Below are positions 1 to 64,000 of a stretch of 64,000 nt of DNA, piece by piece. The notes under the pieces were generated by a model that saw only the letters and a list, made by a program, of their open reading frames with translations, searched no databases and was not told where the DNA came from. Location: positions 111,786,001 to 111,850,000 of the forward strand of contig NW_026262690.1 in the NCBI RefSeq assembly GCF_021869535.1, read 5' to 3'. The DNA is from Mytilus californianus. Lineage: Eukaryota. A program made the translations under genes and the position numbers. The first letter of the stretch is position 1. Every line of letters begins with the position of its first letter.

Positions 1-481
1 AATTGTGGTTTACCAATGAAACTATTGAGTTGTTCACAGACAGTGTAGGTAGTCCATCATTGGGCTGTGAGGGCTTATTTTGCTGGGAAATGGACGCAGT
101 TTCGTTGGCCAGAAAATTGGGCAGACTCTAAATTGATGAAAGATATTACATTTCTCGAACTGGTTCCAATAATACTGGCTTTGTATTCATGGGGTCTGCA
201 ATTCAGAAATAAAAAAATCTTGTTTATGATAGATAATCAGGCTCAACAAAAGGACTTCGAAGTCGAAATCAGTTATGAGATTAATTCGTTCCTTGGTTTT
301 GTTTACATTATGTAACAATACTCAGTTTAAAACAAAACATATAGAAGGGTCATTCAATGTGACCGCCGATGCTTTATCTCGGTTTCAGATGTGTCGATTC
401 AGAGTAGTGGCACCAGATGCAGAAGAGAATCCTACCAAGATACCTATGAAATTCTTGGTAATCATTTCGAGGCTGACATAA
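1..481 (+). pseudogene. RNase H region of DIRS/Ngaro RT-RNH polyprotein, frameshifted
   Basis: ITFLELVPIILAL..WG, IDNQA, then a frameshift into MRLIRSLV...KHIEGSFNVTADALSR. These match DIRS RNase H motifs (ELxP, DN, NxxADALSR). Confidence 0.85.
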
Positions 482-1365
482 ATTATTTGTTGCAAAATTC
501 GATTGCCCCCTGCACATTCAAAACCTATCAAGGTGGATAGGAATCATTTTGTAATTTTAGAGTTAACTTTGGCTTGAATCAAAAATGGCCTGCACCTCTT
601 CAGGATGTTATAATATTTATAACGCATTTGTTCAAAACTGGACTATCACATTCTACGGTAAACTGTTATTTATCAGGCATCAGTTTCTTTCATAAGTTGA
701 ATAATTTGTTGGACAGTACACAGTGTTTCGTTGTTCGTAAAATGGTTGAAGGTGTAAGGCGCGCGAAATCTAAATTGGACTCGAGATTACCACTTACTAG
801 AGAACTGTTGGAAACGATTGTAGGTGTACTTCCAAGTTTGTGCTCGTCACAGTTTGAAACAAAATTGTTCACTGCAGCATTTTCATTAGCATTTCATGGG
901 TTATTCAGGGTAGAAGAGTTAACGGTAGGCAGTAAAGGTATTGCTGATCATACAGTTTTGTTTAATAATGTTAAGGTTTGTGATAAATTTCTTCAGGTTT
1001 ATTTGGCAACATCAAAAACAGATTAGTTGGGAACAGGGAAAGTGCTCACCATTTCAAGTCAATACAATGTTAAAATCTGTCCAGTGATAGCATTTAGTTC
1101 TTATTTTATGATTCTTCCGTCTGTTGAAGGACCGTTGTTTTGTCACTATGATACTAAACCGTTGACTAGATATCAGTTTTCTGCCGTCCTTAAAAAATCA
1201 CTGGCTGTTTTAGGATATAAAGGGTCTAATTACAAGTCACATTCCTATAGAAAAGGTATGGCCACTACTCTTTCGATCGAAGGGTATGCAGATGAGTATA
1301 TAAAGGTACTTGGTCGTTGAAAATCTGATTCATCCTATTTAAAATATATAAGGGTTCCAGTGTAG
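472..1365 (+). pseudogene. Tyrosine recombinase of DIRS/Ngaro element with three in-frame stops
   Basis: One frame: SIAPCTFKTY..., FHGLFRVEEL (catalytic R), SKTD, KSHSYRKG (HxxR), GR*KS, YLKYIR (catalytic Y). Stops at 538-540, 1024-1026 and 1318-1320. Confidence 0.9.
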
Positions 1366-1395
1366 GCTGAAAAAGAAGGGTTGCAGGTTTTTTTT

Positions 1396-1447
1396 GGGGG
1401 GGGGGGGGGGGTGGGGTGGGGGGTTGGGGGGGGGGGGGGGGGGAGGG
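1396..1447 (+). repeat. Poly-G tract
   Basis: About 50 nt of nearly pure G between the recombinase stop and the hydrolase start. Confidence 0.9.
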
Positions 1448-1542
1448 TACTTAGTCGTGATTTTCCACACAAGGTTATTTTTCTGTAAAAGGAATATTAC
1501 TTGTTAAAATGTTATGTTATGTAAAGGCTAACCTGTGAAAAC

Positions 1543-2179
1543 ATGACAGCAAGTACTAAGTGCTGTTTAAGATTTGCAGGTCGGTCAACCAGCATATGGA
1601 TCGTTGGATCTTCCATAATCAAACATGCTTTTTGCACAGCAAGAATAGACCTGGAGGGGTGAATTTAGGTTTGAGCCGATTAGGAGCAACGGTGTGGTGG
1701 CAAGGAAGGAGCGGGTTAATACTGTCTAAAATGAAGGGGCAAATTAACACGATGATTGAATATGAAGAACAGCCAGATGTTATAATAATTCACATTTGGG
1801 GTAATGACATAGGCAAGACAAGATTAGGTTAGGTTATTTGCAATATCAGTTAAAGCAGTTTCTGATTTGGATTTGGGAAAAGTTCCCTAAATCCATGGTG
1901 GTTTGGTCACAAACTTTACCGAGGAAAACATGGCGTTATTCTAAAAACATTGCTGCTATGGAGAGGATTAGGCTCAGATTAAATAGCACCATTGCTACTT
2001 TTGTTCAAAAAAATGGTGGATGTTATATTCATTATCCAGACATAAAAAATAACAAGAATTTTTTGGTAGAAGATGGTGTTCACCTTACATCCCTTGGCAA
2101 TGAGGTGTTCTTGAATATTATTCAGGGTGCACTTGAAACCTTTTTGACAAGCGGACATGCTGGGAAAACGTTTCCTTAG
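1543..2179 (+). pseudogene. SGNH/GDSL-type hydrolase ORF of the Ngaro element (frameshift and stop)
   Basis: WIVGSSII (block I), HIWGNDIG (GxND block III), EDGVHL (DxxH block V). Frameshift near 1630, stop at 1830-1832. Confidence 0.8.
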
Positions 2180-3156
2180 CAATTTTGTTTTTCTCAGGGG
2201 ATTAAGGAATATGCTGTTGTACATAAAAATAATTTTTGAATATTATAGAAGTATATCCGTAGTGTCATCCAATTATCGTCATACTTTAATTAGTAAATAC
2301 TGCAGTAATTGCCACAGTTAGGCGCAGCTTACCCCCACCTTGTGGCGGATGGCCATTATGTCCAAAAAAGGTTTTAGACAGTCTGGCCATTTTGGCACAT
2401 TTCGCTGCGCTCGGATAGCATTGTTATATATTATTCACAAACTCAATTCAAATATTAGCCTCTGATTTCCAGGGTTAATTTCAATTTAGTCAGTTCAAAT
2501 CATTAGTCTCTGATTTCCAGGGTTAATGGATGTCGTCCTATTCAATTGAGTAGATATGGTCTGCTATCTAAGAACAGTCGGCGACCATCACATATTATGT
2601 CTCAAAGTGCTAGAATGTATAATTATATTGGACATTTTCAGAAAAAATATATTGTTTGAAGTTTATAGTTGTGATGTAATTTAATCTATTAAACTGTGAC
2701 GAATTACTGCCAATAACCCTTAAATAGTTTTGTCTTTCTGATTATCCAGGTTAAATTGCATTAAAGGTTTTTTCTGTTTTTTTTAAATTTTTCAAATATT
2801 ACAAAGTAAAAATGTCAACATAAATGCGTTTTTTTTCTATTTGAGGATATCCAACTAGACTTGGACAAAGAGAGACAAATCGATCAGTCTCATATTTCAG
2901 ATGTAGCTATCATTTAGTTACGAATCCTGATATTTTGTTAGTTCAGATATCATATGTTAAATAAGTTTTATCTCACATAGTAATAGCTACCTTCATATGT
3001 CATTAAGCATAAAAATCATTTCCCTGAAAAAAACCTTGAGTCATTGTTCATATTTAAAATTAAGATCATTGATAAATGGCTCTTACAGTTTCAGTCTAAT
3101 AAAAAAATGTCTTTCGTCGTTTACTATTTCCTTGCTTTTCTCTTAGAAATTATTGC

Positions 3157-3541
3157 AAAAGAGGGACGAAAGATACCAGAGGGACAGTCAAACTCATAGA
3201 TCGAAAACAAACTGACAACGCCATGGCCAAAAATAAAAAGACAAACAGACAAATAATAGTACAGATGACACAACATAGAAAACCAAAGACTAAGCAACAC
3301 GAACCCCACCAAAAACTGGGGGTGATCTCAGGTGCTCCGGAAGGGTAAGCAGATCCTGCTCCACATGTGGCACCCGTCGTGTTGCTTATGTTATTACAAA
3401 TTCGGTAAATAGTCTAATTCGGTAAGTCATATTCGTGAAAAGGGAGGGTATTGTAGTTACGACATAAGGAACATATCCGATATCATCTGTGAAACGGTTA
3501 TTCCATAACGGTCAACCAACTCGTGATGGCGTCCGTAAAAT
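3157..3541 (-). mobile_element. 3' end of a Penelope-like retroelement (last RT codons plus structured 3' region)
   Basis: Reverse complement is near-identical in organisation to 6480-6835. Contains a 12-bp perfect inverted repeat, TAAGCAACACGA (3291-3302) / TCGTGTTGCTTA (3377-3388). Confidence 0.7.
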
Positions 3542-3934
3542 AAGTATCTACCCCTAGTCTAAATTTGGCTAATAATTTTCTTAGTTCCTCTGAGCTTCGG
3601 GTGTGACTTTTTACACCAATATATCTCGACATACTACTATATATCCGTAATAAGCAGTTCATAATTCGAGTATTTATCGTGTTTTGTTGTGAATAAAATT
3701 GCCAAAAAGTACTTATTTTATGTATTGATGTAAACAATAAAGAAGAGTAATTTTTCGTGTATGGATGTAAATATCAAATCTGGCAGGACAGTTATTTTTT
3801 CGTATTATGATGCCAAAAAAAAGAAGATACCAGAGATATTAAAACTCACAAGTCGAAAACGAAAACGAACTGACAATGCCGTGGCAAAAACGAAAAACGA
3901 CCAAAAGACAAACAATAGTATACAATAGTTATCA

Positions 3935-4170
3935 AAGGTACCAGGCTTATAATTTAATACGCCAGACGCGCGTTTTGTCTACATAAAACTCATCAGTGAC
4001 GCTCAGATCGAAATAGTTAGAAAGCCAAACAAGTACAAAGTTGAAGAGTATTGATGACCCAAAATTCCAAAAAAGTTGTGCCAAATACGGCTAAGGTTAT
4101 CTATGCCTGGGATAAGAAAATCCTTAGTATTTCGAATAATTCATACTTTTGCAACAGTAAAACAAAACAG
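3935..4170 (-). mobile_element. Retrozyme-like monomer containing a degenerate type I hammerhead ribozyme (3959-4004)
   Basis: Minus strand GAGCGTCA-CTGATGA-GTT(TTATGTA)GAC-AAAA-CGCGCG-TC-TGGCGT. Stems I-III can form, but G12 of GAAA is A. Confidence 0.8.
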
Positions 4171-5182
4171 AACATAGAATATTAAATGAGCAACATAAAC
4201 ACCACCGAAAACCGGGGGTGAACGCAGGTGCTCCGGAAGGGTAAGTAAATATTTTGGGAACTTTCGTGCTGCTCATGTATATATATTAACCCGATGATAA
4301 GTCTTATTCGTTAAGTCACACCCAAGTTCGAAGATGGAATTGTGGAACAAATCTGTAGTCATATGTTGAGGATGATCGGCGGATAATCAAATTCATTGTT
4401 AAGTCATGTTACTATTGTGCAACTTGTACCTTCCTGTTATTTACTTGTTATAATTCATGATTTAATGTCATATCTTTTTGTGCTTTCCGATACGTCATGT
4501 CTCGCATGAATACTCGGGTTTTTATCTTATCGATATATTTTACGTAGGAAGATAGTTTCATATTTATTCTTTTGAAATGTTACTAAATTCAAGGGTATAA
4601 TTAGACCCATTGTTACTTTAAATTTTAAACAGTACAAAATCTAGATTACGGGGTTATATTTCTTTAAGCGACAAAAGGATTGCAACGTTTAAGAAATAGC
4701 TGATGTTTCGATAATTTAACAATACATATCATTGACGCATAGACTATTCAAAATTTGACAAACATTTTTTTACCCGATTTTCGATCAGTTGATAAAATGT
4801 CCATTTAACTTAACCGGAAATAACTCAATCCACGATTTTTTGTGTCCAGCTCTAAGTTCGGGGATATTATATAAACGATTGTTTTAGGTTTACATTTGTG
4901 TTGATTGTTCCGTTTTCAAACGTGAATCTGCATATAGTTTCTATTGTCCGGTTCATTTACATGATCTTTGAGCTATACAAAAATTAAGGTAAGTCTGTAT
5001 AATATTTAGTACATATAAGGCTTTCAGTTTTAAAAGGGCGCTACAATCAAGAATCAATACTTTTTTCCTTTTTTGAATTGCCTGTCCGTCCAATAAATAA
5101 ATTTTTTCCATAAATGATATACTAAATGTGAATGATTTAAAGAGAAATAAAAGCTTTGAAATCTAATGTCGCGTTTTTACTC

Positions 5183-5375
5183 TAAAATAAATTCATCATA
5201 GATAACAGGATGGAAATTTTGTACGCCAGATGCGCTTTTCGTCTACAATAGACTCATCAGTGACGCTCGAATCAAAAAAAATGTTTAAGAGATCAAATAC
5301 GAACTTAAAGAGCATCGAGGACCAATAATTCCGAAAGGTTTGCAAAATACAGCTAAGGTCATTTATTTCTGGGAT
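5183..5375 (-). mobile_element. Retrozyme-like monomer containing a near-intact type I hammerhead ribozyme (5223-5268)
   Basis: Minus strand GAGCGTCA-CTGATGA-GTC(TATTGTA)GAC-GAAA-AGCGCA-TC-TGGCGT. Core complete, one mismatch in stem III. Flanks resemble the 3935-4170 copy. Confidence 0.85.
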
Positions 5376-6340
5376 AGAATTTATAGGATTGTCCCGCTTT
5401 TGAGTAAATGTTGGTTTCTTTGTTTTTATGCTGTCATACTTTTTCTCTTTTTTTATAAGGCGATACGAGTTGAAGTTAAATTGTGATTAATTAATAAATA
5501 AAGAAGAATTATTCCTCAAAAATGTTAGATAAGAAGCAAATTGCAATAGTTCTTTCTTAACTTGGGCGTGTATGCGTAATTGCACTATTATCTGATATTC
5601 ATATACAAAATTATTTAGACTGCTTCAAATTAACCCCATGGTAACCAATTTTTCGTGTAATTAATTGTCTCTACTGTGCAGCTTTTATCGCAGATCAAAC
5701 AAAACGATTTTGTTTAATTCTTGGTATTTAAATTGTTTAGACGATTTTGTTGTTGAGTTGAATGACACATAATTTAAAAAATTAGTGAAGAATACCAATT
5801 ATGCAATCATTACCAAAATATCACGTCCTGTGTCAGTGCACATTCTTATCTGTACAATACATAAGAGCAAACTATAATGTAGCATGATTGGATATTTAAA
5901 TGGTTTCTGCAAAATCAACAACACCGGACATTATTTAAAAGAATAGTAAAGACGCGGACGTAATTGATTGTGTTTAAAAGAAAACACTAGGTCAAAAGGA
6001 AGTAATTCCAGATGACTGGCGCCACCTTGTCTTTACATCCAATATAATATTTAATTCCATGTAAATTAGAAAACAAAATTAAATAGTGAGAAATGGGTGT
6101 TGGCGTTTGGTGTAGAAATAGCGAGAAATTTGGAGGAAACCCTCTATGACAAGCAACATTTTCTGTGCAAAATTAAGCAAGGGTGTTCTTCGTTTATACT
6201 ATTACGAAAATTCCGGAACCATTGCATATCCTTAAAAATGCCATTTTTTCTATAAAAAAAACTAGGGCACCATATGTGTTTTGCAGTTTTATTCACACAA
6301 AACGTGTTGATTATTCAGATTTGACAGTTTTATCAACACA

Positions 6341-6835
6341 TATATCTCCCAATTGATACGATATTCCCGGGCTTGTATTTTCTATCATGATTTCCTTGAT
6401 AGAGGGTTGCTGCTTACAAGGAAGCTATTAAACTAAGAGTTCCAAATGGTGAAGTTGACATCATCCCTTCGTAAGTATACGGACGCCAGCACGAGTTGGT
6501 TGACCGTTATGGAATATCTGTTTCACAGATGATAGCGGATATGTTCCTAATGTCGTAACTACTATCCCGTTCCCTTTTCAGGAATGTGATCTACCGAATT
6601 AGACTATTTACCGGGTTTGTACTACCACGAGCAACACGACGAGTGCCACATGTAGAGCAGGATCTGCTTACCCTTCGGAGTACCTGAGAGCACCCCCAGT
6701 TGTTTAGTAGGGTTCGTGTTGTCTTTAGTTTTCTATGTTGTGCTTTGTGTACTATTGTTTGTCTGTTTGTCTATTTCTTTTTTTTAGCCATGGCGTTGTC
6801 AGTTTATTTTCGATTTATGAGTTTGAACGCCCCTC
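6341..6835 (+). mobile_element. Penelope-like element: RT C-terminus and 3' region
   Basis: YISQLIRYSRAC...DFLDRGLLLTRKLLN*...YGRQHELVDRYGISVSQMIADMFLMS* (stop 6556-6558; one frameshift), followed by the same 3' sequence as 3157-3541. Confidence 0.75.
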
Positions 6836-9800
6836 TTTTATAGTAAAACACAGGACCCAAATGGACTACCATTGTCGCCTATGCAAATGATTACTTCATT
6901 TAAACCACTAATGATATCACTGATTTTGTAATTTTTATATTAAATAAAGTTTTTATCATTTTCTCCAATTTACTGTCAAATGCACAATTGGCATGGTGTA
7001 TGCAACTAGGAAATAAGCCGCCAACACATGTTCGATCAGTACAATATAATCGAAAACAACGTTTACCTTAAAATCCCAGTATTGATATGATACTATTCAA
7101 ATTTGAATAGTAAATGTAAGGTTGTAACCTTCAGTTTGAAAATTTTCATATGAGCTACTTAGCCATGACGTTAATGCGCCAAAGTCGTACATGAAATTTC
7201 GTAGAAGTTGATTTCATTTTAGATATGCACATTTTTCAAGCTCTACATGCTTTAATGTATATTTTGTAATGAGTTAGAATAGGAACAAAAGAACAAAAGT
7301 TGAAGATTTGCCGTCTTCAAATCGCTATTTGACGCATCAACTCATCTGCTGCAGTACTGTCATTTATTAAGGTAATGTTATGTGGTATGCAGGTGTTTAA
7401 GGCATTGCCACGTCTGTTGTCTATGGAGATTATTTGTCCTGTGCGTTTGCTTAATGTAAATTGTTAAGGTTTTGATGATGTAAGTTTGAGAGAAACCATT
7501 TAAGTAGGTCAATGATATTTGTTATGCATTAATACATTTACTGATTAAAACGATTGAGGGACCAATGATCTAACCAATGATTTGATTAACACTTAATATG
7601 AATTATAAATGATTACAAAGTAAAACCAAATCAAACTACAGTAAAAATTTGTAATCTTATGAAGGCACATTTACAATTTAACACTTGGAGTCGTCGTCCT
7701 GCATCGTCCATTAACTCACAAACAATCTTCCCCTCTACAAATACTGGGCCCATTAGAGCCAGACTTGGCCACGATTATCTTTTTTGCTATCTTGTTTAAA
7801 AAATTTGTCTGGCTAACCAACCGAAATGGCTTTATATTGAATATAGGATAAAAACATGTTCTGATTAATATCTTGAATCCGCTATGGGTAGAACAAATAA
7901 ATTCTCAAAGGAGCAGAAATATTCATAATGCTTTTTTTGTATTTTTGCTAAACGTTATAAATATGACAGATAAAAGAAGCTTTGAATAGCTAAAATGATC
8001 AGCATGACAAGATTAATAAATATGGCAACATGGCCGAAGTTGTTGATCAACACAGTATCCATTGTTATCGGAGAGGTTGTAAAATTAACAATTTTTGAAT
8101 TTAAGGCCAAAAATATAAAAGACAAAGAAACACTGTGAACAGCAAAAATGAGCAACAGGACAAATCCTACAATTTGTCATGAAAGCAGAAATAAAATATA
8201 TATAAGCATTAAATATAAATATGTAAATATCAGTATAAAATATGGAGATATGGTATGATTGCCAATAAAACAACTATCCACTGGAGACCAAATCATGTAG
8301 GTGTTAACAACTGTAGGACTAAGATAACTGTTAGGCCTTCAACAATGACATAACCCATACTGAATAGCAAGCGTATATTTAAAAGCCGCCGACATGACAA
8401 AATGTAAAACAAGTCAATGGAGAAAACACAAGGCTTGATTTATATACAAAACAACAAACAAAAACAAATATTATATAAGGCAAGAGTTTACCAATCTTCC
8501 TCAAGCTGCCCTATTAAGTGCAGATGAAACTTATGTTTGATATAATGAATCAAATAGTTTTTGCTTTCAAAATAAATACCAAATATTATATCATGGCCTA
8601 TATAGAGATGATTGATTTATAATATATAATGGAACGTCAGACGAAATAAAAAAAATCGTCTGGCAAATGAGTATAACCCCTTATTCACTGTGTCTAAACT
8701 ACCCCGGCAAAAAATGTTTGGACTCGATGGTATCTAATATCCGGCACGGTGACTGAACACCAATAGACAGAGAAAAGGTAGTTTTCTGTTTATTTCTTTG
8801 TTATTGTTATGATATCGAAGAATATTTATACATATATAACTGTTTTCTATTGTGAGATGTAATATTTTCTACAACCGTTCTAGATTAACAGAGAAATAAG
8901 TAAAAATGCACGTCAAAATGACGAATTGAGTGAACCTTGCCTCGAATTTGTTTAATTTCACCTTAAATTGTTCACATGGTACGGAAAGAAAGATATTGAC
9001 ATGGAGATTGCAAAACTAGTCACTTTGAGCACCTCAATCCTTGTATTTCTGCGTATGGAACGAGAGAAATGGGTCATTTCAAAATGGAAGCACCCGGTTT
9101 TGTCAATGTGTACAACCCGGTTTTGTCCTAGATTTCACAAGGCAGAACCCGGTTTTGTCAAAGAAAAAAAATGCATAATCGCATAACATAATTGAACTTC
9201 AGCAATTAAAAGGAGTTTGGTGGTTGGTTAGAAAACGATTTCTTACAGAGGACAACCTGTTATTTATTTGAATCTGTAAACACTTAATTCCTACTTTATT
9301 GGAACAAAAATAATTATAATTTTGCTTTGCATTAAAAAGAAATACTCTAACTGCGAAATAGACAGAAATGAAGGTTAAACCGCAAATTGAGTTTTAAGCG
9401 CTCTATACGTATTTTTTTATATGAATTATGTAAATTTTAGTTTTTAAACTTAAAATTATAGTTTATGGTCTTAAAAATTGAAGGACGCACATTTGATATG
9501 TGATTCTTTTGCACAACAGGATGGTTATCTTTATAAGTAATCCAATCTACCTAGCGGTGTAAATTTCTATGATCGTTTAAAATAAATCTTCTTAAGGCTA
9601 AATGTTCATTATAAGGCATGATAATCAAACAAATGTATATATGCTTGCAGAATCACCATAGAAAACGAATGTTTATGTTGAGAAAAGGATTACAATAATC
9701 ATGCATTAAAAATCAAATCTATCTATCCCTAATTGTAACTATAATACTAAGTATAAATTAGTATTATAATAGTCTCAGGCCATCGAGAAAATGCAACAAT

Positions 9801-9902
9801 GATTAGTTTATTAATAGTTGTATAAATAAACGGTTCTGTTATCTCTCCATTGTGTTATGATTATCGTACATTGACGTTGGTCAATATATTATTAACAATA
9901 TA

Positions 9903-10066
9903 TAGAGACGGATTCAGGTTTTTTCAAAGTGGGCGTAATTCAAACAGCTTACATACCGCAGAGCGTAGCGAAGCGAACAATGTTTTGACGAATTATGCTA
10001 AAAAAAATCGTAAAAATAAGATTTAATTTTTTTGGGCCATCAAAAGGCCGCCTGGATTCGCCACTG
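9903..10066. mobile_element. Short GC-rich MITE-like insertion nested in the TIR element
   Basis: GACGGATTCAGG...CCTGGATTCGCCACTG imperfect inverted ends. A similar element lies at ~51243-51400. Confidence 0.5.
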
Positions 10067-10920
10067 ATGTTATATAACTAAATCGTATACCAACTTAAAA
10101 TTTTATAAGAAATAAGAAAGCAGGGACACCCGCGAAATTGGATGTATATGAGTAGGATTATTATGTTTATTCTAAAAATTCACATTGATATTTTGGAATT
10201 GTCGGAATGCGAGACCAAGGGATGCAAATTCGTGGCGGCTTGAACTATTTGTATGAAGCTTCATATGTCAGAAGTTAGAAGGCCTGACTGCAACATACCT
10301 CGCACACAGATCTTTTATGTAACCATGTTTCTATCTGTCATATGTCCATTGCCCTTGACCTCATTTTCATGGTTCAGCGATTTTCCTAACAAATTGAATA
10401 GCTGATAATGGTTGATATCTATGATCAAGGTCAACATTTCGTGTTCAAGTCCGTATCTCTAATACCATAAGTAATAGGTCAACTATATTTGCTCGTAAGG
10501 CGCACATGAATATTTAAGTGACCTTAAACTTATTTTCTTGATTAATTGGTAAATGTTAAGTTTTTTTTGTTGGTTTTAATGATTGTAATGTGTTCATGTC
10601 CGTCTGGCAGGTTTCATCAGACCTTGACTTTTTTATGGTTCCACGAACAATGTAAATTTTATGAGATACTTTTATTAAATAATTTCGATAACGATCATTC
10701 CAGCAGTCGGGACATGTCAGTGCGTACAGTCACTCCTGTATAAATAATACGTAGTATTTATTTTTGTTAAAAAAACAAAACGCAATTGAAGTTGTTTTGG
10801 CAATTGAAGTTGTTTTGCCATGTCTGATTAGTTTATCTCGTTCGTGTAAGCCTTAGTTATGAAATGTTAGACTTTTTTTAATTCAAGAACGGTGCAATCT
10901 TGTTTGGAATTCTTGGTTGG

Positions 10921-11640
10921 TTTTAGCTCACCTGACCCCAAGGGAAAAGTGAGCTTTTTTCATCACTTGGCCCCCGTCGTCCGTCGTCTTCCGTTAATTT
11001 TTTACATAATCTTCTCCTCTGAAATTACTGGGCTACAATACATTTAACAAACCTTATCCACAATCTTATGTCGGTTTTAAAAGGTCTAACGAACTTATGT
11101 TCAACTGTTCATCATCATTGGGGTATCTAGTTGAAAAGGTTTTTGATGACCCCCGCTTGTCAACAAAGATGGCCGACATGGCTTAAAATAGAACATAGGG
11201 GGATGCAAGTTTTGTCTATTATTTGAAAACAGCTATAGATAGAGAAAATTTAACAGGGGCAGATATGTTCATAATGTTAAGCTCTACCCTTTGTCCATAC
11301 ACATCAAAACTCTCACACGAATTCTTATAGAAGTTAATGTCCTTGAATGACAAATTTCTCCTTTTTTTTCCATTTCTGTGTATTATCTTGAAATATATAA
11401 AAGTTAAATAGCAAAAATGATCAGCAAGACAATATATACGAATAAGTCGACTTGGTCGATATCCTTGTAAGAATTATTGACCTTTAATTACGATTTTTAC
11501 CATTCTTTGCGTTTTTGACAATTATCTCACAAAAATCTTCTCCTCTTTAACATTTTAATTAAACTTGGCCACACGCTTTATTGCGGTATCTGGTTTGAAA
11601 ACCCACATGATCAGCCATTTGTAAATTTATTTTTTTGTTT
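10921..11640 (+). mobile_element. Helentron/pearl-like non-autonomous element fragment
   Basis: TTTTAGCTCAC...GTGAGCT subterminal hairpin followed by a CCGTCGT microsatellite. Related fragments at ~7680-8100 and ~19200-19935; the latter has a GTGAGCGA..AGGCTC..GAGCTT 3' stem. Confidence 0.6.
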
Positions 11641-12218
11641 CAGGGTACCAGTGTTAACGTTGTTTTTCATAAAATAAACAAGATGACCCCCGCTTGTCAA
11701 CAAAGATGGCCGACATGGCTTAAAATATAACATAGGGGGATGCAAGTTTTGTCTATTATTTGAAAACAGCTATAGATAGAGAAAATTTAACAGGGGCAGA
11801 TATGTTCATAATGTTAAGCTCTACCCTTTGTCCATACACATCAAAACTCTCACACGAATTCTTATAGAAGTTAATGTCCTTGAATGACAAATTTCTCCTT
11901 TTTTTTACATTTCTGTGTATTATCTTGAAATATATAAAAGTTATATAGCAAAAATGATCAGCAAGACAATATATACGAATAAGTCGACTTGGTCGATATC
12001 CTTGTAAGAATTATTGACCTTTAATTACGATTTTTACCATTCTTTGCGTTTTTGCCAATTATCTCACAAAAATCTTCTCCTCTTTAACATTTTAATTAAA
12101 CTTGGCCACACGCTTTATTGCGGTATCTGGTTTGAAAACCCACATGATCAGCCATTTGTAAATTTATTTTTTTTGTTTCAGGGTACCAGTGTTAACGTTG
12201 TTTTTCATAAAATAAACA
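11145..12218 (+). repeat. Near-identical tandem duplication, unit ~537 bp
   Basis: GATGACCCCCGCTTGTCAACAAAGATGGCCG starts at both 11145 and 11682. Copies match through ...CATAAAATAAACAA. Confidence 0.95.
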
Positions 12219-14026
12219 AAACCGGGTTCTATACATAGACAAAACCGGGTCATTGTGTAGTAAACAACATTGACAAAACCGGGTGCTTCCATTTTGACAT
12301 GACCTATTTCTTTCGTTCCATACGCAGAAATACAAGGATTGAGGTGCTCAAAGTGACTAGTTTTGCAATCTCCATGTCAATATCTTTCTTTCCGTACCTT
12401 TCTTTCCGTACCATGTGAACAATTAAAGGAGAAATTAAATAAATTCGAGGCAAGGTTCACTCAATTCGTCATTTTGACGTGCATTTTTACTTATTTCTCC
12501 GTTAATCTAGAACGGTTGTAGAAAATATTACATCTCACAATAGAAAATAGTTATATATGTATATATATTCTTCGATATCATAAAGATAACAAATAAATAA
12601 ACAGAAAACTACCTTTTCTCTGTCTATTGATGTTCCGTCACCGTGCCGGATATTAGATACCATCGAGTCCAAACATTTTTTGCCGGGGTAGTTTAGACAC
12701 AGTGTTATTGAAGTTCACCTATAAAATCTCCAATGATAAAATGTTGTTCTTATAGCGTGTGATAAGATTTTGTGAGGGAATTTGATGTTTGCTATACCAC
12801 TGTTCATTTAAACGCACTTTATGGCAATACCACTATACCAATCAGAATGAAATTTTTTGCAGTCTTTTAAGAAATGATTTTACTTTGTAGCCAAGTATTA
12901 TTTGTGAAACATTAAATGTTTTAAAAGGGCGAATTTTTTGTAGAAAGTCAATAATTATGTAGACTTTTGAAGCCCAAACTTTCTATTGCCTTTAATACGC
13001 AAATTAAAGATCTGAGAAAACTATACCAATACAGATCGACATGTTTTTGAAATTATAGCAAAACTTTTGGTTGACAAATTTTTATTCGTTAATGCATAAA
13101 ATGAACTTAAAATATCTGTCATTTTCTCCCTAACCAGTTTACCCCTATTACTTATCATGATGTGGACCGCTGATTGTTATTGAATCTTACGCAATTCGAT
13201 TGGATTAAGTTATAACTAGTTTACCTTCAAACGAGTTATGCTTTTCATACATGTATATTGATTAAATCAGAACGTGCATGAATGTGTACAGTTACTTAAA
13301 TGACCTTCAAACTGGACATTGGACGAGTCCATATTATGATTTATCAATGAAACTAAAGGTATGAAAGATAAGAACTACCACTTCTTATATTTTCATAAAA
13401 TTTTCCACATACACAGAAGATAAATTATTTTTTAATAACCTATTGCGGAGAAAAAAAAAGAGAAAGTTTACAAATCAGATGTTTTATTCCATAAAACAAG
13501 TCATTTTTCGAAGAGAAATGCCGAAATACATTTTACGCACGGATACGCCAGGTAAAATTATTGTTTATCTTAAAAAAAAAAAAAAAAACATTTAAAAAAA
13601 AATTTCAGTCTCATTGGAATTTTGTTATTACAATTAATCCCAAACTAAAGTAGTCAATAAATAAAGTCAAAATATGTCCGATCTGCCTATTTGTGGACAT
13701 CAAAAGTCAATACGATCGTTTTAAGGTCAATTTCGTCTACCTCACAAAATCTTGTTGAGCACTATAATTTAAAGTGAAATTATTAGATAGGGGTTTTGAT
13801 AACGTCAAAATAGATGATAATATTACTGATGCTTTATCAATTGACCGTACTGAATTATTACAGCAAAACAAATCGAAGGAAAAATGAAAATATTCCGTAG
13901 TTTTAATAACTTAATATAACCCATACATACGTAAAATAAAAAAAAACCTATCATGAAACACTTTCATTTATTACAGTTTGACGAAGAATGTGTTCAATGT
14001 TAAACCAATATTTGCGTATAGCTAAC

Positions 14027-15165
14027 CCCTTACAGAACTGAAATGTTTGCTGCAGGTCTGCAGCAGACTTGCTCCTGGTTTGCTGCAAAAAAAACAAACT
14101 TGCAGGAACCCTTTGAATAATGTTTGCAGATGATTGCAGCTAGTTGCAAACCTCCTGCAAACATTGCAGCTTTTTGCTGCAAGCTTGCGGCAAGTTTGCA
14201 GAAACAATTATGTTTGCAGTAAGATTGCAGAAATCTTTGACAATTCTATATGTTTGCAAGAGCATTACAAGAATTACATAAAATGACTGAGCATGCCTAT
14301 TGGTAACTTCCTGGAAGATAAAGATTTGAAATTTGAAAATGTTAATGGTGTTTGAGTCACGTTATATATTAGTGTGCAGGGAGGCATTTTAGTTTGGAAA
14401 TTAAAAGTTTTGTTTTCAAAGACATTATTTGTAAGTACAATCTCTTTATAGAAGTGTAAACTCATGAAATGTGTCCCCTCCACAAATTTATATACCTGCA
14501 TGAAGGTTTGAAATCATTTTCTAATTGATTTCTCTAAAATGTTTGGAGATTGTAACTTATTAAATATCATGTTGTAATAAGTCAAGTTGAATTTTGTGAC
14601 AATATTAATTTAACTAGCTGTAAATATGCACAAAATAAATTATTCTTTTTTTGTATTTTAGATATTTATGCATGCAATTTATTTGAGCATGTACTTGAAC
14701 AACAAAAAATTTTTAATTAATCTTTAAAATGTATTAACCTATGCTATGATAATTTTGCAAATGACAAAGTATTTGAATTATTGTATGTATGTAACATCAC
14801 TTTTTTCAGAACTTGCTGATAAAGTGATGTGTACACGTCAACATATCAATAGGTAATTGTATAATGTATGTAGTTCCTGCAAGTTTGCCGCAAACACGCA
14901 GGAAAAATATTAAATGGTATATAAATGTTTGCCGCAGGTCTGCAGCAAACACGCAGGAGAAAGATTAATTTGCATGAAAATGTTTGCAGCAGGTCTGCAG
15001 CAAACACTCATTTGCATATAAATGTTTGCAGCAGGTCTGCAGCAAATACTCATTTGCATGGTAAATTGTTTGCAGCAGACCTGCAGCGTATTTGCATCAA
15101 ACATGCCGCAAATACAGACTCTGTGTTCGCTGCAAATGTTTGCAGGAAGCTGATTTTTTTCAGGG
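14027..15165. mobile_element. Non-autonomous EnSpm/CMC-like element with CCCT...AGGG termini and 2-bp TSD (AC)
   Basis: AC|CCCTTACAG...TCAGGG|AC. Dense semi-palindromic TTTGCAGCAGGTCTGCAGCA subterminal repeats at both ends (14040-14260, 14870-15150). Confidence 0.7.
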
Positions 15166-18100
15166 ACACAAAAGTGTAGGAGACATGCTAACTAGATCAA
15201 AGTTAATGACTTAATCAACATAAAATTGACAGTTGAACCCCTGATGATGGCAGATCTGTCATAATATCAAGATCTATTGATGAAGAATTAAAATATAAAT
15301 ATGTCAATATATACATGAATAATTTGTATATGTGATTATATCAACCATGTTAAAGTAATGAATCTTAAGATTTAACTGCCGAAACACTAAAATAGTGTCG
15401 GGTCCTTTCATACATTATGGAATGCTTGGTTGCATGGGTATTTTATAATAACAAAATGATGATCTTGAAAATTATAAGAACAATCTTTTCATTTTAAAGG
15501 AGTTTGCCCTTACACTAATAATTTTGACAAGTTTACCGCATTTTCTGGTCAAATGAAATTAAAATTTATAGACATAATAATATTCACATAACCAATGTTA
15601 CCCAACAAAGATGCGCATGTCGACAAAAAAAAGTCTCTTCAGAGATATTGGACGCCAAAATAAATGAAAATCTAAATTTTATTAAAAAGAATAAAAACCT
15701 GATAGACCAACAAAATACAAAAAGTATAGCCGAAGCCAGCTTACATAAACTGTTAACAGCAAATATTATCAGCAATCCAAGATCGATGAAAATGTCAAAA
15801 AGACAATGCATGCTGACTGCAACCATGAATTGACTCTTGTATAAATTTTTACATCTTTTAATTATTATCTTGACAAGATCTACCACATGCAAATATAACT
15901 GAACCACCAATTGTCTCCATATTAGGAGTTATTGCCCTGTAATTATGATTTTCATGAACATTGTATGGGTTATTTGAAATTATGAATTAAGCAAAAAGGC
16001 AATTCAGTAATGTTACTGTATAAGTATTATCCCCCCAAGCATTCAATGAAAATTGTTCATTAAATTTTATAATGATCATGACCTGTTTAGACATTTAAAT
16101 TTATTTATATTTCTTATTTTTCAGAAAAAAAATACCAGATTTTGTAGTGGTTTTCTCCATCAGAAGGTAAACAACCAACATGTCTGCCAGATTGAAAGAC
16201 ATGAACTTTCGACATATAACTAATAATTGGTTGTCATAGCTAAAAATAGAACATAGGACTAAAATGAAAGGTTTAAATTACCAGCCAAAAAAATTATGGG
16301 TTTACATTTTGATGATAATTCATACCTATAATAGGTCCCTCCGTAACAAAAAAAAAGAAAGTAAAATTAAAAACTTACCCTTAGCGAACGCCTAATTTAA
16401 TTAAATTAGAAAATTGCGATTTAGAAATGTACATACCTTTCGAAGCGGTGACAATTACTCCACTCAAGCATAACCGGAAAATCCTCTCACGGTTTTCATT
16501 GCAGAACCGATTGTTCTGCGTGTGTAGATTACCAGCCGTGTTCTGGTTATTGTGCCTATAACGTCACCGTAACAGAAAAAAAACCGGACAATTAGATCCA
16601 TAAACAAAATTTTTACTTTCGATAATGACTAAAAGCAGTTTTATTTGAAAAAAAGCGCTAGATTAGATTCATTTATTTGACGAACCCATATGTATGGTCA
16701 CAAGCCGATCGGTATTGATTGAAATGTTGTCGATGATGGACTCTTCGCATGAAGAATTCGTGTATTTTTCTTGGTTATTTCTATACTCAATGGTTTAAAT
16801 TGATGAGGTCAATTGTCTTTAGTTTGTCAGTAATCGAGAAAACTACTGTCAATACCGTCCATCGTATAGGTGTGCAGAAAAGTGATTGACATCGTCCAGT
16901 TGGAGACATTTTCTCAGTTGGGAACCCGTGACGTAAGCACGATCATGTGACGGTTATCTAATTAAAATCATTGATTATGACAAGTACTGGATACTTTGAC
17001 CTAACAAATGCCAATTGATCAGGTTTTGACCAACAAAATTGTACGAAACATGTTGTAAGAATAATATTTATTGATATAGAATTAAAAAAAAATATATTAA
17101 AAAATAGCGTCTCGTTGTCTTTGATATAGAACAATATGTGTATTATCAGATTTTACGGCTGTATTTTACAAGTTTTTTTATTCATTTTGTTAAGCTTTGT
17201 CATTTAATTAGTAATACCACCATTGATTTCCCCTATAAGTCTTTGTTAAATTGGCACTCTTCAAAAAAACCAGAATTCATCTTTATTTCACATAAAAAAA
17301 TACTTGGCATGAGTAAAGTTTTATCCTGTCCAAAACTACAGTAAACATTTATCATTTTATTTAATTTGACGACTATTTTTAGGCCCTTTTCCCTAGGTTA
17401 TGGTTCAGTGACTTTGGATCAATAATCAAATTTCAGTGTTAAGTTTTCTCCTTAAGGTAGTTTGATAGGAACTAATTGTAGCCTTTTCATTTAAATTTGG
17501 GTTTTTAATGTAAAATTATAATAACAGGTAAATATACTTTTGTGAGAACTCGAAATTGAAAGTATTATCCTTTTTCTTTTATTTAACTATTGTTAACCAA
17601 TAAAAAAATCACAAAAGAAATAATTGTGCTTTGGTACTGGCTGTTATGAAAGGGAGACTATTCGATCTTAATCTCAATGTGTTTTAATCACAGGAGAGAT
17701 AAATCTTGTTACATGAGGAGTTATCTCATCAACTATAGTCTATTTTTTAAAGCATCTTCTAGGTATTTATTTTGCTTACCCCATTCATGGCCATTATCAA
17801 AGCAAAAGTCATGACTCGTAATTTTTGCATATAGGAAACAAATCAACAAAAGTATAATATAAGTTATGGCCAAATGATGGGTTGTTAATTGGTGCGAGTC
17901 ATTGTGACACTGATAGGGATGGACAGAATTATGGGAACTCTGGAATGAGAGGGCTGGAAATGGAAATTGGGTGGATAGAAGCTGGAGTCAGGGTGGTGTT
18001 AACCGTGAGGAAAGGGTTGTTAAAACAGGGATAATTCATGCTTGACTAAACAATATGAGTGCAGAGGAACAGAATACGGAGTGAATTAAGAGTTTGGGGG

Positions 18101-21046
18101 AGGAAACTGGGAATCAATGCCCCTGCCCACCCCCTCACTAATAGCCATAAAAGAAAAAGGGGTCGGGTCATGTATGTATCAGGAGCAATTCTGCAGGGGA
18201 TGCCGACCACAGTTGCTCTAGTTTGTGAACTTATATATAAGAAGGCGATGGATGCCTAATGTAAAAGCGCTATGATTATCTATATAAAAGAAAAAAAAAA
18301 ACAATGACAATGCACTAACCTGATAGGGAGATTTAAGTGCATTTAATTAATTTAATTTAATATATTATATATATTAATAAACAAGGGAAATAACAATTAC
18401 ATAATAATCCTATCTGCCAAATGTATTTAGTAACAATTTGTTTTTGTAAACAATTCCTAGTTAAAAGAAAACCACACACTGAAGCTAACATGTTTTTTAG
18501 TTGAAACAACTTTATTGTTAATAAACAACTGCCAAACTGTACCAGAAACAAACACTGTTATAGGAACAAACTATACACTATGAACGACAACTCAAACTAG
18601 TATGTTACTCTTATTTGTTGATAATATCAATAAAAATTGATTTAAAAAAAGCGGTAATATGTAGCAATTAATAAAAATCAGAATGCCGTGGTATCATCAG
18701 GACTTTGATCTGCTTTGCCGCCCGGAGATGCCGAAAAGTGAACTTGTACAAAATCATGTTTTCAGGGGAAGTGATGAATTGTCCTTGCCAAAATTAAAAT
18801 TAATTCAGGTATCTAACATTGCTAACATATGTTGATACCACGATAATACATTGATAATACTGTCTTGTTAAATATACCTTATTGTCAAAGAATGCAGCAA
18901 TAGTGTCGTCATCGACGGCCAAAGAAAAGGTGTTGATGATAAAGCATGCAATTCTGGAAATTGACCGTCTCCGAAAATATTAAATTATAAAATTGAGTTA
19001 TCGGCCTTTTCGCGCCAGACAACTATTGATAAGGCTACTAATTGTGATAGATCAATGATATTTTGTATAAATCAGCATTAAATGCCAATTTGTTGATATT
19101 TCAAGGCTTTGTCCACTAGTTTATGGTCCAGCGACTTTGAATTAATTAGCAATGTTGCTGTCTTTGTTTGAATTTTCTGCCGGCAGGCGAGACATATTTC
19201 TGTGTATCTTAACTATTTGCCAATTATCTTGAAATCTATAAAAGATTGAGAGAATCTTTCAGTATCAAAAATTATCAGCAAGATGAGATTTACCAATAAA
19301 TTAACTTGGCTGACTATTTTTCACCATTTTTTTTTATTTCTTTAAAATTCTTCTTCTCTAAAACTACTGAACCAATTTTAATTAAACTTGACCACAATCA
19401 TTATTGAGATATCTAAAATTTAAAAGTATCAGGACTGGATATTGTAATTATTGCTCTTTAATGAAAATTTTTAACTAATGTCATAGTCAAGATTTACCAA
19501 TAAGTAATGGGGCTTAAATAAAGGCAACAGTAGTATACTGCTGTTCGAAAACTCATAAATCGATAGAGATAAAAACAAATCCGGGTTACAAACTAAAACT
19601 GAGGGAAACGCATCAAATATAAGAGGAGAACAACGACACAACAAAAACACAACATTAAATCTTATATCGACTTGTAAAAATAGTTATGCCGATTAAGTTG
19701 ATTTTAAGTGTTTGCCTATTATCTTGAAAAGTATAAAACTATACAAATGTAGACTGAAAACTTAAAAAAAAAAAAATTTACAAGCAGGACAAGATCAACA
19801 AATATGTCGACTTGACTGAAATTTTCAATAAATTTTTTATAGAATTATTGCTCTTTCATGACTATTTTGACCAAAAAAATGGCCATTGATGAAGATGCAA
19901 GTGAGCGACACAGGCTCTTTCGAGCTTCTATTTATTGCTTCAAACCACCAAACATTTTGTAATGCCTAGCTAGATATGAAAAAAGTCATCGGTATTATGA
20001 TAATTTGAATCACCCTTGTTTGGTAAGACATATACAGATGGAATATTGTGAAGAGTCTGTTGTTTTTGGAGTCAATAGGATAGGTCAAAGTATAAGAGCT
20101 TGATATACGTTTGATAGATTCACTACTTGGCATAGGTTTTCTGTAGGGCTGAACTATACATGATTTATGGGACTTTGTTAAATGGTTTTTATACAATTGC
20201 ACTAGATAATATGAATAATAATTAAATGACAGAATGGTAACTATCTAATACCTATTAACTTACACAAAAGATGAAACGTGGGTCAATAGTTCCATATGTC
20301 ATCCCCACCATACTAAAGGAACTCAATAATATATTACAGTTAATTCAAGGGGTGCCATATGGAAATTTTTCTGGAGATCTGTACATTACAGCCCAAATTG
20401 AACACAACACAACGTGATTAAAAAATCATGAAAATGTAAAATCAAATGATTTAAATGCTTTTACTAACTGCAGTTGGCATTTAATATCATTTTACACTGG
20501 TCATTAATTTTAAATACATTAAAGCATGTTTCGATGAATCTGGGTATCATTTGGGTTGTTTCATTTAAAAGAAAGATATATTGTTCTGAAAGGGAGAAAC
20601 TTTACATATAGGTAATAAATACGAAAAATAATCATCAATGATAAGCGATAAAGTGTTGGCTCCTCCTTACGTGTGGTGGTGTTAAACATGTTTGTTAGGA
20701 ATGGGTTAGTAATGTAACAGTTCCCCTTAGAACTGTAAAAATCTATAGTACAACACTTTCAGAATTAATCGATGAATTGAATTATAAATCTGTTTTGCCT
20801 TTTTCTTTCCTTTGCCATTGCATTGTTAGTTTATTTTAGACTACTGAGTTTGGATGTCCCTTTGGTACCTTTTATAATCAGTAAGAATATTTCAAATTCC
20901 GATTTTGCTTAAAAGTTTGGATTACTAGTAACTGTCAATTATGTGTGAGACTTTATTACTTTTACATGTAGTTTCCGATTTATATCCAGATATTCCATAT
21001 TCTTAATTTTTTTTATTTAACTTTTAATATTCGATTTATTTTTCAG

Positions 21047-21276
21047 ATGTTCCAGATTCTAAAACATTTGATGTGACTTTGATGACATCATTACTGAGGA
21101 ATTTGACTCCAATGACCCCTCCCCTTTGTGGATTTGACAATTTACCGTCAGTCTTCGAAACCACAAAAGCTGCAGATTTAGCAAGAATAAAATATTACAG
21201 GAATTTCCTAGCTCACTTGGATGGTAGCAAAATAGACACATCATTCTTCAACATAGCATGGACTGACATAACTGGT
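21047..21276 (+). CDS. Gene A exon: DZIP3-like HEPN domain (phase 1 to phase 0)
   Basis: TTTCAG acceptor and GTATGT donor. Open frame DVPDSKTFDVTLMTSLLRNL...DLARIKYYRNFLAHLDGSKI...AWTDITG, with Rx4H motif RNFLAH at 21199-21216. Same 230-nt length as the paralog exon at 56020-56249. Confidence 0.85.
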
Positions 21277-22290
21277 GTATGTATATATCCATTTTTCGTT
21301 TAACAGAATATAAGTTATCTGGTGGAAGACATTACAAAATAATTACTAGACTTCTCATTAAATTTAACGTGTCATCAACAAATTTATGAAAATATTTTCC
21401 ATCCGTTTTTTATTTGCTAAAACATAATCTATGAAAGTATCTCCTGTCGACCTTTAAAGGTCTTCTTTTACCAAACAATATGTAGATGATTTTTTATGCA
21501 GCAAATATTGTACATAAATAACAAAACCTGGGACACAATTCAGAATTCAAGGCATAAAATAAATACTGAGTAATTAACTAGATGTTAAACAAATTTTGAT
21601 TAACTATTCACATGCACTTTGCCCTTCAGTGAATTTTAATACTCATAAGTGAGGTCAAATAGCTACTAAATTGTCAATAAACTAAGCTTATGTCCATTAA
21701 TATCGAACGGCCTTACCGTATTTCTTAAAAACATATAAAAAACTCTTAGCAAGGTTACTTAACAGTAAAATCATGCTTCCGCACATTATGGCCAGAGGGC
21801 AGATCAAGAATTTTCAAGAAAGGGGGGTTGTTACATTCCCGAAAATTGAATATGTACCGATGATTAAATTCAAACAATTATATATTATCCAATCAAAGGC
21901 TAAAAAATCATCTTCACACGAATATTGGGGAAATTTAAACCTGTGAAAGATTATACCTCTAAATAACATAATTTTGCTAGAATAATATTTACAAAAGTAA
22001 GAGGCAAGAGGCATCTTAACCATTAGACTGCACATGTATGTCCCATTTAGAACTAAAAAATAGTGCTTTCGACGCACTGTTAAATTCATAAATTTGTTAA
22101 CTTTGCATGGTTTATCTATTTGTCAAGCAGGATTCCCCTGAACTTGACCTCCTTTCATGGATCAGTGAACAAGGTTAATTTTTTATTTTCAAGTCCCTAA
22201 TTGAGATATTTTATTTGAGATGATTGTAATATGTATAGGTATATTCTGTTTGGCATGTTTAATCTGACCTTGACATCATTTTTGATATAT

Positions 22291-22436
22291 AAAATTGAGA
22301 ATGGAAATGGGGAACGTGTCAAAAAGACAACAACCCGACCATAGAACAGACAACAGCAGAAGGTCACCAACAGGTCTTCAATGCAGCGAGAAATTCCTGC
22401 ACCCGGAGGCGTCCTTCAGCTGGCCCCTAAACAAAT
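22291..22436 (+). repeat. Abundant interspersed repeat family
   Basis: AAAATTGAGAATGGAAATGGGGAA..TGTCAAA.AGACAACAACCCGACC recurs at ~53651, ~59241 and inverted at ~47250-47335. Confidence 0.7.
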
Positions 22437-23716
22437 AAATATATATGCCTTTTTGTGCTTTTTTGTTAAATATTTGTTTGTTTTTGTTGTGATTAAAATG
22501 CTTGTGGTACTTGTACGTCCTGTCATTTTTGTTTGTGATATTTTCGTATGCATGTGCCGTGGCTCTGTGCTGATACATCCAGTTATTGTCCTATTGTAAA
22601 ACTTGTTTGTTGCTTGTCTTTCATTTTTTGCTTTGTGCTTTGTCTATATGCCTTTATGTTTCTTCGTTACATATATGACGTGGCTCTGTACTTATACATC
22701 CCGTCATTGTGTTATTGTACTATGACACATTTATGCCAATATGGGCTTCTTTGTTTTTTTAGTGATTTAGATTATAAAACAATGTTGACTGCTGTATATT
22801 TGACATTTTTACCTATTATTTCTGTTTGTTTTGTTCACGCATCGTTGTCTATATAATTGAAATTGACGCGACTGTCATACAAGTGAGAGGTTTAGCTAGC
22901 TATAAAACCAGGTTCAATCCACCATTTTCTACATAAGGAAATGCCTGTACCAAGTCAGGAATATGACAGTTGTCATCCATTCGTTTGATGTGTTTGAGCT
23001 TTTGATTTTGCCATTTGATAAGAGACTTTCCGTTTTGAATTTTCCTCGAAGTTCAGTATTTTTGTGATTTTACTTTTTTTTCATGGTTCATTGGCCAATG
23101 CTATGTTTTTGTGGTTGCGTCTGTTTCTCAGATCTACTATAGCCCATTAGTCAAATTCATTTGGTTTATGAAATGATTGCAAGGTGTAAATAAATATGTG
23201 GCAGGTTTCATCTAACCTTGAACTAAATTGTATGGTCATTGTTAAGATTTTGTGACAAGGTCTGTTTTTCCGATATTATAAAAGACAAGTGAACTTCTAT
23301 TGGTTGATGGAATGGTTGCAAGGTGTCTGCTCTATGCGAGGGTTCATCTGACCTTGATCTATGTTCATTGATCATTGTTCAAGGATGTTATACACTCATT
23401 ACAGTAGACGAAACCTGTCATCAGTACTAATATCTTTTAGCTGTCACAAATTATCCAAAAATGTGCTTTTTGTCATATTTTGTATGCGGAAATTGACTTC
23501 CATTTTCATTTATTGCTATGCGTAACTGTAAATTATGAGTGGACATAAAATAGGTTGTGTAGCTAGAAATCCTTGGCAAACCATCTCTTTTTGAGCAGTG
23601 AGAAAGGATCCGAAGCTAATGAATTATGCAACTATGAGCATGTGATTGATACGCTAATGAGATGAAACCGGAGGAAAACAAAATTTATTAAATATAAGCC
23701 CATTCTTTTATGGTTG

Positions 23717-26260
23717 TCACAAGAGCGAGACCAATCGACCCCACAGCCAATCGTCGTTAATTGTTTTACGTAACATCAATAATTTGGTTCTTCAGTTAAT
23801 ATGATATAATACAATATCCAGAGCGAAATTTAAAATAAAATCTCTCATTTTTTATTTTTCTGCATTTTACTAATTAATGGACTGATTTTGTTTTACCGTT
23901 TAGATTAAAATACAATCTATGCTTTAAATTTTTTTACACAATAAAAAATTTGAAAAAATTTCATGGAATTTTGAGAAAATTCCTCATTGCCGAAGGCCGA
24001 ATGTTGAATTTTGGTTGATTACATATACGTCCTTTGAACTCTGGTGAAATTAATGGATAGTTTTCTTATTATCAATCATGTATATGCCAGGTGGATAGTT
24101 GTCTCATTGGCATGGATACCTTATCAGTCCCTTATCGACAAAGCCTAGTGGGACTATATGTTTGTACTCCGTCCGTCCGTCCGTCCGGCAAATCAGTTTT
24201 CCACACGCTTTTTTCCGATATTTGTTTCATAGTAATATCGTGACCAATTTCAGATCAAGTTCAAAAATAATTTTTCTGATGATTTTGTACAGGGTTATGG
24301 TTCTTAGACTTTATCTTCCCACAAAGGACTTTCTCAAATACAACCAATAACATAGCTACGAACAGGACTGTTGATTGGACTTAAATAATACTGATTCTTA
24401 TATTGCAGTAATTTTTGTTGATCCTGCAAAGAAAGTCACAAGAGCGAGAGAAATTGGTCTCACAGTCCATCGTCGTTATTTTTTTTTTTGCGTAACATCA
24501 ATAATTTTGTTCTTCACTAAATATATATGAACCAGAAAATATCCAGAGCGAAATTAAAAAAAATCTTTCCTTTTTTATCTTTCTGTATTTTACTTATAAG
24601 CGGACTGATTTTTTGCAATTAAGATTTAGATACAGTCTTTGATTAAAGGTTTTTTTAGACAATTATAATTTGTAAAAACTTCATGGAATTAAGGGAGAAT
24701 TTATCATTGTTGAAGGCCGTATGCTGACTTATTATTGTTTACATCCACGCCATTTGAATTCGGATAAAATTAATGAATAGTTGTCTCATTAGCAATCGTG
24801 TACATGCGAGGTGGATAGTTGTCTCATTGACCAGGGGTACCACATATCCTTATTAGTCCCCTACCGACAAAGCCTTATTGGACTTGATGTTTGCACTCCG
24901 TTCGACTGTCCGTCCGTCAGTCCAGTAAATCAGCTTTCCACACTTTTTTTCTTTTATTGATTTGATATTTGGTTTATATAACATAACCAGTTTCAGATCA
25001 AGTTCGAATTTTGTTTCTATCTGATGATGTTGTGCAGATTTATGGTGGACTTAATACAAAATACCAATATTCCACTTTTTTTTCGCTTTGCTTTAAGATA
25101 TTGATTTGTTATAAAGTTAAGTGGACTTTAGTTAGACTGATTCCTATATTGTTGTTACAAAAGTGCAAATAATCAGTTTTCAGCACATTTTTTGTTATGC
25201 TTAAAGATATTGATTTGATATTTTGTATGCAGTTTAACCATGACAAGTTACGTTTCAAGTTCAAATTATTTTGGGTTCGGAGGGGTTTGTTTTGCAGATT
25301 TATTGTCCTTGGGCTAATAAAAAATCATGCAAATAAACAGTTTTCCACACTTGACATTGATTAGGTATTTATTAGATAGACTAAGTGTAACCATGACAAG
25401 TTATAGATCATGTTAGAATTTTGTTCCAATACAATGAACTTTTAACCGGTTGGGGACTATGTATTGTCATGCAGTACTCAAAGAATGGGACAAATGCTTA
25501 AAATTCATCATGATCAAAAGACAAATTCTGGAGAAACATTTTGATTTTGTTCAAATCTTCTATATTTCCGTTGTTGAAGGCCGTATGCTGACCTTTGATA
25601 AATTACATCCTTGTCCTTTGAACTCTTCATTGAATTTTAGGAAAATTTCTCATTGTTGAAAGCCGTATACTGACTTGTTAGCGATAACATCCACGTCATT
25701 TGAATTTGGATGAAATTAATGGATAGTTGTATCATTAGCAATTATTTACATGCTAGGTTGATAGTTGTCTCATTGAAAATGATATCACATCTCCCTATTA
25801 GTCCCCGAACGACAAAACTTAATGGAACTTTATGTTTCCACTCCGTCCGTCTGTCTGTCCGTCTGTCTGTCCGTCCGTCCGTCTGTCCGTCCGTCCGTCC
25901 GAACGTTAGTCCGCCAAATCAAGTTTTCCACACTTTTTTCTTCGTGCTTGAAATTATAGATCTGATATTTATTTCATACAACATAGCCAGTTTCAAATTA
26001 AGTTCAAATTTCGCATGAATTGTTTCTTTCGGATGATTTTGTCCAGAATTATGGTCCTTGAACTTTATCTCCCCACAAATATTAATTTTTCAGCACTCTT
26101 TTGTTAGGCTTAAAGATATTGATTCGATATTGTATATAGTATAACCATGACCAATTATAGATCATATTATCAGTAAGTACCAGTACAATTAATTTTTAAC
26201 CGGATGGGGGCTATGTATTTCAATGCAATCTCAGAATGCTTGTTTTTAGGATGATTAGGA
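23717..26260 (+). repeat. Diverged tandem triplication of a composite unit containing pearl/Helentron-like pieces with (GTCC)n microsatellites
   Basis: GTCACAAGAGCGAGA block at 23717 and 24437. ...TTGAAGGCCGTATG...GGATAGTTGTCTCATT...TTAGTCCC...CTCCGTCCGTC blocks recur near 24000-24190, 24710-24920 and 25640-25900. Confidence 0.7.
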
Positions 26261-28421
26261 CAGATGCTTAGAAATCATCATGTTCAAAAGACAAATTCCA
26301 AAGAAAAAAAAGGATTTTGTGTTAATATTCTACGTTCCTGTATTTTACTGATAAATGTATCTAATATTTATTTGCAGTTACTATATGAAAACATTTAAAT
26401 GTACTGTCTAAGGATACGTTTTATTGATCTCTGCCTCCTGGATCATATTATATATGTCTGTTCAAAAACACGCTAATTCTCGTCACTAAGAGACCAATTA
26501 ACTAGAAGCTTTCATACGTGGTAGAATTTGTTTGCCATCATACTTTCTTGACAACACTACTGTTATTTAAAGTTATAAATTTTTGGGATAGACTGGTGTG
26601 AAGCAACTTAAATACCTTAACCATTGACTTTAGATGTTTATTTCTACTTTCCAAGACTTTCTCATGTCAATAGTCTTGTGGTTTACATGTGATAATTACT
26701 CAGATTCTTCAGATTGTTTTGTTTAAGAATTAAACAAACACAAAGATTGAAATAAACAATTTTCAGTTAATTTTCTTCTCAAAATTCTCTAGTTTTTATA
26801 TTTCCCTTTTTAATATGCTTTTATTTTACAATACGGAATATTAGCATTTAGCAAGTTATACATTTAGATATACGTTCATATGGAAATCAAGCTGTTTTCT
26901 ATTAAAAATGCAAAAGGGTTTCGGAATGAAATCTTTTCTGTCATTTAAGTGATTTATGACACATATTCCAAAAGAAAGTAAACATGCAAAATTGACGTTA
27001 TAAATCATACCTATAAGATGTCTTACCATGCACAATCAAGGTGAACACATTATGAAAAGTTTCAAAAGTTGGCAGGTATATTTGTTTTAAAGATATGATT
27101 ATGACAAGAGACCATTCTCTCAAAAGCTTTAATGCATGGTATTTTTCTTACTCTGGACAACATACTCTACCGTTATTAATATTTTTGCAGTTTTGAACTT
27201 GAAACATTTTGAGCCATATGACTCTTGAAACCATAGAATGACGGATTGACCTGTTTTAGCCTCGTATGAAAATAAATAAGAAAATGTGGTACGAGTGCCA
27301 ATGAGACAACTTTCCACCAAAGTCACATTGTATTAAAGGTTAACAATTATAGGTTAAAGTACGGCCTTCAGCACGGAGCCTTGTATATTTTATATTTGAC
27401 ACTGAGTATGTGGGATTGATTATTACACTCAGAAGGAATATTTTTGAATTGATTATGTTAGAATTTTCAAGAATGATCCAAATGTAAAACAAAATTTAAA
27501 AAAAATAAGAATATGGTTCATTCATATACATATGTATACATTGTAACAAAGAGATTGGCAAATTTTTCGGCGCAAAACTATCTTTAACTTCAATTAAATA
27601 GCGATTTCATGTGCAAATGAATTGTTTTTGAGAAATAATACTAATATCAATGGAAACAATAGGGATCTTATCCGTTAGAGCAAACCAGCTGACTGATTGA
27701 ATGAGTTTCTTTGAACGGATCATGACCACGAAGTAGTCTTGTAAAAATTGTTGGTCACATACCTCTAAAGACAAGAAATGCAGATTGTAAACGGTGATTT
27801 TAGCCTGGTAGAAATATATGCTTAACACTGAGTATGTGGAATTAATACGAACATTTACAAGGAATACTTTTAAAATAATTGAATTTGAAAATTTCCAAGA
27901 ATGAGATTAATGCATTTATTTCAGTTAAAAAACTATATTAAAATTGAAACAGACAGCAAATTTATGTGCAGTTTAAACTTTGTTTTAGGAAATAATACCT
28001 CTACAAATGGAAACAATAGCTATCTTTCCCCCCAGAGCTATCTAGCCCTTTGATTATGCTGTGCTGTAAACTAACTGTTTCATGAACGGGAAGAGTTGAG
28101 TACGCACAATAATGATAAGCATGTCAAATTCAGTTTGTTCCTGCCCTAAGTCAGGAGCATGTGATTCAGTGGTTGTTGTTGATTTCTGACTATCTTACTT
28201 GTTTTCATTCATTGTTTTGTTTATAAATCAGGCTGTAACATTGTGTCATATTGGGGTTTGCATACCTTACTAAACGGTATGGGTGTGATTCATTATTGAC
28301 CTACTGTGACCAATAGCTATTTGCATGTACATATGCGTTATTAAATTTGATCTCTATTGGATAATTTTCAAAAAAAAACATCTATAAATTATCATAACAA
28401 ATTATCATCTTATATTTACAG

Positions 28422-28632
28422 GCCATTGATAGATTGGATGGACAACAAATGAAGCAAGAGTGTGATAATTTAAAAACCAAACCTTTAGATCAAACCAATA
28501 GAGAAATAATGATCGACATCAAACGGTCAAATGATGAAATCGAAGAGCTAAAGAAATCTCATGAACATATGACAGAAGAAATGAAACAAATTAGGACCTC
28601 TCAGCAGGATACAGTTCCATGGAATATTAGAG
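28422..28632 (+). CDS. Gene A exon: end of HEPN region and coiled-coil linker (phase 0 to phase 1)
   Basis: TTTACAG acceptor and G|GTAAAC donor. AIDRLDGQQMKQECDNLKTKPLDQTNREIMIDIKRSNDEIEELKKSHEHMTEEMKQIRTSQQDTVPWNIR. Phases fit both neighbouring exons. Confidence 0.85.
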
Positions 28633-28687
28633 GTAAACAGTTTGAGGGGTTCAAATAACAATAAATTCAGAAGGTTTTTTTTATTCG

Positions 28688-28733
28688 AACGTGACTGACG
28701 AGTGTTTTGTAGACAAAACGCGCGTTTGGCGTA
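28688..28733 (+). ncRNA. Degenerate type I hammerhead ribozyme (retrozyme fragment) in intron 3 of gene A
   Basis: AACGTGA-CTGACGA-GTG(TTTTGTA)GAC-AAAA-CGCGCG-TT-TGGCGT, followed by the same tail as the 5183 copy. G12 to A change. Confidence 0.65.
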
Positions 28734-29058
28734 CACAATTTTCATCCTAGTACCTGTGATGAGTTTATTTTTAGACACATGTAAGAATCTATAATAAGAA
28801 GTAACTTGTACTTGTAGATGTTCAAAATTCCAACCTTGGTGTGTTTGATAAAACTAAATTCACAAAAATATAGAACTCCAAGTGAAATACAAAACAGAAA
28901 GTCCTTTTTAAAATGGCAAAAATCAAAAATTCAATCACATCTAACGAATGTCAGAATAGTTTAAAACGGGATGTAATGACGGTTACCTGAAAATAAAAAA
29001 AAAGTACTAGTAATAAAAGTCAAAGTTCAAAGGTGTCATATAAATCTTGAAAATGTTA

Positions 29059-31976
29059 CACTACTGTAACAACAGCCCATGAAAAGGCCGTGAAATGTCT
29101 GTGAAATATCACAGGGCCGTGAAAACCCCGTGAAAATACCCCGTGACTTTTGTAAAAAAAATATTTCTAAAGGCCGTGAAAAATATTTGATGTTAGAAAA
29201 AGACCGTGAAATTTCAATATCCCGTGAAAAGGCCGTGATAATTTGTCCTTTCATGCTTAATGAAAAATATCACGGCCTTTACACTGGTTGTTAAAACCAG
29301 TGAAAAGGCCGTGATATTTTTTCATGTCAATTTTTTCTTATCCTAATTCAGATTTAAAAAATTGAAAACAACACGTTAAAACATCCCATGTGATTATTGT
29401 AATATGGTCTGATTATTTCCACTCACATTTTCCTAAATATCCTATAAACTTTTCATTATAAATATATGTCTGTTTAAATATTATTATATGCAATACTACT
29501 GTACAGGACTGACTTTTAAAAGGAACCATTCATTGTTATAATTAATGACTTTGTGCCAATAAATATTTTGTATTTAAAGAAAAGTATTTTGCTTCTCGTC
29601 TGTACATTATTATAAACAATGTAAACATAAATTTTAATTGGAACCGAAACATGTAAAAACGAGAATTTCCCGGAATATCAGACCGTATCCGGATTCGTCT
29701 TTCTTTTAGAGTAATTGTAACATTTTCGCAAGGTTGGAAATTTGAAAGACGCCGAAGGTCGATTAATATTTACTTTATAGATGCAAGACGAGTGACAGCA
29801 AGTTTGAGGTAAGTTAAGTTATTAATATTTTATTCTTTTATGCATCATATCACCAAAATGTTGATGACGTTTGTGAGCATTTCCATTGAACTGATTTTCA
29901 CTGAATTTGCAGAAACCGCGCAAACATGCATGTGATATATTAACTTATATTTGAGTCTGTTGCACTTGATTCCTTTAATCATTTCGGTTAATGTTTTCTA
30001 AGACTTACCGAATCCTTTAAATACGATTACGGTTTTGTTTTGTTTATGTATTTGGGGAAAAAAAGGGGGGCCCTTTACCCCACACTGGCCACATAAAAAA
30101 AATGACATTTATGTACAGTACACTACGTAGACATAGACATAGATAATTGGAAATGATTATAATAGCAATAAGTATCTCTGAAATGGAGTTCATTCTGATA
30201 ATCAGAGGCGTAACCCCCTTTGAATCTGTCGGGAGCTATTTAAGTATTTTCTGACTTGGCCGTCGGGACACAGAGTTCAAAAGGGATTAATCAGAGGCGT
30301 AGCAGGGAAAGTATTTAATATTCGTACGGCAAAATGTCCTTTCTAGAAGGGTTTGTGCCATATCATAAGAATAATTGGTATGGCAATGAGGTGTTTAAAA
30401 AATAATTGGTATGGCGAATGTGCCTGCAGTAAAAGTTGCTACGCCCCTGGCCCCCTGTAAAATAAATAGCTGTGACTCATTACGGCTACTTAGTCTAGAC
30501 AAGTTTGGCTTTAGCCATACATATTATTGCTTCAAAGAAACATTTAAATTTAATAGTTTGTCTTAAAAGTGTCTTTAGTCTTTAAAAAAATCTAAAACAA
30601 ATATTATAAGTTGACAATACAGAACTTCGTTAGCTAATGATGCCATATTGGATAGGGGCAGATTTTCTGGAAAATGGTATGAAAATATGGGAAAATCTAT
30701 GCATGTTTCCAAGTGGCTGTTCTGTTTCAATGAAGTGTTTTAGTATTTTTCATACCATTTTCACTCCAGTATGAAAATCTGCCCCCTATTCAATATGGGG
30801 TCATTAACCGTGAAGTCCTGTATTGCATGGAATAATATAGTAGCTGTTTTAAGTACATGTATGTACATAAATGCCAAAAATTAATTTGAATATATAAATA
30901 TTTTTTTATATACATGTATAATATATGTAATGTTTCTTTATTTATTCTAGGAATGAAGAGCAAAAGGATATAGCAGTCTTTATATAAAATAGTTCAGGAA
31001 TCCAATTGGAAAGAAGAGCTTTTCAGTTAAAAATATTTCCTGGGAATTAACAGGAACTTCTATAAATGTTTTTCTGGAATAGTTATTCAAAAGGGCAGTG
31101 AAGTGAAGGATTATATTAGACAAATATTGCTGAAGTGGTAAAATCAGACCCAAGAGATGTACAAAATTTCTACAATACATGTTACAGCTGACTTTAGCTA
31201 CTTAATCACATTGACATTTGTGTGCTTTTATGTTTTCTTTACATAATTACTACAGTTCTATTAAAATTAATATTTAAATTCTTTGTCACAATTATTTCTA
31301 AAAAAAATACAGCATTTGAATATTGTTTTTCATAGTCTCACTTGCATTGTACTTAAATAAGTTGTCTGTAGATGTTTACACTAGGTTTTCAGGCATTTCA
31401 CTTCACTTGATTGAAACAGCATTTAAATTTTTTGTTAAATTATGGCCTGAAAAATACATTTAACATTTTATAGGAGTTTTCACAATCAGTGAATGGCTGT
31501 TTATCACAGTAGTACATGTACATTTCACGGTCTTTTCACAATGGGCACATAATTTATCACGACTTTTTCACGGTGTACATTTTTGTTTTTCACAGGGTTT
31601 CTACGGTCTCTTTACCCAAGTTTTCAGTTGGCACCTTTTCACGACCTTTTCACGACAAATAAAGGCATATACTGTACTATATCTACATTTCATGGTCTTT
31701 TCACAATGGGCACATAATGCATTATCACGACTTTTTCACGGTGTACATTTTTTTTTCACAGGGTTTCTACGGTCTTTTCACTCAAATTTTCTGGTGGCAC
31801 TTCTTCACGGCCTTTTCACAAACTTTTCACAGCCTTTTCACGACAGTCATTCCACGGCATTGTCACGGATAAGTTTCACGGCCCACCGTAAATTAACCGT
31901 GACAAACACTGTAAAAATCACCAGCATTTTTACGGACATTTTCACGGCCAATATACTGGGCATTGTTCCAGTAGTG
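29059..31976. mobile_element. Non-autonomous CACTA (EnSpm) element, 3-bp TSD TTA, intronic
   Basis: TTA|CACTACTGTAACAACAGCCCA ... TGGGCATTGTTCCAGTAGTG|TTA. Many CCGTGAAAA / TTTTCACGG subterminal repeats at both ends. Confidence 0.85.
30615..30825. mobile_element. Foldback MITE nested in the CACTA element
   Basis: CAATACAGAACTTC...GGGGCAGATTTT pairs imperfectly with AAAATCTGCCCCC...GAAGTCCTGTATTG. Confidence 0.65.
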
Positions 31977-32601
31977 TTAACTCTAATTATTTAGAAGACA
32001 GATTAATACTTTGACATTTTGGAAGTTAATTCTGGGAGAATATGCTTTTACATTTGAGTGTAAAAGGTTAAAACTGGTTGTTACAATAACTGTTTTTACC
32101 TTTGAATCAGGAAGGTCAACACTCGGAGGTTATATGATACTTAGGTTTATTTTACGAAATTACTTAAGTGTTATTTTCATTGGACATAATATGAGGAGGC
32201 GCCCAAGTTGATACATTGGAATGACAGAGGTCAACATTGAACTTATTTTGTAATTTGTAACTAGATATGTATTGCTTTACAGTTATGAAAACTTTTATGG
32301 TCCTTCTTTCTGTCAATACTCATCCCTTGTATTTGGCATTGCCCTACGCCCATGTTTTTCTCAATCTGTTTATGATTGTCTATTCACTTAATCTGTTGGA
32401 TATTTACTGATTGATACTGTATTCTGAGAGAATATATATATTTATTAATAATGTTGTCATTGGCTTTGACCTGACTTTCAGTAACTGTTAATACTCTTAA
32501 ATTCGTACTTTTTGTCGTTTGTGATATACCAATTGTTATTCATTCGTTTGATGTGTTTGAGCTTTTGATTTTGCCATTTGCTGAAGGACTTTTTATATGG
32601 T

Positions 32602-32686
32602 TGTAAAAGCGTTGACCGTACGAACGTTTTAAGAATGAAGCGTTTCCGCGCGTCATACAAAATGTACTTCGGTCAACGCTTTTACA
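32602..32686. repeat. 17-bp perfect inverted repeat (hairpin) ~90 nt upstream of the exon 4 acceptor
   Basis: TGTAAAAGCGTTGACCG (32602-32618) / CGGTCAACGCTTTTACA (32670-32686). Confidence 0.85.
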
Positions 32687-32778
32687 CCTAAATAAATTTA
32701 CAAAAAGAAGCATTCAAATCTTAAATACATTATATTTTATATACATATATTATTAATTTTCCAAAAATTATATTTCAG

Positions 32779-35144
32779 CAAGAATTGAAAAAATGCTCAA
32801 AACCTGGAAGGACAATGATGACAAGATGTTTATCAAGACTGGAGCTGCTGAGTATGTTCTCAAATGTATAACGGAACACAGTTGTGTAACTATTACAGGT
32901 AGTTCTGGTGTTGGGAAGACAGCAACAATTCGACACGTGGCTTTACAGATGGTAGATGAAGGATATGATATACTTATGGTGACGGAACCTGGTGACATTT
33001 TGAAATATAACAATCCTGATAAGAAAACTTTGTTTGTTTTTGATGATTTATGTGGAAACTTTTCTATGGACCAAAGTGACGTTAAAAGATGGGACCCATT
33101 CATTGAATATATAAAAATTATTTTGGAAAAGAAACAAACAAAAATTCTGGCTGCGTGTCGGATACAAGTGTACCAGGATGAAAAGTTTAAATCTTTATCA
33201 GTTTTTAAGTCATGCGTATGTAACCTGTTATCAGAGAACATGTGTTTATCAAAAACTGAAAAACAATCATTAGCAGAGTTATATCTGAAAACAAAAGCCT
33301 CAGAGATTACCGGCTATTATAATTTATATGATTGTTTTCCTCTATTATGTAAATTGTACCATGATAGTCCTAAACCTGATATTACAGATTTCTTTCAGAA
33401 TCCATTTTTAGTTTATGAAACAGAGATTAATAAGTTTTTTGAGAAAGGACATTACACTAAATACTGCGCTCTGGCTTTATGTGTCATGTTTAACAATAAG
33501 TTGAAGAAAAATATATTGACAGAAGAGGTAAATGAAGAAACAAGGACTATCATAGAGAACACATGTGAGGCATGTAGATTAGGCAGGGGAACATCAAGAC
33601 TTGTTTTACAAGATGAACTTGACTCACTTACACATACATTCATAAAGAAAGAACATTACATATATAAAATTTTACATGATAAAATATTTGACTTTCTTGC
33701 AAAGATTTATGGACAAAAAATGATCGGTTGCTTGATAAGGAACGCAGACATTGGGTTAATAAAGGAAAGATTTTTATTAGAAAGACAGGACAACATGGAT
33801 CAATTTATTACTTTAATACCTCCAGCGTATCACAAGATGTACATACATAGAATGATTGGCGACTGGTCAAAGGGTAAATTACAAGATGTATTTAGTAACA
33901 TCAATATGAAGATACCACAGTTTAGACAGAAAGTTCTCTTCTATCTGAATATATTAGATATATCTTACCAAAGACAACTGGCAAATATCTGTGATGAAAA
34001 TTATCAGTTTAAAACAAAAATTCCTATTTCGTTAGTTAAGAAAAAAAATCAAGATCAGGATGATATTTATGATACTGCTTTATTCTATTGTTGTGATATA
34101 GGAGATATTTCATTCTTACATTGGTGTTGTAATCGTTGTGTTAATGTAAACAGGTGCACCTATTCTGGTCAGTCATCCATATTGATTGCATCGGAACATG
34201 GTCATACTGAAATAGTTAGAATGTTGTTAGACAAAGGAGCAGACTTTGATAAATGTGACTGGTATGGTCAGTCACCTGTGATAATGGCTTGTAAACAAGG
34301 TCATATAGAAATAGTAAAGATGTTGTTAGACAGAGGCGCAGACTGTTATAAATGTGATTGTTCTGGTCAATCACCTGTACTGACAGCTTGTAGACATGGT
34401 CATACAAAAATATTACTTATGTTGCTAGACAATGGAGTAGACTATAATAATTGTGATGATGATGGTCAATCACCTGTTCAGACGGCTTGTAGACAAGGTC
34501 ATACAGAAATCGTAAATATGCTGTTAGACAGAGGAGCAGACTGTAATAAGTGTGATGATTATGGTCAATCTGCTGTACTGACGGCTTGTAGACGAGGTAA
34601 CACAGAAATAGTTAAGTTGCTATTAGACAGAGGAGCAGACTTTAATAAATGTGACAATAATGATCAGTCGCCTGTTATGAGGGCTTGTGAACAAGGCCAC
34701 ACAGAAATAGTTCAGATGTTGTTAGATAAAGAAGTAAACTATGATAAATGTAACCGGTTTGGTAATTCACTTGTAATGAAGGCTTGTGAACAGGGTCATT
34801 CAGAAATAGTAAAGATGTTGGTAGACAGAGGAGTAGACTTTAAGACATGTAATGAACGTGGTCAGTCAACTGTTATGAAGGCTTGTGAACAAGGTCATAC
34901 AGAAATAGTAAAGATGCTCTTAGACAAAGGAGTAGACTATAATAAATGTAACAAATTAGGTGAGTCACTTGTAATGCTGGCCTTGAAACATGATCATACA
35001 GAAGTAGTAAAGATGTTGGTAAACAAAGGAGCAGACTGTAATAAATGTGACCAATGGGGTGAGTCACCTGTAATGATGGCTTTAAAAAATGGTCATACAG
35101 AAACAGCGAAGATGTTGGTAGACAAAGGGGCAGATTGTAATTAA
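32779..35144 (+). CDS. Gene A terminal exon, open part: STAND NTPase (nSTAND3-like), winged helix and 10 ankyrin repeats
   Basis: TTTCAG acceptor, phase 1 fits the previous exon. Walker A GSSGVGKT (32898-32921), Walker B LFVFDD, CFPL (GxP-like), LHD (33672-33680, MHD-like), then 33-aa ANK repeats to TAA at 35142. Confidence 0.9.
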
Positions 35145-38100
35145 TTTGATGTTGATGATCAACCACCTATACTGAAGGCTTGTGGACAAGGTCATATGGA
35201 AATAGTAAAGATGTTGTTAGAAATAGGAGCAGACTGTAATAAATGTGACAGTGAAGATCAGTCACCTGTAATGATGGCTTGTAGACACGGTCATATAGAA
35301 ATAGTAAAGATGTTGTTAGATAAAGGAGCAGACTGTAATAATTGTGACAAGCTGGGTAAATCACCTGTACTGAAGGCTTGTGAACATTGTCATACAGAAA
35401 TAGTAAAGATTTTGCTAGACAGAGGAGCAGACTGTAATACATGCGACAAAGGGGATCAGTCACCTGTATTGATAGCTTGTGGACAAGGTCATGAAGAAAT
35501 AGTAAAGATGTTGCTAGATAGAAGAGCAGACTGTAATAAATGTGACAGAGATGACCAGTCACCTTTAATGAAGGCTTGTGAAGAAGGTCATGTAGAAATA
35601 GTAAAGATGTTGCTAGATAGAAGATCAGACTGTAATAAATGTGACAGAGATGACCAGTCACCTGTAATGAAGGCCTGTGAACAAGGTCATATAGAAATAG
35701 TAAAGATATTGCTAGACAAAGGAGCAGATTATAATAAATGTGACAGTAAAGGCCATTCACCTGTAATGAGAGCTTGTAAACAAGGTCATATTGAAATAGT
35801 TAAGATTTTGCTAGACAGAGGAGCAGACTGTAATACATGTGAGAGTAAAGACCAGACACCTATAATGAAGGCTTGTAAACGAGGTCATATAGAAGTAGTG
35901 AAGATATTATTAGACAGAGGAGTAGACTGTAATAAATGTGACCTGTGGGGTCAGTCACCTGTAATGATGGCTTGTGCACGAGGTCATAAAGAAATAGTAA
36001 AGATATTGTTAGACAGAGGTGCAGACTGTAATAAATGTGACAGTGAAAACACATCACCTGTAATGAGAGCTTGTAGACATGGTTATGTTGAAATAGTAAA
36101 TATGTTGCTAGATAGAGGAGCAGACTGTAATAAATGTACCAGGCATGATCAGTCACCTATAATGAAGGCTTGTAAACATGGTCATACAGAAATAGTTAAG
36201 ATGTTGATAGACAAAGGAGCAGACTGTAATAAATGTGACGATTACTATCATCAGTCTCCTTTAATGAAGGCTAGTGAACAAGGTCATTCTGAAATGGTAA
36301 AGATGTTGTTAGACAAAGAAGCAGACTGTAATAAATGTGACCTGTGGGGTCTGTCACCTGTAATGATGGCTTGTGCACGAGGTCATAAAGAAATAGTAAA
36401 GATATTGTTAGACAGAGGTGCAGACTGTAATACATGTAACAGGGATGGTCAACCACCTATAATGAAGGCTTGTAAACAAGGTCATATAGAAATAGTAAAG
36501 ATGTTGCTAGACAGAGGAGCAGACTGTAATAAATATGACGATGACCATCAGTCACCTATCATGATGGCTTGTGAACAAGGTCATACGGAAATAGTTAGTA
36601 TGTTATTAGACCACGGAGCAGACTGTCATAAATCAGACAGTGACGATCAAACACTTATTATGACGGCTTTGGAGCATGATCATACAGATATAGTAAAGAT
36701 GTTGTTAGACAGAGGAGCAGACTCCAACAAATTTGACACGTGGGGTCAGTCATCTTTACAGATGGTTTGTGGAAATGGTCAAACAGAAATTGTACAGGTA
36801 TTGATAGACAGAGGAGTAGACTATAATAGATGTGACGAGAATGGGAAGTCACCTCTATTTACAGCTTGTGAAGCTGGTCGTACACAAATAGTAAAGATAT
36901 TGTTAGATAGAGGAGTTTACTATAATAAATGTAACAAGCTGGATCAGTCACCTGTGATGATGGCTTTGAAATATGGATATACAGAAATAGTAAAGATGTT
37001 GTTAGACAAAGGAGCACACTGTAACACATGTCATGAACACGGCCGTTCATCTGTAATGGAAGCTTGCAAAAATGGTCATACAAAAACAGTAAAGATGTTG
37101 TTAGACAAAGGAGCTGACTATAATAGATGTTATAATTGTGGCCAGTTACCTGTAATGACGGCTTGTGAACATGGTAATATAGAAATTGTTAAAATGTTGT
37201 TGGACAAAGGAGCAGACTGTAATAAATGTGATCCACATGGTCGGTTACCTGTAACGGAGGCTTGCAAACATGGTCATACAGAAATAGTAACGGTGTTGTT
37301 AGACAGAGGAGCAGACTGCAATGAAAGTGATCAATATGGTCGGTTACCTGTAACGGAGGCTTGTAAACATGGTAATACAGAAATAGTAAAGATGTTGTTA
37401 GAAAAAGGAGCAGACTGTAATAAATGTGACATTGATGAGCGGTCACCCATACTGATGGCTTGTCAAAAAGGTCATTCAGAAATAGTAAATATGTTGTTGG
37501 ACAGAGGAGCAGACTATAAAAAAATTGACAAGTGGGATGATTCACCTGTAATGATGGCTTGTGAACACGGTTATAAAAATATAATAAAGATGTTGCTAGA
37601 CAAAGGAGCAGACTGTAATAAATGTGATAGTGATGATCAGTCACCTGTAGTAATGGCTTGTGAACATGGTCATACAGAAATAGTGAAGATTTTGTTAGAC
37701 AGAGGCGCAGACTGTAATAAATGTGACAAGTGGAGTAACTCACCTATACTAATGGCTTGTAAACATGGTCATACTGAAATAGTGAAGATTTTGTTAAACA
37801 GAGGAGCAGACTGTAATAAATATAACATAGATGATCAGTCACCTGTAATAATGGCTTGTGAACACGGTCATACAGAAATAGTAAAGATATTGTTAGATAG
37901 AGGAGCAGACTGTAATAAATGTGACAAGTGGAGTAACTCACCTATACTAAAGGCTTGTGAACATGGTCATACGGAAATAGTGAAGATTTTGTTAGGTAGA
38001 GAAGCAGACTATAATAAATGTAACATGGATGATCAGTCACCTTTACTAGTGGCTGGTGAAAATGGTCATACAAAAATAGTAAATATTTTGTTAGACAGAG

Positions 38101-64000: not shown

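What the first reader, a model, noticed from the sequence alone, without database searches (positions are those of the whole stretch)
8686..12704. 4-kb transposon with RSS-heptamer-like ends and a 5-bp TSD: candidate non-autonomous Transib/RAG-like element
Seen: both ends read CACTGTG inward (the right end is literally CACAGTG on the + strand). An A-tract, GCAAAAAAT, follows 14 nt later and matches 6 of 9 positions of the RSS nonamer ACAAAAACC. Both flanks are TTATT; 3- and 4-bp TSDs do not fit. Established: CAC termini with a 5-bp TSD characterise Transib and ProtoRAG/RAG-like transposons, and RAG-like elements are reported from bivalves. The ~420-bp TIRs are much longer than is typical for them. 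High TIR identity suggests recent mobility. No transposase is visible, so the assignment is inference.
Basis: partly seen in the sequence, partly recalled or inferred. Interest (0 to 1): 0.7.

Follow-up and report, generated by a model that had tools for sequence, protein, structure and literature searches.

The report
Gene-less mussel transposon with RSS-like ends
This is a real but gene-less jumping element, one of several hundred copies in a mussel genome; its ends and 5-base footprint look like those of the Transib/RAG transposons behind antibody-gene recombination, but no such enzyme gene could be found, so that link is unproven.

Summary
Window 8686-12704 is a 4,019-bp element with 424/438-bp terminal inverted repeats. 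Its ends read CACTGTG...CACAGTG and it is flanked by TTATT on both sides.

It belongs to a family with at least 653 recognisable termini in this 1.65-Gb genome. Of 19 independent full copies, 17 have an exact 5-bp target-site duplication (TSD). A paralogous empty site carries the pentamer once. Targets are AT-rich.

The element has no coding capacity. Most copies are about 3.5 kb. The window copy also carries a private 537-bp internal tandem duplication. Each arm has a strongly conserved terminal 40 bp and three copies of a 13-mer about 410-490 bp from the end.

The Transib/RAG reading is only partly supported. The two signature features are met. No RAG1 or RAG2 domain is detectable in the genome. 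The targets are not GC-rich. The protostome RAG-like TIR consensus does not fit. No autonomous partner was found. hAT5 elements also make 5-bp TSDs.

Earlier notes of this scan flagged the same signature at least eight times in this genome. They attribute two look-alike families to a P-element-like enzyme. I could test that only indirectly, and the test found no support.

The family is a few per cent diverged and occurs in runs of four coded organism labels, so it is not strikingly recent.

The parts
8681..8685 (.). Left target-site duplication, TTATT
   Evidence: Read. Identical to 12705-12709. The family-wide TSD is 5 bp.
8686..9109 (+). Left terminal inverted repeat arm (424 bp). It lacks one 14-bp unit compared with the right arm.
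   Evidence: I1, I2. The arm consensus from 30 arms is 438 bp.
8686..8725 (+). Terminal 40 bp: heptamer CACTGTG (8686-8692), 14-nt spacer, A-tract GCAAAAAAT (8707-8715). This is the probable transposase recognition and cleavage end.
   Evidence: The older subfamily copy keeps these 40 bp at 95-98%, against 72-90% in most of the other windows; 241-320 and 401-440 are also high. The first 24 nt occur 653 times in the genome with at most 1 mismatch.
9092..9159 (+). Three direct copies of the 13-mer ACCCGGTTTTGTC, 407-474 bp from the left end. These are candidate subterminal transposase-binding sites.
   Evidence: (D8). There are 6 exact 12-mers in the element, against 0.27 expected in the whole window. 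The 13-mers are kept although the spacers differ between the two sides.
9160..12215 (.). Non-coding internal region. It is a patchwork that includes stretches of other very high-copy repeats (about 10330-10517 and 11082-11269).
   Evidence: ORFs are 74 aa or shorter. No Pfam hit in a sister copy. No Rfam family or tRNA.
11145..12218 (+). Tandem duplication of a 537-bp unit (11145-11681 and 11682-12218). It is seen only in this copy among those compared.
   Evidence: D1, 99%; D3. Sister copies align to both units with a single segment.
12215..12284 (-). Three copies of the same 13-mer in inverted orientation, 421-490 bp from the right end.
   Evidence: (D7).
12267..12704 (-). Right terminal inverted repeat arm (438 bp). 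It ends ...CACAGTG at 12698-12704 and contains a 14-bp tandem unit at 12384-12412.
12705..12709 (.). Right target-site duplication, TTATT

Best explanation
Window 8686-12704 is one copy of an abundant, gene-less (non-autonomous) cut-and-paste DNA transposon family of a mussel.

Shown: the element has about 438-bp inverted arms ending in CACTGTG. The family has several hundred copies, mostly about 3.5 kb, with deletion forms down to 467 bp. Insertions are flanked by a 5-bp duplication of an AT-rich pentamer.

Inferred: a transposase made elsewhere in the genome recognises the terminal ~40 bp, and probably also the three ACCCGGTTTTGTC sites near the inner edge of each arm. It cuts at the CAC/flank boundary and inserts the element through target cuts staggered by 5 bp.

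Which enzyme does this is not shown. Among described superfamilies the CAC ends plus 5-bp TSD fit Transib best. I put a true Transib-type enzyme at only about one in three. The reasons are that no RAG1/Transib-like gene is detectable, the targets are AT-rich, the arms are far longer than usual, and other enzyme types remain open (a P/Kolobok-like fold or hAT5).

The family is one of at least two in this genome with this signature. A CACGGTG-ended, 5-bp-TSD element lies nested inside a sister copy.
For: Anatomy.

Copy number: 334 forward and 319 reverse matches to the 24-nt terminus with at most 1 mismatch, against 0 for the control pattern. The 120-bp end gave 1,065 first-look candidates.

TSD: 17 of 19 independent full copies have exactly 5 bp. 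TSD bases are 88% A/T in the 14 TSDs scored (about 86% over all 17), against a 66.5% background. C is enriched and G depleted just outside the TSD.

Empty site: the flanks of the L043 copy are contiguous in a 91%-identical paralogue (L013) that carries the pentamer once.

Non-coding.

Functional ends: the terminal 40 bp are 95-98% conserved between the subfamilies, against 72-90% in most other parts of the arm. The 13-mer occurs 3 times per arm, with 6 exact hits against 0.27 expected.

Second family with the same signature: L041:3451-8826 has CACGGTG...CACCGTG ends, 70-bp TIRs with 68 of 68 bases identical, and TSD AACTT.

Long TIRs with several transposase-binding sites have a tested precedent in Galileo (PMC3688188).
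Against: No autonomous copy was identified, so trans-mobilisation and the identity of the enzyme are inference.

The role of the 13-mers is untested. A 467-bp copy that lacks them still has a perfect TSD, although it may have been deleted after insertion.

No empty allele of the window's own insertion was seen. Contigs of two samples of the same coded organism bridge the filled left junction.

The conservation comparison between subfamilies rests on one older copy.
Confidence: 0.85

Rival explanations
1. The family is a true non-autonomous member of the Transib superfamily. It would be mobilised by a RAG1-core-type transposase that cleaves at the CAC heptamer through a hairpin on the flank and makes 5-bp TSDs.
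For: The TSD is 5 bp in 17 of 19 copies. The termini are CAC...GTG, and the heptamer CACTGTG matches CACAGTG/CACAATG at the critical positions 1-3. An A-run follows the heptamer. The nested second family has the heptamer CACGGTG, which is close to the Transib consensus CACAATG. Kapitonov and Jurka describe the 5-bp TSD plus CAC heptamer as the Transib hallmark (PMC1131882).
Against: PF12940 (RAG1 core) finds nothing in the genome: one candidate at E=2.7. This test is insensitive for Transib. A Transib-profile survey of mollusc genomes found a single Transib element (PMC10294476). Targets are AT-rich, not GC-rich (against PMC1131882). The A-tract spacer is 14-15 nt, and both ends are identical, so there is no 12/23 asymmetry. 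The 438-bp arms with subterminal repeats are atypical. A 5-bp TSD is no longer unique to Transib (hAT5, PMC12730594).
Confidence: 0.33
2. The family is mobilised by a RAG-like (ProtoRAG/RAGL-B type) RAG1L-RAG2L transposon, as reported in some bivalves.
For: Same signature as above. RAGL transposons with 5-bp TSDs and CAC ends exist in oysters and in some mussels, Modiolus and Bathymodiolus (PMC7204232).
Against: There is no RAG1 (PF12940) or RAG2 (PF03089) match in the 1.65-Gb genome. The protostome RAGL TIR consensus CACTWMCAAACKTYKBB matches only 7 of 17 positions in register. No held paper names Mytilus together with RAG1L.
Confidence: 0.04
3. The enzyme belongs to a different DDE lineage with a P-element/Kolobok-like fold, and the RSS-like ends and 5-bp TSD are convergent. 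Earlier notes of this scan claim this for two look-alike families in the same genome.
For: This is a lead only. Notes s1-307196 and s1-302645 attribute look-alike families to a P-like enzyme. Long TIRs with multiple binding sites are known in the P superfamily (Galileo, PMC3688188). KolobokP families, rich in bivalves including Mytilus, make 3-5-bp TSDs (PMC9587614). Transib is almost absent from molluscs (PMC10294476), yet this genome holds several families with this signature, at least one of them young.
Against: None of the 51 genomic hits to the P-type RNase H domain PF21787 lies within 30 kb of any of the roughly 330 termini that could be listed. The test misses enzymes that Pfam cannot see and about half of the termini. 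P elements make 7-8-bp TSDs. Kolobok ends are RR...YY with direct, not inverted, long terminal repeats (PMC9587614).
Confidence: 0.3
4. The family is a non-autonomous hAT5 element, from the hAT lineage that makes 5-bp TSDs.
For: hAT5 is defined by 5-bp TSDs and lies among animal hAT lineages (PMC12730594, citing Kapitonov and Jurka 2007). hAT genes are very abundant here, with 912 first-look candidates for PF05699. hAT elements commonly carry subterminal repeats.
Against: In the 22 families compared in PMC1131882 (Fig. S7 legend), hAT termini always have G at position 3. Here it is C. None of the 150 scored hAT hits lies inside the long copies, but only 150 of 912 candidates were scored. hAT TIRs are short.
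Confidence: 0.1
5. It is not a transposon but a chance inverted repeat or a product of segmental duplication.
For: Some copies did spread passively. Five share flanks inside a unit of at least 7.4 kb that is 99% identical on four chromosomes, and two lie in an inverted duplication.
Against: There are hundreds of termini in unrelated flanks, 5-bp TSDs in 17 of 19 independent copies, and a paralogous empty site.
Confidence: 0.01

Closest known systems
Non-autonomous Transib elements (Transib-N families of insects; Kapitonov and Jurka 2005, PMC1131882)
   Same: Ends are 5'-CAC...GTG-3' with a heptamer close to CACAGTG/CACAATG. The TSD is 5 bp. There is no coding capacity. The family is abundant compared with any autonomous copy.
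   Different: The arms are 438 bp, against about 38 bp of conserved terminus. The A-tract follows after 14-15 nt, not 12 or 23. Targets are an AT-rich pentamer, not GC-rich. No Transib/RAG1-type gene was found in the host genome.
RAGL-B transposons and their non-autonomous derivatives in bivalves (Martin et al. 2020, PMC7204232)
   Same: Bivalve host, CAC ends, an invariable 5-bp TSD, and non-autonomous TIR pairs exist.
   Different: The TIR consensus does not fit (7 of 17 positions). No RAG1L or RAG2L domain is detectable in this genome.
Galileo (P superfamily, Drosophila; PMC3688188)
   Same: Long internally repetitive TIRs. The terminal ~40 bp are conserved between subfamilies, and several transposase-binding sites lie further inside the arms. 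This is a working model for the three 13-mers.
   Different: Galileo belongs to the P superfamily, and P elements make 7-8-bp TSDs (my knowledge; the figure was not checked in a paper here). No P-type gene is linked to this family.
hAT5 (hAT lineage with 5-bp TSD; cited in PMC12730594)
   Same: 5-bp TSD, animal hosts, subterminal repeats.
   Different: The third terminal base is C, not G. The TIRs are long. No hAT gene was tied to the family.
KolobokP (Kojima and Bao 2022, PMC9587614)
   Same: Rich in bivalves including Mytilus. Terminal repeats are about 450 bp. TSDs are 3-5 bp. Solo-repeat and multimer forms exist.
   Different: KolobokP repeats are direct, with short TIRs of their own and RR...YY ends. 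Here the long repeats are inverted and the ends are CA...TG.

Membership tests
Transib superfamily | 5-bp target-site duplication | tested here: met
   17 of 19 independent full copies have exactly 5 bp. One paralogous empty site carries the pentamer once.
Transib superfamily | Termini 5'-CAC...GTG-3' (RSS-like heptamer) | tested here: met
   CACTGTG and CACAGTG at both ends, invariant in the 30 arms aligned.
Transib superfamily | Second conserved A-rich block (nonamer-like) 12+/-1 or 23+/-1 bp after the heptamer | tested here: inconclusive
   GCAAAAAAT follows after 14 nt (6 of 9 positions to ACAAAAACC). Shifted by one (CAAAAAATG, spacer 15) it matches 7 of 9 positions of the Transib AAAAAAATC. 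Depending on the register, AA falls on nonamer positions 5-6 at spacer 12-13. In an A-rich sequence this is not beyond chance. The two ends are identical, so there is no 12/23 asymmetry.
Transib superfamily | Autonomous partner encoding a Transib/RAG1-core transposase | tested here: inconclusive
   No autonomous copy among about 45 sized copies. PF12940 finds nothing in the genome, but it is insensitive to Transib.
Transib superfamily | GC-rich target preference (typical, not defining) | tested here: not met
   TSD bases are 88% A/T in the 14 TSDs (about 86% over all 17), against a 66.5% background.
RAG-like (RAGL/ProtoRAG) transposons | Convergent RAG1L-RAG2L gene pair in the genome | tested here: not met
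   PF12940 and PF03089 give no match at E<=1, beyond one E=2.7 fragment without any coding context. Caveat: the tool's first look is a filter.
RAG-like (RAGL/ProtoRAG) transposons | Protostome TIR consensus CACTWMCAAACKTYKBB | tested here: not met
   7 of 17 positions match in register. The AAAC block is shifted by 3 nt (against PMC7204232).
hAT5 | 5-bp TSD | tested here: met
hAT5 | hAT termini (YARNG, with G at position 3) | tested here: not met
   Position 3 is C in all arms. The rule comes from PMC1131882, Fig. S7 legend.
hAT5 | hAT transposase in the autonomous partner | tested here: inconclusive
   None of the 150 scored PF05699 hits lies in the long copies, but only 150 of 912 candidates were scored.
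CMC (CACTA/Mirage/Chapaev) | 2-4-bp TSD | tested here: not met
   No copy has a TSD that fits only 2-4 bp. 5'-CACTG and subterminal repeats resemble CACTA, but the TSD rules it out.
P superfamily | 7-8-bp TSD | tested here: not met
   5 bp.
P superfamily | P-type transposase between the family's termini | tested here: inconclusive
   0 of 51 PF21787 hits lie within 30 kb of about 330 listed termini. The test is blind to Pfam-invisible enzymes and to the unlisted half of the termini.
KolobokP | Long terminal direct repeats with RR...YY ends | tested here: not met
   The long repeats are inverted and the ends are CA...TG (PMC9587614).

The most novel reading that the evidence does not exclude
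RSS-type ends (CACNGTG) and a strict 5-bp TSD are used in mussels by a transposase that is not of the RAG1/Transib family, such as a P/Kolobok-like or hAT-like enzyme that Pfam does not recognise. In that case the 'Transib signature' has arisen at least twice. At least two families, one of them young (this one and the CACGGTG family nested in L041), would belong to an undescribed group with 5-bp TSDs; this one has long TIRs.
Probability: 0.4. Interest if true: 0.6.

Novelty: new member of a known kind. Interest (0 to 1): 0.35.

Why it matters
CAC ends plus a 5-bp TSD are routinely used to assign gene-less elements to Transib or RAG-like transposons, and from there to trace the ancestry of V(D)J recombination.

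This mussel genome holds hundreds of such elements in at least two families, yet shows no detectable RAG1 or RAG2 domain. There are two possibilities. Bivalves may hide an active Transib lineage that profile surveys have missed. Alternatively, the signature is not diagnostic and another enzyme type produces it.

Either answer would change how such footprints are read. The answer is within reach: reading a handful of long copies would settle it. In itself the window copy is an ordinary, decaying, non-autonomous element with no sign of a host function.

Tried and rejected
1. I looked for the autonomous partner among copies. Forty best end matches were listed, and 20 ten-kb stretches were fetched. 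All copies proved non-coding, at 0.47-4.7 kb. The 8.9-kb copy (L041) is a 3.5-kb copy with a nested 5.4-kb non-coding element. L040 is truncated at its end, and in L050 family homology stops after about 970 bp.

I did not try to get more by other routes. All later genome work used coordinates only.

3. Pfam searches of the whole genome: RAG1 and RAG2 found nothing. The P-type RNase H domain gave 51 hits, none near the listed termini. The hAT dimerisation domain gave 150 scored hits, none inside the long copies.

4. I searched for other families sharing the 14-nt terminus. There were 11 hits against 5 for the control, which is chance level.

5. I used the TIR-encoded 45-aa ORF as bait in the protein collection, hoping to reach other assemblies. 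No hit.

6. I scanned the metagenome contigs for the terminus. No hit.

7. Reads: contigs of two samples bridge the filled left junction. No joint skipping the element appears among the rows shown, and repeat-derived rows swamp the tables. The orthologous empty site therefore remains unchecked.

8. Rfam and tRNA scans of the element found nothing.

9. Pfam scans of flanking ORFs in the fetched loci found only an RT fragment, a weak GDSL-lipase match, weak protease-like matches and a BEL/Pao-like gag domain.

10. A composite (IS-like arm) reading was rejected. The arms have no inner CAC...GTG end of their own.


Full report
**Observation**

The left junction reads ccccTTATT|CACTGTGTCTAAACTACCCCGGCAAAAAATG. 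The right junction reads ...CACAGTG|TTATTgaag.

The repeat finder gives two collinear inverted-repeat blocks, 323 nt at 94% and 132 nt at 98%. They are offset by one 14-bp unit that is tandem in the right arm. The arms are therefore 424 bp (8686-9109) and 438 bp (12267-12704).

From this copy alone, flank lengths 1, 2 and 5 all fit. The family had to decide between them.

**The family**

The window belongs to a 1.65-Gb assembly. Earlier scan notes call the organism a Mytilus mussel; I did not verify the species.

The first 120 bp of the element have 1,065 first-look candidates, and the 40 that were scored are 97-100% identical. The 24-nt terminus occurs 334 times forward and 319 times reverse with at most 1 mismatch. 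The reversed control pattern occurs 0 times.

I fetched 30 ends and then 20 ten-kb stretches.

- Of 19 independent full copies, 17 have an exact 5-bp TSD. One has 6 bp and one has none.
- The chance of a 5-bp match is about 0.002 per copy.
- No copy fits a TSD of only 2-4 bp, so CMC/EnSpm is excluded.
- The flanks of one copy of an older subfamily (L043:1773-4998) are contiguous in a 91%-identical paralogue (L013). That paralogue carries the pentamer once, so it is an empty site.
- TSD bases are 88% A/T in the 14 TSDs scored (about 86% over all 17), against a 66.5% background. The three bases outside the TSD are C-enriched (36-38%) and G-poor.

**Size and content**

Most copies are 3.2-3.7 kb. 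Deletion forms of 2.4-2.8 kb, 1.77 kb and 467 bp occur. Larger copies carry nested insertions:

- a MULE-like MITE with a 9-bp TSD in L036;
- another repeat in L049;
- a 5,376-bp element in L041.

The window copy measures 4,019 bp because of a 537-bp tandem duplication (11145-12218). None of the sister copies compared has it.

No copy has an ORF above about 95 aa. No ORF of 40 aa or more in a typical copy hits Pfam at E<=1. There is no Rfam family or tRNA. Two internal stretches have enormous read depth, so the interior is a patchwork of other repeats.

**Probable functional parts**

Thirty arms align over 438 bp. Between-copy identity averages 94.8%, and within-copy identity is 89-96%.

Against the main consensus, the older subfamily copy keeps the terminal 40 bp at 95-98%. 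Most of the other windows are at 72-90%, and only two internal blocks (241-320 and 401-440) are also high.

At the inner edge of each arm lie three copies of ACCCGGTTTTGTC. There are six exact 12-mers in the element, against 0.27 expected in the whole window. They persist although the spacers between them differ on the two sides.

I read these as subterminal transposase-binding sites, by analogy with the THAP sites in Galileo's long TIRs (PMC3688188). That is inference. The 467-bp form lacks them and still has a TSD.

**Age**

Copies differ by about 5%, and the window's own arms by 6%. Contigs of runs under four coded organism labels hold the family. Contigs of two samples of the best-matching organism bridge the filled left junction.

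I saw no empty allele, but the output is swamped by repeats. 'Recent mobility' is therefore not shown for this family. The nested CACGGTG element has 68 of 68 identical TIR bases and is young.

**Which enzyme**

This is the open point. The signature of CAC ends plus a 5-bp TSD is the Transib hallmark (PMC1131882). It is shared by RAG-like transposons of some bivalves (PMC7204232).

Against the RAG-like reading:

- Pfam RAG1 and RAG2 find nothing in the genome. The single E=2.7 fragment has no coding context.
- The protostome RAGL TIR consensus fits at only 7 of 17 positions.

For Transib proper I had no model or tool-supplied query, so its absence is untested. A profile-based survey of molluscs found only one Transib element (PMC10294476). 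Transib and RAG prefer GC-rich targets, and here the targets are AT-rich. The 5-bp TSD is also made by hAT5 (PMC12730594), and 4-5-bp TSDs by some KolobokP families (PMC9587614). The CA...TG ends and inverted arms do not fit hAT (G at position 3) or Kolobok (RR...YY ends, direct repeats).

**Earlier notes of this scan**

The same signature was flagged at least eight times in this genome. Two follow-ups state that the full-length relatives of two look-alike families encode an enzyme folded like the P-element transposase. I treated this as a lead.

- I listed about 330 termini.
- I compared them with all 51 hits to the P-type RNase H domain PF21787.
- None lies within 30 kb. The closest is C110:65886857 against 65917209, and that element points away from the hit.
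- The 150 best hAT hits also avoid the long copies.
- No other family shares the 14-nt terminus.

These tests argue against a Pfam-visible P-type or hAT partner carrying these exact ends. They cannot see a Pfam-invisible enzyme or the unlisted half of the termini. Five long +/- pairs of 7.8-30 kb were found and remain unread.

**Verdict**

This is a real, ordinary-looking, non-autonomous cut-and-paste family with a robust 5-bp TSD and RSS-like ends. The Transib/RAG assignment is a reasonable label by signature but is not a demonstrated membership.

My odds are:

- Transib-type enzyme: about 0.33
- RAG-like: 0.04
- P/Kolobok-like: 0.3
- hAT5: 0.1
- something else: the remainder

No referred step arose.

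Noticed in passing
L041:3451-8826 (G000:C99, nested in an 8.9-kb copy of the family): A second, unrelated family with the same signature. It is 5,376 bp long with ends CACGGTG...CACCGTG, 70-bp TIRs (68 of 68 bases identical, so a young insertion) and a 5-bp TSD AACTT. It has no transposase domain. Its ORFs are 95 aa or shorter, with only a weak PAN-domain hit (E=0.004).
   Followed up: partly
G000:C46:33602169-33613293; C165:55893881-55901667; C121:23572105-23580326; C143:56575207-56592319; C24:51583468-51613491: Long +/- pairs of family termini (7.8-30 kb) whose flank dinucleotides are compatible with a shared 5-bp TSD. They are candidate autonomous copies or copies with big nested insertions.
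   Followed up: no
L031, L032, L035, L039, L048 (G000 C165 twice, C143, C121, C35): Five copies have identical flanks and TSD (AATAT). They lie inside a unit of at least 7.4 kb that is 98.8-99.5% identical on four chromosomes. The element was carried along by a larger, recently amplified unit of unknown nature.
   Followed up: partly
G000:C88:89480452, 89482695, 89484938 and G000:C35:2954146-3184140: Three same-strand termini are spaced exactly 2,243 bp apart, which suggests a tandem array of a 2.24-kb unit holding one end. Seven same-strand termini with the same flank are spaced 23-65 kb apart, which suggests tandem segmental duplication.
   Followed up: no
L042 and L043 (G000:C88:102829677-102860145): Two 3,511-bp copies with identical flanks and TSD (TTGTC) lie in opposite orientation about 10.7 kb apart, so they sit in a large inverted duplication. 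An older-subfamily copy (3,226 bp, TSD ATATT) lies next to one of them.
   Followed up: partly
window 8074-8449, 10330-10517, 11082-11269: Summed contig depth is hundreds to thousands of times that of neighbouring sequence in all four runs laid. These are pieces of other extremely abundant repeats, one in the left flank and two inside the element.
   Followed up: no
L036:2045-3093 approx. (nested in a 4.7-kb copy): A MITE of about 1 kb with ~185-bp TIRs starting GGCACTGG and a 9-bp TSD (AACTATTTA). It is Mutator-like by TSD length.
   Followed up: partly
L025:1154-1620: A 467-bp foldback form of the family, made of 192 bp of one arm and 276 bp of the other. It has a perfect TSD ACTAT and lacks the subterminal 13-mers.
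   Followed up: yes
L004:1-1212 (+): An open frame of 404 aa or more without any Pfam domain. It runs off the locus start and ends 290 bp upstream of an insertion of the family. It is outside the element and its nature is unknown.
   Followed up: no
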